From Bacteroidota bacterium (lineage in GTDB: Bacteria; Bacteroidota; Bacteroidia; NORP154): DNA of 64,000 nt. Location: contig JBDRNO010000260.1 of assembly GCA_043811005.1 (NCBI GenBank), positions 19,579 to 83,578 on the forward strand, written 5' to 3'. The notes under the pieces are model-generated. The model had not been told where the DNA came from. It worked only from the letters and a program-made list of their open reading frames with translations, and searched no databases. Made by a program: the position numbers and the translations under genes. Below, one piece after another: positions 1 to 64,000 of this stretch. The stretch's first letter is position 1, and each line of letters starts with the position of its first letter.

Positions 1-66
1 GATAATCAACAAAAAACTTTAATTACAATAAATAATAAACCATTCGCAGTTGATCTTTTTAAGTAA
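1..66 (+). CDS. 3' end of a CDS entering from upstream (partial; by operon position probably 50S ribosomal protein L3)
   Basis: Frame 1 is open from the window edge to TAA at 64-66, immediately before the rplD start. Only 21 codons are present, so identity rests on S10-operon synteny. Confidence 0.3.
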   Translation, partial: DNQQKTLITINNKPFAVDLFK

Positions 67-696
67 ATGAAATTACCTGTCATAAATATCAAAGGCAAAA
101 AAACAAAAAAAACAATCGAATTAAACGATGATATTTTTGCTATTAAGCCCAATGACCATTCTGTCTATTTGGATGTTAAGCAATATATGGCAAACAAACG
201 GCAGGGAACACATAAAGCAAAAGAAAGATCAGAAATTACTGGTTCAACACGAAAAATCAGGCGACAAAAAGGAACCGGTATGGCCCGTGCTGGAGATATA
301 AAAAGTCCTATTTTCCGGGGTGGAGGGCGAGCATTCGGCCCAAGACCAAGAGACTATGGTTTTAAACTAAACAAAAAACTGAAGAGATTAGCACGAAAAT
401 CTGCTTTAAGTTATAAAGCAAAAGATGAATGTATTGTTATCCTGGAAGATTTTACCTTTGATGCTCCTAAAACAAAGAATTACACTGAATTATTAAATAA
501 CCTGAACTTATCTGGCAAAAAAACATTATTGGTGCTTTCAAAACCAAATAAAAATATACTTCTTTCATCCCGTAACTTACAAGAAGTTGACGTTATAACT
601 GCCTCCGATTTAAACACTTACTGCATTATAAGGGCAAATAATTTGTTGCTTGTTGAAAGTTCGGTAAAAGAAATTGAAAATATATTAGAAAATTAG
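67..696 (+). CDS. rplD: 50S ribosomal protein L4 (uL4)
   Basis: ORF-track translation has uL4 family features. Operon order L4-L23-L2-S19-L22-S3-L16-L29-S17. Confidence 0.92.
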
Positions 697-795
697 AAAA
701 TTAGTGAATTGGTAAAATAGTATAGTGGTGAATTGGCATATTGGATTATTAAGTTAATTGGAAAGGAACCAATCACCAAATAAACAGATGAACAA

Positions 796-1086
796 ATGAA
801 CTTACTAAAAAAACCTATCGTTACAGAAAAAATGACAGATCAAAGTGATAAGTATAATCGCTATGGTTTTATTGTTGACAAGAATGCAAATAAAATTGAG
901 ATTAAAAAAGCGGTTGAGGAGATGTATGGCGTTACTGTTGATAAAGTAAGAACCCTGAATTACTCAGGCAAACCCAGATCAAGGAACACGAAAAGCGGTG
1001 TAATTCACGGGAGAACCAAAGCATTTAAAAAAGCAATCATCCAACTCGTTAAAGGTGATGTAATTGATTTTTACAGTAGTGTATAA
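796..1086 (+). CDS. rplW: 50S ribosomal protein L23 (uL23)
   Basis: 96-aa basic protein between L4 and L2. The translation looks like uL23. Confidence 0.9.
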   Translation: MNLLKKPIVTEKMTDQSDKYNRYGFIVDKNANKIEIKKAVEEMYGVTVDKVRTLNYSGKPRSRNTKSGVIHGRTKAFKKAIIQLVKGDVIDFYSSV

Positions 1087-1168
1087 AATTCTTGAGGATC
1101 AATAGAAAATAACAAGAACAAAGCTGAGTAATTTAATTGAAAAATAATTCCGATACGTTTAAATCAAA

Positions 1169-1992
1169 ATGTCAGTTAGAAAATTAAAACCCATTACCCC
1201 GGGACAGCGTTTTAAAATTATCAGTGCATTTGACACTATTACAAAATCTGTTCCTGAAAAGGCCTTATTATCATCAAAGAATAGATCTGGTGGTAGAAAC
1301 AATACAGGAAAAATGACTATACGCTACAGGGGCGGTGGACATAAAAAAGGTACAGGATAATTGATTTCAAAAGAGATAAACACGATATTCCTGCTGTTGT
1401 TCGGTCTATCGAATATGACCCAAACAGAACAGCCCGTATTGCATTGATTTATTATGCTGACGGTGAAAAAAGATATATTATCGCACCCAATGGTTTAAAA
1501 GTAGGGCAGAAAATTATTTCCGGCAAAGGTATTTCTCCCGAAATTGGAAATACACTTTATTTATCTGAAATACCTCCTGGTACGATTATTCATAACATAG
1601 AATTAAAACCCGATCAGGGTGGTATACTAGCCAGGGGAGCCGGTGGGCATGCTCAACTGATTACCCGTGAGGGCAAATATGCTGTTGTAAAACTCCCTTC
1701 AGGTGAAACAAGAATGATCTTATCCTCTTGTATGGCAACAATTGGGGCAGTCTCTAATTCTGAAAACAATTTACTATGTCTTGGCAAGGCAGGAAGCAAC
1801 AGATGGAAAGGAAGAAGACCTCGAACCAGGGGTGTAGCCATGAATCCTGTTGATCATCCTATGGGGGGAGGTGAGGGTAAGGCATCAGGAGGTATTCCGC
1901 GATCAAGAAAAGGTATTCCTGCTAAAGGATTTAAGACAAGACACAAGAAAAAATTGTCGGATAAATATATTTTGGAAAAAAGAAAAAAATAA
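1169..1992 (+). CDS. rplB: 50S ribosomal protein L2 (uL2), reading frame interrupted by a 1-nt indel in an A6 run (about 1343-1348)
   Basis: The N-terminal 63 aa (…RYRGGGHKK) and the C-terminal 182 aa (…[10 protein letters not shown]…GGGEG…) are both unmistakably uL2 but lie in different frames. One extra A in the run would give the contiguous …[15 protein letters not shown]…. Confidence 0.85.
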
Positions 1993-2025
1993 AGAACATA
2001 ATTTCATAAATTGATTAAAAATATA

Positions 2026-2322
2026 ATGAGCCGTTCATTAAAAAAAGGTCCTTTTATAGATCTTAAACTTGAGAAAAAAATTCTGGAACATCAGAAATCA
2101 AGGAAAAAGTCAGTTATTAAAACTTGGTCAAGGAGATCAATGATCTCCCCCGATTTTGTTGGATTAACCATTGCCGTTCATAATGGGAACAAGTTTATCC
2201 CAGTTTATATTACAGAAAATATGGTTGGCCATAAATTGGGTGAATTTGCACCTACCCGTATTTTCAGAGGTCATTCAGGTCATAGAAAAGAAGGTGGCGA
2301 TAAAAAAGAAAGTAAACGGTAA
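2026..2322 (+). CDS. rpsS: 30S ribosomal protein S19 (uS19)
   Basis: [10 protein letters not shown]… is the canonical uS19 N-terminus. The start is taken at the ATG at 2026 rather than the TTG at 2011 listed in the ORF track. Confidence 0.9.
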
Positions 2323-2411
2323 CTAAAAAACTTGCCGATTTGTTAACAAGAAAAATTCGTTTACAAATTATCGGGTTTAAACTGCATGTAAAATATTAAA
2401 CAAATAATAAA

Positions 2412-2834
2412 TTGAATCCAAAAGAACAAATAATATCTAACGAAATTAAAAAACCCAAAAAGAATATATTCTTCGCTAAATTAAATAATTGCCCAACTTC
2501 ACCACGAAAAATGAGGCTGGTTGCTGATTTAATCAGGGGCGTTGATGTTGACAGGGCTTTGCAAATATTGAAATTCAATTCTAAAGAAGCTTCTCTAAAA
2601 TTAGAGAAATTGCTTCTTTCTGCAATTGCTAACTGGCAAACCAAAAACGAAGGAATAAGAATTGAAGAAAGTCAACTATATGTTAAAGAGATATATGTTG
2701 ACAGCGCAAGGCAATTAAAAAGATTTCGCCCGGCACCCCATGGAAGGGCTCACAGGATAAGGAAGCGCTCTAATCATGTTACTTTAGTAATCGACAGTGC
2801 CAATAAACAACCAGCAGTTGGCAGTAGGCAATAA
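2412..2834 (+). CDS. rplV: 50S ribosomal protein L22 (uL22)
   Basis: Translation matches uL22. Operon position is consistent. Confidence 0.9.
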
Positions 2835-2879
2835 TCAGTAAGCAATAATATCAAACCCCAATAACAATAAAATAAAAGA

Positions 2880-3596
2880 ATGGGACAAAAAACAAATCCA
2901 ATAGGTAACCGTTTGGGAATCATTTATGGCTGGGATTCAAACTGGTATGGAGGGAAAAAATATGCAGATAAATTAATTGAAGACAATAAAATCAGAAGTT
3001 ATTTAAAAGTTCGATTTATTAAAGCAAGTGTTTCAAAAATTATCATTGAAAGAACCTTAAAACTTATTACAGTAACCGTTAATACTGCCCGACCCGGCAT
3101 TATAATTGGAAAGGGTGGTCAGGAGGTTGACAAGCTCAAAGAGGAACTAAAAAAAATCACAAAGAAAGAAGTACAGATAAATATTTATGAAATTAAAAGA
3201 CCGGAGCTTAACGCAAGATTAATTGCAGATAGCATTGCCAAGCAAATAGAAGGTAGGATATCCTTCAGAAGAGCAACTAAAATGGCTATTGCTTCATCTA
3301 TGCGTATTGGTGCAGAAGGGATTAAAGTATCAATTTCCGGCCGTTTAAATGGGGCTGAAATGGCAAGGACAGAGCAATATAAAGAAGGAAGGATTCCTTT
3401 GCACACCTTTAGAGCTGATATTGACTTTGCATTGAGTGAAGCCCAAATGTCTTACGGCAAAATTGGTGTTAAAGTATGGATTTGCAAAGGTGAAGTATAT
3501 GGCAAAAGAGATTTATCTCCTAATATTGGTTTACTGAAATTGAGAGAGGGTAAAACAGCACCTAAGTTTAAACATAGAAAAGAAAAAAGAAATTAA
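2880..3596 (+). CDS. rpsC: 30S ribosomal protein S3 (uS3)
   Basis: [13 protein letters not shown]… KH-domain S3 signature. Confidence 0.93.
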
Positions 3597-3598
3597 AA

Positions 3599-4018
3599 AT
3601 GTTACAACCTGCCAGAACAAAATACAGAAAAGCTCAGAAAGGGAGAATGAAAGGCAATTCCCAGCGTGGCAACCAACTCGCTTTTGGATCTTATGGAATA
3701 AAAGCTCTTGAAGAATACTGGTTGACAAGTGCGCAAATTGAAGCTGCACGTATTGCTGTTACACGTCACATGAAACGAGAAGGACAATTGTGGATAAGAA
3801 TCTTTCCCGATAAACCAATTACTAAAAAACCAGCAGAGGTTCGTATGGGTAAAGGAAAGGGAGCACCTGAACATTTTGTTGCCAGAGTAACACCAGGGAG
3901 AATATTAATAGAAGCTGAAGGTGTCCCTCTTAATATTGCTAAAGAGGCATTACGCCTTGCTTCTCAAAAACTTCCTATTATTACAAAGTTTATTATAAGA
4001 AGAGATTTTGTTGAATAA
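3599..4018 (+). CDS. rplP: 50S ribosomal protein L16 (uL16)
   Basis: [19 protein letters not shown]… is the uL16 N-terminus. Confidence 0.93.
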
Positions 4019-4052
4019 TAAGAGCATAAATCGTATAAATTAATTTAAAAAA

Positions 4053-4256
4053 ATGAAAACAGCAGTCATCAAAGAAATGTCTTTGGATGAAATCCGTGAA
4101 AGAGTTGAGGGCGAAGAAAATATGTTGGCAAAGCTGAAACTTAATCATGCTATCTCCCAATTGGAAAATCCCATGAAAATTAAATATGCTAGGAAAACCG
4201 TTGCGAGATTGTTAACAGAGATTCGTATAAGAGAAATCCAAGGTTCGCAAACATGA
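4053..4256 (+). CDS. rpmC: 50S ribosomal protein L29 (uL29)
   Basis: 67-aa helical protein. Operon position is consistent. Confidence 0.85.
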   Translation: MKTAVIKEMSLDEIRERVEGEENMLAKLKLNHAISQLENPMKIKYARKTVARLLTEIRIREIQGSQT

Positions 4257-4297
4257 TAAAAAACAACAAAGCAAATTGATCTAAAATCATTCTAAGT

Positions 4298-4555
4298 ATG
4301 GAACAAAGAAACTTAAGAAAAGAAAGGATTGGTTTTGTCACTAGTGATAAGATGGATAAATCTATTACCGTAGCCGTTGAACGAAAAGTAAAACATCCTA
4401 AATATGGCAAGTTTATTAAAACAACTAATAAATTTATCGTACATGATGAAAAAAATGACTGTGGCGAAGGGGACTTCGTCCGTATTATGGAAACCAGACC
4501 TTTGAGTAAAAAAAAACACTGGAGAGTAGTTGAAATAATAGAAAAAGCAAAATAA
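4298..4555 (+). CDS. rpsQ: 30S ribosomal protein S17 (uS17)
   Basis: 85 aa with uS17-like sequence. Operon position is consistent. Confidence 0.88.
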
Positions 4556-4558
4556 AAA

Positions 4559-4927
4559 ATGATACAACAGGAATCAAGATTAGCAGTTGCAGACAACAGT
4601 GGCGCCAAGGAAGTGCTTTGTATTAAAGTGCTTGGTGGCACAAAAAGAAGATATGCCTCTATTGGTGATAAAATTGTTATTACCGTTAAAGATGCTATGC
4701 CTTCCGGTAATATTAAAAAAGGAACTGTTTCAAAAGCTGTTATTGTACGAACAAAAAAAGAAGTTCGCAGGGCAGATGGCTCATATATTCGTTTTGATGA
4801 TAACGCATGCGTTTTATTGACTGCTACCGAAGAGTTAATAGGTACGCGTATTTTCGGGCCTGTTGCACGTGAGTTAAGGGAAAAAAGATTTATGAAAATA
4901 GTCTCTTTAGCACCTGAAGTAATCTAA
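4559..4927 (+). CDS. rplN: 50S ribosomal protein L14 (uL14)
   Basis: [17 protein letters not shown]… is the canonical uL14 start. Confidence 0.93.
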
Positions 4928-4952
4928 TAAGAACAAATAAAAACAATTAAAA

Positions 4953-5273
4953 GTGCCAAAACTACACATTAAAAAAGGGGATAACGTAAAGGTAATTGCC
5001 GGTGAAGATAAAGGAAAACAGGGAAGGATACTTGCAGTTATTTTGCAAAAACATAAAGCCCTTGTTGAGGGACTTAATATGGTATCTAAACATACAAAAC
5101 CCAATGCTACTAATCCGCAAGGGGGTATCATGAAAAAAGAAGCTCCAATTCATATATCAAACTTAATGCTGTTGGATCCATCAACCGGAGAACCAACAAG
5201 AATAGGAAGGAAAAAAGATAAACATGGTAAAATGATGCGTTTTTCCAGAAAATCAAATGAAATAATTAAGTAA
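4953..5273 (+). CDS. rplX: 50S ribosomal protein L24 (uL24)
   Basis: KOW-domain protein. Operon position is consistent. Confidence 0.9.
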
Positions 5274-5821
5274 TGGCTAAAATACCTAATCTGAAAAAGA
5301 AATACAAAGAAAATGTTATCCCTGCTTTATTGCAGCAGTTTAACTATAAAACTACTACACAGGTTCCCAGGCTTGAAAAAGTATGCCTCAACCAAGGGGT
5401 TGGAGATGCCGTTGCAGATAAAAAATTGATCGAATCTGCAATCGATGAAATCACTCTAATTACTGGTCAGAAAGCTGTGCCTACAATTTCCAAAAAGGAT
5501 ATATCTAATTTTAAGCTGAGAAAGGGAATGACAATTGGAGTTAGGGTTACATTGAGAGGGAATAAAATGTATGAATTTGTTGAGAGATTGGTATCAATAG
5601 CCATCCCCAGAACCAGGGATTTCAGTGGAATCAGCACAAAAAGCTTTGACCGAAGAGGAAATTATACATTGGGCATAAAAGAACAAATTATTTTCCCCGA
5701 GATTGATCTGGATAAAGTTAATAACATTACCGGAATGGATATAACTTTCGTTACATCAGCTAAAACTGATAAGGAGGCATTGGCACTACTGAAAGAATTG
5801 GGATTGCCATTTAAAAATTGA
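5273..5821 (+). CDS. rplE: 50S ribosomal protein L5 (uL5)
   Basis: Translation matches uL5. Its start overlaps the rplX stop in a TAATG overlap. Confidence 0.92.
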
Positions 5822-5960
5822 TTATAAATTATTATGAATTCTTATGAGTTAAAAAGAAAAAATTAAGAAAAGATAAACCTCCAATTTTAATCTAAATTTA
5901 TAAAAAAACAAAACCAATCAACAATATTCTTTAAGCAATAGTAAATAATCATTTGAAAGC

Positions 5961-6230
5961 ATGGCTAAAGAATCAATAAAAGCGAGAGAAGTTAAAAGAC
6001 GAAAGCTTTGTAAGAAATATGCTGCTAAAAGAGCAGCTTTAAAAGCTGTAGGTGATTATGTGGGCTTGCAAAAATTACCCCGCAATGCCTCGCCTGTTCG
6101 TTTGCACAACAGATGCAGCTTAACCGGACGCCCAAAGGGATACATTCGCCAATTTGGAGTATCCCGAATTGTTTTTAGGGAAATGGCACAAAAAGGGCTG
6201 ATACCGGGAATAACAAAGGCAAGCTGGTAA
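5961..6230 (+). CDS. rpsN: 30S ribosomal protein S14 (uS14, long form)
   Basis: 89 aa with uS14 features. Sits between L5 and S8. Confidence 0.88.
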
Positions 6231-6285
6231 AAAATTCAAGAATAACGATTTGCGATTTGCGAAAATCATTAATCTTTAAATCAAT

Positions 6286-6708
6286 ATGACTGATCCAATA
6301 GCCGATTACCTGACAAGAATAAGAAATGCCATTAAGGCAAATCATAAAGTTGTGAATATCCCCGCATCAAACCTTAAAAAAGAGATTACAAAAACGCTGT
6401 TTGATTATGGATATATCCTAAATTATAAATTTGAGGATGCTGTGCTCGCCACTAAAGAAAATGCCCCTGGCAGACAAGGTAATATTAAAATTGCACTCAA
6501 ATATCACCATGTTACTAATATACCGGCTATCAGGAAAATCCAAAGAGTAAGCAAACCAGGTTTAAGGAAATATACAAAAGCAGATAAATTGCCCAGAGTG
6601 CTGAATGGACTGGGCATTGCTATCCTGTCTAGCTCAAAAGGGGTCATAACTGACAAAGAAGCCAGAAAAGTGAATGTAGGTGGAGAAGTAATGTGTTATG
6701 TCTATTAA
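6286..6708 (+). CDS. rpsH: 30S ribosomal protein S8 (uS8)
   Basis: [15 protein letters not shown]… is the uS8 signature. Confidence 0.92.
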
Positions 6709-6784
6709 TTGGTGAATTAAAAATATGTGACGATCAAATAATAATATTTCCATTCAGCAAATTAACCAATCAACAAATAATCAA

Positions 6785-7387
6785 ATGTCAAGAATAGGGA
6801 AATTGCCAATTTTAGTCCCCGATGAAGTAGACGTTATTATTTCTGATACTGGCTCTGCAGGTGGAGGGATGAATCATGTTACAGTGAAAGGACCTTTAGG
6901 GGAGTTAAGTCAAACCATTGACTCCTGTTTAACGGTAAAGCTCATCTCAAAGGAATCAAACGGAGGGAGTGCAAAACTTGTTGTTGAAAGACACACTGAA
7001 CAGAAAAGACATAAATCACTGCATGGCTTGTCCAGATCCCTCTTAGCAAACATGATTGAGGGTGTTTCTAAAGGATACAAAAAAGAGCTGGAATTGGTGG
7101 GCGTGGGATATAAAATTTCCAATAATGGACAATTACTTGAATTGAGTTTAGGTTATTCACATAATATTATCTTTGAATTACCTCCTGAGATAAAATTAGA
7201 GACAAAAACCGAAAGAAGCAAAAACCCGGTTATTTCACTGCAATCTCATGACAAACAGTTAATAGGTCATATTGCCGCAAAAATTCGTTCATTCAAAAAG
7301 CCAGAACCTTATAAAGGTAAAGGGATCAAATATGTCGGAGAACAATTGAGAAGAAAAGCCGGGAAAGCTGCCGCTAAAGAAATGTAA
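6785..7387 (+). CDS. rplF: 50S ribosomal protein L6 (uL6), with a short extra segment near the N-terminus
   Basis: MSRIGKLPI… and …KPEPYKGKGI… are uL6 signatures. The protein is 200 aa. Confidence 0.9.
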   Translation: MSRIGKLPILVPDEVDVIISDTGSAGGGMNHVTVKGPLGELSQTIDSCLTVKLISKESNGGSAKLVVERHTEQKRHKSLHGLSRSLLANMIEGVSKGYKKELELVGVGYKISNNGQLLELSLGYSHNIIFELPPEIKLETKTERSKNPVISLQSHDKQLIGHIAAKIRSFKKPEPYKGKGIKYVGEQLRRKAGKAAAKEM

Positions 7388-7458
7388 TTAAGAACATAGC
7401 TACGCTATTTAATTAAAAAGTAAAAAGTAAAAGTGAGTAAATTCCGATACTATTAATT

Positions 7459-7815
7459 ATGGCATCAATAAGAAAAAAACACAGAAGAGAAAGAATAAAA
7501 TACAGGATTAGAAAAACAATTTCCGGCACTGCCGAAAGACCTCGTTTAACAGTATTTAAAAGCAATAAACAAATTTACGCTCAATTGATTGACGATTTAG
7601 TAGGACATACCCTTATAGCAACATCCTCAAGAGATGACAAATCCGCCCAAAATATCCCAAAAATTGAGCAAGCAAAAATTGCGGGTAAATCCATTGCTGA
7701 AAAAGCAATTAAATCCGGAATCACAAATGTTGTATTTGATAGAAACGGATACTTATATCACGGCAGGGTCAAAACATTAGCTGAAGCAGCCAGAGAAGCA
7801 GGACTTAAATACTAA
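7459..7815 (+). CDS. rplR: 50S ribosomal protein L18 (uL18)
   Basis: Translation matches uL18. Operon position is consistent. Confidence 0.9.
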
Positions 7816-7819
7816 TAAA

Positions 7820-8338
7820 ATGACACATTCTAAAATCAAAAGAATAAAAGCAAGTGAGATAGAACTAAAAGACAAGCTTGTAAGTATAAGAAGAGTTACA
7901 AAGGTTACCAAAGGAGGTAGAACCTTCAGCTTTTCAGCTATCGTGGTTGTGGGAGATGAAAACGGAATAGTTGGTTATGGACTGGGTAAAGCCAAAGAGG
8001 TTACTACTGCTATCGAAAAAGGTATTGATGATGCTAAAAAGAACCTTGTTTCGGTACCAATTATTAAAGGAACCATTCCTCATGAACAAATCGGAAAATT
8101 CAGCGGTGCAGTGGTTTTCTTAAAACCAGCGGCTCATGGTACAGGTGTGATTGCCGGTGGGGCAATGCGTGCTGTATTGGAAAATGTTGGAGTAACCGAT
8201 GTGTTGGCAAAATCAAAGGGCTCATCAAACCCTCATAATGTTGTAAAAGCGACAATGAATGCATTGATGCAAATGAGAGATGCCTTTACCATTGCTCAAC
8301 AAAGAGGAATTAGCATGGATAAAGTGTTTAATGGATAA
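7820..8338 (+). CDS. rpsE: 30S ribosomal protein S5 (uS5)
   Basis: Translation matches uS5. Confidence 0.92.
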
Positions 8339-8355
8339 TAACAAATCAACAACTA

Positions 8356-8535
8356 ATGTCCAAAATAAGGATAAAACAAGTCAGAAGTAAAATTAACAGA
8401 CCTCAACGGCAAAAAAGAACATTACACGCCCTTGGTCTGAAAAAAATAGACCAGTTTGTTGAGGTCGAAGCAACCCCACAGGTTTTGGGGATGGTTAATA
8501 AAGTAAAGCATTTGGTTGTTGTTGAAGTGACCTAG
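8356..8535 (+). CDS. rpmD: 50S ribosomal protein L30 (uL30)
   Basis: Not in the ORF track because it is under 60 aa. Manual translation from the ATG at 8356 gives MSKIRIKQVRSKINRPQRQKRTLHALGLKKIDQFVEVEATPQVLGMVNKVKHLVVVEVT, a typical uL30 sitting between S5 and L15. Confidence 0.85.
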   Translation: MSKIRIKQVRSKINRPQRQKRTLHALGLKKIDQFVEVEATPQVLGMVNKVKHLVVVEVT

Positions 8536-8582
8536 TACTTAGTTGCATAAAAAGTAGTATTTATTTGTAAAAATAAAAGCAA

Positions 8583-8614
8583 ATTGCATATTTATACACA
8601 GGTTTGTACCTTTG
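8583..8614 (+). promoter_or_regulatory. Possible internal promoter ahead of rplO-secY (−33 ATTG … −7 TAccTTTG)
   Basis: TACCTTTG at 8607-8614 with ATTG 20 nt upstream. Located in the unusual 117-nt L30-L15 spacer. Confidence 0.3.
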
Positions 8615-8657
8615 CACCCCCAAATTTTCAATTTAACAACTTCAAGGAAAAGTGATT

Positions 8658-9197
8658 ATGGACTTAAGTAACCAAAAACCTGCTAAAGGGTCTATTAAAA
8701 AAAACAAAAGACTGGGCAAAGGGCAAGGATCCGGGAGAGGTGGAACTTCTACCAAAGGACACAAGGGTCAGCAGTCAAGATCTGGTTATTCCCGGAAATT
8801 CGGATTTGAGGGGGGGCAACAACCATTACAAACTAGAGTTCCCAAATTCGGCTTTAAAAACATCAACAGGAAAGAATACAGGGGAATTAACCTGGATATT
8901 TTGCAAAATCTAGTCGATAAAAAGAAAGTTGAAAAAATAGATGTTGAAACATTTATTAATAACGGTTTGGCTTCTAAAAATGACCTTATCAAAATATTGG
9001 GCAGGGGTGAGTTAAAAGCAAAATTAGAAGTAAAAGCACATGCTTTTTCCAAAACGGCAAAAGCTGCTATTGAATCATCAGGAGGAATTATTGTTATATT
9101 AGACAGATACAAATCAGGAAAAGAAGATAAAACAAAAGTAAAAAATGCTAAAAATACGGTTACAGCAGAAAAAGCAAAGAAACAACCTGTTTGTTAA
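8658..9197 (+). CDS. rplO: 50S ribosomal protein L15 (uL15) with a lysine-rich C-terminal extension
   Basis: MDLSNQKPAKGSIKKNKRLGKGQGSGRGGTS… is the uL15 glycine-rich N-terminus. Start chosen at the ATG at 8658. Confidence 0.9.
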   Translation: MDLSNQKPAKGSIKKNKRLGKGQGSGRGGTSTKGHKGQQSRSGYSRKFGFEGGQQPLQTRVPKFGFKNINRKEYRGINLDILQNLVDKKKVEKIDVETFINNGLASKNDLIKILGRGELKAKLEVKAHAFSKTAKAAIESSGGIIVILDRYKSGKEDKTKVKNAKNTVTAEKAKKQPVC

Positions 9198-9224
9198 AAC
9201 CATAAAACGTAAATCACAAATCTG

Positions 9225-10559
9225 ATGAGGGGACTGATTGAGACATTGCGAAATATTTACAAGATTGAAGATCTGAGGGTTAGGATTATGTTTACATTAG
9301 GGTTCTTGATGGTGTATAGATTAGGGACTTATATTGTATTACCCGGTGTTGACCCTGATGCTTTGGAAGCAGCGACCAGTGGGCCTCAAGGTGGGCTGAC
9401 AGGTCTTTTGGACATGTTTGCCGGAGGTGCATTCTCTCGTGCTTCAATATGCGCACTGGGTATTATGCCTTATATCTCGGCATCTATTGTTATACAACTT
9501 TTAGGTATGGCAATACCATATTTTCAGAAATTACAGAAAGAAGGAGAGAGCGGAAGGAGAAAGATCAACCAGATTACCCGTATGTTAACAATCTTAATTA
9601 CTTTAGGACAAGCACCGGCATATATTTCCTCACAAATTCCAACTAGCGCAATAATTGGCGGCCCCAGTGCTTTTTTTAATATCTCTACTACTATAATCCT
9701 TACAACCGGCACACTGTTTATTATGTGGCTGGGTGAAAAAATTACCGATAAAGGCATTGGAAATGGAATCTCTTTATTGATTATGATCGGAATTATAGCA
9801 AGACTACCTTTTGCCTTTGCCGCTGAGTTTTTCTCCAGATTAGAAGAACAAGGTGGGGGTTTGGTGATGTTCCTTGTCGAAATCGTTTTATTAATGCTGG
9901 TTATCCTTTCAACAATACTCCTGGTACAAGGCAGCAGAAGAGTGCCTGTGCAGTTTGCGAAAAGAATTGTCGGAAACAAGCAATATGGTGGCGTTAGGCA
10001 ATTTATCCCATTAAAAGTTAACGCTGCCGGTGTAATGCCTATTATCTTCGCCCAGGCAATAATGTTTGTCCCTTTAACACTTGCAGGCTTCTCAGACTCG
10101 TCTACACTTCAGGGATTCTTTGCAGCTTTTACTGATTTTACCGGATTTTGGTATAACTTTGTATTCGCTGTGATGATAATTATATTCACTTATTTCTATA
10201 CTGCCATTACTATTAACCCTAATCAAATGGCTGAAGAAATGAAGCGAAACGGAGGTTTTATCCCAGGTGTTAAGCCAGGGAGACAAACAGCAGAGTTTCT
10301 CGATGGCGTTATGTCTAAAATTACTCTACCGGGTTCAATATTCCTTGCTATTGTAGCAATATTACCAGCTTTTGCAATGATAGGAGGAGTGAATAGCCAA
10401 TTTGCACAATTCTATGGAGGAACATCTTTGTTGATAATGGTAGGTGTTGTATTAGATACTTTACAGCAAATAGAAAGCCATTTATTAATGCGTCATTATG
10501 ATGGATTAATGAAATCAGGAAGGATCAAAGGAAGATCCTCCTTGAGTATGGCTACATAA
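9225..10559 (+). CDS. secY: preprotein translocase subunit SecY
   Basis: 444-aa polytopic membrane protein directly after rplO. The translation looks like SecY. Confidence 0.93.
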   Translation: MRGLIETLRNIYKIEDLRVRIMFTLGFLMVYRLGTYIVLPGVDPDALEAATSGPQGGLTGLLDMFAGGAFSRASICALGIMPYISASIVIQLLGMAIPYFQKLQKEGESGRRKINQITRMLTILITLGQAPAYISSQIPTSAIIGGPSAFFNISTTIILTTGTLFIMWLGEKITDKGIGNGISLLIMIGIIARLPFAFAAEFFSRLEEQGGGLVMFLVEIVLLMLVILSTILLVQGSRRVPVQFAKRIVGNKQYGGVRQFIPLKVNAAGVMPIIFAQAIMFVPLTLAGFSDSSTLQGFFAAFTDFTGFWYNFVFAVMIIIFTYFYTAITINPNQMAEEMKRNGGFIPGVKPGRQTAEFLDGVMSKITLPGSIFLAIVAILPAFAMIGGVNSQFAQFYGGTSLLIMVGVVLDTLQQIESHLLMRHYDGLMKSGRIKGRSSLSMAT

Positions 10560-10824
10560 TGAACATAATAGAGTAATTTTATTGAAAAACTTTAAATATC
10601 TCCCGCTAAGCATCCGCCAGCTGGCGGACATAGAACGCAATGATTTATATAAAAAGTAATATTATAGCGAACTTTGCGGGCTATGCGGGATAAAACTTTA
10701 AAATGCGAAGCATTGCTCATTAAGATAATTAATTTTATAGGTATTCGCGAATCTTACGATTTCACGATGGGTTTAAGTGCGGTATGCCCAAAGGTATGAG
10801 TAAATTCCGATACAATCAATTAGG

Positions 10825-11616
10825 ATGATTTTCTATAAGACCAACGAAGAAATTGAATTAATAAGAACTAGTTGTTTACTTGTTGCAAAAACTCATGCTG
10901 AAGTTGCAAAACTCATCCAGTCAGGTATCAGAACATCTGTTCTGGATAGTATAGCAGAGGAATTTATCAGGGATAATGGAGGGATACCAGCATTTAAAGG
11001 GTATAAGGATTTCCCAAACACTCTTTGTGTCTCGATTAATGACCAGGTAGTGCATGGAATTCCGGGAGATACTGAATTAAAAGACGGAGACATCCTGTCA
11101 GTAGATTGTGGTGTTTTATTGAACGGATTTTTTGGGGATTCAGCATATACTTATACAGTGGGTGATGTAAGCGAAGAAGTTCTTAAATTATTAAAAATCA
11201 CTAAAGAAGCTCTTTATAAGGGAATAGAAATGAGTATTGTCGGTAAACGTGTGGGCGATATCAGCTTTGCAATACAGCAACATGCTGAATCCAATGGATA
11301 TTCTGTTGTAAGGGAATTGGTCGGACATGGTCTGGGTAAAAGCCTGCACGAAAAACCAGAAGTCCCCAATTATGGTAAAAGAGGAGCAGGAGCTAAGCTT
11401 AAAGAGGGCATGGTAATAGCAATTGAGCCCATGATCAATGCAGGAAAAAAAACAGTGAAACAAGAAAATAATGGATGGACTGTAATAGCAACAGATGGAA
11501 TGCCATCTGCACATTATGAACATTCAGTTGCCATTAGAAAAGACAAAGCTGATATATTATCAACATTTCAATATATCGAAGAAGTATTAAAACATAATAA
11601 AAGCATTCTGGTATAG
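10825..11616 (+). CDS. map: type I methionine aminopeptidase
   Basis: 263-aa translation matches methionine aminopeptidase type I (pita-bread fold, metal-binding residues). Confidence 0.9.
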   Translation: MIFYKTNEEIELIRTSCLLVAKTHAEVAKLIQSGIRTSVLDSIAEEFIRDNGGIPAFKGYKDFPNTLCVSINDQVVHGIPGDTELKDGDILSVDCGVLLNGFFGDSAYTYTVGDVSEEVLKLLKITKEALYKGIEMSIVGKRVGDISFAIQQHAESNGYSVVRELVGHGLGKSLHEKPEVPNYGKRGAGAKLKEGMVIAIEPMINAGKKTVKQENNGWTVIATDGMPSAHYEHSVAIRKDKADILSTFQYIEEVLKHNKSILV

Positions 11617-11671
11617 CAAATAACAATAGTTTCAAAATTTCTGAAATTATTAAACTCTGATTGATGATAAT

Positions 11672-11911
11672 ATGGCAAAACAAGAATCAATAGTACTAGA
11701 CGGAACAATTTTAGAAGCATTATCAAACGCAATGTTTCGCGTTGAATTGGAAAATGAACATATCATTACAGCTCATATTTCAGGGAAAATGCGGATGCAC
11801 TATATTAAAATCTTACCAGGAGATAAAGTGCGACTTGAAATGCCGCCCTATGATCTGACAAAAGGAAGAATTACATACAGATATCCCCCTGGAGAGAAAA
11901 CTGATAAGTAA
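11672..11911 (+). CDS. infA: translation initiation factor IF-1
   Basis: S1-like OB fold, …[32 protein letters not shown]…. Confidence 0.92.
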
Positions 11912-12135
11912 ATTGATTTATTAAAAAGGAAATCGCATTAAATTTGAGTGAAGAAAAAATATGATAAAGTCACTGGTTTCTGGTTACTGGTGGCTGGTAG
12001 GGATTGCTTCCCTATAATATTATCGAAAAAAACAAGAAGCTAGAAACCAGTAACCAGTAGCTGTTTATTGAAAGCACAAAGAAAAGATTTTAATATAAGT
12101 TCATTTAAAACATTGAAATTCCTATACTAAATAGA

Positions 12136-12252
12136 ATGAAGGTTAAAACATCAATAAAAAAAAGAAGTGCATCCTGCAAAATCGTTAAAAGAAAAGGACG
12201 TCTTTACATTATTAATAAAAAAACTCCGCGATTTAAACAAAGACAAGGGTAA
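12136..12252 (+). CDS. rpmJ: 50S ribosomal protein L36 (bL36)
   Basis: Not in the ORF track. Manual translation gives [38 protein letters not shown], 38 aa, canonical bL36. Confidence 0.9.
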
Positions 12253-12350
12253 TAATTGATTATTGATTATTGAATATTGAGAATTGAAAAAAAACGAATA
12301 TCATTAATCAATAATCAATAAAAAATTAACAATTAACAATTAACAATTAA

Positions 12351-12731
12351 ATGGCAAGAATAGCTGGAATAGATTTACCAAAAAGCAAAAGAGGTGAAAT
12401 AGGCCTTACTTATATATATGGCATTGGAAGACACTCAGCCCAAGAAATACTTACTAAAGCAGGCGTTGATTGGAATATTAAAGTCCAGGATTGGAGCGAT
12501 GAACAACAAACTAAAATTCGCAAAATTATTGGAGATAAATATAAAGTTGAAGGGGAATTACGATCAGATATCCAGTTGAACATCAAAAGATTAAGAGATA
12601 TTGGGAGTTATAGGGGTATCAGACATCGTTTAGGCATGCCATTGAGAGGACAGAGCACAAAAAACAATGCCAGAACCCGCAAAGGAAAGAGAAAGACTGT
12701 TGCCGGGAAGAAGAAAGTACTTAAAGGTTAA
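12351..12731 (+). CDS. rpsM: 30S ribosomal protein S13 (uS13)
   Basis: [10 protein letters not shown]… is the uS13 start. Confidence 0.93.
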
Positions 12732-12747
12732 AAAAAAAATTATAAAT

Positions 12748-13131
12748 ATGGCAAAATCCCGCTCAAAAAAGAAAAAAGTTAAAATAGAAGCCATTGGACA
12801 AGCACATATACATGCTTCTTTTAATAATATTATTATTTCCATGACCAACACTGCCGGGCAGGTTATAGCATGGTCATCTGCAGGAAGAAAGGGCTTTAGA
12901 GGGTCTAAGAAAAACACACCCTATGCAGCACAAATGGCAGCTGCTGACTGTGCGAAAACCGCTTATGACCTGGGGATGAGAAAGGCAAAAATTTTCGTAA
13001 AAGGACCAGGAGGGGGCAGAGAATCGGCTATAAGAACCATTAATAATGGAGGAATAGAAGTTACTGAGATTGTTGATATTACACCACTACCCCATAATGG
13101 CTGCAGACCCCCGAACAGGAGAAGAGTTTAA
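12748..13131 (+). CDS. rpsK: 30S ribosomal protein S11 (uS11)
   Basis: Start taken at the ATG at 12748 ([12 protein letters not shown]…[20 protein letters not shown]…). The longer ORF in the track overlaps the rpsM 3' end. Confidence 0.9.
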
Positions 13132-13265
13132 TAACATAACTTTGCAAATGAACAAAAAAAGATAAATTCTAAAATGTTTTTTTAAATATTGAAATACAAA
13201 GTATTCACGAACACCTTTAAAAACAAACAATAGAGTGAGTAAATTCCAATACAATAAATTTTATT

Positions 13266-13871
13266 ATGGCGAGATACATAGGTCCTAAATCTAAAATTGC
13301 ACGTAAGTTTGGAGAGCCGATATTTGGCTTTGATAAAGCTCTGGAAAAAAAGAAATATCCTCCAGGACAACACGGCCCCAACAAAAAAAGAAAAAAACGA
13401 TCTGAATATGCTACCCAGCTACAGGAGAAACAAAAAGCAAAATACACCTATGGCATTTTGGAAAAGCAATTTGCTAATTTATTTAAAAAAGCATCCCATA
13501 AAAAAGGAATCACTGGTGAGATACTTTTACAACTGTGTGAATCTCGTTTAGATAATACAGTCTACAGATTAGGTATTGCCCCATCCCGCAGAGGTGCAAG
13601 GCAATTGGTTTCCCACTGTCACATCACCGTCAACAATCAAGTTGTCAATATCTCCTCTTTTTCCTTAAAACCCGGAGATAAAATAGCCATTAGGGAAAAA
13701 TCTAAATCGCTCGAGATTATTGCCAATTCTTTATCCATTAACACTTCTATGTATCCCTGGTTGGATTGGGATGCAGATTCTTTTACTGGAACTTTTCTTG
13801 CTGCTCCCGAAAGAGAACAAATTCCAGAAAATATTATTGAAAAACTGATCGTGGAATTATATTCAAAGTAA
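13266..13871 (+). CDS. rpsD: 30S ribosomal protein S4 (uS4)
   Basis: [17 protein letters not shown]… is the uS4 signature. Confidence 0.93.
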
Positions 13872-13876
13872 GTACA

Positions 13877-13884
13877 TAGCTTTG
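13877..13884 (+). promoter_or_regulatory. Possible −7 promoter element TAgcTTTG ahead of rpoA
   Basis: Exact match to the Bacteroidota −7 consensus TAnnTTTG. It is the last bases of, and just after, the rpsD coding region. Confidence 0.3.
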
Positions 13885-13959
13885 CAAATTAATTAATGTT
13901 TTTAAAATTCTGATACAATAAAAACACAAGAATCGTAAATCTTAAATCGTAAATCAAAA

Positions 13960-14952
13960 ATGGCAATCCTATCTTTTCAAAAACCTAACAAAGTAATAAT
14001 GTTAGAATCAAATGAAACTCATGGTAAATTTGAGTTTCGCCCTCTCGAACCAGGCTATGGCATCACTATCGGTAATGCTTTGAGGAGAATCTTGATATCT
14101 TCATTAGAAGGATATTCAATTACATCTGTTAAAATAGAAAATATTCAGCACGAATTCTCAACTATTAAAGGTGTTGTGGAAGATGTAACCGAGATTATTC
14201 TTAATCTTAAACAGGTAAGATTTAAACAGCAAATAGAGGATACTAATAATGAAAAAGTAGTAGTTAAAATTAGCGGTCAAGATAAATTTACAGCAAGCGA
14301 CCTTGGGAAATTCATTTCCGGATTTCAGGTATTAAACCCTGAATTAGTGATCTGTAATATGGAAAAATCCGTAAAATTTAACTTGGAACTTACAATTGAC
14401 AAAGGCAGGGGATATGTGCCAGCCGAAGAAAACAAACCCATAAATAGCAATATGGGCTTTATCCCCATTGATTCCACATTTACTCCAATAAAAAACGTTA
14501 ACTTTACTGTAGAAAACTATCGCGTTGAACAAAAAACTGATTACGAAAAACTTTTATTTGATATCTATACTGATGGTTCAATTCATCCTAAGGATGCTCT
14601 TACCGAAGCTGCTAAAATTTTGATCCATCACTTTCTGTTATTCTCTGATGAAAGAATAACCCTCGATTTTGAAGAAAAATCAGACACTAAAGAATTTGAT
14701 GAAACATCCCTGCACATGAGACAATTGTTATCAACCAAATTATCTGATATGGACCTTTCAGTGCGTGCATTAAACTGCTTAAAATCCGCTGTGGTTGATA
14801 CACTTGGCGATCTGGTAACTTTCAATAAAAACGATCTTCTGAAATTCAGAAACTTTGGTAAGAAATCACTGTCAGAATTAGAACAATTGGTAGAATCAAA
14901 AGGACTATCATTTGGGATGGACATCCTGAAGTATAAGTTAGATAAGAAATAA
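13960..14952 (+). CDS. rpoA: DNA-directed RNA polymerase subunit alpha
   Basis: 330 aa with N-terminal assembly domain and C-terminal domain motifs. Confidence 0.93.
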
Positions 14953-15103
14953 TTCACATAAGATACTATTTTTTTCGATGAGATAACTTTAAAAAAAAGC
15001 TCCTGATAAATCAAGATGAAATCTATCTGTCAGCTTGCAGATGAGAAAATCCAAACTTCAAATTAAATATTTGAAATCTTTGAAATTCGTGATACTATAA
15101 AAT

Positions 15104-15703
15104 ATGAGACATCTGAAGAATTTTAATCATTTAAGCAGGAAAAAAGCTCATAGAAATGCCATGCTCGCAAATATGGCTTCTTCTTTAGTTAAGCACAAAA
15201 GGATAAATACAACAGTTGCTAAAGCCAAAGCATTGAGAATATATGTTGAACCCCTTATTACAAAATCAAAGACTGATACAACACATTCGCGAAGGATAGT
15301 ATTTAAATATTTAAAAGATAAATATGCTGTTTCCGAGCTTTTCAGAGATGTGGCACCCAAAATTGCTGAAAGACCTGGTGGTTATACAAGAATTTTAAAG
15401 ACCGGTAACCGCTTGGGCGATAATGCAGAGATGTGTTTTATTGAACTGGTCGACTTTAATGAAAATATGTTGAAAGAACCAAAAACGAAGAAATCCAAAA
15501 TCCGTACACGAAGAGCAGGACGAAAGAAAATCACTCAACCACCTGCTGATGATATCTCACGTACTAAAGAAACATCACGCACTACGGGTCGTGAAAAGCA
15601 GAAAGCTTCTTCTCCCAAGACAGATCTGCCACCGCCTAAAGAAAATAAAAAGAAATCACCTAAGGCAGGAAATAAAACAGACCTGGAAACAAAGGAAAAA
15701 TAA
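15104..15703 (+). CDS. rplQ: 50S ribosomal protein L17 (bL17) with a long basic C-terminal extension
   Basis: The N-terminal 120 aa match bL17. A K/P-rich tail follows. Confidence 0.9.
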
Positions 15704-15787
15704 TTGAATTTAAATTATAGCTTTGTTTTTTTATAACTCCATTAAAAATTCTTCACATTTTACTGTGTGAACAATAATCATTAATAA

Positions 15788-17077
<1,290 letters not shown>

Positions 17078-17424
17078 TTACTATTTTATCGTTTGAATAA
17101 TCAAGTATCCCAAAATATCTGCAAATAATTTATAACTTACTTATTCCTACTGCTTAAATTGAGATCAAAAGAATGAATATTGACCTTTGTTATCTCCCAA
17201 TCCCAAATTTATCCGAATATCCTGAGAATAATAGACTAATATGACAAGTGTCATAGTAAATATTGTTAATTAAATGTTAACTTTGTAAGAAATCTCTTTA
17301 ACTAAATTTTCTGTACCCGAAAAAATTTACTATCATCATAAATTTATTATAATGTAGTAAGCTGTACAACAAAGAGGGATTTTCTAATTTAAAAACTATT
17401 TATTAACTTAAAAAACCAGGAAAA

Positions 17425-18741
17425 ATGGAAACACTAAAGGAAAAACTGCGAAATAAAATTGAAGGGTGGAGGCCAAGAACCGCTAAGCTCTTGAAAGAAC
17501 ATGGTAATGTTAAATTAGGAGAAGTTACCATAGCACAGGCAATTGGTGGTATGAGAGGCGTAAGGGGCCTTGTAACCGATATTTCTTATTTAGACCCGAT
17601 GGAAGGAATAAGATTCAGAGGTTATACTATACCGGAAACTATGGAAAAATTGCCAAAACCTGCCGGCGCTGAAATGCCTTATGTGGAAGGTCATCTTTAT
17701 TTATTGCTCACAGGCGATATTCCAACTGAAAGTGAAATTGCCGAAATTACCGATGAATTTAACAAAAGGAAAAAGGTTCCGCAATATGTTTTTGATGTAA
17801 TTAATGCAATGGGTAATGATAGTCATCCAATGACAATGTTCTCTGCTGCTATATTGGCATTGCAGAAAGAATCAGAATTTGTAAAAAAATACAATGCAGG
17901 TCTTAGCAAGATGGATTACTGGGATCCGACTTATGAGGATGCACTTAATTTATTAGCCAAGCTCCCTGAAATAGGTGCTTATATTTATCGAAAAAAATAT
18001 AAGAATGGCGACATTATCGCATCAGATCCGAATTTGGATATGGGTGGAAATTTCGCTCACATGATGGGTATTGATAAGCCCTATGACGATGTCGCAAGAA
18101 TGTATTTCATCCTTCACAGCGATCATGAAAGTGGAAATGTAAGCGCTCATACCGGTCATCTGGTATCAAGCGCCCTGTCGGATATCTATTATTCCATGTC
18201 CGCAATGATCGATGGATTAGCAGGCCCCTTGCATGGACTGGCAAATCAGGAAGTGCTGCGATGGATACAAGGTGTTATGGACAAAATGGGCGGTAAAACA
18301 CCCACAGAAGAGGAAATGAAACAATTCGTATTGGATACATTAAATTCCGGACAGGTTATACCGGGATACGGTCATGCCGTATTGCGTAAAACCGACCCCC
18401 GATACGCAGCTCAAAGAGAATTCTGCGTCAAACATATGCCTGATGATCTTATTTTCAAATATGTTAACATACTTTATAAAGTTGTTCCTGATATCTTAGT
18501 GGAACAAGGAAAAGCCAAGAACCCATGGCCAAATGTTGATGCACAATCTGGTGTTATCCAATGGTACTATGGCCTTACAGAATATGATTATTATACTGTA
18601 TTATTTGGAATAGGACGAGCTCTTGGTGTTGCAGCAAATATCGTTTGGGATAGGGCATTAGGTTATCCAATAGAAAGGCCCAAATCTCTTACTACTGAAA
18701 TGATTGAAAAAGTTGCTGAAGAAGCCATGCAAAAGGTGTAA
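17425..18741 (+). CDS. gltA: citrate synthase
   Basis: 438-aa translation looks like type II citrate synthase (…HSDHESGNVSAHTGHLVSSALSD…). Confidence 0.93.
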   Translation: METLKEKLRNKIEGWRPRTAKLLKEHGNVKLGEVTIAQAIGGMRGVRGLVTDISYLDPMEGIRFRGYTIPETMEKLPKPAGAEMPYVEGHLYLLLTGDIPTESEIAEITDEFNKRKKVPQYVFDVINAMGNDSHPMTMFSAAILALQKESEFVKKYNAGLSKMDYWDPTYEDALNLLAKLPEIGAYIYRKKYKNGDIIASDPNLDMGGNFAHMMGIDKPYDDVARMYFILHSDHESGNVSAHTGHLVSSALSDIYYSMSAMIDGLAGPLHGLANQEVLRWIQGVMDKMGGKTPTEEEMKQFVLDTLNSGQVIPGYGHAVLRKTDPRYAAQREFCVKHMPDDLIFKYVNILYKVVPDILVEQGKAKNPWPNVDAQSGVIQWYYGLTEYDYYTVLFGIGRALGVAANIVWDRALGYPIERPKSLTTEMIEKVAEEAMQKV

Positions 18742-18763
18742 GCAGCTTAAATTAATTAAGTTT

Positions 18764-18790
18764 AAAGGGCACTTAGGTGCCCTTTTTTTA
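18764..18790 (+). terminator. Rho-independent terminator after gltA
   Basis: AAAGGGCAC-TTAG-GTGCCCTTT hairpin followed by a T8 run, 23 nt after the stop. Confidence 0.8.
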
Positions 18791-18906
18791 TTTATTTTTG
18801 TGTAATATAATTAAATGGTTCAACTGTTCAATTGCTCAATTGTTAATCCGTTATCAGTTAAATTTTTGCAACAATCTCAATAAACTGATTAGTTACGATA
18901 TTTCTT

Positions 18907-20778
18907 ATGTCAAGTTCACGTTATATTAGCTTAAAAGACTGTCTTGATGATCTTGAAAAGCATGGTCATTTGGTGCGGATCATAGAGGAAGTGGATCCCA
19001 ATCTTGAAATGGCTGCCATCCATCTTCGTGTATTCGAAGCAGGGGGCCCGTCAATCTTTTTTGAAAAGGTAAAAGGAAGCACGTTTCCAGCTGCTTCAAA
19101 CCTTTTCGGCACACCGGACAGAAGCAGGTTCATGTTTCGTGATACGCTTGAAAAAGTAAAACAACTTATTACCCTGAAACATGACCCGCTCAAAATCCTG
19201 AAGAATCCATTTAAATATGCCCTTGCTTTTAAAACATTACCTAAAAGAAGCAAATGGAGAAATCCCATCCTTTTTGGAGAAACCCAAATTGACCAATTAC
19301 CCCAGATCAAATGCTGGCCAAATGATGGAGGAGCGTACATCCTGCTACCCCAGGTTTATACCGAAGATATTGACAAGCCGGGAGTGATGAACTCAAACCT
19401 GGGAATGTACAGGACCCAGATGAACGGTAATGATTACACGCCCAACAAAGAGGTTGGTTTGCACTACCAGATACATCGTGGTATAGGAATTCACCAGGCA
19501 AAAGCCAATGCAAATGGTAAACCATTAAAAGCAAGTATCTTCGTTGGAGGACCACCTGCTCATACCTTAGCCGCTGCCATGCCCTTGCCCGAAGGATTAA
19601 CCGAGCTTACTTTTGCCGGGGCTTTAGGAGGAAGGAGGTTCAGGTATTCATATGAAAATGGATATCTTATTTCATCAGATGCCGATTTTGTTATAACAGG
19701 CGAAATATATCACCGTGAAAATAAACCCGAAGGGCCTTTTGGCGATCACCTGGGATATTACTCTCTAAAGCACGATTTCCCTGTAATGAGGGTACAGAAG
19801 GTGTATCACCGCAAAAATGCAATATGGCCTTTTACCGTTGTTGGAAGACCTCCACAGGAAGATACCAGCTTTGGTGCATTGATACATGAAATAGTCAGCC
19901 AGGTTATTCCCAAAGAAATCCCAGGATTACATGAAATACACAATGTTGACGCTGCCGGTGTTCACCCGCTTTTGCTCGCTATTGGCAGCGAACGCTACAC
20001 TCCATATTACAAAGAAAGAAAACCGCAGGAATTATTGACCATTGCCAACCGCATTTTAGGATACGGACAACTATCTCTGGCAAAATACCTCATTATCGTT
20101 GCCAAAGAAGACAACCCGCAACTGGATATTTATAATATTGAAAATTTCTTTACACATGTATTGGAAAGAGTAGACTGGACAAGAGATCTGCACTTTCATA
20201 CCCAAACTACAATTGATACATTGGATTACAGTGGCACCGGTTTGAACACCGGCTCAAAAGTGGTAATTGCTGCTGCTGGTGAAAAGATAAGGGAATTAAG
20301 TAAAGAAATTCCATCTGATTTTTCACTGCCCAATTGTTTTAATGATCCTAAAGTTGTCTTACCCGGCATACTGGCAATATCAGGACCAAAATACGCGGAT
20401 GTAGAAACAACGAAAAAAGACATTAATATACTCACCACTCACAACTCATTTATCCACCGAAGCTTCAGCGAAGGTGGACAACTCTCCAATCACCAGCTAA
20501 AAAATTTCCCCCTTATTTTACTAACTGACAACAGTGATTTCACATCCAAAACCCTCAACAACTTCCTCTGGACCACCTTTACAAAAAGCAATCCCTCTCA
20601 CGATATACATGGCATTGAAAGCTTTATTGATAACAAGCACTGGGGCTGCAGAGGTTCTTTAATAATTGATGCACGTATAAAATCCCATCATGCACCGGAA
20701 TTGGTCAAAGACCCGGAAATTGAGAAGCGGGTTGATGCATTAGGGGCAAAAGGGAAGTCTTTGTACGGGATTATTTAA
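18907..20778 (+). CDS. UbiD-family decarboxylase (menaquinone/ubiquinone biosynthesis type)
   Basis: 623-aa translation looks like the UbiD family, with the long C-terminal region common in Bacteroidota homologues. Confidence 0.8.
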   Translation: MSSSRYISLKDCLDDLEKHGHLVRIIEEVDPNLEMAAIHLRVFEAGGPSIFFEKVKGSTFPAASNLFGTPDRSRFMFRDTLEKVKQLITLKHDPLKILKNPFKYALAFKTLPKRSKWRNPILFGETQIDQLPQIKCWPNDGGAYILLPQVYTEDIDKPGVMNSNLGMYRTQMNGNDYTPNKEVGLHYQIHRGIGIHQAKANANGKPLKASIFVGGPPAHTLAAAMPLPEGLTELTFAGALGGRRFRYSYENGYLISSDADFVITGEIYHRENKPEGPFGDHLGYYSLKHDFPVMRVQKVYHRKNAIWPFTVVGRPPQEDTSFGALIHEIVSQVIPKEIPGLHEIHNVDAAGVHPLLLAIGSERYTPYYKERKPQELLTIANRILGYGQLSLAKYLIIVAKEDNPQLDIYNIENFFTHVLERVDWTRDLHFHTQTTIDTLDYSGTGLNTGSKVVIAAAGEKIRELSKEIPSDFSLPNCFNDPKVVLPGILAISGPKYADVETTKKDINILTTHNSFIHRSFSEGGQLSNHQLKNFPLILLTDNSDFTSKTLNNFLWTTFTKSNPSHDIHGIESFIDNKHWGCRGSLIIDARIKSHHAPELVKDPEIEKRVDALGAKGKSLYGII

Positions 20779-21081
20779 ATTTATAATACAAATAAATTAT
20801 AAAATGATTAAAAAATGAACGGATAGATGTTTTCGGGAAGAGCCAAAATGCTTCATGCTGATATAAAATACTATATTTCAAATAACTGTAAAGCCACTAT
20901 GAATATAAGAGATGACAGAGGATTTATCATAAAACATTCTTCATGGATATGCCTCATGGTCCCGACACGTATACTCTTAGGGTCAAAGAAGACATAAGCA
21001 AGTGGCTAAAAGGAAAATATTACTTACGGTTATATGCCGATGAGAACCTGAAGTTTGAGAAAGTTATGGAAATATAAATAA

Positions 21082-23562
21082 TCAACGCAAAACCACTATC
21101 TTCTTTTGAAACAGAACGCCACGGCTATCCCCGATAGATACTATATATATCCCTTCCTCCCATCCCTTTGTTTTTATCTCGAATTCCCTGGAGTGTAATT
21201 TGTTATTTTGCAAAAACTTTTCGCAAACAATCCTACCGTTAACATCAACTACCTTTAAAACTGATCCGTTCACAAATCCGGCAATACTCGTTGTTTTAAC
21301 AACAAAGCTGTCTGATGCCGGGTTGGGGTATACTGCATAGACCGGGGCAGACCGCCAGCTGGCGGGCGCTTCGGTCTCAGGAATGGCTGAATAGATCGTA
21401 TCCCCTTTCATCGCAAACACATATTCTCCAAGAACTAATGAATCAATAATAATTACTCCAAATTTATCATAAGAATTTCCTGAAATTTTTGTATAATATT
21501 CATATTCATGCCAATTTTCAGAGGTATTCATCCTGTATAGCAATACCATGCTGTCTTCTGTTAAGGAATCGGCAATTAACAGGTGATCAAAGTATGAGCT
21601 TCCACTTTCCCTGCCATCGTAGACTATTTCTGCACTTGCAGAAAAATTATTTGGCAGAATGCCATCTATTTTCCAGTACCTGTTTGGTGAGAGTTTGTAA
21701 ATTGTATTAGTTACTATTGGGTCAGGTGCTGTCCAGTTATGTTCAACCCGGATAAAAGCCGAATCTGTAATTGCATTTACAGTAATTTTAAATCGTGCAT
21801 GACTAAAATTGTCAATCCAGGTAGTATCGATCACCTTTGCTTCACTTGATATTGCATCACTGATTTTACTATTCATATTAAGTGCTGTGAAAACAGGGCT
21901 GAATGGTAATGTAAATGTAAAAGAGGAAGTTGCACCAGACATAATAATTGTTTCCGTTTGCTCGTTCCAGCTAGTATCCATAAAAGTGATCTCAAGAGGT
22001 ACATTATTGTAATATGAAGGCGCTCCTGTTAATTTTTGTTTAACATAAACTGTTACATCATAATAAATGCCATTTGGCGTTATTTGAGTTGAGTTAATTG
22101 AAAAATGAGGAAAGCCGGGGTTGAACACCCAGTTATTAAAAAAATCAGTAAGATCAATGCCAGTGATAGAGGAAAGCTGGTTTCTCAGATCATAGCTGTT
22201 TATATGAGTGAATTGGTTATTTGCCAAAAAAGTGGTTAACCCACTAAAGAACAGTGAATCTCCCAAATACCCTCTTAAGGTATGAACTACATCACCCCCT
22301 TTATCATATACATGGTCGCCATAAGTATATTCATGCGGAATGCCGGAAATAGCCCTGTAGCCATTCTCGGTGATGTGGGCAAGGTGCAGAACCTTTTCGT
22401 GGTTTCTTCTTACTTCTTGCAGATATGTATCCTTATCATACACATCTTCCCAGAATAAAAACTCCGAATAAACGGCAAATCCTTCGTTCAGCCACATGTC
22501 TTCGGCTGTTTCACAGGTTACCATATCTCCCCACCAGTGATGAGAAAGCTCGTGCGCCATGATATCCTCAGCCCACAAGCTTCCATCAGCAAAGCTTCGA
22601 TGATAGGCAATATTAGTAGCATGCTCCATAGCCCCGCCAACAACAGGAACAAGGTTATACCCAATTCTGTCAAATTGATGCGGACCATAATATGTTTCGT
22701 ATACACCTATTGCATCGGTCAGATGCAAAAAGGAATTTTTGAGTTTTGTGGTATCAGAAGGTAAAGCATTTAACATTATTGGAATGGGTCCGTTAATACC
22801 ATTATATGATATATTTACAGTGGCATAGCCGGCAACAGCCACAGAAGCAAGATAAGATGGAATTGTCTGATCCATTTTCCAATGCCATATAATAGTGCTA
22901 TTGGGATTATGGACTGTATCTTGTAATAAGCCATTACAAAAAGCGTTTTTGGAATCTTCAGTAGTAATGAAAAATTCGTGGGTAGACCGTTCTACAAAAT
23001 TGTCAAAGCAAGGAAACCACGCCCTGCCGAAATTATGAGGATTCACTTCAAATCCAACACCAATATTATAGGCATATCCCCCGCTGAAATAAAATCCTCC
23101 TCCGTAAGTAGATGTGTCTATTTGAGGTGTTCCCTCATAATAAACTTTAACACTTGCTGTATCTCCAATATTCATAATGCCTGGAAGCATTGTAACAATC
23201 AAAGTATCATCATAGGAAAAACTTGCTGATTGATTATCCACCTTTATAGAATCAATATTTAATTTTAGCAAATCCAAACTGATAGAATTAATATTATTCA
23301 TTTTAGGGACAAAGGTAATTTCACAATTGCCCTTTATCACTTCATTGGTAAAGTCGGTGATGTCTAAATTGATAGTGTAGTTGAGTATGTCAATGGTATC
23401 GCTGCGACTGTTAGCTTCTTGGGTATCATAAGCGTGACACGGCTTAGAGCCGTGCCACGCTTTGTGTCTGCAACTGTAATAATTCTCCTGCCTGGCAAAA
23501 GCGAAGACAAAAGAAAAAATTAGTGTAAGGATGGTAAATGTATATAAGAATCGTAAATGCAT
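21082..23562 (-). CDS. secreted M1-family zinc aminopeptidase with a T9SS C-terminal sorting domain
   Basis: Signal peptide. HELSHHWWG…NEGFA gluzincin motif. C-terminus …PVYAVYPNPASDSFVVK… with a beta-sandwich tail typical of the Por_Secre_tail. Confidence 0.85.
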   Translation of the reverse strand: MHLRFLYTFTILTLIFSFVFAFARQENYYSCRHKAWHGSKPCHAYDTQEANSRSDTIDILNYTINLDITDFTNEVIKGNCEITFVPKMNNINSISLDLLKLNIDSIKVDNQSASFSYDDTLIVTMLPGIMNIGDTASVKVYYEGTPQIDTSTYGGGFYFSGGYAYNIGVGFEVNPHNFGRAWFPCFDNFVERSTHEFFITTEDSKNAFCNGLLQDTVHNPNSTIIWHWKMDQTIPSYLASVAVAGYATVNISYNGINGPIPIMLNALPSDTTKLKNSFLHLTDAIGVYETYYGPHQFDRIGYNLVPVVGGAMEHATNIAYHRSFADGSLWAEDIMAHELSHHWWGDMVTCETAEDMWLNEGFAVYSEFLFWEDVYDKDTYLQEVRRNHEKVLHLAHITENGYRAISGIPHEYTYGDHVYDKGGDVVHTLRGYLGDSLFFSGLTTFLANNQFTHINSYDLRNQLSSITGIDLTDFFNNWVFNPGFPHFSINSTQITPNGIYYDVTVYVKQKLTGAPSYYNNVPLEITFMDTSWNEQTETIIMSGATSSFTFTLPFSPVFTALNMNSKISDAISSEAKVIDTTWIDNFSHARFKITVNAITDSAFIRVEHNWTAPDPIVTNTIYKLSPNRYWKIDGILPNNFSASAEIVYDGRESGSSYFDHLLIADSLTEDSMVLLYRMNTSENWHEYEYYTKISGNSYDKFGVIIIDSLVLGEYVFAMKGDTIYSAIPETEAPASWRSAPVYAVYPNPASDSFVVKTTSIAGFVNGSVLKVVDVNGRIVCEKFLQNNKLHSREFEIKTKGWEEGIYIVSIGDSRGVLFQKKIVVLR

Positions 23563-23690
23563 CGTTTTTTCAATATGTTTTATACAAAAATATCATATTT
23601 TTATAAACTTTACTATTAAAATATTGTACCGGAATTTCTAAAAAGGCAATATTTTGCCAAAATTGGTTAAGACTTGCCTTTTAAGGTCTA

Positions 23691-24323
23691 ATGAAAAAAA
23701 ATCTTCAATACTTAATCTTTTCTCTATTCCTTCTGCCTTATACATTCCATGTTTCTGGTCAAGACACCAGGTTTCAAAAGTTCAAAACATTGAGTTGTTC
23801 CGAAAAAAGGTGGGTGATGACACATCCTTTTGTTGCGGGCAAGACATTGAAAATATCTGAAAATGCAAGGCGAATAGCCAAAGAAATGTTAAAAGACACC
23901 CTGATGGATAACTATGAAAATGGAGGCAAGGCAGATGCATTCAGGCACGCATTCTGGATGGCTTCACTAGCATCCAAAATACGGTGGCGAAAAGCATACA
24001 AGTTAGGCAAAGCACACGAAAGGGGAAACAAAAAGGATTTTAATAAAAACAGGTATGAAGAGGGGATACTACCGGATGCTGTCAGTTGTGAGATGGATTT
24101 ATGGAACAATAAGATAGGGTTGGTAATAGGGAGAAATAACAAATCGGTTTCTGAAGATGAATTAACACAATTGATAAAACAAGCCGTTCTTGACGGTAGA
24201 TGCAAGATCATCAAAATGGACAAAAACGGAAATTTTTTAGATGAATCCGGGAAAATAATCCCTGCTGAAGAATGGCAGGGGAAATGGGAGAACAGGAGGT
24301 GTTTGGTGGAATCTGATTATTGA
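23691..24323 (+). CDS. hypothetical secreted protein (signal peptide; no confident family assignment)
   Basis: N-terminal hydrophobic signal. No recognisable catalytic motif. Confidence 0.5.
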   Translation: MKKNLQYLIFSLFLLPYTFHVSGQDTRFQKFKTLSCSEKRWVMTHPFVAGKTLKISENARRIAKEMLKDTLMDNYENGGKADAFRHAFWMASLASKIRWRKAYKLGKAHERGNKKDFNKNRYEEGILPDAVSCEMDLWNNKIGLVIGRNNKSVSEDELTQLIKQAVLDGRCKIIKMDKNGNFLDESGKIIPAEEWQGKWENRRCLVESDY

Positions 24324-24467
24324 TCAGCGTAGCACGGTTTAAAACCGTATCACGCATACAAAATTCATTTATGAATTTTAATGCAATTTGCATATTTTTC
24401 TTAATAAATTTATCTATTATGAGTTTATGTTTTATTATACAATAAATTTGCTCCTTAATATAAAATA

Positions 24468-26366
24468 ATGGAATTAATCTTTAAAAAATCTTGTTTAATA
24501 TTATTTTTGCTATTTGTATTTTTTTATGAACAAATTAGCGCTCAGCAATCTTTTTCATTAAAGATAACACCTTCCATTGCTGACGAACATTGCGATATCC
24601 TCAAAAGCATCCCCTATAATAATAAATTCCCAAACGAGCAGGCACGGAACAAAGAGCTTCGAAATTTCCTGTACAAACTATACGATAATGGCTATATAGC
24701 CGCCTACTTCGATAGTTTGACAGAGGATTCTGTTATTGATCCTTTTTTGAATGCTGAGTCACGCCTGCGTGCCGAAACATTAGACAGCCTGTACTTTAGC
24801 GTGCAGTCACGTGACTCCGCCTTCAAAGTATCGTCAATGCTTATAGCATACATCAATCCTGGTGGCATTTATAAATGGGCAACCATCAAGCCCGGTAATG
24901 TTGATGAAGGCATATTGAGCAAGGTGGGATTCCGCGAAAAACTATATAGCAACAAACCGATCAATTATAAGGAGGTGCGAAAACTCCACGAAAAGCTGCT
25001 GACATATTGCGAGAACAACGGCTATCCTTTTGCCTGGGTTAAGCTTGATAGTGTTAAGTTTTCAGATACTTTATTAGAAGAAAGCGTGACACTGTTTAAA
25101 ACCGTGCCACGCTTGAACTTAATTGAAGCACAATTAAACCTCGCAAAAAATATTGAGGTTCATATTGACAGCATCATCATAAAAGGTGATGCGAAAATAA
25201 CACCTGTTTATATCTACAACCACCTCGGCATAAAACCCGGCGACCTGTATGATGAATCCTTGGTAAGCAAGATAGGACCGAAATTAGAAGAGTTACCTTT
25301 TGTAAAACAAACCAAACCGTTTAAAGTTGTATTTACTGAAAAAGATACAAAAATAATCCTCCTTCTCACCGACAAGAAAGCGAGTATATTTAACGGAATA
25401 CTTGGTGTTTTGCCCAACAGCGAAACCACTGGAAAGCTGCTGATCACCGGGGAAGCCCGTTTAAAGCTATTAAGCTCTTTAGGGCGTGGCGAGCTTATTG
25501 ATATTGACTGGAGAAGCCTTCAGCCAAAAACTCAAGACCTAAAAGCCAGGTTTGTATATCCTTTTATACTATCATCACCTTTTGGTGTTGATCTTAAACT
25601 AAAGCTGTATAAAAAAGACACTCTATATTTGGATTTACATAAGTATCTCGGCATTCAATACCTGCTGAGCGGCACCAATTACCTCCAAGTATTCATCAAT
25701 AACAAAACCACCAGTTTATTAGCTAAGAATACAACTGTTTTGCCTTATGCAAACGTAAATACTATTATATACGGACTCGGATATAAAAATGAACGGTTAG
25801 ACTACCGCCTTAATCCTACAAAGGGATATCAACTCAACATAAATGCCGGTGCGGGAAACAAGACAATTCAAGAGACCAAGGATATAAATCCTGACAGTGT
25901 AGTACTTAAATCAACCGAATACGATCTTGACATTGATTTTGATTTATTCATGCCAATAAAAAACAGGGGGGTAGCGAATTTTGGAATAAAAGCAGCTTAT
26001 TTATCGAGTAAGTCCATCTTTGAAAATGAGCTGTTCCGCATGGGAGGAATAAGCACATTGAGGGGTTTTGATGAAGAATCCATGCTTGCTTCTGCCTATG
26101 CAGTATTTACTTTGGAGTATCGATATTTATTAGAGCAGAACTCTTATCTGTACTTGTTTTTTGACGGAGCGTATTATGAAAATGAATACAGAAGGATCAA
26201 TAATCTTGGGAATTGGCTTGATAGACCGTTTGGCTTTGGTGCAGGCATCAGTTTTGAGACAAAGGCGGGAATATTTTCAATAAATTATGCTCTTGGAAAA
26301 CAATTAGAAAACCCGATAATGCTAAAATCGGCTAAAATTCATTTTGGAATTGTTAACCACTTTTAA
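24468..26366 (+). CDS. Omp85/BamA-family outer-membrane beta-barrel protein (surface antigen D15 domain)
   Basis: Signal peptide. C-terminal beta-barrel pattern ending …IHFGIVNHF, with terminal aromatic residue. Confidence 0.6.
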   Translation: MELIFKKSCLILFLLFVFFYEQISAQQSFSLKITPSIADEHCDILKSIPYNNKFPNEQARNKELRNFLYKLYDNGYIAAYFDSLTEDSVIDPFLNAESRLRAETLDSLYFSVQSRDSAFKVSSMLIAYINPGGIYKWATIKPGNVDEGILSKVGFREKLYSNKPINYKEVRKLHEKLLTYCENNGYPFAWVKLDSVKFSDTLLEESVTLFKTVPRLNLIEAQLNLAKNIEVHIDSIIIKGDAKITPVYIYNHLGIKPGDLYDESLVSKIGPKLEELPFVKQTKPFKVVFTEKDTKIILLLTDKKASIFNGILGVLPNSETTGKLLITGEARLKLLSSLGRGELIDIDWRSLQPKTQDLKARFVYPFILSSPFGVDLKLKLYKKDTLYLDLHKYLGIQYLLSGTNYLQVFINNKTTSLLAKNTTVLPYANVNTIIYGLGYKNERLDYRLNPTKGYQLNINAGAGNKTIQETKDINPDSVVLKSTEYDLDIDFDLFMPIKNRGVANFGIKAAYLSSKSIFENELFRMGGISTLRGFDEESMLASAYAVFTLEYRYLLEQNSYLYLFFDGAYYENEYRRINNLGNWLDRPFGFGAGISFETKAGIFSINYALGKQLENPIMLKSAKIHFGIVNHF

Positions 26367-26529
26367 TCTCTGATTTCTATCTGCAATTACTGATATTTTT
26401 ATAACTATCTTTGAAAATTCAGATTACCATTTTGAGGAGAGTGATTACCGTTATTCTCCGGAAAACATTCAAAGTGCGGTAAAATTTACCTGAAAAAATT
26501 TGAAAAACTCAGTCTGAAAAATTAACAAT

Positions 26530-27882
26530 ATGGAAACAGCCTTAATAATTCTCATTGGATTAGCGATTGGAACAACTTTCGCCTGGTTCATAGCTAAATA
26601 CAAATACGAAGGACAAAAAGGAATAACAAAAGAAGAACTCGACTCGAAATATATTTCAAAAGAATTCTACAATGAGACAAAAGCTAAATTAGAACAAAAA
26701 GAGGAAGAACTACATGAATTAAATCGCACATTGGCAAAAACAGAACAAATTAATGTCAATCTAATAGAAAAGCTTGAAGACCAAAAGAAAGAAATAGAAA
26801 AAATCCAGGAAACTTTTAAAACCGAATTTGAAAACCTCGCCACTAAAATATTAAAACAAAATACAGTCGAATTTGCTGAAACTAACCAAAAAAGACTTGC
26901 AGAGATACTTAATCCTTTAAAAGAAAAGATTACTACGTTTGAAAAGAAAGTTGAAGAAACCTATGTAAAAGGAACAAGGGAACGATCAGCATTAGCAAAG
27001 CAAATAGAAAGTTTGGCTGAGTTGAATAAACAGATGAGCGAAGATGCAAGCAATCTTACAAAAGCATTAAAAGGTGATTCCCAGACCCTTGGTAGTTGGG
27101 GAGAGATAAGGCTGGAGTTAATTTTAGAAAAAGCCGGCTTGGTAAAAGACATACACTATATCACGCAGGAAACTTACAGAGATGATGAAGGAGTTTTAAA
27201 AAAACCTGATTTTATAATCAACTTGCCTGATAATAAGCATTTAATTATTGATTCAAAAGTATCTTTAAACGCTTATGAAGCATATTATAATTGCGATGAT
27301 GAAAAAGATAAGAAGATTTATCTGAAAAAACATTTGGAAAGCATTAGAGAACACATAAAAGATCTGAGCTCAAAGAAGTACCAGAACCTTTACCAAATTA
27401 ATTCGCCAGATTACGTTTTGATGTATATTCCAATAGATTCCGCTTTCATATTAGCATTACAAAATGATGAAAACCTTTACGATGATGCACTTAAAAAAAA
27501 CATCGCATTGGTCACTTCTTTTACTCTTCTTCCAACGTTAAGTGCTGTATCATCCATTTGGAAACAGGAAGATCAAAAGAAAAATGTGTTGGAGATTGCA
27601 AGACAAAGCGGTGCGTTGTATGATAAGTTTAAAAACTTCATTGATGATTTAATAGATATAGGCAAAAGGATGAATTCCGCTAAAACTGCTTACGATATGG
27701 CAATGACTAAATTGTCGACTGGGAGCGGTAACTTGATAAGTAAAGTGGAAAACATTAAGAAACTAGGGGCAAAAACCACCAAATCTTTATCCCAAACAAT
27801 TTTAGATAGAGCTTTCGATGTTGAAGAAGTAGACAAGACAAATTTAATCATTGAAAAAAAACAGAAAGAACAAAATGAATGA
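26530..27882 (+). CDS. rmuC: DNA recombination protein RmuC
   Basis: N-terminal TM segment, long coiled coil, and …GSWGEIRLELILEKAGL… RmuC core. Confidence 0.8.
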   Translation: METALIILIGLAIGTTFAWFIAKYKYEGQKGITKEELDSKYISKEFYNETKAKLEQKEEELHELNRTLAKTEQINVNLIEKLEDQKKEIEKIQETFKTEFENLATKILKQNTVEFAETNQKRLAEILNPLKEKITTFEKKVEETYVKGTRERSALAKQIESLAELNKQMSEDASNLTKALKGDSQTLGSWGEIRLELILEKAGLVKDIHYITQETYRDDEGVLKKPDFIINLPDNKHLIIDSKVSLNAYEAYYNCDDEKDKKIYLKKHLESIREHIKDLSSKKYQNLYQINSPDYVLMYIPIDSAFILALQNDENLYDDALKKNIALVTSFTLLPTLSAVSSIWKQEDQKKNVLEIARQSGALYDKFKNFIDDLIDIGKRMNSAKTAYDMAMTKLSTGSGNLISKVENIKKLGAKTTKSLSQTILDRAFDVEEVDKTNLIIEKKQKEQNE

Positions 27883-29210
27883 AACAATTCACTGCAATAT
27901 TAACCATTCTGTTACTTCCCTGCTGCTTCACCCCTTCCAAGATCAGCAATCAAAACTTGTCGTATCTTTACTGGAAGGAATCAAACATGCTTCATCCCGA
28001 GTTCACTGTTTTTCATATTTCAGATAGCATATCCAGATTGTATTGTGCAATTAATTCTAAGGAGTTATTGTACAGCAAAGAAAGCGATACGAGTGAATTT
28101 ACTGCAGTTTATGTTATTTCATACAATTTATACCCCTCTTTCGAATCAATAGAAATACTCGACAGCGCTTCAGCAAAATTTAATTCAACCGATCATAGGA
28201 TCCCGGTACAATCTGGAGAAGACAGGTCTTCCGGCAAAGCAGGCAAAAAAGACAAGTCACTGGCGGCATCAATACACCGGGGAAAAAGGATCATTCAACA
28301 TATTGATTTTAAAGCTGCATTGCAAAAGACCTATTTGCTGGAAGCGAGAGTTTTGGATGTTAAAAGAAATCAAACATCGACAGTATTCATAAACGTGGAT
28401 AAACGAAGTATTTACAGCCGCCAAAATTTTATTGTTGAATCCAAAAAAAACGGATCACCCATTTTTAGAAATTACTTAAAAAGCTATAATACTTTTACAA
28501 TAAGAAGCAACGACAATGATATTTCGAAATTATTTATGAGTTATTATAGCCAGGATTTCAACATTGCACATCCCCCTTTTTCAGTACAAGACCAAAATTC
28601 GCTAAGGTTAAAACCTGACAGTACCTTTTCGATACAGCTCCGCGGCAGCACTAAAACAGCACTCAAATTGCAAAAACGAGGGATCTATCACTTTCAGACT
28701 GACTCGATCATTAGAGATGGTTTAACGCTTTTTAAGTATTATGATGATTTTCCAAAGGTAACATCTCCCGAACATCTAATCGAACCGCTGTGCTATATAA
28801 CCACGAAGCAGGAATACCAGGAACTGATCCTTCACAAGAATAAAAAACTTGCCGTTGACGATTTCTGGCTAAAGATTACCGGAAACCCAGACAGGGGGAA
28901 GAAGATCATTCACGAATTTTATAATCGCATACAAGATGCAAATAAATACTTTTCCTCCTATTTAGAAGGCTGGAAAACCGACAGGGGGATGATATACATT
29001 ATTTACGGATTGCCTGATGTTGTTTACAAAACCTCATCTTATGAGAATTGGGTGTATGGAGAGGAGGGCAACCAGATGTCGCTCAATTTTACTTTTACTA
29101 AGGTCAGGAATCCGCTTACTGATAATGATTACAGCTTAAACAGGTCGTTAATATATAAAAATAGTTGGTACATGGCAGTTGACGCATGGAGGCAGGGGAT
29201 AATATATTGA
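27879..29210 (+). CDS. GWxTD domain-containing lipoprotein
   Basis: …EGWKTDRGMIYIIYGLPDVVYK… is the GWxTD motif. Lipoprotein-like N-terminus. Start overlaps the rmuC stop by 4 nt. Confidence 0.65.
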   Translation: MKQFTAILTILLLPCCFTPSKISNQNLSYLYWKESNMLHPEFTVFHISDSISRLYCAINSKELLYSKESDTSEFTAVYVISYNLYPSFESIEILDSASAKFNSTDHRIPVQSGEDRSSGKAGKKDKSLAASIHRGKRIIQHIDFKAALQKTYLLEARVLDVKRNQTSTVFINVDKRSIYSRQNFIVESKKNGSPIFRNYLKSYNTFTIRSNDNDISKLFMSYYSQDFNIAHPPFSVQDQNSLRLKPDSTFSIQLRGSTKTALKLQKRGIYHFQTDSIIRDGLTLFKYYDDFPKVTSPEHLIEPLCYITTKQEYQELILHKNKKLAVDDFWLKITGNPDRGKKIIHEFYNRIQDANKYFSSYLEGWKTDRGMIYIIYGLPDVVYKTSSYENWVYGEEGNQMSLNFTFTKVRNPLTDNDYSLNRSLIYKNSWYMAVDAWRQGIIY

Positions 29211-29364
29211 TGATTTTAGAATTACATTGGCATTTAGATTATTGTAACTAATCAGTAGTTATAATACAGCTGTTATATTATTATTTGAATATTGAATAAA
29301 GAACTTTATCAGTAGAACTGATTGGTTACAAAATACTTTTTAGAGTAGGCTCATTATTTATATT

Positions 29365-30120
29365 ATGGATAAAGAATATAAAGATAAATTGGTATTCGGT
29401 ATAAGACCGATAATGGAAGCAATAAAAGCCGGCAAAGAAATTGAGCGGTTATTGATCCGGAAGGATTTGACAGGAGAGCTTGTGAAAGAGTTGATGACAC
29501 TTGTTGGAGATCAAAAAATACATTTTCAATCAGTACCGGTCGAAAAGCTGAACAGGCTGACCAGAAAAAATCATCAGGGTGTTATTTGCTTTATCTCCCT
29601 GATTGCTTATGCTTCTCTGGAAAATATTTTGCCATATATATATGAACAGGGAAAGACACCACTAATATTAATTCTTGACAGGATTACTGACGTCCGAAAC
29701 TTCGGTGCTATATCGAGAACCGCTGAGTGTGCCTGTGTTGATGCCATTGTAATACCTTTAAGGGAAATGGCACAGATAAATGCCGATGCAATCAAGACCT
29801 CTGCCGGTGCACTGCATAAAATACCCGTTTGCCGTTCAAAAAGCTTGAAGGAGGCAATAAGATTTCTGAAAAACAGCGGTTTGCAGATAGTTGCATGTAC
29901 GGAAAAAGCCGCAAGCTCTTATGATGAGGTTGATTACAGGCTCCCCACAGCAATAATAATGGGTTCCGAGGAAAACGGAGTATCGGAAGAATGCCTGCAA
30001 TCGTCAGATTTAAATGTTAAGATCCCGCTAAGAGGTGAAATTGAATCCCTGAATGTTTCTGTTGCCTCAGGGATAGTTCTATTTGAAGCAATAAGGCAAA
30101 GGAAATTTAAAAGGGAATAA
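29365..30120 (+). CDS. rlmB: 23S rRNA (guanosine-2'-O-)-methyltransferase RlmB (SpoU/TrmH family)
   Basis: SpoU MTase motifs (…IMGSEENGVSEE…IPL.G..ESLNVSVA…). Confidence 0.8.
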   Translation: MDKEYKDKLVFGIRPIMEAIKAGKEIERLLIRKDLTGELVKELMTLVGDQKIHFQSVPVEKLNRLTRKNHQGVICFISLIAYASLENILPYIYEQGKTPLILILDRITDVRNFGAISRTAECACVDAIVIPLREMAQINADAIKTSAGALHKIPVCRSKSLKEAIRFLKNSGLQIVACTEKAASSYDEVDYRLPTAIIMGSEENGVSEECLQSSDLNVKIPLRGEIESLNVSVASGIVLFEAIRQRKFKRE

Positions 30121-30121
30121 G

Positions 30122-31453
30122 TTAAATGCAAACTTTAATAATATGTCTTACCCTTTCCCTCAGAATCAAATTTAATTCTGTTTGTTGCCTTCCATGAATT
30201 GAGGGATGACCATATAATGATTTCCGCATGTCAGCCATCCCATTAAATCCGGCAGACCTTTCCATAGCGTTTTTTAATCCGTCCCTGGCTGAAAAACGTT
30301 CCTGTGATATCATATAAAAAATACCCTTTTCGTGAAGAAGATCAGCGAGGTATTCCTGTTCAGTCTGTCCGGGGGTTGGAACAAATATTGCCTTTTTCCC
30401 AAGAACCGCCAGGTCCATTATTGTTGAGTAACCGGGTCTGCTCAATACCAATTTTGAAGAAAGAATTGCCTCCCGCATTTTGCTGGTTTCAAGATGGTGA
30501 TAAATTTCAATTCCAGCCCCACGAGCCCACTCGCTGCCCCCCTGAGTACTTGTAAAAGTGGGATTCTTGCGCTCTGGAACTTCCTCCCCTTCGGATTTTT
30601 TTTCAGCGGACGCTGTGGATGCCTTCAGCGGAGGGACTCCCCTCCCTTCGGGAGGGGCCGGGGGTGGGCTGTTGCTTTCTTCGGTTACTCCCCTGACCAT
30701 AAGAACTTTTAAGGATGCACTTTCCAATTGTTTCATCACAATTATTTCAAATATGCTTCGTTGTGGTTCAGGCCCTGAAACTATCACCATCAGATCGTAT
30801 TTATAATTACCCATAGACAAATCCTGCCCTTTCAGTGAAGGAGGATTTTTGTCGAGGTTATTATCAAAAAAATCAAATCTTGAAAGCGGACCAATATAAA
30901 ATGCATTATCCGGTAAAGGATATCCATGTGCCAGGTCTCCTGAAAGATTTTCACTTCCCTGGAAATCCGGCACCCAACATTCATTGTATTTATTGATAAA
31001 GAAGCGGCTTATACGGTGGAGGATCGGTTCAAGGAATTTCAAATTCTCCGGGCATTTCACCATTACCTGGTGAGTTATGAAAACAGAGTGTACGGTTTTG
31101 TTCCATAAACCAAATCTGTTGTCGGAGATGACAGCATCAATATTGTATTTTTTAATTATGGATTTTAATAAGGTGTGTTCTTTGTAAATCCCATGAAAAA
31201 TTTTGGGCAATGACATCATCATTTTCCGTTCCATACTGCTATTACTGGGATATGATATGCTGTAGCCGGGAAATTTAATGAACTCTAATTGAGGAAATTC
31301 TTTCTTTAAAAGTGCCAATGGCCGTTTGTCTGCACCTATAACTACTTCAACTTCGCTGTTGATCAATTCTTTTATTACCGGGATGCAGCGTGTTGCATGT
31401 CCCAATCCCCAATCCAATGGGCAGACCAGTATGCGTTTTTTGGTTTTACTCAT
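30122..31453 (-). CDS. MurG-like GT-B glycosyltransferase (GT28/UDP-glycosyltransferase-like) carrying a ~45-60-aa GC-rich in-frame insertion
   Basis: N-terminal …LVCPLDWGLGHATRCIPVIKEL… and the C-terminal nucleotide-sugar-binding region match GT28/GT1. The middle segment …TEESNSPPPAPPEGRGVPPLKASTASAEKK… is encoded by an atypically GC-rich hairpin-rich stretch. Confidence 0.7.
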   Translation of the reverse strand: MSKTKKRILVCPLDWGLGHATRCIPVIKELINSEVEVVIGADKRPLALLKKEFPQLEFIKFPGYSISYPSNSSMERKMMMSLPKIFHGIYKEHTLLKSIIKKYNIDAVISDNRFGLWNKTVHSVFITHQVMVKCPENLKFLEPILHRISRFFINKYNECWVPDFQGSENLSGDLAHGYPLPDNAFYIGPLSRFDFFDNNLDKNPPSLKGQDLSMGNYKYDLMVIVSGPEPQRSIFEIIVMKQLESASLKVLMVRGVTEESNSPPPAPPEGRGVPPLKASTASAEKKSEGEEVPERKNPTFTSTQGGSEWARGAGIEIYHHLETSKMREAILSSKLVLSRPGYSTIMDLAVLGKKAIFVPTPGQTEQEYLADLLHEKGIFYMISQERFSARDGLKNAMERSAGFNGMADMRKSLYGHPSIHGRQQTELNLILRERVRHIIKVCI

Positions 31454-31698
31454 ATAGAGGGGTAATTATAGTTTGTTTATTAAGTCGGTTATTTACCTCA
31501 CCCCCTGCCCCTCTCCTAAAAACAGTAGAGGGGAGAGCCAACGTGCAGGCTCTCCTCCGCCAGCTGGCGGAGAGATACAGAGGGAGTGAAAAATCTTAGC
31601 AATAAAATATCTTGTCTATTCTTTTGATTTTTCACGACTTAATACAAATACATTAAACTAAACGCGATGAAAGGGCATTTATTTCGACATTTTGCAAT

Positions 31699-31863
31699 TC
31701 AAATAACCTCTTGATGGGAACAGCCGTCTTTGAATCTACAGCCTATACAGACTGAACTGCTATTATTACCGGATCTTTCTTTTTTGATATTTTTTACCAG
31801 TTTATAAACAACATATATTACCGCTGCAATGACTATCACTAATGTTATAATTTCCTGAGTCAT
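31699..31863 (-). CDS. FeoB-associated Cys-rich small membrane protein (54 aa)
   Basis: Not in the ORF track. Manual translation gives MTQEIITLVIVIAAVIYVVYKLVKNIKKERSGNNSSSVCIGCRFKDGCSHQEVI: N-terminal TM helix, basic stretch and Cys-rich tail. Located 3' of feoB, as this family typically is. Confidence 0.5.
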   Translation of the reverse strand: MTQEIITLVIVIAAVIYVVYKLVKNIKKERSGNNSSSVCIGCRFKDGCSHQEVI

Positions 31864-31944
31864 GCTTTTTTGAATACAACTTTTAAATTGATTAAAAATA
31901 TTGATCTTTAGATTCTAAATTTATTCAAATACAAGAATTTGAAT

Positions 31945-31963
31945 AAAAACCGCTTTTAGCGGG
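31945..31963 (-). terminator. Putative intrinsic terminator on the minus strand, 3' of feoB
   Basis: On the minus strand reads cCCGC-TAAAA-GCGG followed by TTTTTATT. The stem is short, so this is weak. Confidence 0.35.
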
Positions 31964-32134
31964 AAATACATTTTACCAATATGATACAAGTCGGCAGTCT
32001 TCAGTCGGCAATCAGAAGTCTACAGTAAGAATTTTTTTTGCCGACTGGGGACTGCCGACTGTAGACTTGTCTATTAACACCAACAAAATTATCGTCCGCC
32101 AGCTGGCGGATGGTAAGTTTGCTTTTTAAAGAGC

Positions 32135-34408
32135 CTACAAAAATATACTACCGATCTGATAAACTAAAAAAGATACGATCCATGCCAGTACAGTTGTATA
32201 TGTCAATGTAAAAATTGCCCATTTCCAGCTGTTGGATTCTTTTTTTATGGCTGCAACTGCTGCAACACAGGGGAAATAGATCAGAATAAATAACATGAAA
32301 CCGAAAGCGATCAATGGAGTAAATACCCTTTGTCCTTTCATCTCACCGGAATGATAGGTATGGCTCTTCAATTTATGCATTAGGGTTTGGGATATCTCAT
32401 CAACATCCGGATCAGCCTGGTAAAGAACTCCCATTGTGCTAACAATAATTTCTTTAGCGCCAAGCCCTGCGATAAGGCTAACTCCCATTTTCCAATCAAA
32501 GCCCAGGGGTTTGATAGCAGGTTCAATAAAGTGTCCCATTCTTCCTATATAGGATATTTCATGTCTTTCAGCTTCCTTCTCAAGTTCCAACTGTCTTATG
32601 TGTTCATTTTTTTCAAAAGTCAGCGCTGACACCTTCTCCTCATCCAAAGCGTTTAAACTGCTTATTTGTTTATTATAGCCGGCTCCGGTTTGTGAAATAA
32701 GTTCATCATAATTTTTTGAGTACTTTACATTCCTGGGGTAGTATCCCAATGCCCATATTATAATGGATGCGATCAGGATAATTCCTCCCATTTTTTTCAG
32801 GTATTCAGAAGCATAGTTCCACATGTGTAACAGGATGAATTTCAAGGTCGGAACCCTATATGTAGGGAGCTCCATAACAAAAGGGACCTCATGTGACTTA
32901 AACAATGTCTTCTTAAAAACCACTGCCATTCCTATTGCAAGGGCAATACCTATAAAATATATGGAAAACAACATTGTTCCGGGATTATTAGGAAAAAACG
33001 CACCTATAAGCAAGATGTAAACCGGCAACCTGGCACTGCATGACATAAATGGATTTATGAGCATGGTCAGCAAACGGTCATTCCTGTTTTCTAAAGTCCT
33101 CGTTGCCATAATAGCAGGAACATTACAACCGAATCCCATTATCAGGGGAATAAATGATTTACCGTGCAGCCCGATCTTATGCATTATTTTATCCATTATG
33201 AATGCCGCACGCGACATATAACCAGTATTCTCCATCAATGAAATAAAGAAAAAGAGGATAATAATGTTTGGAAGAAAGACTATTACACCACCTACACCAC
33301 CTATAATGCCATCAATTAACAGGTCTTTTAGAGGCCCTTCTGTCATGAATGTATCAACTGAATCACCTATTATTGTAACAAGCTTGTCTATCCAATCCAT
33401 GGGCATCTTTCCGAATGTGAAAGTTGACTGGAACATCACCCACATGAAAAGGATAAAAATTGGGAATCCCCATAGCTTGTGAGTTAAAAAAGTATCAATT
33501 ATTTCTGTTTTTTTCCTTCTGGTTGGTATTCCTTCAGTGTATGTTTCTTTTACAGCTCCGGAAATAAAACCATATTTGGCATCTGTAATCAAAGTTTCAC
33601 CGTCTTCCCTGTACTGAGTTTCCAGTTTATTTATTTCTTCTTTTGAGATATCGTCAATCTCCCGGAAGTTTTTGCAAACTTTAAGCATGTCATAAACTTC
33701 CTGATCTTTTACTATAAGCTTTATAGCTAAAAATCTGGATGATAACCTGTCTGTATTTGAGATATTCTCCTTAACCTTGATTTTTTCCTGGATGGCTTTT
33801 ATTGATTTCTCAATAGGTGAGCCATAATTAATATGAATATGCCTGACTGTTGGCTCTTTATCTTCAAAAACCTCACTAGCTTTTTGGAATAACTCATTAA
33901 TGCCCTTTCCTTTGGAACTGACAGTGGGTATAATCGGGATACCGATCATTTTACCCATAGCTTCATAATCAAATCTATCACCTTTTTTCAACAATTCATC
34001 ATACATGTTTAAGGCAATCACTACCTTGATATCCATGTCAATTAGCTGTGTGGTAAGGAACAAATTTCTTTCAAGGTTTGAGGCATCAACAATGTTGATC
34101 ACAATGTCAGGATGTTTTTCAAGAATATGGTTCCTTACGTAAAGTTCCTCCGGACTATGAGCTGATAAGGAATATGTTGCGGGTAAATCTGTTATATTGA
34201 ATGTATACCCTTTTTGTTTAAATTCAGCCGTTTTGGAATCTATTGTTACCCCACCATAGTTGCCTGTATGCTCCCTTACTCCTGAGGCGTGATTAAAAAG
34301 AGATGTTTTCCCTGAATTGGGATTTCCTACTAATGCAACATTTATTATTATTCCCATTTCTTTGGTTGAAGTTTTATGAACACCCTTTGTAATTGTTCCT
34401 TTTCTCAT
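32135..34408 (-). CDS. feoB: ferrous iron transporter FeoB
   Basis: N-terminal G-domain (GNPNSGKTSLFN…) followed by a polytopic membrane domain. 757 aa. Confidence 0.93.
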   Translation of the reverse strand: MRKGTITKGVHKTSTKEMGIIINVALVGNPNSGKTSLFNHASGVREHTGNYGGVTIDSKTAEFKQKGYTFNITDLPATYSLSAHSPEELYVRNHILEKHPDIVINIVDASNLERNLFLTTQLIDMDIKVVIALNMYDELLKKGDRFDYEAMGKMIGIPIIPTVSSKGKGINELFQKASEVFEDKEPTVRHIHINYGSPIEKSIKAIQEKIKVKENISNTDRLSSRFLAIKLIVKDQEVYDMLKVCKNFREIDDISKEEINKLETQYREDGETLITDAKYGFISGAVKETYTEGIPTRRKKTEIIDTFLTHKLWGFPIFILFMWVMFQSTFTFGKMPMDWIDKLVTIIGDSVDTFMTEGPLKDLLIDGIIGGVGGVIVFLPNIIILFFFISLMENTGYMSRAAFIMDKIMHKIGLHGKSFIPLIMGFGCNVPAIMATRTLENRNDRLLTMLINPFMSCSARLPVYILLIGAFFPNNPGTMLFSIYFIGIALAIGMAVVFKKTLFKSHEVPFVMELPTYRVPTLKFILLHMWNYASEYLKKMGGIILIASIIIWALGYYPRNVKYSKNYDELISQTGAGYNKQISSLNALDEEKVSALTFEKNEHIRQLELEKEAERHEISYIGRMGHFIEPAIKPLGFDWKMGVSLIAGLGAKEIIVSTMGVLYQADPDVDEISQTLMHKLKSHTYHSGEMKGQRVFTPLIAFGFMLFILIYFPCVAAVAAIKKESNSWKWAIFTLTYTTVLAWIVSFLVYQIGSIFL

Positions 34409-34564
34409 TATTCTTTAATTCTAAAAGCCCTTGTTGTTTAGATTAATTCTAAATAACTAAGCGAAGAAAATACTTATTTAGAATAATTCCAAATAATATT
34501 TTAAAGAAGAGCCTAAATGTAGAATTTAAAATCAGGAATAGTTGGTAAATTTTACTTTGAAAGT

Positions 34565-35891
34565 TTATTTTACATGCAGCATTTTTTTCTTTAAAACCAT
34601 TCCATCACTTTTCAACACATAATAATACATTCCACTTCCTATGTTATATTCTTCGGGATCAAACCTTTCAATATACTTTCCATAATCATACCTCTGATCA
34701 TCTATCATTGTTCTTATTTCCCTTCCCATGAAGTCATAAACTTTAAGACTTATTATTGAACTTTTGTGTAATTTGAATGAGATAAAAGTCTCGTTGGTAA
34801 AAGGATTCGGGCGATTTTGATTTAGCAAGACATTAGCTGCAAATAGCTCTTCCTCAACACCGGAAATCAAATCCGGGTCAACAATAGCAGTCCAAATGCT
34901 CAGATCAGAGTCATCTAATCTTGTCCATATCGGTCTAATAACACTATCATGTGCAGTTATATTGGTATAATCTCCAAAAAACACTGATTGATCTGGCAGG
35001 AAAGGGGATTCACTAATTTTAAAATTTGTAAAGGTATATCCGCCATCGGTTGAAACAACCATATAAACATCCGTTTGATTGTTGTTATAATTTCTGCGGT
35101 CATAAAAAACAAAATATAAATATCCGTTTGTTTGATCAATTGTCATCCAGGTGAAGAACTGTTGTTTCCCGGGAGGGTCATTATTGACACGGATCGGGGC
35201 ACACCATGTATTTCCTCCGTCTGTTGATTTTGTCAGCCACACATCAGTGTCATCGGAACCGTTTCGCTGATCGGTCCAATTAATGTAAATAGATCCGCTA
35301 TATGGTCCGTTGCTAAGATCACAAACAGTTATAGGAAGACCATGTTTGCCCACCGTCAACCGATTTGGAAAATAAGATGATGGTGCTGTCATTGACGTTT
35401 GTACTGCCATAATCATCAAATTGTGTCCATGTTACATAAATGTGATTGGTATTTCTATCAACTACCACCCACTCTTTATCCTGCGCTTTGGTTCCATTTA
35501 AACCCATGTAAGTTCCGTCTGTCCATGTTGTTCCGTTATCTGATGATTTCTGACAAACAATCCTGTCTATCCAGTTTCCTGAATCAGGGTTGGAAAGATG
35601 GAAATAATAAAAATGACCAGCAGTGTCAACAAAAACAGCGGGATCGCCCCACACACCGTAAGAAGAGGATTGCACATGCTCAGTCCAGGTATATCCCCCG
35701 TCAGAAGAAACATAGTAATTATCTAAATTGGCAGCAGCTACAATTTTATCGGTATTATTGGGATCCAAGACAATGGTTGTCTCATTGGGATTATTCAAAT
35801 TACTTATAAGCACATTTGTATGTTGCGCGAAGAGTTGATTAAAAAGGAATAAGACGATTATAAAGCAAAATTTTTCCATACTTCTAATCAT
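34565..35891 (-). pseudogene. BNR-repeat (sialidase-like) T9SS cargo protein disrupted by a frameshift
   Basis: The upstream ORF (190 aa) has a signal peptide and SxDxGxTW BNR repeats. The overlapping downstream ORF (284 aa, +1 frame) continues BNR repeats and ends in a T9SS C-terminal domain (…YYYVLKSDGMVLKKKMLHVK). The frames switch near 35320-35345, with no homopolymer at the junction. Confidence 0.75.
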
Positions 35892-36125
35892 TAAATTGAT
35901 AGTATGAGAATTTTAATGTTTCGCCACGAATTTTAAAAAAAAATATATTAGTGTAAATTCGTGAATAGAATCTTATATTATTTTCATTACCCCACAACAA
36001 AGATAATAAAAAGATGGTTCACCCCGTGAAGCATTAATCATACAAAAAACAATAAGGAATATTGGCATCTTTATTGTACATCTAACTGTTAATTATTCAC
36101 ACTAGAGGCATTCAAATTAATAGTT

Positions 36126-36716
36126 ATGAAAACTTTTCTGGTAATTTTTTGTCTTATTCTTACTACAAACGCTTTTACACAAAAAAAGAAAGATATTATT
36201 AAGAAAATAGATAATTATATGAATAAAACTATTTATTATGCTATGTATGAAACAAATTATGATAGTTTAAAATCCGTAATAAAACAATATTTCATGGAAA
36301 ATGATTTCATTCAAACCAAAGAATCAGATTCTGATATGACCTTCTATACAAAAGTTCCATTTATGTGTTCAACATACAGGTATGCAAAATCATATAAATA
36401 TACAGCAATTAAACATAAAACTTGTTATAGAAAAGCTTTTGTTACAGTTTCAATTTATGATGAAAAACCGGGGAAAAACATACGTATATCGTGGTATGTT
36501 GTCAATTATCCTCCTGGTGTATGGAGGCATGGTGGGACAGGATATGTCGGATATTCATTTGATGAATTGTCATTACGTAAATATCTATATATTACCTATT
36601 ATAGGAAATTTATTCCATTTCCTGAACAGCTTGCAAACAGCATAAATGATTACAATGCTTCTCAAACGAAAGAGCAAAAAAAAATAGTAAAAAGCAAAAA
36701 TTATTATATTTACTAA
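36126..36716 (+). CDS. hypothetical secreted protein (Tyr/Lys-rich)
   Basis: Signal peptide. No recognised domain. Confidence 0.45.
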   Translation: MKTFLVIFCLILTTNAFTQKKKDIIKKIDNYMNKTIYYAMYETNYDSLKSVIKQYFMENDFIQTKESDSDMTFYTKVPFMCSTYRYAKSYKYTAIKHKTCYRKAFVTVSIYDEKPGKNIRISWYVVNYPPGVWRHGGTGYVGYSFDELSLRKYLYITYYRKFIPFPEQLANSINDYNASQTKEQKKIVKSKNYYIY

Positions 36717-36739
36717 TAAAAATAGAGCTGGTATACAGA

Positions 36740-36966
36740 TCAATAAACAACAACCTTGACTGTATTAACGCTCCGGCTATTTTGTATAGTCAAAAAGTAA
36801 ATCCCTTTATCGTGATTGCTTATATCAATTATCTTATGACCACTTCCGGCTGATAAATGATCAATATAGATTATCTGTCCAAGTATGTTTTTTATCGATA
36901 CGGAATAGTGGTCATTAATTTTATTCGAAACCTCTATAATGAATAGACCGGAGTTGGGATTTGGAT
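36740..36966 (-). other. Out-of-frame T9SS C-terminal sorting domain belonging to the M14/SprB gene
   Basis: The −1 frame immediately 3' of the heptamer repeat encodes PVYPNPNSGLFIIEVSNKINDHYSVSIKNILGQIIYIDHLSAGSGHKIIDISNHDKGIYFLTIQNSRSVNTVKVVVY* (stop at 36740-36742). Confidence 0.8.
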
Positions 36967-39900
36967 AAACAGGAAACAGGAAACAGGATCATAAATACCT
37001 ATAATATCAGCAACTTCAAAACTATCTGTTACGGTGCACCCCAAAGAATCTTCAATTACTACAATATAAGTGCCCCCAGTGATGCTGTCTAAATCTTCTG
37101 ATGTTGCACTATTTGACCATGAAAAAGTATAAGGGGGTGTTCCTCCTGTAACAGTTAAGTCAATTGCACCGTTACCTATAGAAGAAGAATCATCAGTTAC
37201 ATTTACCGAAAGTGAAATAGAACCGGGTTGGGTGATGGTTGCGCTGTCAATTGAAATACATTCCTTTGAATCTGTAACGGTTATTGTATATGTGTCTGCT
37301 ACGAGTTCTGTAACATTTTGTGTTGTTTCACCGGTTGACCATAAATAACTATAAGGCATTGTCCCTCCGCTTGTTGTGACTGTAGCGGAACCATCATTTT
37401 CTCCGAAACAACTAACATTTGAAACATCTGTCAAGAGTGATATTAAATCGGGCTGGATAACAGTTGCGCCTGTTATGGAAACACACCCGCTTGAATCAGT
37501 TACGGTAATATCATAAGTTCCTGGAGCTAAGCCGGTAATGTTTTGAGTTGTATCTCCATTAGACCAGTTATATGTAAAGGGACTTGTTCCTCCGGAAACC
37601 GTTAAGTTAATTGCACCGTCATTATCCCCATAACAGCTTACATCAGAAGTAACAGCAGTTAAAGAAGCAGCGTCAATATTGTTTATCAAAACCGTGTCTG
37701 TTTGAGTGTATCCCATGTTATCAGTAACTGAAACAAGATAAATTCCAGCTGTTAGCCCTGTAGCAGTTGCCGATGTTTGGTTTGACGGGTCATCCCATTG
37801 ATAGGAATATGGCGGTATTCCGTCTGTTACGATAACGGTTGCACTTCCGTCATTACCGGAACAGGTAGCATCTGTTGAGAATATGGATAATATCATAGGT
37901 ATGTTCTGAACGATATTAACTTCAAAATCATCAAAATAAAATCCGTCTTCCCTAAGGTACAGATCACTAACTATCCGGAATTTAATCAATATGCTTTGCC
38001 CTGCATAATCATCAAGATCTATCTCTTCCAAAACCCATGATGTTTGAAACCCGTCATAAAGGGGCTTTCCCTGGTCCTGGTTGCTGTTTCCTGTTGTAGT
38101 GTATTTGCCGCAAAGGGGTGTCCATGTGCTTCCCCCATCTGCTGATGCTAAAACCTGGGCGTAATCATATCCCAGTTCTATTTCCCATCTCGCCCAATAC
38201 GAAAGCCGGGCAGTTAAAGCATCGGTCAGATCAATGGGAGTGGATAAGGTAATGGAAGTACTTGAGCTATTCGAATAGTTACCTGAAGGGGAATCGGTTA
38301 TTGAACCGGAAGAGGTGTAGTATATAGAATTACTAACTCCCCACCCGGATGTTGATGTCCAATTCGTCATGGTATTGCAATTGTCGGTAAGGATAGTGCT
38401 GATCTGCCCGTATGTGTTAGTAATTGTGTCGGTATAGGTAAACAGCCCATTATCTACAGCGAGGACAAAACTAAATTGCTGTCCGTTTTGAATACTGGTA
38501 TCCAGTGAGAAAGAAATAGAGTCGTACATTTCCTCCAAAAGGGTTAAAAACGGATATGATTTGGGGCTTCCAACGCTTGTAATTTCAGTTCCCAGGGGTT
38601 GAATTTCAACGGTAAAGGTTGCCGGGCTGTCTAATCCCAGCCGTTGTATCTTAAAATTGAAATAATCGTTTTGCTGGTTGAAGATTGAAGGAGACAAGTC
38701 TTCTACTATTGAGTATTTGCCAACGAGGTGTGCAGCTGCTAAATTCTGCCACATATTGTCTTTGCATAAATCTATGATAGCAGAAGAAGGAGGCCAAAAG
38801 CCATAATTATCCGGTCCTGCTTCGGGTGTCATGGATATGATCTTATTTTTGGTGAATTGTTCTCCGTACATCCAATCATCAGTATCTCCGTTGGTGACAT
38901 ATCCTACTGTTTGGTCTCCTGTTCCAAAGATATAATCATTATCACGGGTCATGAGCCGGGCATAACTGAAAAAGATAGCAGAATCAGGAGTGAAGATGGA
39001 TTGCTCATAACCCCAGGGATATATCAACATATTGCTGTAAGTATGGTAGTTTAATGTTATCAGGATCTCATGGCTTTCACAAAATTCTCTTATAATATCG
39101 GTTTCCGGTTCTGAGAAAGGCCCCGTGCCTCTGTATGTCTCGTCATTTGTGTTTGGAGAAGACCCATCGTTATCATACCCCCACATATAGCCGTAGTTAC
39201 GGTTGAGGTCAACTCCGAAAGTGCCGTCACCGTTATTTCTCCTGTTTTTGCGCCACATACCGCCACCACTTGGGTTGGTGGTCCAGTTGTAGATATATCC
39301 GTCAGGGTTGATACAGGGGATGAAATACATTTCGGTGTTATCAACCAGATTGGTTACTTCATCGTCAGTGGCGTAGTTTTCCAGCAGGTAATACATATAA
39401 AATATCATCTGAGATATTGATGCGGGCTCCCTTGCGTGATGAAGTGCCGTGTAAAGCACCTCGGGTTCCGGTTCATTAATGGAGGGATTGTCTGATATTT
39501 TGACCCAGTAGATGGGTCTTCCTTCGATGGTGGTATTTGTTCCGATCTGTTGCCTAACGGTTATAATGGTTGGAAATTTGTATGCCATTGAGTCCAAATG
39601 GTCCAGCATCTCCTGGTAAGTGAAATATCCCCCCATTGATCCGAGGGTAAAGTTATCAGGAACAGGATAATCAACGCCAGAAGAGCAGCCATCTGAAAAA
39701 CGTTTTTTTTTTGAAGATTTTTTATTGGTTGGCTCTCCCTCTCCGCCATCTGGCGTAAGGTCAGGGGTTGTGCTTGTGTCGTTCTGTCTTTGGTAATGCT
39801 CTACTACGTCATCAATCAGGACATCATACTTAAAACCGTTTGATTTGATAAGCTCTATCTCTTTATATGAAAAGTCAGATATAAAGAAAACACCTTTTTT

Positions 39901-40095
39901 GACCTCACCGTGATCTACTGCTATTCCTAATTGCGACAGCTTAGCCAAGCCGTCTTTGCCAGTATATACTTTGACACGTGAGTATTTGGTTGTTTGTGAA
40001 AAACAAATACCGGTAGTAACCATTAAGGCAACTATGGTAAAAGCGATTCTTGCGAATCTTTGTAATTGATGGAGATTTAGAACAGTTGTTTTCAT
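36934..40095 (-). CDS. secreted M14 zinc carboxypeptidase with C-terminal SprB-type repeats; reading frame leaves the T9SS sorting domain at a heptanucleotide repeat
   Basis: Signal peptide. M14 motifs (…YTALHHAREPAS…, …NRN…, …HTYS…YPWGY…). Four or more roughly 75-aa Cys-containing repeats (…CYGDNDGAINLTVSGGTSPFTYNWSNGDTTQ…). The ORF stops 18 codons after (CCTGTTT)x3. Confidence 0.85.
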   Translation of the reverse strand: MKTTVLNLHQLQRFARIAFTIVALMVTTGICFSQTTKYSRVKVYTGKDGLAKLSQLGIAVDHGEVKKGVFFISDFSYKEIELIKSNGFKYDVLIDDVVEHYQRQNDTSTTPDLTPDGGEGEPTNKKSSKKKRFSDGCSSGVDYPVPDNFTLGSMGGYFTYQEMLDHLDSMAYKFPTIITVRQQIGTNTTIEGRPIYWVKISDNPSINEPEPEVLYTALHHAREPASISQMIFYMYYLLENYATDDEVTNLVDNTEMYFIPCINPDGYIYNWTTNPSGGGMWRKNRRNNGDGTFGVDLNRNYGYMWGYDNDGSSPNTNDETYRGTGPFSEPETDIIREFCESHEILITLNYHTYSNMLIYPWGYEQSIFTPDSAIFFSYARLMTRDNDYIFGTGDQTVGYVTNGDTDDWMYGEQFTKNKIISMTPEAGPDNYGFWPPSSAIIDLCKDNMWQNLAAAHLVGKYSIVEDLSPSIFNQQNDYFNFKIQRLGLDSPATFTVEIQPLGTEITSVGSPKSYPFLTLLEEMYDSISFSLDTSIQNGQQFSFVLAVDNGLFTYTDTITNTYGQISTILTDNCNTMTNWTSTSGWGVSNSIYYTSSGSITDSPSGNYSNSSSTSITLSTPIDLTDALTARLSYWARWEIELGYDYAQVLASADGGSTWTPLCGKYTTTGNSNQDQGKPLYDGFQTSWVLEEIDLDDYAGQSILIKFRIVSDLYLREDGFYFDDFEVNIVQNIPMILSIFSTDATCSGNDGSATVIVTDGIPPYSYQWDDPSNQTSATATGLTAGIYLVSVTDNMGYTQTDTVLINNIDAASLTAVTSDVSCYGDNDGAINLTVSGGTSPFTYNWSNGDTTQNITGLAPGTYDITVTDSSGCVSITGATVIQPDLISLLTDVSNVSCFGENDGSATVTTSGGTMPYSYLWSTGETTQNVTELVADTYTITVTDSKECISIDSATITQPGSISLSVNVTDDSSSIGNGAIDLTVTGGTPPYTFSWSNSATSEDLDSITGGTYIVVIEDSLGCTVTDSFEVADIIGIYDPVSCFLFIQIPTPVYSL
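36967..36987 (-). repeat. Heptanucleotide tandem repeat (CCTGTTT)x3 on the coding strand ((AAACAGG)x3 on +)
   Basis: Direct reading of 36967-36987. Confidence 0.95.
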
Positions 40096-40170
40096 ACATC
40101 AAATGTACAACTTTTTTATTATTTAATCTTAATTTTGATGGCATAAATAGAAATACACATTTTAATTTAC

Positions 40171-41493
40171 ATGCTTCTAATTTACACTCCCAAAATAACC
40201 GCCCGCCACAGATACATCTTTAAATTGATCTTCCGGGATATTCTAAGCATTGATATTAGAATTACCGTTGATGCCGGTGAATTAAAGTCTTATGACGGTC
40301 CAAAGATCAACTATTCGCAAAACCCTGCTGGTACGGATGAGATATTCTTTTATTCAGCAAACCTGTTATCCGAAACAGGTATCAGCAAACAAAACATTAC
40401 TGTAATTGATTGGAAAGACGGTAAGGCAATTTATCCCATCCCTCACACAAGTGATGTGCAGGACAACTCAGCCCTTCCTTTCGATCCTTTCGCGGCAAGC
40501 TTTTATTTAGTGAGCCGCTACGAAGAATACCCGCATCATAGCAGCTACAGGCACAAACGTTTCTGTCCCGAAGAAAGTTTGGCTTACAAAAACGGATTTC
40601 TCTCCAAGCCGGTAATAAATATATGGGTTAGAGAGATAGCAGAAATCATCAAATCCAAATACCCTGAATTTGCTTTTCCTGCAAGATCATATCAATATAT
40701 CTCAACAATTGATATTGACAACGCCTACGCTTTTCTTGAAAAAGGCATTATGCGTACAATTGGTGGCTTTGCAAGGTCTGTCCTTTACTTAGACCTGTAC
40801 GAAGCCATAGATAGAATAAGAGTTCTTTCAGGACAGAAAAAAGACCCTTTTGATACTTATGAACTTCTTTTTCAAATCCAGCAGAAATATAACCTGAAAC
40901 CCATTTATTTCTTCCTGCTTGGCGACTATGGATATAAAGATAAGAACGTCCCGTATAAAAGTAAAAAATTACAATCCCTGATAAACTCGATAAATGAATA
41001 TGCTGAAGCAGGAATACATTTTTCTTATGGCTCGGGCAAAAATTCCGCTAAATTTAAAAATGAGGTCAACCGGCTGTCAGGGATATTAAATAAAGACATA
41101 ACAAAAAGCCGCCAACACTTTTTGCAGTTATATTTTCCAGATACTTACAGAAACCTGATAGACGTTGGTATTACAGACGATTATACAATGGGTTATGGTT
41201 CACATATTGGTTTCAGGGCAGGTATTTGCACCCAGTTTTATTTTTATGATCTGGGCTTAGAGCAAGAAACCAATCTGAAAATCCACCCGTTTGCAGTAAT
41301 GGACAGGACACTCAAAGATCATATAAAATTAGCTCCTGACAGGGTGGTTGCTCAAATAAAACAAATTATTGATGATGTAAAAAAAGTTGATGGAACCTTT
41401 ATCAGCTTATGGCACAATCAATCACTTTCCGGTTACAGAGAATGGGTCGGTTGGCGGGAAGTTTATGAGCAAATGGTATCTGTCTCTTGTTGA
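40171..41493 (+). CDS. hypothetical protein, possibly polysaccharide-deacetylase-like
   Basis: 440 aa. Weak resemblance to divergent polysaccharide deacetylase family proteins of Bacteroidota. No clean NodB motifs. Confidence 0.4.
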   Translation: MLLIYTPKITARHRYIFKLIFRDILSIDIRITVDAGELKSYDGPKINYSQNPAGTDEIFFYSANLLSETGISKQNITVIDWKDGKAIYPIPHTSDVQDNSALPFDPFAASFYLVSRYEEYPHHSSYRHKRFCPEESLAYKNGFLSKPVINIWVREIAEIIKSKYPEFAFPARSYQYISTIDIDNAYAFLEKGIMRTIGGFARSVLYLDLYEAIDRIRVLSGQKKDPFDTYELLFQIQQKYNLKPIYFFLLGDYGYKDKNVPYKSKKLQSLINSINEYAEAGIHFSYGSGKNSAKFKNEVNRLSGILNKDITKSRQHFLQLYFPDTYRNLIDVGITDDYTMGYGSHIGFRAGICTQFYFYDLGLEQETNLKIHPFAVMDRTLKDHIKLAPDRVVAQIKQIIDDVKKVDGTFISLWHNQSLSGYREWVGWREVYEQMVSVSC

Positions 41494-41497
41494 GCGC

Positions 41498-42268
41498 CTA
41501 AGCTTGTGTTTTATTCTTATCTTTTTCTTCCTTCTCTTTTTCATCCTCCCCACCACTGTATTTCTTATAAAACGCATTAACTTCCTCTTCAAGTTTACCA
41601 TCTAATTGAACTTCAAGAGGTGGGGGTGAAGGATATTGGGGGGTGGTGTCTGAAATAAGCCGGGAGGGTGTTTCTTTATATTTATTCACAATATTATTTA
41701 CCTGTGATAAAAGCATTTCATATTCCTTTTCATTAAGATCTATTCCGAAATCAAGTGTTTTGCTTCCATTGACCATTCTAAAAACCCCCTTTTCTCTCAA
41801 CTCTTTCCAACTCCAGTTGTCCAGCTTATTAACATAAAGATCTGTTGAACTATTCAGGTCTAAATATTTTTCTTTAGAAGTGTAAAGCCCGTAAAATTTT
41901 TTTTCACAAAAGCGATTATCTTTAACCTCAAATAGTTCCTCTCCAAACAGATGCCACAACCATTTTCTGGTAACCATCAAGAACGCAGCAACGGTTAATG
42001 CAATAGATACAGGGAATAGGGATGGAATCTCACTCATTCTGGTAAATACCAAATAAACTAAAAATATTCCGCCAGGGATCACCGCAACCAAAAAAAAAGT
42101 AAGAATACCATTACCAAGCCAATATTCACTTGATTTAATACTTATGCTCAACTTATCATCTCCCGCCTCCTGCGGGTTTGTGGAAGATGTATCAGTTATG
42201 ATTCTGTGGGTTTTGTTTAACATATTATGACTTCCCTTTTTCACTACTTCTAAAGCCGTGGATATCAT
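41498..42268 (-). CDS. hypothetical membrane protein (2 predicted TM helices, acidic/Lys-rich C-terminus)
   Basis: Hydrophobic segments at aa ~55-100. No recognised domain. Confidence 0.45.
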   Translation of the reverse strand: MISTALEVVKKGSHNMLNKTHRIITDTSSTNPQEAGDDKLSISIKSSEYWLGNGILTFFLVAVIPGGIFLVYLVFTRMSEIPSLFPVSIALTVAAFLMVTRKWLWHLFGEELFEVKDNRFCEKKFYGLYTSKEKYLDLNSSTDLYVNKLDNWSWKELREKGVFRMVNGSKTLDFGIDLNEKEYEMLLSQVNNIVNKYKETPSRLISDTTPQYPSPPPLEVQLDGKLEEEVNAFYKKYSGGEDEKEKEEKDKNKTQA

Positions 42269-42500
42269 CCATTCAAAATACTATCAGAATATTAAAAAAA
42301 ACAGTCGACTCTTTTACCAATTCCCGGCCGGAATTGACTGCTGTCATGGCATTAGGCCTGCTCCTATGCCTGCATAGGAACATAAATCATTGAAACATTA
42401 AAACTATCAAAAAAGAAAATTTTATATATAAAAATAAAATAAAGTTATTAACAAAATTTTATTAACCAAGAAATCAGAGGTTGTAAGAAAAAAGGAATGA

Positions 42501-43835
42501 TCAATCTGCAATCGTAACCTTTACACGTTTAATACGTCTTTGATCAACTGCTTCTATTGCGAACACAAAATTTTCAAAAGTAATTCTTTCATCCTTTTCA
42601 GGGATTTTGCCTACGAGTTCTAATATAAAACCTGCCAATGAATCAGAATCACCTTTAGCTTGCTCGAAGAAATTCCCTTCAATGCCTATAATTCTGCATA
42701 AATCATTGAGGGGTGTTTTTCCTTCAAAAACATAGTTTCTTTCATCTAATTTTGAATAAACCAGATCCCCGGTATCAAACTCATCACTTATTTCACCTAC
42801 AATTTCTTCAATGATATCTTCAAGTGTCACAATCCCGGAAGTTCCTCCATATTCATCAACCACAATAGCTAAATGAATCTTTTTTTCCTGAAACTCTTTC
42901 AACAAATTATCTATTTTTTTGTTTTCAGGAACAAAAAACGGGGAACTAATCAGGGACTGCCATCTGAAGTTTTCCTTTTCGCTGAGAAAGGGAAGCAGAT
43001 CTTTTATATATAAAATACCTGCAATGTTATCAAAATTTTCCTTGTAAACCGGGATTCGAGAAAAGCCGCAATCTAAAATTGTGGTTATCACCTTTTTGTA
43101 AGGGATTTCATAATCAATAGCTGTTATATCAACTCTTGCCTTCATAATTTGTTTAACATCTGTATTCCCAAACTCAACAATTCCTTTTAATATCTTATGC
43201 TCCTCTCTGAGTGCTTCTTCAGAAGTTATCTCAAGCACATCCGAAAGTTCATCAATTGAAATGCTATGAATTTTTTGCTCTATTTTTTTATGGATTATTG
43301 ATGTTGAAGAAATCAATAAGTTGCTTACAGGGCTCAGTATCTTATCCAAAAACAAGATAGGGTATGCCATAAATCCTGCGAGTTTAACAGCATGTTGTGT
43401 AGCATAAACTTTGGGGATCACTTCACCTATCATTAATATTAGAAAAGTTACAGCAATAACCTGAAGAACAAAGGCAAGTACCGGGTATTGAGAAAAATTG
43501 AATTGTTTTAAAGCTATGTATGTTGACAAAATAATTATTGCCACATTAACAAAATTATTGGTAATCAATATTGTCGCCAATAACTGTTTGGGTCTTTCTA
43601 AAAGGTCAAGGATTATCCTGCTCGACTTGTTTTCAGAATTTCTCAGCCATTCAAAATTAGAAGGATTAAGAGAGAAATAAGCCACCTCTGCTCCTGAAAT
43701 CAACGCTGAACAAATCAGCAACAAAATCATAGCTGATAAAGCAATAAGTATTCCCAATGAAAATGGCTGTAAGAAAAAATTTAATGTGGTGAAAATCATC
43801 CACGAATAAGGTTCACTACAATCGTTATCTTCCAA
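42501..43835 (-). CDS. HlyC/CorC-family transporter (DUF21 + CBS pair + CorC_HlyC), GldE-like
   Basis: 444 aa with N-terminal TM domain, a CBS pair and a CorC C-terminal domain. Located immediately downstream of ssb, as gldE is in Flavobacterium. Confidence 0.7.
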   Translation of the reverse strand: MEDNDCSEPYSWMIFTTLNFFLQPFSLGILIALSAMILLLICSALISGAEVAYFSLNPSNFEWLRNSENKSSRIILDLLERPKQLLATILITNNFVNVAIIILSTYIALKQFNFSQYPVLAFVLQVIAVTFLILMIGEVIPKVYATQHAVKLAGFMAYPILFLDKILSPVSNLLISSTSIIHKKIEQKIHSISIDELSDVLEITSEEALREEHKILKGIVEFGNTDVKQIMKARVDITAIDYEIPYKKVITTILDCGFSRIPVYKENFDNIAGILYIKDLLPFLSEKENFRWQSLISSPFFVPENKKIDNLLKEFQEKKIHLAIVVDEYGGTSGIVTLEDIIEEIVGEISDEFDTGDLVYSKLDERNYVFEGKTPLNDLCRIIGIEGNFFEQAKGDSDSLAGFILELVGKIPEKDERITFENFVFAIEAVDQRRIKRVKVTIAD

Positions 43836-43936
43836 AATGCAGGTTTAGGGTTAAATAAATGTAGTATAGTAGAGACGAGGCATCAGCCATCTGTCGGACA
43901 AATTGCCTCGTCTATAAAACTCCAAACAATAATAAT

Positions 43937-44359
43937 TTAGAATGGTAAATCATCTGTTTTGTTGTCCGTGGAAGTTAGGTCGGCTTCTTCGGCACCTGTC
44001 GGTGTATCAGTTGGTTCTCCTTCTCCCCTTTTTGTGCTCAACATGGTCATCTTATCGGCAATAACATCAGTGGTGTATCTTTTGTTGCCTTCCTTATCTT
44101 CCCACGAACGTGTTCTGAGTCGCCCTTCAATATATGCTTTATCTCCTTTATGAAGGTATTTTTCAGTAACTTCTGCTAATCCCCTCCAGAGAACTATATT
44201 ATGCCATTCTGTATGTTCTTTCTTCTCGCCATCCTTGCCTTTCCATGTTTCAGTTGTTGCCAAAGGAAACTTAGCAACAGGTACGCTGTTTTCGAGATAT
44301 TTTACCTCAGGATCTCTTCCCAAATTCCCGATTAAAATTACTTTATTTACTCCAGCCAT
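43937..44359 (-). CDS. ssb: single-stranded DNA-binding protein
   Basis: OB fold (…VILIGNLGRDPEVKY…) and acidic C-terminal tail …DDLPF. Confidence 0.92.
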   Translation of the reverse strand: MAGVNKVILIGNLGRDPEVKYLENSVPVAKFPLATTETWKGKDGEKKEHTEWHNIVLWRGLAEVTEKYLHKGDKAYIEGRLRTRSWEDKEGNKRYTTDVIADKMTMLSTKRGEGEPTDTPTGAEEADLTSTDNKTDDLPF

Positions 44360-44666
44360 AATTTAATAATTTTAGTTCCAGCCAACCAGAACAAGTTAAT
44401 AATTTAATTGATTACAATGATCGACAATCAATCATCAAGCAAAAATAAATATAATAAACAAAAAGGAGAAGGAAATTTTAATAAATGAAAACACGTGAAT
44501 TAATATTTTGGGTAGTGTTGTAAATTTAAGTATAAAAAACTTTTTCACAAATCATTGTTAAATTGCTCAATTACTCTATTGTTATATGGTTTTTCAACAA
44601 TGAAACAGTTGAACAATTATCATTACAATTTGTCCTTTAATGTTTAACACTACCATATTTTAATTT

Positions 44667-44695
44667 TTTGTTTCAATATATAAACAGTATCTTTG
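44667..44695 (+). promoter_or_regulatory. Bacteroidota sigma-A-type promoter for hup (−33 TTTG … −7 TAtcTTTG)
   Basis: TTTG at 44667-70 and TATCTTTG at 44688-95, 17 nt apart. This matches the −33/−7 architecture described for Bacteroides promoters. Confidence 0.4.
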
Positions 44696-44751
44696 CGACT
44701 GTTAATATATTAGTAATCCACTATATATCATAAGGATAATTAGAGAACAAT

Positions 44752-45051
44752 ATGACAAAAGCAGAAATTATTTCAGAAATAACCGAAAAAACCGGAATTG
44801 AAAAGGTTACCGTTAAAGTAGCTATTGAAGCATTTATGAATGAAATTAAAACTTCAATGATAAACGGGGAAAATGCCTATTTGAGAGGATTTGGAAGTTT
44901 TATAGTAAAAAAAAGGGCTGAAAAAACAGGTAGAAACATATCCAAGAATACAACAATTATTATTCCTGCACATTATGTGCCTGCTTTTAAACCTGCCAAA
45001 CATTTCGTTGAAAAATTAAGGAATAACACAGCTCTCTATATAGAGGAATAA
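44752..45051 (+). CDS. hup: HU-family DNA-binding protein
   Basis: 99-aa translation matches HU/IHF fold (…RGFGSF….R.ARTGRN…). Confidence 0.88.
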   Translation: MTKAEIISEITEKTGIEKVTVKVAIEAFMNEIKTSMINGENAYLRGFGSFIVKKRAEKTGRNISKNTTIIIPAHYVPAFKPAKHFVEKLRNNTALYIEE

Positions 45052-45133
45052 TACAGTAACGGAGAAGATACGTTCTCAAAGCTCAGATTAAAATTAACAT
45101 AATTAATTAAAATATATTTATCAAACATTTATT

Positions 45134-45226
45134 ATGCCAAGCGGTAAAAAGAGAAAGAGACATAAAATGGCTACCCACAAGCGTAAAAAACGCTTAAGAA
45201 AGAATAGACATAAGAAAAAACAGTAG
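45134..45226 (+). CDS. small highly basic protein, bS22-like (AURKAIP1/COX24-type ribosomal protein)
   Basis: Manual translation gives MPSGKKRKRHKMATHKRKKRLRKNRHKKKQ (30 aa). It resembles the KRxRMxKKKHRKLL core of bS22 known from mycobacterial and Flavobacterium ribosomes. Confidence 0.5.
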   Translation: MPSGKKRKRHKMATHKRKKRLRKNRHKKKQ

Positions 45227-45481
45227 TGTCCTCGCAAGTAGTACATCCCAATCCTTTATGGGCACTGTTTCTACAATTAATTCCGGGTTATTTTTTATTT
45301 TTGCTTTATCCTTCATAATCTTAACTGCAAGTCTTTTTGTGTTGTATCTCTTTTAACTCGTTTCTGCAAATTTCTCTGCTTCAAATTTTCCGTATCAGAA
45401 CTTGGCATTAAACCTGACTCAGCTTATCTGGCTTCCATTATGCTGATTAGCCAGATAAAGTCAGGATAAAAATATTTCAAT

Positions 45482-47032
45482 GTGAATAACCAGTTATTTA
45501 TTGATTCAACTCCCAAAGAGGTTGTTATTGCATTATTGGAAGATAATCAGTTAGTTGAGCTAAACAGGGATAAAAGTAATAACAAATTTGCCGTTGGTGA
45601 TCTGTATCTTGGTGTGGTAAAAAAAATCAGCTCAGGTCTTAACGCTGCATTTGTTGACATTGGCTATAAAAAAGATGCTTTTTTACATTATTTAGATTTA
45701 GGCCCTCATTATTATTCCTTTTCCAAATTTACAAAACACGCTTTATCTAATAAACAAAGCAGTTCTTTATTAGATAATTTCCATATAGAAAAAGAGTTGG
45801 ACAAAGGTGGTAAGATTTCCAGTACTTTATCCTCAAATCAACATGTATTGGTTCAGATTACAAAAGAACCTATTTCAACCAAGGGAGCGCGGATAAGTTC
45901 TGAAATCTCATTGGCTGGACGGTACCTGGTTCTTATCCCTTTTTCTGATAAAGTATCTATTTCGCAGAAGATAAGCAATATTGAGGAACGTAATCGTTTA
46001 AAGCGATTAATGCAAAGTATCAAACCGAAAAATTTTGGCATTATAATCCGGACAGTGGCAGAGAATAAAAAAGTAGCTGTTTTGGATAAAGACTTAAAAG
46101 ACCTTATCTCAAAATGGGATTCATGTTATGAGAAACTTAAGACTTCCAGACCGCCCCAAAAGGTGCTTGGGGAACTAGACAGGACATCTACCATGCTGAG
46201 GGATATACTCAATTCTACATTTAATAGTATTTATGTAAATAATGTTACTCTTTACGAGGAAGTTAAAAAATACATTCACACCATTGCACCTGACAAGGAA
46301 AAAATAGTTAAATCGTATAATGGAAAAACACCTATATTCGAGCATTTCGGTATAGATAAACAAATAAAAGCTCTGTTCGGAAAATACGTAAATTTGAAAA
46401 GCGGAGCTTATTTGGTCATAGAACACACCGAAGCGCTTCATGTTATAGATGTTAACAGCGGACGCAGCATTAACTCAAAAGAGAACCAGGAAGCCAATGC
46501 TTTGGCAGTAAATCTTGAGGCAGCTACTGAGATTGCCCTCCAGCTCAAACTCCGGGACATGGGTGGAATTATTGTCATTGACTTTATAGATATGTATTTG
46601 GCAGAAAACAGAAAAGCCCTTTACGAAAAGTTTAAGAATGCAATGCATCTTGACCGCGCTAAAAACAAAATTCTTCCACCAAGCAAATTCGGACTTATAC
46701 AACTTACACGCCAGCGGGTGCGCCCTGAAATGAATATTATTACCGTTGAAAAATGCCCAGCATGTGATGGCTCAGGAGAAATACAATCAAGTGTATTATT
46801 TATTGACAAAATTGAAAACAATATCAAGTATATTTTCCAGGTACAAAACGAACCCTCTTTAACTTTATGTGTACACCCTTTCATTTGGGCATATTTATCC
46901 AAAGGGCTTATGTCGGTTCAAAGAAAATGGTTTTTGAAATTCAGGAGGCGGATCAAGGTCAGGGCTGTCTCATCCTACCATTTTCTTGAATATCGCTTCT
47001 TTAATAAAAATGATGAGGAGATAAAGATGTAA
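45482..47032 (+). CDS. rng: ribonuclease E/G family (RNase G-sized)
   Basis: S1 domain followed by the RNase E/G catalytic domain. GTG start. Confidence 0.85.
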   Translation: MNNQLFIDSTPKEVVIALLEDNQLVELNRDKSNNKFAVGDLYLGVVKKISSGLNAAFVDIGYKKDAFLHYLDLGPHYYSFSKFTKHALSNKQSSSLLDNFHIEKELDKGGKISSTLSSNQHVLVQITKEPISTKGARISSEISLAGRYLVLIPFSDKVSISQKISNIEERNRLKRLMQSIKPKNFGIIIRTVAENKKVAVLDKDLKDLISKWDSCYEKLKTSRPPQKVLGELDRTSTMLRDILNSTFNSIYVNNVTLYEEVKKYIHTIAPDKEKIVKSYNGKTPIFEHFGIDKQIKALFGKYVNLKSGAYLVIEHTEALHVIDVNSGRSINSKENQEANALAVNLEAATEIALQLKLRDMGGIIVIDFIDMYLAENRKALYEKFKNAMHLDRAKNKILPPSKFGLIQLTRQRVRPEMNIITVEKCPACDGSGEIQSSVLFIDKIENNIKYIFQVQNEPSLTLCVHPFIWAYLSKGLMSVQRKWFLKFRRRIKVRAVSSYHFLEYRFFNKNDEEIKM

Positions 47033-47092
47033 TTTAATGTAAAGAAAAATTTGAAAACTATGTGTGTTTATAAATTATTTTCACCATCCACT

Positions 47093-48355
47093 TTATTTAA
47101 CTAACGCCCTATACTTATAAATAAGCGGTATCATTGATAAAAACAAAAATGCACCCAGTATCATATATGCATAAACAATATTGTCTGCTTCAAAGAAAAA
47201 AGGAATACTAAATAACCAGATAAACAATAACCTGAACAGAGTATTTATCATATTGAAAATACTTCCGGCCCTGCCAATAATATCATTGGGAATATGATTA
47301 AATAAATAAGTTATTCTCATTATTCGCGTCCCTGAATTACATAATCCCAGCAAGAAATAAGTTAAATAAAACAGCAGAATAATTGTATTGAATATATAAA
47401 AGAAATAAATAAATGCGGTTATGGCAATCATTACAATAATTCCCATTACGGGTGCAACCTTTTTGAAAATCCAACTTATTCCGACACCCGCTATTACTGC
47501 ACCAATAGCAAAACACATATCCGAAACAGCATAAACACCCGCACCTGCTTTTAAATGATTATTTATATAAACAGGGGTGAGAAAAAAAATTATTACTAAG
47601 ATGGTGATAAAAATTGCATAAGATGTGTTCCCGAAAATGAATAATAAAGGATTTCTTTTTAAATAATTCAATCCTGCTTTAAGACGATACCATACGTTGC
47701 CGGTTTCGGTTTCTCTCTTTGCAACAGGTTTGTATTTGAGAAAAAGTATCAGGATAAAAGCAATGAAATAGGTTATTGCGTCCATTAAAAATATTTCATG
47801 TAATTCCCATTTATTTATCTCAAATGGAAATTCTATCATGAACCCGATCATGTTTGTCTCTCCTTTCACTGTGCCGGAAAGAAGAACGGCAGCAATCCCT
47901 CCGGAGATCATGCTCGTTAACTGTCCCTGTATTTCAATATACGAAGTGATCTTGCCATAGTTTTTCCGTTCTGTGATTTCCTGGGCAAAAGCGTACAGGT
48001 TGGGATAATATACAGTAAAAATAAAGTATGTAGAAACAAAAACCATGGCTACAAGAAAAAGATGTATGCTTCCTGTATAATATCCCGTTAATGAGGATGT
48101 TAATAAAATCAGCCCTCCTACTATTGATAGCAATAAAAATATCTTATGCCTGTTATATTTGTCTATTAATGTTCCAACATAAAGGCCCCAAAAGAGGGTA
48201 AAGAATGTTACTATTCCATAAAGTACTCCGAAAAATGAAGCTTTGGCGAAAATATTTATAATATACCATGGAATCGCTATCATACTAATGCCCTGTGCAA
48301 AACCGGAAATTGTATTTGCCGTGAACAATAGATATATGGCTTTTTTGTTTATCAT
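47093..48355 (-). CDS. MFS transporter
   Basis: 420 aa, 12 predicted TM helices, MFS-like loops. Confidence 0.7.
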   Translation of the reverse strand: MINKKAIYLLFTANTISGFAQGISMIAIPWYIINIFAKASFFGVLYGIVTFFTLFWGLYVGTLIDKYNRHKIFLLLSIVGGLILLTSSLTGYYTGSIHLFLVAMVFVSTYFIFTVYYPNLYAFAQEITERKNYGKITSYIEIQGQLTSMISGGIAAVLLSGTVKGETNMIGFMIEFPFEINKWELHEIFLMDAITYFIAFILILFLKYKPVAKRETETGNVWYRLKAGLNYLKRNPLLFIFGNTSYAIFITILVIIFFLTPVYINNHLKAGAGVYAVSDMCFAIGAVIAGVGISWIFKKVAPVMGIIVMIAITAFIYFFYIFNTIILLFYLTYFLLGLCNSGTRIMRITYLFNHIPNDIIGRAGSIFNMINTLFRLLFIWLFSIPFFFEADNIVYAYMILGAFLFLSMIPLIYKYRALVK

Positions 48356-48473
48356 TTATTAATTATTGCGTACTTTGCGTTCTTGGCGAGCTTTGCGAGA
48401 GAAAAAAAAGTAAATTAATTTGTCTTGAGATTATTTAATTAATCTACAAGGTTCTGTTATTTTAAAAATGTGA

Positions 48474-48959
48474 ATGAGCAAATGTATGAATAACAAAAGC
48501 AATAAAATAACTACCCCAAAAAAAGCCCTTTCCAAAGCCCGGGAATACTGTGCTTACAGTGAGCGTTGCCAGCAGGAAATGAGAAATAAACTCTATGAAT
48601 GGGGATTAATTCCCGATGTAGTGGAGAGTATTATTGCTGAACTGATCATTGAAAATTTTATTAATGAAGAGCGTTATGCTAAAATGTTTGCAGGCGGAAA
48701 ATTCCGGATCAAAAAGTGGGGCAGGATAAAGATCAGGCAAAAGTTACAAGCAAAAAATATTTCTGAATATTGTATCAGGAAAGGGTTTGATGAGATTGAT
48801 GAGGCAGATTACATGAAAACCTTGAAAGAAATATCAGAAAAGAAAGCCAGATTAGTTAATGAAACTGACGAGTATATAAAAAGAGATAAAATTGCTAAAT
48901 ATATTATTAACAAAGGTTTTGAGCCGGAGATTGTGTGGAAGGTTTTAATAGGGGATTAA
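48474..48959 (+). CDS. recX: recombination regulator RecX
   Basis: RecX three-helix repeat pattern (…KALSKAREYCAYSERCQQEMRNKL…). Confidence 0.75.
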   Translation: MSKCMNNKSNKITTPKKALSKAREYCAYSERCQQEMRNKLYEWGLIPDVVESIIAELIIENFINEERYAKMFAGGKFRIKKWGRIKIRQKLQAKNISEYCIRKGFDEIDEADYMKTLKEISEKKARLVNETDEYIKRDKIAKYIINKGFEPEIVWKVLIGD

Positions 48960-49118
48960 TAGAATTTGCGTTTTTTTTAATTCATAACCTGAACTATTTT
49001 TTTTATTTTTGTGATAATTTATATTTACTTAATTTTTCCCATTTATATACACATTGAGATAATTTCAATTTATTAAACTAAATCAACCAACCAAATTACA
49101 AAATAACCAAATCGCAAA

Positions 49119-50229
49119 ATGATCACCCCCGACCAGCTCAACGACCTAAAGGAACGCCTGGCTGCGCTAAGGAGGCATCTTTGACATTGCCGTCAAGCTA
49201 AAACAGATTGCCGAAGAAGAACAGCAAAGCCAGGCAGTAGATTTCTGGAATGATCCTAAGAAAGCCGAACTGTTCCTCAAACAGAGAAGCAATAAAAAAA
49301 TTTGGACATCTGCATTTAATAAAACCAATAGCAGTCTGGAGGATCTTCTTGTGCTTTACGATTTCTTCAAAACGGGTGAGGCTTCCGAACAGGAAATGGT
49401 TGAACAATACAATATATCCCTGAAACTTATTGAAGATCTGGAATTCAAGAACATGCTTTCAAGTGAGGAAGACCGTCTCAATGCTATACTGGAGATAAAC
49501 TCCGGTGCAGGCGGCACCGAGAGTCAGGACTGGGCAGAAATATTGATGCGTATGTATATCATGTGGGGTGAGAAGAACAATTTTGTTGTGAAACAAGTGA
49601 ATCATCAATCCGGTGAAGGGGCGGGAATAAAATCAGCTACATTAGAAATTGAAGGGGATTTTGCTTATGGATACCTGAAAAGTGAGAATGGTGTCCACCG
49701 GTTAGTGCGCATCTCCCCTTTTGATGCCAATAAAAAACGCCACACCTCCTTTGCATCGGTGTTTGCTTTCCCGCTTATTGATGATTCAATTGAAATAGAA
49801 ATTAACCCCTCTGATATTACATGGGACACTTTCAGATCCGGCGGTGCAGGCGGGCAATCTGTTAATAAATTGGAAACTGCTGTACGTCTAAAGCACGAAC
49901 CATCAGGGATTATCATTGAAAACTCGGAAACAAGATCACAGCTTGATAATAAGAATAGGGCAATGCACCTTCTCAAATCACGATTATATGAGCTTGAACT
50001 GAGAAAACGCCAACAGGAGAAGAAAAAGATTGAAAGCAGCAAGAAAAAGATAGAGTGGGGGTCACAGATCCGGAATTATGTGATACACCCCTATAAAATG
50101 GTGAAAGACCTGCGGACAGGAGTGGAAACATCAAACGTGCAGGCAGTTTTAGATGGAGATATTGATAGATTTATCAAGGCATATCTGATGGAATTCGGGC
50201 ATAATCGAATTAATCCCGATAATTCCTAG
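49119..50229 (+). CDS. prfB: peptide chain release factor 2, expressed via programmed +1 ribosomal frameshift (join 49119..49181, 49183..50229)
   Basis: ORF1 [21 protein letters not shown]-stop contains the canonical site AGGAGG-CAT-CTT-TGA-C (internal SD plus CUU UGA C). The +1 frame continues [12 protein letters not shown]… into the 292-aa ORF carrying the SPF and GGQ motifs (…[12 protein letters not shown]…). Confidence 0.92.
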
Positions 50230-50558
50230 CGTAACGAAGCTACAAACAAATTTCTTTACATGAAAATTTCCAAATATTGATCTTGTAAATGCGAAACTTC
50301 CGTTAAGACATGACTTATATCATTCCTGTTTTTATATAGAAATTAATACTTTTGTACTATATCTAACAATAAACTTTATCTATTAACTTATACTGTGAAC
50401 GGGATAAATTTCCGCATAACTAATACTCTGCCATGCCTGCTGCAGGAAGGTACCGAGGAATGTACAGACGCCCAAATTGGGCGTCTCTGCCATTCCTAAA
50501 TTACCAGGATAGAAATGCAGCAATTTATCCAGTTTCATGTATAATAAATTTACTAAAA

Positions 50559-51947
50559 ATGGAATACAGAATAGAAAAAGACACCATGGGCGAAGTAAAG
50601 GTTCCTACTGATAAATACTGGGGTGCTCAAACAGAAAGATCCAGAAACAATTTCAAGATAGGCGGCCAGATAATGCCCCTTGAGATAATAAGGGGCTTTG
50701 CCTATTTAAAAAAGGCCGCGGCTCAGACCAATTGCGAACTGGGTGTATTACCCAAGGAAAAAGCCGATGTGATAAGCCAGGTATGTAATGAAATATTAGA
50801 AGGCAAGTTGGATGATCATTTCCCTTTGGTTGTTTGGCAAACCGGCTCAGGCACACAAAGCAATATGAATGTCAATGAGGTTGTCTCCAACAGGGTGCAT
50901 GTACTGCAAGGGTATAAAATGGGGGAAGGACAAAAGTTCATCCATCCTAATGATGATGTCAATAAATCGCAATCCTCCAACGACACATTTCCAACTGCCA
51001 TGCACATTGCTGCTTACAAGATGATCATGGAAACGACAATCCCCGGTGTTGAGCAATTAAGAGATTCCCTAAAACAAAAAACCGAGGCATTTAAAGATGT
51101 TGTGAAAATCGGAAGAACGCATCTTATGGATGCAACTCCGTTAACCCTTGGACAGGAGTTTTCGGGATACGCCTCTCAATTGGATCACGGTTTAAATGCT
51201 CTGAAAAACACTTTGGCACATCTTTCTGAATTAGCGCTTGGAGGCACTGCGGTGGGAACTGGAATAAACACCCCCAGGGGGTATTCTGAATTGGTTGCTA
51301 AAAAGATCTCTGAATTGTCCGGTTTACCCTTTGTGTCTGCGAAAAACAAATTTGAAGCATTGGCTGCTCATGATGCTATGGTAGAAACATCGGGAGCATT
51401 AAAACAATTAGCAGTTAGCTTAATGAAAATTGCCAATGATCTTCGCTTGTTGGCATCTGGACCGAGATGCGGTATCGGGGAAATAATGTTACCAGCCAAT
51501 GAACCGGGTTCGTCAATTATGCCAGGGAAAGTGAATCCTACTCAATGTGAGGCAATGACAATGGTGTGTGCACAGGTAATTGGCAATGATGTTGCGATCA
51601 GCATAGGTGGAATGAACGGTCACTTTGAGTTGAATGTATTTAAAACCGTAATGATCTTTAATTTGCTTATGTCAGCGCGTTTGATCGGTGATGCATGTGT
51701 TTCTTTCGATGATAATTGTGTGGCTGGTATTGAGCCAAGCCACCATGCAATAAAAGAAAATCTGGAAAATTCATTGATGCTCGTAACTGCCTTGAATCCT
51801 CATATTGGATATGAAAAAGCCGCTGAAATTGCTAAAACAGCCCATAAAAACGGAACTACCTTGAGGGAGGAAGCAATTAAGCTTGGCTATCTTACAGATG
51901 AGCAATTTGATGAGTGGGTACAGCCGGAGAAGATGATTGGAGCTTAA
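50559..51947 (+). CDS. fumC: class II fumarate hydratase
   Basis: …[20 protein letters not shown]… is the fumarase/aspartase signature. Start placed at [13 protein letters not shown]… (50559), not the upstream extension in the ORF track. Confidence 0.92.
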
Positions 51948-52024
51948 CTAGAATAAGGTCATTAAAAAAGTCGTTAATGATAATTTTGTTGATGTAAATA
52001 AACAAGTAGGCAGTTGGCAGTCGG

Positions 52025-52058
52025 CAAAAAATTAATAAAAAGAGCTAATAAATAGCTC
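52025..52058 (-). terminator. Putative intrinsic terminator of anmK (hairpin overlapping its stop codon)
   Basis: On the minus strand reads GAGCTA-TTTAT-TAGCTC followed by TTTTTATTAATTTTTT. Confidence 0.4.
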
Positions 52059-53166
52059 CTCCAATATTATCTTTCAAAGCGCCTGTAACAGATTTTAAAC
52101 AATTAATTTCATTCCGCATTCTCAAAACACCTAAGAAAGCAAAAATCAACGCTTCCTTGAAATCAATAATGTTTTTTTCAGGAATTATGATTTGATAGTT
52201 TGAAAGGGCTTTTATCCTGTTAATTAATAAAACATTATACACTCCTCCGCCTGTGATTAACATTCGGCAGTTAACAGCGGACGATTGACTGATTTTATTG
52301 ATTTGAACAGCAATATGTTCACAAACAGTTCTCAGTTTGTCTCTTACTGGAATATCGTATTTTTCTATGACAGGAAAAAAAAATCCGGTACACCATTCTT
52401 TACTGAGTGATCTAGGTGGGGATTTTTGGTAAAAGGAAATCTGGTTTAATTCTTTGAGCAAGTCATTATTAATTTTTCCTGACGCAGCAATATTACCTTT
52501 GTCATCATAATCTATCCCTTCTGTATTCAACTTATCAGGGATTTCTTTCACCAATTTATTCAGAACAATGTTCACCGGGCAAATGTCGAATGCAATTCTT
52601 TTTCCATCTTTATCAAAAGAAACATTTGCAAATCCACCTAAATTAAGGCATAAATCGTATTCAGGAAAAAGCAGCTTATCGCCAACAGGTACTAATGGCG
52701 CTCCTTGCCCGCCAAGAGCAACATCCAATGACCTGAAATCGCAAACAACAGGCAGGTTACACTTTGCTGTAATGGCTGCACCATCGCCAATTTGGGATGT
52801 TACTCCGAATGAGCTATGCACGGCAGAGCGGGCAGTTTTACCCGGCTGATGAAAAACCGTATGCCCGTGTGACGAAATAAAATCAACGTTTAAATTGTTT
52901 TCATTGATAAAATTGTTGGTGATGCCACCTAAGTAATGGCCGAATTCTACATGGGTTTGAACAAATTTTAATGCGTTTTGTAATTCTAAATTCTGTAGCT
53001 TTTTAATCCATTTGCTGTTGTATTTAATCGTCTTTGCTTCAACTATCTCATATCTCCATTCACTATTATCATTCAATCTGCTAAACCGGCAATATGCCAT
53101 GTCCACTCCATCTAATGAAGTACCTGACATTAAACCAATTACATTATATTGTTTTGTTGAACCCAT
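52045..53166 (-). CDS. anmK: anhydro-N-acetylmuramic acid kinase
   Basis: MGSTKQYNVIGLMSGTSLDGVDMAYC… is the AnmK N-terminal signature. Confidence 0.88.
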   Translation of the reverse strand: MGSTKQYNVIGLMSGTSLDGVDMAYCRFSRLNDNSEWRYEIVEAKTIKYNSKWIKKLQNLELQNALKFVQTHVEFGHYLGGITNNFINENNLNVDFISSHGHTVFHQPGKTARSAVHSSFGVTSQIGDGAAITAKCNLPVVCDFRSLDVALGGQGAPLVPVGDKLLFPEYDLCLNLGGFANVSFDKDGKRIAFDICPVNIVLNKLVKEIPDKLNTEGIDYDDKGNIAASGKINNDLLKELNQISFYQKSPPRSLSKEWCTGFFFPVIEKYDIPVRDKLRTVCEHIAVQINKISQSSAVNCRMLITGGGVYNVLLINRIKALSNYQIIIPEKNIIDFKEALIFAFLGVLRMRNEINCLKSVTGALKDNIGGAIY

Positions 53167-53325
53167 TGAATAAAAAACATAAAATTTCTCCAGCCAAGCC
53201 CGCTATGCACGCAAAGGACGCAAAAAGTATTATGATAGAAAACGAATTATTAAAAAATTTTGTTTTCACAGGGCAAAAAATTATATTTGCCATTCTTAAA
53301 TAATTTCCATTAAAAATATCTAAAA

Positions 53326-54465
53326 ATGAATATCGAATTTACAGAAGAACACTTAGCAGTTAAAGAAGCTGCAAGAGCTTTTGCACAGAATGATCTTTTA
53401 CCAGGTGTAATTGAAAGAGATGAAAAAAAACAATTTCCCGAAGAACAAGTAAAGAAATTAGGTGAGCTGGGATTTTTAGGAATGATGGTCAGCCCTGAAT
53501 ATGGAGGAGGGGGGATGGATACTATTTCCTACGTATTGGCTATGGAGGAAATATCAAAAATTGATTCTTCCGTTTCTGTAGTTTTGTCGGTTGTGAATTC
53601 ATTAGTCTGCTGGGGGTTAGAAGAATATGGAACAGAGGAACAAAAGCAGAAATACTTGGTACCTTTGGCTAAAGGAGAAATAATCGGGGCTTTCTGCTTG
53701 TCAGAACCTGAAGCAGGATCAGATGCTACATCACAACGTACCACTGCAATAGATATGGGGGATCATTACCTGTTGAACGGCACAAAAAACTTTATCACCA
53801 ACGGAAACTGTTCATCGGTATATATAGTGATGGCACAAACAGATTCATCAAAAGGTCACAGAGGGATAAACGCACTTTTAGTAGAAAAAGGGATGGATGG
53901 CTTTGTTGTTGGACCAAAAGAGAATAAATTGGGAATAAGGGCATCCGATACAACTTCATTGATGTTCACAGATGTTAAAGTACCCAAAGAAAACAGGATT
54001 GGAGAAGATGGTTTTGGTTTTAAATTTGCAATGGAGACATTGTCGGGCGGAAGAATTGGTATTGCTGCACAGGCATTGGGAATTGCATCAGGCGCTTATG
54101 AGTTGGCATTAGCATATTCAAAGGAAAGAAGAGCATTTGGCAAACCAATTTGCGAGCATCAGGCAATCGGATTCAAGCTGGCAGAAATGGCAACTGATAT
54201 CGAATCAGCGCGGTTGCTTTGTCTTAAAGCAGCGTGGCTAAAGGATATTCACAAGGATTACACAGTTGAGAGTGCAATGGCAAAATTGTTTGCATCTAAA
54301 GTAGCTATGGAGATTTCTACTGATGCAGTACAGATACTCGGGGGTTATGGTTATGTTAAAGAATACCATGTTGAACGGTTGATGCGGGATGCAAAAATAA
54401 CCCAGATTTATGAAGGTACTTCTGAAATTCAGAAAATTGTCATTTCAAGGGCGCTGTTGAGATGA
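53326..54465 (+). CDS. acyl-CoA dehydrogenase (short/medium-chain type)
   Basis: 379-aa translation looks like the ACAD family, with catalytic Glu near the C-terminus (…YEGTSEIQ…). Confidence 0.88.
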   Translation: MNIEFTEEHLAVKEAARAFAQNDLLPGVIERDEKKQFPEEQVKKLGELGFLGMMVSPEYGGGGMDTISYVLAMEEISKIDSSVSVVLSVVNSLVCWGLEEYGTEEQKQKYLVPLAKGEIIGAFCLSEPEAGSDATSQRTTAIDMGDHYLLNGTKNFITNGNCSSVYIVMAQTDSSKGHRGINALLVEKGMDGFVVGPKENKLGIRASDTTSLMFTDVKVPKENRIGEDGFGFKFAMETLSGGRIGIAAQALGIASGAYELALAYSKERRAFGKPICEHQAIGFKLAEMATDIESARLLCLKAAWLKDIHKDYTVESAMAKLFASKVAMEISTDAVQILGGYGYVKEYHVERLMRDAKITQIYEGTSEIQKIVISRALLR

Positions 54466-54536
54466 TATGATTGATGCTAATATACGAATTAATACTAATG
54501 ACGAATAACCAATTCACCAATAAACCAATCAACAAA

Positions 54537-55838
54537 TCACAATACTTCCATCAATTTTTCCAGTTGAATTCCTCTCGAACCTTTAATCAGGATAAATGAA
54601 TTTATGATGTTCCGGTGTTTGAGCCAGTTGTAAGCTGCATTAACATCAGCAAAGTGGGTGCACTTAACGCTTCTTTTTGCTTTTGAGAAGTTATCACCAA
54701 CAAGTATTATCTGTATGAAATCTTGATCTTTTATTAATTTAATTATTGCTTTATGTTCTTTTAACCCAAATGATCCCAATTCAAGCATGTCTCCTAAAAT
54801 TATAATTTTATTTTCTGCCTGAATTTGAGAGAAATTACTGATGGCAGCCGCCATATTCGTTGGATTGGCGTTGTATGCATCCAACAGTACTTTATTTTTT
54901 TTGGTTTTAATAATCTGTCCCCTGTTATCTGCCGGCTTGTAATTTTCAATAGCTTGTTTGATCTCTGATCCCTTCACTTTGAAATAACTTCCTATACAGA
55001 TAGCTGCCATAATATTTTCAAAGTTGTGTTTGCCAAAAAGCTGAGTATTAATAAAGGTTTCCCATTTAAGTTGTACTGGATTGATATTTATTATTTTCCC
55101 TCTGTAATTTGCTGCTTTTGAGGCGCCATATGTAAAGCATGTATATTGCCACGCCTTAGTAATATTTTGTTCTTTCAACATTTTGATTAAAAGTTCATTA
55201 TCAGAGTTGACGAAAAAAACACCTTTGTTTTGTTTTAAATAGGAATATAATTCTTTTTTAGCATTTATTACCCCTTCTTCACCTCCAAATCCCTCTAAAT
55301 GTGCTTTGCCAATATTGGTTATTATACCATGATCAGGTTGTGCAATTTTACAAAGCTGCTCAATTTCCCCAATATGATTGGCACCCATTTCAATAATCGC
55401 AATTTCAGAATCATTAGAGATAGAAAGTATTGATAGAGGAACCCCAATGTGATTATTAAGGTTGCCCCTGGTGGCGAAAGTTTTATATTTTTTATTTAAA
55501 ACACATTTTATCAAATCTTTAGTAGTAGTTTTCCCGTTGGTTCCAGTAATTCCAATAACAGGGATATTTAATTGTTCCCGGTGATGTAGAGCTAACTTTT
55601 GAAGGGTTTCCAAAACATTATTAACAATGATGAATCTTTCGTCTTTTTTATAATTGATTTCATCAATAATAACATAAGGGCAACCTTTATCAATAGCTTC
55701 TTTTGCAAACTTGTTCCCATTGAAGTTTTCCCCCTTAAGTGCGAAAAATATTGAATTCTTTTGTACGTTACGACTATCAATGCAGATTAATCGATGTTTG
55801 AGATAAATAGAATATAGCAGAGAAATGTCTTCAGGCAT
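54537..55838 (-). CDS. murF: UDP-N-acetylmuramoyl-tripeptide--D-alanyl-D-alanine ligase
   Basis: Mur ligase P-loop …GITGTNGKTTTKD… and MurF architecture. Confidence 0.85.
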   Translation of the reverse strand: MPEDISLLYSIYLKHRLICIDSRNVQKNSIFFALKGENFNGNKFAKEAIDKGCPYVIIDEINYKKDERFIIVNNVLETLQKLALHHREQLNIPVIGITGTNGKTTTKDLIKCVLNKKYKTFATRGNLNNHIGVPLSILSISNDSEIAIIEMGANHIGEIEQLCKIAQPDHGIITNIGKAHLEGFGGEEGVINAKKELYSYLKQNKGVFFVNSDNELLIKMLKEQNITKAWQYTCFTYGASKAANYRGKIININPVQLKWETFINTQLFGKHNFENIMAAICIGSYFKVKGSEIKQAIENYKPADNRGQIIKTKKNKVLLDAYNANPTNMAAAISNFSQIQAENKIIILGDMLELGSFGLKEHKAIIKLIKDQDFIQIILVGDNFSKAKRSVKCTHFADVNAAYNWLKHRNIINSFILIKGSRGIQLEKLMEVL

Positions 55839-55968
55839 AACACTAGTTAAAATTTAATACCCCGCCATTCTTCCACCAGCTGGGTGACGAATGCGGGGTA
55901 TTTTTCAATGTTCTAATAAAATTCCCTATTAAAGTCTGCACAGTACAGATTTATCAGGATATATGGAA

Positions 55969-57480
55969 TTAAAACCCAACAGGGCTTCCAACCCTTACCA
56001 TAGCACATCTAAACCCGAGATAAGCAGTTTCTTGTTCTTGATCAAGAAATCTTCTTGTACCCGGACTCATCCAGTAAGCCCGGTCTTTCCATGAAGCGCC
56101 TTTATATACCTTAGCGCGGTCATCTATTAAAGAAGAGGGGTCTTTACTGTATCCTTTTGTGTCATACATAACCCTTTGTAATTCATCATTAGATAGAGTT
56201 TCCTGTAAGTATTGTACACTTGATTCCTTATCAGCATCAAGAAAGTTAATATTATCTGCCTTTTTATAATTTCTTCTATCAAGGTTCTCTTCTTCGGTAA
56301 CGTCTCTCCAGATAATTTTGCCAAGTGTGTCTTTTTCTGCAATTGCGCCTTCTTCATCTCTAAGTTGCGTCTTATACACATTACCTCTGTAAGATCTAAA
56401 GTCGTCCATATCTTCAGGGGATAGAGGCCTGTAAACATCCATTACCCATTCACTTACATTACCCGCCATATTATATAAACCATAATCATTGGGCCAGTAT
56501 GCATATACTGGAGCGGTAACATCGGCATTATCATTAAGGCGCCCAGCAACGCCCATGTTGTCACCTCTTCCTCTTTTATAGTTAGCCATCATATCTCCCA
56601 TATTTTTGGGTCCGGGATTTCTAACATAATGACCACTCCATGGGAATATTCTTCTTTCGGTCACTCTTTCAAAATATGTAGTGCCGATCAAGCCCAATGC
56701 GGCAAATTCCCATTCAGCTTCTGTAGGAAGACGGTATCTGGGAAGCAGTATCCCATCCTCCATTCTAACTTTTCTAGTATCTTTATTGGGGTCGAGGTCA
56801 GGTATGTCAACAATCACCAAACCCTCATATTGTCCGGCATAGTATGCATCTGTATTAAAGTTGTCGTCTGCCACTTGGTTGGGATTTACATCAATAAGTC
56901 CTTCTCTGATAAGCAGGTATTCATTCACCCTGTCGGTACGCCAAGAGCAAAAATCTTTTGCCTGAAGCCAGTTAACTCCTACAACAGGGTACCATTGATA
57001 TGCAGGATGACGGAGATATAACTCAACATAAGGTTCATTGTAGGCCAATTTTGAGCGCCAAACCAATGTGTCGGGTCTGGCTTTTTTATATACTTCAGGA
57101 TAATCTAATCCGAAAACCCTTTTTATCCAATATAAATATTCCCGATAGTGAACATTAGCAACTTCAGTTTCATCCAAATAATAAGAAGAAACAGTAACTC
57201 TTCGAGGGACATTATCCCAGTTGTAGCCAGCATCCTGTTCTACTCTTCCCATGGTGAATGTACCACCTTGGATCAAAATTAAACCGGGACCTGTTTCTTG
57301 TTCTTCATAATATGTAACTTCAAACCCCCCATTTTTAGGGTCATTATAATTCCAACCCGTCATTTGAGATGTTTCCTTACCACATGATACCATCAATACT
57401 AATCCAATGACAGGTATTATTTTTTTTGCCTTTCTAAGCGCAGGGTACAGACAGACACTATTTTCAACTATCTTTTTCAT
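55969..57480 (-). CDS. FGE/SUMF1-fold lipoprotein of the GldJ/GldK (PorK) family
   Basis: Lipoprotein signal (…LVLMVSCGKE), formylglycine-generating-enzyme-like fold, 503 aa. Flanked by a PorP/SprF-family gene upstream and murF downstream. Confidence 0.65.
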   Translation of the reverse strand: MKKIVENSVCLYPALRKAKKIIPVIGLVLMVSCGKETSQMTGWNYNDPKNGGFEVTYYEEQETGPGLILIQGGTFTMGRVEQDAGYNWDNVPRRVTVSSYYLDETEVANVHYREYLYWIKRVFGLDYPEVYKKARPDTLVWRSKLAYNEPYVELYLRHPAYQWYPVVGVNWLQAKDFCSWRTDRVNEYLLIREGLIDVNPNQVADDNFNTDAYYAGQYEGLVIVDIPDLDPNKDTRKVRMEDGILLPRYRLPTEAEWEFAALGLIGTTYFERVTERRIFPWSGHYVRNPGPKNMGDMMANYKRGRGDNMGVAGRLNDNADVTAPVYAYWPNDYGLYNMAGNVSEWVMDVYRPLSPEDMDDFRSYRGNVYKTQLRDEEGAIAEKDTLGKIIWRDVTEEENLDRRNYKKADNINFLDADKESSVQYLQETLSNDELQRVMYDTKGYSKDPSSLIDDRAKVYKGASWKDRAYWMSPGTRRFLDQEQETAYLGFRCAMVRVGSPVGF

Positions 57481-57639
57481 AATATATTTTTTTGGGTTAA
57501 ATCTCTTTTGGAGTTACGTTTAACGTAGATGAACCAAAAAAGGTTACTTGTTTAAAAAAATAGGTTGAATTATTTGTAAATTTTTATGAATAACTAAAAG
57601 AAAATGATATTGGATTTTAGATATTAGGAATAAATCAGG

Positions 57640-58614
57640 TTAAAATGAGGGACAACTTATTGTTCTGAATTTTCTCTTTTTAGGTCTGCAATCAAATTGC
57701 AATGCGAAAGAGAACTCATGAGACCCGGCACTGGCATTGCTTAACTTAGAAAGGGTTATATCATAACTGTATCCAAATTTGATCATGCCTTGCTGGAAGC
57801 CAATCAGAACTATGAATGCGTCTGAATTTTTCTGCGCTTGTCTGTACCATAGACCACCAACAATAGGGCCTTTATTCATATATATCCCTATGTTTAATTG
57901 TTGAAAATCCTGTTGTTTTTGAAATAATATATTAGGAGAAATGTTGGATTCTTCGCCTGTTTCGTCTAATGGAAAAATTGCACCACCGTGAATAGTGATC
58001 TTTACAGGTAATTTGGCGGCACCTGTAACGATAAAACCTTCTTTGGGTTGTGTTAAATGATGTACTGCAATGCCGCCAAAAAATTCTTTGCTAAATCCCA
58101 ATATACCGGCTGAGAGATCAAGATTACCCATGGAATTGTTAACTTGTGTTTCTTTTGTTTCATAAATAAATCCATACCGTGGATCAATCATATCTCCAAA
58201 AGTAAGCTTCTCCCAGTCTAATTTTTTTTGTATGTAGCCCGCCTGGAAACCGGCTTTTATAGAAAAATTACGGTTTACATTTAACCTGTAAGAATAGATA
58301 AGACTTCCGGTAGTTGTATTTAATGTACCTTCTCCGGCACGGTCATTAAGGATCATCACTCCTATGCCACCTTGCAGTCCGTCAACATGTTGATCGTAAG
58401 ATGCAGCATATGTAACGAATGTTCCGGAGATAGCAGGCCATTCATTCCTGTAATTCATGATCATCCTCGGACATCTTGCAGTTCCGGCAAATGCTGGGTT
58501 AAGATATAGGGGATTGGCATAAAACTGTGTAAACTCAGGATCTTGAGCAAATGAAAAATTCCCAAAGCTAATTGCCGAAATTATTATTATTGCAAATATC
58601 AGCCGTTTTAACAT
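57640..58614 (-). CDS. PorP/SprF-family T9SS outer-membrane protein
   Basis: Signal peptide then QDPEFTQFYANPLYLNPAFAG, the PorP/SprF family signature. Beta-barrel-like remainder. Confidence 0.8.
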   Translation of the reverse strand: MLKRLIFAIIIISAISFGNFSFAQDPEFTQFYANPLYLNPAFAGTARCPRMIMNYRNEWPAISGTFVTYAASYDQHVDGLQGGIGVMILNDRAGEGTLNTTTGSLIYSYRLNVNRNFSIKAGFQAGYIQKKLDWEKLTFGDMIDPRYGFIYETKETQVNNSMGNLDLSAGILGFSKEFFGGIAVHHLTQPKEGFIVTGAAKLPVKITIHGGAIFPLDETGEESNISPNILFQKQQDFQQLNIGIYMNKGPIVGGLWYRQAQKNSDAFIVLIGFQQGMIKFGYSYDITLSKLSNASAGSHEFSFALQFDCRPKKRKFRTISCPSF

Positions 58615-58714
58615 AAGTATAGTTCCTTTACAGACGCAATAATACGATTTATTTTATAATATCTTGCAAATATAACAAATAATTTATATAAATATTTTTT
58701 TAACTTTCAAAAAA

Positions 58715-59476
58715 TTATTGCAGGAAAGGATTGTTTTTCCTTTCAAATCCCATATTCGTTACAGGTCCATGTCCTGAGTACACCTGGAAATCATCTCCCA
58801 GGGCGAACAATTTGGTTTTGATGTTTTCAATTAAAGTATTATGATCGCCCCCCGGCAGGTCTGTTCTGCCAATGCTGCCGTAAAATAAAACATCTCCCGT
58901 AATGACGAACTTTTGTTCTCTTTCGTAAGAAGCGCTTGTAGAGACATTCTTGAAAGTCCTATCTTCCGCCAATCCAAATGACTCCCGGCTCATTTGCGGA
59001 GACGGATAGTTTCTTCGTGGAGCGTTATAACCAACAAGAACAATGTGACCCGGAGAATGACCGGGGATCAACAAAATCTCTAATTTTGAATTACCAAATT
59101 CAACAATATCTCCTTGGTTGAGGAAATTAACCGGATCTGGAGAATTTTCCAAGTTTGGAATTCCATATAATTGAGCTACAGAAGCAACGCTTTGCAAAAC
59201 AGGCAATTCCAACTTGTTTATTTCCAAATCCAAATCGTATTTTTCGGCAATAAACTGGTTCCCGAAAACGTGGTCAATATGGCAATGAGTGTTCACCAAT
59301 TTAACCGGTTTTAGCTCATTTTCCTCGATAAAGCCAGTTAATTCCTGTTTTTCATGCTTTTCATAACAACCAGGGTCAATAATTACACACTCTTTGGTCT
59401 CATCAAATAAAACGTACGTGTTTTCCTCGAAAGGGTTGAATATGAATGGATGGATATTAATCATAACTAATGACAA
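58715..59476 (-). CDS. MBL-fold metallo-hydrolase with a ~37-aa insertion
   Basis: HCHIDHV (HxHxDH) and …GDVLFYGSIGRTDLPGG… motifs. An extra segment sits between …PGHSPGHIVLV… and …ITGDVLF…. Confidence 0.75.
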   Translation of the reverse strand: MSLVMINIHPFIFNPFEENTYVLFDETKECVIIDPGCYEKHEKQELTGFIEENELKPVKLVNTHCHIDHVFGNQFIAEKYDLDLEINKLELPVLQSVASVAQLYGIPNLENSPDPVNFLNQGDIVEFGNSKLEILLIPGHSPGHIVLVGYNAPRRNYPSPQMSRESFGLAEDRTFKNVSTSASYEREQKFVITGDVLFYGSIGRTDLPGGDHNTLIENIKTKLFALGDDFQVYSGHGPVTNMGFERKNNPFLQ

Positions 59477-59516
59477 AAGTAATATATTTAGCGAAAACTT
59501 GTTATATCTTTGTAAA

Positions 59517-62500
59517 ATGCGAAAATTTATTATTTTCTTTCTTTTATTTTTCAGCTTACATATTGTTACCGACTTTGCCGGGATGCATTTGTTTGCGCAA
59601 TTTTACAATGGCTCTCATCAGGAATTTGGAAAAAGCAGGGTTCAGTACAGGGAATTTTTATGGTTTATTTATAAATATAATAAGTATGATATTTATTTTT
59701 ATACTGGGGGAAAAGATATTGCAATATATACAGCAAAATCTGCAGATATGATAATTGAGGAAATAGAAGATTTCTTTGATTTCGGGTTGGAGGATAAGAT
59801 ACAGTTTGTCATCTATAATAAACTTTCAGACTTAAAACAGAGTAATATTGGTTTTGCTACTGAAGAGCAGTACAATGTAGGTGGAGTAACGCATATAGTG
59901 GGATCGAAAATATTTCTGTATTTTGAAGGAGACCATCAAAAGCTTAAACAACAGATCAGGGCAGGGATTACCGAAGTGCTTATAAGCCAGATGATGTATG
60001 GTGGTAACTGGAAAGATATGGTTAAAAACTCCACACTTTTGTCTTTGCCTGATTGGTATTTACAAGGACTTATCTCTTATGTTTCAATCGCATGGAATGT
60101 TGAGATAGAAAATCGTGTGAGAGACGGAATCCTTTCCGGAAGATATAAGAATTTTAACCGTTTAACCGGTGATGATGCTGTTTATGCAGGACATTCTATA
60201 TGGAATTTCATAGTTGAGAGATACGGAAAATCATTAATCCCCAGTATATTATACATGACAAAAACCAGCAGGAATATAGAAAGTGGGTTTCTGTTTGTTT
60301 TGGGTTCTTCTCTTAAAAACTTAACAAATGATTGGCTTGATTATTACTATAACAAATTTTATGTTTCTGATAAATTCAGAGAGTTTCCTGATAAAAACTC
60401 ATTGCTTATAAAACCTAAAGCCAATAGGGTTTACAGCCAGTTAACTGTAAACTCTGATGGCAGGTATGCTGCTTATGTTACAAATAAAACAGGGAAGTAT
60501 AGAGTATGGCTATTCGATCTTAATACCGGGAAAAAACATCGCATATTATCAGGAGGTGTTAAGTTGGAACGATTGAATGATTATTCTTATCCAATGCTGG
60601 CATGGCATCCTTCTGCTGATTTGTTGTCAATAATAACAGAGAAAAAAGACAGGATATTACTGACGTATTATACACTTCCATCAAAAAAAAAACATATCCG
60701 GCTATTTCGATCAGGCAGGGAAGTAAGAGAGTTACATCACTTCCAGAAGATTCTTGATTTTTCATATTCAAATGACGGGAAAAAATTTATCATTTCTGCT
60801 GTTCAGGAAGGACGTTCAGATATATTTGTTTATAATACTGCAACGAATATGTATGAGCAAATAACAAATGATATATACGATGATTTATATCCTATATTTA
60901 TTCATGATTCGAAAGAAATTGTTTTTAGCTCCAATAGAGTTAGTGATACAATAAGATATATCCATAAAGGATCCTTTGGGGAAGGTGGAGCAGGACACAC
61001 ACCACGCCCCCCTCTTGATAGAGTGGGAGAGCCCGCTCACAATTCACCCGCACAAACCATCCGCCAGCTGGCGGATGGGAGTATTAATATCAATACTAAC
61101 AACGCATTAAGTACCTCAACTGGAAAAGATTTGTTCATATATGATTACAAATACAAATCTGCCCTACCTGTCAACCTTTACCAAACCGAAGACATAAAAA
61201 TTTCAGCACAGACAAATATTTTACAAAAAATTACTAATACTCCTTTTATTGACGAAATTCATCCTGTAGAATATGACGATCTTCATCTAAGTTATCTTAG
61301 TATTAAAGATGGCATTATCAATCGTTACCTTGTAAGTTTCGACAGTGTTATCAGTCATATTGACACTATTGCCCATTACAGGGCCGTAACAACATCTTTC
61401 CCAATTACGAATTACTCGAGAAACATTCTTGAACATGATATAAATACAAAATCGAAAAAATATTCAGAGATAATTTATTCTAATGGAAAGTATAGGATGT
61501 ATGTGGAAAATATATTGCAGCAATCAGATATTAAAATATCTGAATCCGGTGAAAATAAAATACCCCCCAGTGATGAACCATTTCACCGGGAGGAAATGAA
61601 TACTGCAATTGAAGATAGTTTGATTATCCAAAGATTCTCCGAAGATAACACTACTGATTTATTTGAGCGGGAATCCGAATATACCGATATTACAGGTGAA
61701 GGGAAAATTGACATAAATAACTATATTTTTGAAATTGAAAATTCCCCAGCACAATTAAGAAATAAAAAACCTGTTGAAAAAAGTAAAATTGCCGGTGAAA
61801 TGGCTCGCGAAGAAGACGGGATTAGTTCAAAAATCAAGGAAACTGAGTTGATTCCAGTAGACACTACATCCACTGATAATTTTGAAATTTCAGATACATC
61901 TGATCTTTCCTCCGTTTCACAGGATAGAACATCTCAATTTTTCCCTGACATTTTCAAACAAGCAAAACAGTGGAATTATAACATAGCATTTTCAACAGAT
62001 TATTTTGTGAGCCAGCTTGACAATAGTTATCTTAATGAAACATATCAGAAATTTTCCGGGGGTGGCGCTATCTTTACTAATCCGGGATTAAATTTATTGT
62101 TTAAGATAGGCATCAGCGATTTGTTTGAAGACTACAAGATTGTAGGTGGTGTTCGTTTATCTGGCAATCTGAACAGCAATGAGTACTTTTTAAGCTTTGA
62201 GAACCTAAAAAAACGTCTTGATAAGCAGATCGTATTCCACAGGCAGGGTTTTCTTACTTTTCAAAGCAATGGAACAGGGATCCGCGTTCATACTCACGAT
62301 ATTAAATATGTATTGAAATGGCCATTTAATGAAATAATAAGCATTAAAGGAACCGGTAGTTTGAGAAACGACAGGTCTGTTTTTCTCTCAACCGACTATA
62401 TGAGTTTACAGGAACCCGATATTTATGATACCTGGGGTGGGTTGAAGGCGGAGCTCATTTTTGATAATACTATCAATAAAGGATTAAATCTTTATAATGG

Positions 62501-63161
62501 GTCTCGCTTTAAGATCTTTGGAGAGTGGTACAAACAGCTTGATGAGAAGGAGACAAATTTATATGTTTTAGGGATTGATTTTAGGAATTATTTAAAAATC
62601 CACAGGGATATTATTTGGGCAAACCGATTTGCTGCAAGCACTTCGTTTGGGGAACAGAGATTGATCTATTATCTTGGTGGAGTGGATGGATGGCTTAAGC
62701 CTGCCTATGATCAATCACTTCCTGTTGCAAATGAGCAGATTTATGCATACCAGACACTTGCAACCAATATGCGCGGCTTTTATCAGAATGTGAGAAATGG
62801 CAATAGTTTTGCATTGATCAATAGCGAACTTCGCTTGCCCGTTATTAAATACTTTTCAAACAAACCACTTAAATCCGATTTTTTGGAGAATTTTCAAATT
62901 GTTGGATTTGCTGACATTGGAACTGCCTGGACCGGAAGAAACCCTTATTCGACAGACAACTCGTTCAATACTGATGTCATTGAAAAAGGTCCAATAACAA
63001 TTATTTTAACTCATCAAAAAGAACCGATCGTTGCCGGTTATGGCTTTGGACTGAGAAGCCGGTTGTGGGGGTATTTTATAAGAGTGGATTGGGCGAGGGG
63101 AATTGAAGATGGCATTCTGTTACCTCGTATTTTTTACTGGTCTTTAAGTTTGGATTTTTAA
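59517..63161 (+). CDS. large (1,214-aa) secreted protein with TolB-like beta-propeller repeats and a C-terminal beta-barrel-like region ending in Phe
   Basis: Start taken at MRKFIIFFLLFFSL (signal peptide). PD40-like repeat (…SDGRYAAYVTNKTGKYRVWLFDLNTGKK…). C-terminal alternating hydrophobic pattern …WSLSLDF. Confidence 0.5.
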   Translation: MRKFIIFFLLFFSLHIVTDFAGMHLFAQFYNGSHQEFGKSRVQYREFLWFIYKYNKYDIYFYTGGKDIAIYTAKSADMIIEEIEDFFDFGLEDKIQFVIYNKLSDLKQSNIGFATEEQYNVGGVTHIVGSKIFLYFEGDHQKLKQQIRAGITEVLISQMMYGGNWKDMVKNSTLLSLPDWYLQGLISYVSIAWNVEIENRVRDGILSGRYKNFNRLTGDDAVYAGHSIWNFIVERYGKSLIPSILYMTKTSRNIESGFLFVLGSSLKNLTNDWLDYYYNKFYVSDKFREFPDKNSLLIKPKANRVYSQLTVNSDGRYAAYVTNKTGKYRVWLFDLNTGKKHRILSGGVKLERLNDYSYPMLAWHPSADLLSIITEKKDRILLTYYTLPSKKKHIRLFRSGREVRELHHFQKILDFSYSNDGKKFIISAVQEGRSDIFVYNTATNMYEQITNDIYDDLYPIFIHDSKEIVFSSNRVSDTIRYIHKGSFGEGGAGHTPRPPLDRVGEPAHNSPAQTIRQLADGSININTNNALSTSTGKDLFIYDYKYKSALPVNLYQTEDIKISAQTNILQKITNTPFIDEIHPVEYDDLHLSYLSIKDGIINRYLVSFDSVISHIDTIAHYRAVTTSFPITNYSRNILEHDINTKSKKYSEIIYSNGKYRMYVENILQQSDIKISESGENKIPPSDEPFHREEMNTAIEDSLIIQRFSEDNTTDLFERESEYTDITGEGKIDINNYIFEIENSPAQLRNKKPVEKSKIAGEMAREEDGISSKIKETELIPVDTTSTDNFEISDTSDLSSVSQDRTSQFFPDIFKQAKQWNYNIAFSTDYFVSQLDNSYLNETYQKFSGGGAIFTNPGLNLLFKIGISDLFEDYKIVGGVRLSGNLNSNEYFLSFENLKKRLDKQIVFHRQGFLTFQSNGTGIRVHTHDIKYVLKWPFNEIISIKGTGSLRNDRSVFLSTDYMSLQEPDIYDTWGGLKAELIFDNTINKGLNLYNGSRFKIFGEWYKQLDEKETNLYVLGIDFRNYLKIHRDIIWANRFAASTSFGEQRLIYYLGGVDGWLKPAYDQSLPVANEQIYAYQTLATNMRGFYQNVRNGNSFALINSELRLPVIKYFSNKPLKSDFLENFQIVGFADIGTAWTGRNPYSTDNSFNTDVIEKGPITIILTHQKEPIVAGYGFGLRSRLWGYFIRVDWARGIEDGILLPRIFYWSLSLDF

Positions 63162-63216
63162 AGTAAAACCGATTAACAATTATAATTCACTAATTTTACC
63201 AATTCACCAAATAATC

Positions 63217-63588
63217 ATGAGCATCGGAACATTAGTGTTATTAATAGCAATAGGTGTTATTGCAGGAATAGTAAGTGGTGTCGCAGGCGTAGGGGGAGGG
63301 ATCATAGTCGTTCCTGTTCTTGTGTTTATATTTGGTTTTAGCCAGCATAATGCCCAAGGAACCAGTATCATGTTTATGCTTCCACCCATAGGCATTCTTG
63401 CCGCTTATAATTATTATAAAGCCGGGTATGGTGACATTAAGTATGCCATACTTCTTTCAATTGCTTTTATAATTGGCGGATATTTAGGATCAAAGTTATC
63501 AATCAATCTCGCTGAAGCGACAGTAAAAAAGATATTTGGTGTGATCTTGCTGGTTGTAGCATTAAAAATGATTTTTTTTAGTAAATGA
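63217..63588 (+). CDS. TauE/SafE (TSUP) family membrane protein, half-size (4 TM)
   Basis: 123 aa, Gly-rich TM helices (…GVAGVGGGIIVVPVLV…). Confidence 0.6.
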   Translation: MSIGTLVLLIAIGVIAGIVSGVAGVGGGIIVVPVLVFIFGFSQHNAQGTSIMFMLPPIGILAAYNYYKAGYGDIKYAILLSIAFIIGGYLGSKLSINLAEATVKKIFGVILLVVALKMIFFSK

Positions 63589-63625
63589 AGGACATAGCTT
63601 TACAAATTTGTTAAAAAACTGCTAT

Positions 63626-64000
63626 TTGAAGATACAGAAAGAAAAAATAAAGGCATTATCTGCAAAGTATCTTCCGGAGGTCATCTCGATAAGGAGGTAT
63701 ATCCATGCTAATCCGGAATTGTCATTTGAAGAATACAATACTTCAAAATTTGTAGCTTCCAAACTTCGGGAATATGGTGTTAAAACACTGCATACCGGGA
63801 TAGCAAAAACTGGAATCGTAGCAGTTATTGAAGGCAAGGGGAATAGAAATGTAGCTGCTCCAACTGCTAAAAAAATTATTGCTTTACGATCCGAATTAGA
63901 TGCCCTTCCTATAGTTGAGAAAAACGATATTGAGTACAAGTCAAAGAATTATGGTGTAATGCATGCCTGCGGGCATGATGCTAATATTGCTTCATTATTG
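63626..64000 (+). CDS. M20D-family amidohydrolase (N-acyl-amino-acid amidohydrolase-like), 5' partial at window end
   Basis: Frame open to the window end, from the TTG at 63626. …IRRYIHANPELSFEEYNTSKFVASKLREYG…MHACGHDANIA… are M20D signatures. Confidence 0.7.
   Translation, partial: MKIQKEKIKALSAKYLPEVISIRRYIHANPELSFEEYNTSKFVASKLREYGVKTLHTGIAKTGIVAVIEGKGNRNVAAPTAKKIIALRSELDALPIVEKNDIEYKSKNYGVMHACGHDANIASLL

Follow-up and report, generated by a model that had tools for sequence, protein, structure and literature searches.

Known palindromic repeats and the present locus

The mobile GC clusters of yeast mitochondria are GC-rich palindromic units in an AT-rich genome that lie between genes and, occasionally, in frame in coding sequence. 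The SDR repeats of cyanobacteria are reportedly 21 to 27 nt long and nearly palindromic, and are said to appear inserted in other repeats and hairpins. REP sequences are, to our knowledge, specific to species or genus. The RPEs, palindromic repeats of ~100 to 150 bp, occur both in intergenic DNA and in frame in functional genes (Ogata et al. 2000, reviewed in PMC10969869). Intragenic REPs are present in several phyla (PMC3733652), and REPs and REPINs are GTAG- or CGTC-tagged and moved by RAYTs (PMC3733652, PMC3116915).

Here we describe a GC-rich block within a gene of a Bacteroidota metagenome-assembled genome (MAG), recovered from a 64-kb window (the whole stretch of DNA that was analysed). 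We consider it probable (roughly 0.65) that this block, at 60968 to 61082, is an in-frame insertion of a mosaic, hairpin-forming, REP/MITE-like palindromic repeat that is presumably translated. Its likeness to RPEs is functional, since in both cases a peptide segment is added at fold-compatible places in unrelated functional genes. It differs from RPEs in its host, in being GC-rich within an AT-rich genome, and in that only a palindrome of 16 to 22 bp is demonstrably repeated, with no conserved full-length unit or peptide shown. Shared with REPs and REPINs are GC-rich hairpin repeats of 20 to 40 bp, mostly 3′ of genes with some in open reading frames (ORFs), often those of genome-maintenance genes, and the ability to combine into larger structures. 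In contrast to REPs and REPINs, the palindrome has neither a conserved GTAG/CGTC tag nor inverted doublets, no RAYT was found in the ORFs scanned, and an identical 16-mer occurs in unrelated lineages. Both SDRs and the palindrome are well under 100 nt, nearly palindromic and apparently located within other repeats and hairpins; the 16-mer differs in its sequence, in its length of 16 nt and in the phylum of its host, and its mobility is putative. Yeast mitochondrial GC clusters are organellar, belong to an unrelated host and have no sequence relation to the element described here.

An in-frame GC-rich block

The host gene and the parts of the block are as follows.

59517 to 63161, plus strand: host gene encoding a 1,214-amino-acid (aa) protein (ORF and translation)
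60968 to 61082, plus strand: GC-rich insert in frame, ~111 nt (~37 codons), reading GSFGEGGAGHTPRPPLDRVGEPAHNSPAQTIRQLADGS
61007 to 61027, plus strand: hairpin 1, imperfect, CCCCCCTCT-TGAT-AGAGTGGG (from the sequence)
61019 to 61033, plus strand: block TAGAGTGGGAGAGCC, a weak match (14/15) to 31526 to 31539
61021 to 61038, plus strand: alternative hairpin GAGTGGG-AGAG-CCCGCTC, picked in the minimum-energy RNA fold
61057 to 61078, plus strand: perfect 22-bp palindrome CCATCCGCCAGCTGGCGGATGG, with a 16-bp core at 61060 to 61075

The host protein, whose 1,214 aa are counted from the first ATG after a signal-peptide-like start, contains a TolB/Tricorn-like beta-propeller region with PD40 and TolB-type matches and a conserved C-terminal region that terminates in ...SLSLDF. 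Its homologues (n = 2,636; ~1,065 to 1,160 aa) carry Tricorn_N, Tricorn_2nd and PD40 domains. The first-pass annotation had called the product a 1,214-aa outer-membrane protein; the length stands, and the signal-peptide-like N terminus, the domains of the homologues and the C-terminal ...SLSLDF suggest an outer-membrane or envelope location.

Translation of ORF 59517 to 63161 across the block gives ...GSFGEGGAGHTPRPPLDRVGEPAHNSPAQTIRQLADGSI..., and the added residues are mostly Gly, Pro, Ala and Arg. GC content peaks at 0.66 in the block (50-nt windows), compared to 0.31 to 0.32 in the 200-nt flanks, 0.363 in the whole window and ~32% in the gene. Hairpin 1 consists of CCCCCCTCT (61007 to 61015), TGAT (61016 to 61019) and AGAGTGGG (61020 to 61027), followed by AGAGCC (61028 to 61033), and the palindrome CCATCCGCCAGCTGGCGGATGG at 61057 to 61078 equals its own reverse complement. 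The first-pass annotation had reported the in-frame reading, the AT-rich flanks on both sides and the perfect palindrome; all were borne out, and every string it quoted was found at its coordinates. Three of the six frames are stop-free in the insert, compared to 1.3 of 6 in random stretches of 115 nt, because the insert is GC-rich. The insert would therefore be read through and give the protein, which would stay intact, a floppy surface loop of ~37 extra residues.

Insertion relative to orthologues and location in the fold

Between the conserved motifs DT(I/L)R and KDLF(I/L)YDY, the protein has 54 residues versus 17 in the closest orthologue. A segment of ~37 residues is missing from all 21 orthologues of one set (A1) and all 43 of another (A6), so that the site, for which the first-pass annotation had proposed an orthologue comparison, is empty in every aligned orthologue, at protein identities of ≤63% (63% for the best full-length homologue; 44% at most when 328 aa spanning the site served as query). 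The island of high GC content has no break, and its ~111 nt equal the entire length difference from orthologues. Absent from orthologues and stop-free, with the frame kept and the gene intact over another 700 conserved residues downstream, the block is an in-frame insertion, and its presence is lineage specific. Syntenic relatives L058 to L060 (~36 kb) contained neither GC islands nor palindrome cores. Inspection of the sequence and alignments around 60968 to 61082 found neither terminal inverted repeats nor a target-site duplication, the marks of a MITE.

In an AlphaFold2 model of residues 300 to 720 (mean pLDDT 76.7), the strands beside the insert mostly score >90, and the insert itself (segment residues 189 to 230) has pLDDT <50 and no secondary structure. 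The insert is thus modelled as a disordered loop between confidently placed beta-propeller strands.

Since the source is a MAG (a glycosyltransferase identical to that of the window bears the label “MAG: Bacteroidota bacterium”) and assemblers can be misled by palindromic repeats, we considered an assembly or binning artefact, such as a chimera joined at one of the palindrome copies. This is very improbable, considering that the flanks are a single gene in correct order with its frame kept over those 700 residues, that gene order is normal at other copies of the palindrome (secY then the next gene; feoB), and that the 16-mer is found in assemblies from many projects.

A patchy relative of an intergenic element

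The first-pass annotation had described the block as a full-length copy of an intergenic element at 31508 to 31571. That element and two further GC-rich blocks in the window are as follows.

31495 to 31591, plus strand: intergenic composite element with three hairpins and a terminal stem (RNA fold −49.9 kcal/mol, z = −6.1)
39727 to 39781, minus strand: degenerate composite GGCTCTCC-CTC-TCCGCCATCTGGCGTA in a gene for a 1,053-aa M14 peptidase/SprB-repeat protein, within its N-terminal linker
30512 to 30703, minus strand: GC-rich block within a glycosyltransferase gene; it contains CCCCTCCC-TTCG-GGAGGGG and, after it, CCGGGGGTGGGCT

The three intergenic hairpins are CCCCTCT/AGAGGGG, GGAGAGCC/GGCTCTCC (hairpin 2) and the palindrome, and they are closed by an imperfect 11-nt stem, CTCACCCCCTG/CAGAGGGAGTG. 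The arm sequence CCCCTCT/AGAGGGG of hairpin 1 in the coding block is common to the hairpin at 31511 to 31539. Aligning the coding block to the intergenic element recovers nothing apart from the 16-mer, one block at 14/15 and a 7-mer, collinear in both places as CCCCTCT, TAGAG(T)GGGAGAGCC and then the palindrome. In the BLASTN comparison that had been proposed as a check, run here within the 64-kb window, the palindrome matched significantly and similarity beyond its core did not, TAGAG(T)GGGAGAGCC matching 31526 to 31539 at 14/15 with E = 2.2; a match this good arose in 7 of 2,000 shuffles, in a test limited to two upstream segments. Neither hairpin 2 (GGAGAGCC...GGCTCTCC) nor the closing stem is present in the coding block, the second arm GGCTCTCC is missing, and ~55 nt have no match at all. 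We also built an nhmmer profile of the left module (a widespread hairpin plus G-tract motif, CTCCCCTCTCC-loop-GGAGAGGGGCAGGGGGTGAGG) from 25 independent viral-contig copies, in a hand-anchored alignment since the loops were too variable for MAFFT. It matched 31495 to 31536 on the minus strand (E = 2.1e−9) and 30636 to 30666 (E = 0.54) and gave no match in 60968 to 61082.

With no significant match beyond the core, the full-length claim is unsupported and comes close to being refuted, and the earlier interpretation was only partly right: the coding insert is a patchy relative of the intergenic element and lacks the status of a full copy. For its 5′ half, the most that can be claimed is a diverged kinship with the intergenic hairpin module. 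The palindrome is the only part of the insert proven to be repeated. Since it lies at both coding and noncoding sites, the accompanying claim that one repeat family occupies both kinds of site holds, and the intragenic GC-rich blocks at 30512 to 30703 and 39727 to 39781 agree with it.

The degenerate composite at 39727 to 39781 includes a 25-nt match to 31548 to 31569 (E = 0.039), and GAGAGGGAGAGCC, related to TAGAGTGGGAGAGCC, lies at 39731 to 39743 on the minus strand. The glycosyltransferase block appears stacked from several hairpin pieces; it has 165 nt where a relative with ~95% identical flanks has 66 unrelated AT-rich nt. In this close relative (L061, from run ERR10503153), which is without the GC-rich block of the neighbouring gene, the intergenic element is also missing upstream of the orthologous gene. 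The intergenic element is a mosaic whose pieces recur in three genes, and the GC-rich hairpin modules are recent, since the ~95% identical relative is without them. A second palindromic family is also present both within and between genes.

By BLASTN, the ~110-bp block occurs at full length only once in the 64-kb window, a 20-mer out of its unique central part had no match in 2.9 million viral contigs, and the coding block had no BLASTN match in GenBank phages, where the intergenic element had one weak match. A two-module pattern searched in 185,579 species genomes gave only two chance matches (a LeuRS gene and a low-complexity ORF), both in CPR genomes.

The palindrome in the window and beyond

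The 16-bp palindrome TCCGCCAGCTGGCGGA occurs in exact form four times in 64 kb (10613, 31556, 32095 and 61060), compared to 0.03 copies expected (shuffles, up to three mismatches). The coding copy at 61060 to 61075 is one of these, and two of the others stand alone.

10613 to 10628, unstranded: solo palindrome that follows secY by 54 nt; over 10611 to 10628 it is identical to the coding copy (18/18)
32095 to 32110, unstranded: solo palindrome that follows the feoB stop codon by 25 nt and adjoins a repeat at 32050 to 32093; its hairpin has z = −3.5

Degenerate copies lie at 21351, 39742, 43883 and 55872. The copy at 21351 lies in an aminopeptidase linker in which comparison with 14 homologues revealed no clear insertion, and it was therefore left out of the coding-site copies. 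Sequences around the four exact copies differ and carry no GTAG/CGTC tag of the REP/REPIN kind. The repeat at 32050 to 32093 has a paralogue at 51979 to 52022, and in this filled/empty comparison similarity stops at the palindrome junction.

The 16-mer is also dispersed over many low-GC metagenome contigs, housekeeping genes included, and no description of it turned up in the literature when its sequence or the encoded peptides were searched for. Besides this Bacteroidota MAG, it is present in phage contigs and in CPR bacteria, among them Daviesbacteria and Saccharibacteria. Among the matches listed, 100 of 124 metagenome copies had a GC content of <50% within ±300 nt, and 29 of 97 low-GC copies lay inside long ORFs. 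In viral contigs, local GC content was <50% for 12 of 56 copies, compared to 3 of 30 and 1 of 41 for control palindromes. ORFs that contain the 16-mer include those for SecA, RecG, SMC, TopA (twice), PolA, LeuRS, TrpRS and TsaD, and the encoded residues are PPAGG, RQLAD or SASWR. No rule for net insertion length emerged from comparison with solved homologues (LeuRS and TsaD, +4 residues; TrpRS, +3; RecG uninformative). The only enriched flanking bases were A at −1 and T at +1 (97 metagenome copies among the matches listed). Several metagenome copies adjoin truncated tRNA fragments; a tRNA origin was rejected, as ARAGORN found no palindrome-spanning tRNA with or without the 16-mer removed.

These copies bear on whether the coding insert arrived at once. 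It could have been built in two or more steps. A GC-rich insertion or an expanded loop (60968 to 61056), specific to the lineage and unrelated to the intergenic element, would have come first, and the palindrome would have joined it later as an independent unit of very small size. In BLASTN the coding palindrome is closer to the solo copies (20/20 at 32095 to 32114, its best match, and 18/18 at 10613) than to that of the composite (16/16 at 31556). Palindromes do occur solo, including in ~100 metagenome contigs among the matches listed that have a lone 16-mer within AT-rich flanks. In one viral contig the 16-mer takes the place of a hairpin-repeat apex that is a TTCG loop in two paralogues, and the glycosyltransferase block seems piled up from several pieces. 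The continuity of the island, which makes up the whole length difference from orthologues, and the module order shared with the intergenic composite argue against such a history, to which we assign a minor share of the probability.

The hairpins might instead be kept for a function in cis, as an intragenic transcription pause or terminator, an RNA stability or processing signal, or a recombination or protein-binding site, in which case the palindrome would be functional rather than selfish. The solo palindromes just past secY and feoB are in terminator-like positions, the degenerate copies at 43883 and 55872 sit atop longer hairpins after genes, and unrelated low-GC contigs conserve the exact 16-mer, what variation there is falling mainly on the four central loop bases. 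However, a T-run is missing after most copies, the copies in housekeeping ORFs occur in three different frames, no Rfam family matched the window or 11 viral loci, the RNA fold of the coding block is only modestly better than shuffles (z = −2.1), and orthologues work without the insert. A role in cis is therefore unlikely.

We favour insertion of a mosaic, hairpin-forming repeat. In outline, ~110 bp of GC-rich repeat DNA would have entered the gene of a conserved envelope protein (1,214 aa), within the coding region for a loop between two beta-propeller strands and with a length that keeps the frame. Its 3′ end would be a bona fide copy of the dispersed 16- to 22-bp palindrome, and the insert as a whole a mosaic, with no clean single-element copy. 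Such elements would be non-autonomous repeats of the REP/MITE type, presumably moved in trans by an enzyme encoded outside the window, and movement probably proceeds via single-stranded hairpin intermediates. No transposase was found in the 10 window ORFs scanned, and no Y1_Tnp (RAYT) domain in 10 ORFs searched with Pfam or 7 with NCBIfam (one ORF in both sets).

Beyond this genome, the 16-mer could conceivably be a self-contained, ultra-small and actively propagated unit common to unrelated low-GC lineages, dropping into the apexes of hairpins, DNA between genes, the vicinity of tRNA genes and conserved housekeeping genes, an idea we hold tentatively and consider somewhat doubtful. Its recurrence may also reflect a convergently favoured hairpin, a putative conserved binding site, or bias among the matches listed or an unrecognised technical source.

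Implications

The insert adds a Bacteroidota example to the known phenomenon of small palindromic repeats in frame in functional genes. Here, hairpin modules are combined as mosaics and tolerated in at least three genes, so that the spread of such repeats, and the way in which proteins accommodate them, can usefully be studied in this lineage as a natural experiment. Such insertions can become extra surface loops, one route to new protein segments. The larger potential value lies in the exact 16-bp palindrome that recurs in many unrelated low-GC genomes, essential genes included. If this pattern is true in a complete census, the palindrome would be an unusually small mobile or actively propagated DNA unit without a described mechanism.

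A GC-rich, in-frame insertion in a 1,214-aa protein

The GC-rich block at 60968-61082 lies within the ORF at 59394-63161, whose likeliest start is the ATG at 59517 (MRKFIIFFLLFF...), giving 1,214 aa, and is read in the frame of that ORF as GSFGEGGAGHTPRPPLDRVGEPAHNSPAQTIRQLADGS. The strings, perfect 22-bp palindrome, in-frame reading, and AT-rich flanks reported in the first-pass annotation are all present as described, and this observation is confirmed. GC content reaches 66% in the block (50-nt windows), compared with 36.3% for the whole window and 31 to 32% on each side (200-nt windows). The block contains the following features:

61007-61015: 5' hairpin arm CCCCCCTCT, followed by TGAT
61020-61027: 3' hairpin arm AGAGTGGG
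61028-61033: AGAGCC
61057-61078: perfect 22-bp palindrome CCATCCGCCAGCTGGCGGATGG, beginning 23 nt past AGAGCC

Thousands of homologues of this protein, ~1,065 to 1,160 aa long and carrying Tricorn_N, Tricorn_2nd, and PD40 domains, are found in Bacteroidota metagenome bins. The interval from DT(I/L)R... to KDLF(I/L)YDY spans 54 residues in the window protein versus 17 in the closest homologue (63% identity), and the excess of ~37 residues (111 nt) is the size of the GC island. The GC-encoded segment was found in 0 of 21 aligned homologues, and an alignment of 44 rows, in which the window segment was set against 43 orthologues, gave the same outcome, with no counterpart in any orthologue. The proposal that the block is an insertion is therefore upheld, with the empty site documented only at ≤63% identity; a search for a closer orthologue found none. 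In an AlphaFold2 model of residues 300 to 720 (mean pLDDT, 76.7), the beta strands on either side of the insert are predicted with confidence mostly >90, and the inserted residues (segment residues 189 to 230) have pLDDT values of <50 and no secondary structure. Insertion and translation-compatible placement in a surface loop are thus well supported. Neither GC islands nor palindrome copies were present in two syntenic relatives (L058-L060; ~36 kb in total). The same protein carries a second lineage-specific extra segment, ...SALPVNLYQTEDIKISAQTNI... (61137-61200; residues about 541 to 561), which is AT-rich, modeled at low confidence (segment residues 250 to 266), and not a GC-rich element.

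Three of six frames are stop-free in the coding block and likewise in the intergenic element at 31495-31591, compared with 1.3 in random 115-nt windows from this genome. Since a GC-rich element would seldom bring stop codons into this AT-rich genome, a loop position together with a length that is a multiple of three would suffice for the gene to survive.

The palindrome as the repeated unit

The 16-mer core of the palindrome, TCCGCCAGCTGGCGGA, has exactly four exact copies in the window (0.03 expected from shuffles), listed here with the degenerate ones:

10613: 54 nt past secY
31556: within the intergenic composite
32095: 25 nt past feoB
61060: within the coding block
21351, 39742, 43883, 55872: degenerate copies

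The block had been described as a full-length copy of the intergenic element at 31.5 kb. In BLASTN searches against the rest of the window, its significant matches were to the palindrome only; solo copies matched best, with 32095-32114 identical at 20/20 positions and 10611-10628 at 18/18, and the copy at 31556 gave 16/16. Beyond this, collinearity with the intergenic element extends only to the 7-mer CCCCTCT and TAGAG(T)GGGAGAGCC (14/15), the latter having an E value of 2.2 in a whole-window search and being equalled by 7 of 2,000 dinucleotide shuffles when the two upstream segments alone were compared. No match within the window was found for ~55 nt of the block. A full-length copy of the element at 31.5 kb is thus unsupported. 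The broader claim, of a single repeat family at both coding and noncoding sites, is supported for the palindrome. The coding block carries a palindrome copy and a weakly similar hairpin module, with their order kept. A 20-mer from its nonmatching part had no match in 2.9 million viral contigs, and the block had none in GenBank phages.

A mosaic intergenic element

As RNA or DNA, the intergenic element folds into a terminal stem, CTCACCCCCTG/CAGAGGGAGTG, that encloses three hairpins: CCCCTCT/AGAGGGG, GGAGAGCC/GGCTCTCC, and the palindrome. Its fold has an energy of -49.9 kcal/mol (z = -6.1); for the coding block, the gain over shuffles is only modest (z = -2.1). On the minus strand, its left module reads CTCCCCTCT-loop-GGAGAGGGGCAGGGGGTGAGG. 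Scanning viral contigs for the G-rich half, with no C-rich arm demanded, returned 33 loci (GC, 39% to 69%), 25 of which supplied 25 distinct copies with a C-rich complementary arm 4 to 12 nt upstream. A profile from these 25 copies matched 31495-31536 (E = 2.1e-9), matched the glycosyltransferase island at 30636-30666 at an E value of only 0.54, and had no match at the coding block at 61 kb. The unit CTCCCCTCTCC-(4-12 nt loop)-GGAGAGGGGCAGGGGGTGAGG is strongly conserved in phage-like contigs (L062-L094) and also occurs at 31495-31536 (-). In several viral contigs, the hairpin plus G-tract motif lies within long ORFs, as ...GEGQGVR... or ...PSP.GRGE...; no Rfam family and no match in the literature was found for it.

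The intergenic element is a mosaic, with short pieces common to three genes in the window:

30652-30666: CACCCCC(T/G)GCCCCTC
39728-39755: GGCTCTCC...core and GGGAGAGCCAAC
61019-61075: TAGAG-GGGAGAGCC plus core

An M14 peptidase/SprB-repeat protein has a degenerate composite in its N-terminal linker (39727-39781). The degenerate palindrome in an aminopeptidase linker at 21351 was considered as a further coding-site insertion and set aside, as it is not clearly inserted.

The glycosyltransferase gene at 30122-31453 (-) encodes 443 aa, versus ~340 to 400 aa in homologues; a protein of identical sequence is deposited as "MAG: glycosyltransferase [Bacteroidota bacterium]." A close relative, L061, is ~95% identical to the window in the DNA flanking the glycosyltransferase block. 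Between GTAACCGAAGAAA and ATTGA(A/G)ATTTA, the window has 165 GC-rich nt, including the hairpin CCCCTCCC-TTCG-GGAGGGG and then CCGGGGGTGGGCT, whereas L061 has 66 AT-rich nt. Over the 180 nt upstream of the gene, the site of the intergenic composite in the window, L061 carries no GC-rich element. Since L061 lacks both, the lineage of the window acquired these GC-rich modules, or turned them over, recently. Even without the GC-rich block, the L061 protein (P0122) is ~16 residues longer here than more distant homologues, so this site seems prone to repeated changes in length.

Other repeats occur in the window:

23430-23462, 24325-24357, 25082-25114: second palindromic family, AAGCGTGACACGGCTTAGAGCCGTGCCACGCTT and variants, with one copy in the N-terminal part of the aminopeptidase ORF, one directly past a stop codon, and one inside a BamA-like ORF (24468-26366)
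31989-32093: repeat TTTTTTGCCGACTG..GACTGCC.ACTG...CAACAAAATTATC, downstream of feoB, with an internal 33-nt inverted repeat and adjoining the palindrome at 32095
51979-52026: inverted copy of the same repeat, downstream of ORF 52045-53166, without the palindrome
43860-43920: GTAG-headed hairpin GTAGAGACGAGGCA...TGCCTCGTCT after ssb, with a degenerate palindrome-like apex, TCAGCCATCTGTCGGA

The last resembles a member of a classic REP family of the GTAG type in the window's lineage; at a different locus, L061 (1455-1498) has GTAGGGACGAGGCATGCCTCGTCCC, with no apex insert.

Likeness to known repeats

REP/REPIN and MITE-type repeats are nonautonomous and depend on movement in trans, by way of hairpin intermediates. 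The repeats here resemble them in being short GC-rich hairpins with terminator-like solo copies and mosaic combination, and we infer spread by a REP/REPIN- or MITE-like route, in trans via hairpin intermediates. Unlike REP/REPIN, the palindrome has neither a GTAG/CGTC tag nor inverted doublets. REPINs are moved by RAYTs (PMC3116915); scans of 10 window ORFs against Pfam and 7 against NCBIfam, with one ORF common to the two sets (16 in all), detected neither a RAYT nor any other transposase. The sequence around the coding block showed neither terminal inverted repeats nor a target duplication.

Palindromic repeats that sit in frame within functional genes are already known: the Rickettsia palindromic elements have been reviewed (PMC10969869), and intragenic REPs have been described in multiple phyla, where genes for replication and repair are frequent hosts (PMC3733652). 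The present case resembles these elements and REPINs in behavior, but no conserved full-length unit was found for the insert in the window.

The 16-mer across lineages

Outside the window, a genome scan found TCCGCCAGCTGGCGGA in two CPR genomes (L056 and L057), and a metagenome scan gave at least 120 loci with at least 124 copies. Among the matches listed, local GC (±300 nt) was <50% for 100 of 124 copies, and the flanks of these low-GC copies are AT-rich and unrelated to one another; this context is the opposite of the chance expectation for a sequence of 75% GC. Over the complete viral scan, low-GC contexts accounted for 12 of 56 copies; the counts for two control palindromes were 3 of 30 and 1 of 41. 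Neighboring near-copies vary mainly at the four central bases, and one viral contig has a hairpin repeat three times, with a TTCG loop in two and the 16-mer apex in one. Copies are spread over many unrelated low-GC contigs (viral L001-L055; metagenome L095-L214), in intergenic DNA, beside truncated tRNA fragments (L117, L142, L111, and L208), and within housekeeping genes.

Among the matches listed, 29 of 97 low-GC copies are inside ORFs of ≥150 aa, where they read as PPAGG (18), RQLAD/E (6), or SASWR (5); the listed ORFs with the 16-mer include SecA, RecG, SMC, TopA (twice), PolA, LeuRS, TrpRS, and TsaD. Relative to solved homologues, LeuRS and TsaD each have 4 additional residues and TrpRS has 3. 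The cross-lineage 16-mer may be an ultra-small mobile unit, may be a favored functional hairpin, or may reflect something technical. An in-frame palindromic repeat in a functional gene is a known phenomenon, here in a new lineage; the 16-mer shared across lineages is the part that deserves follow-up.
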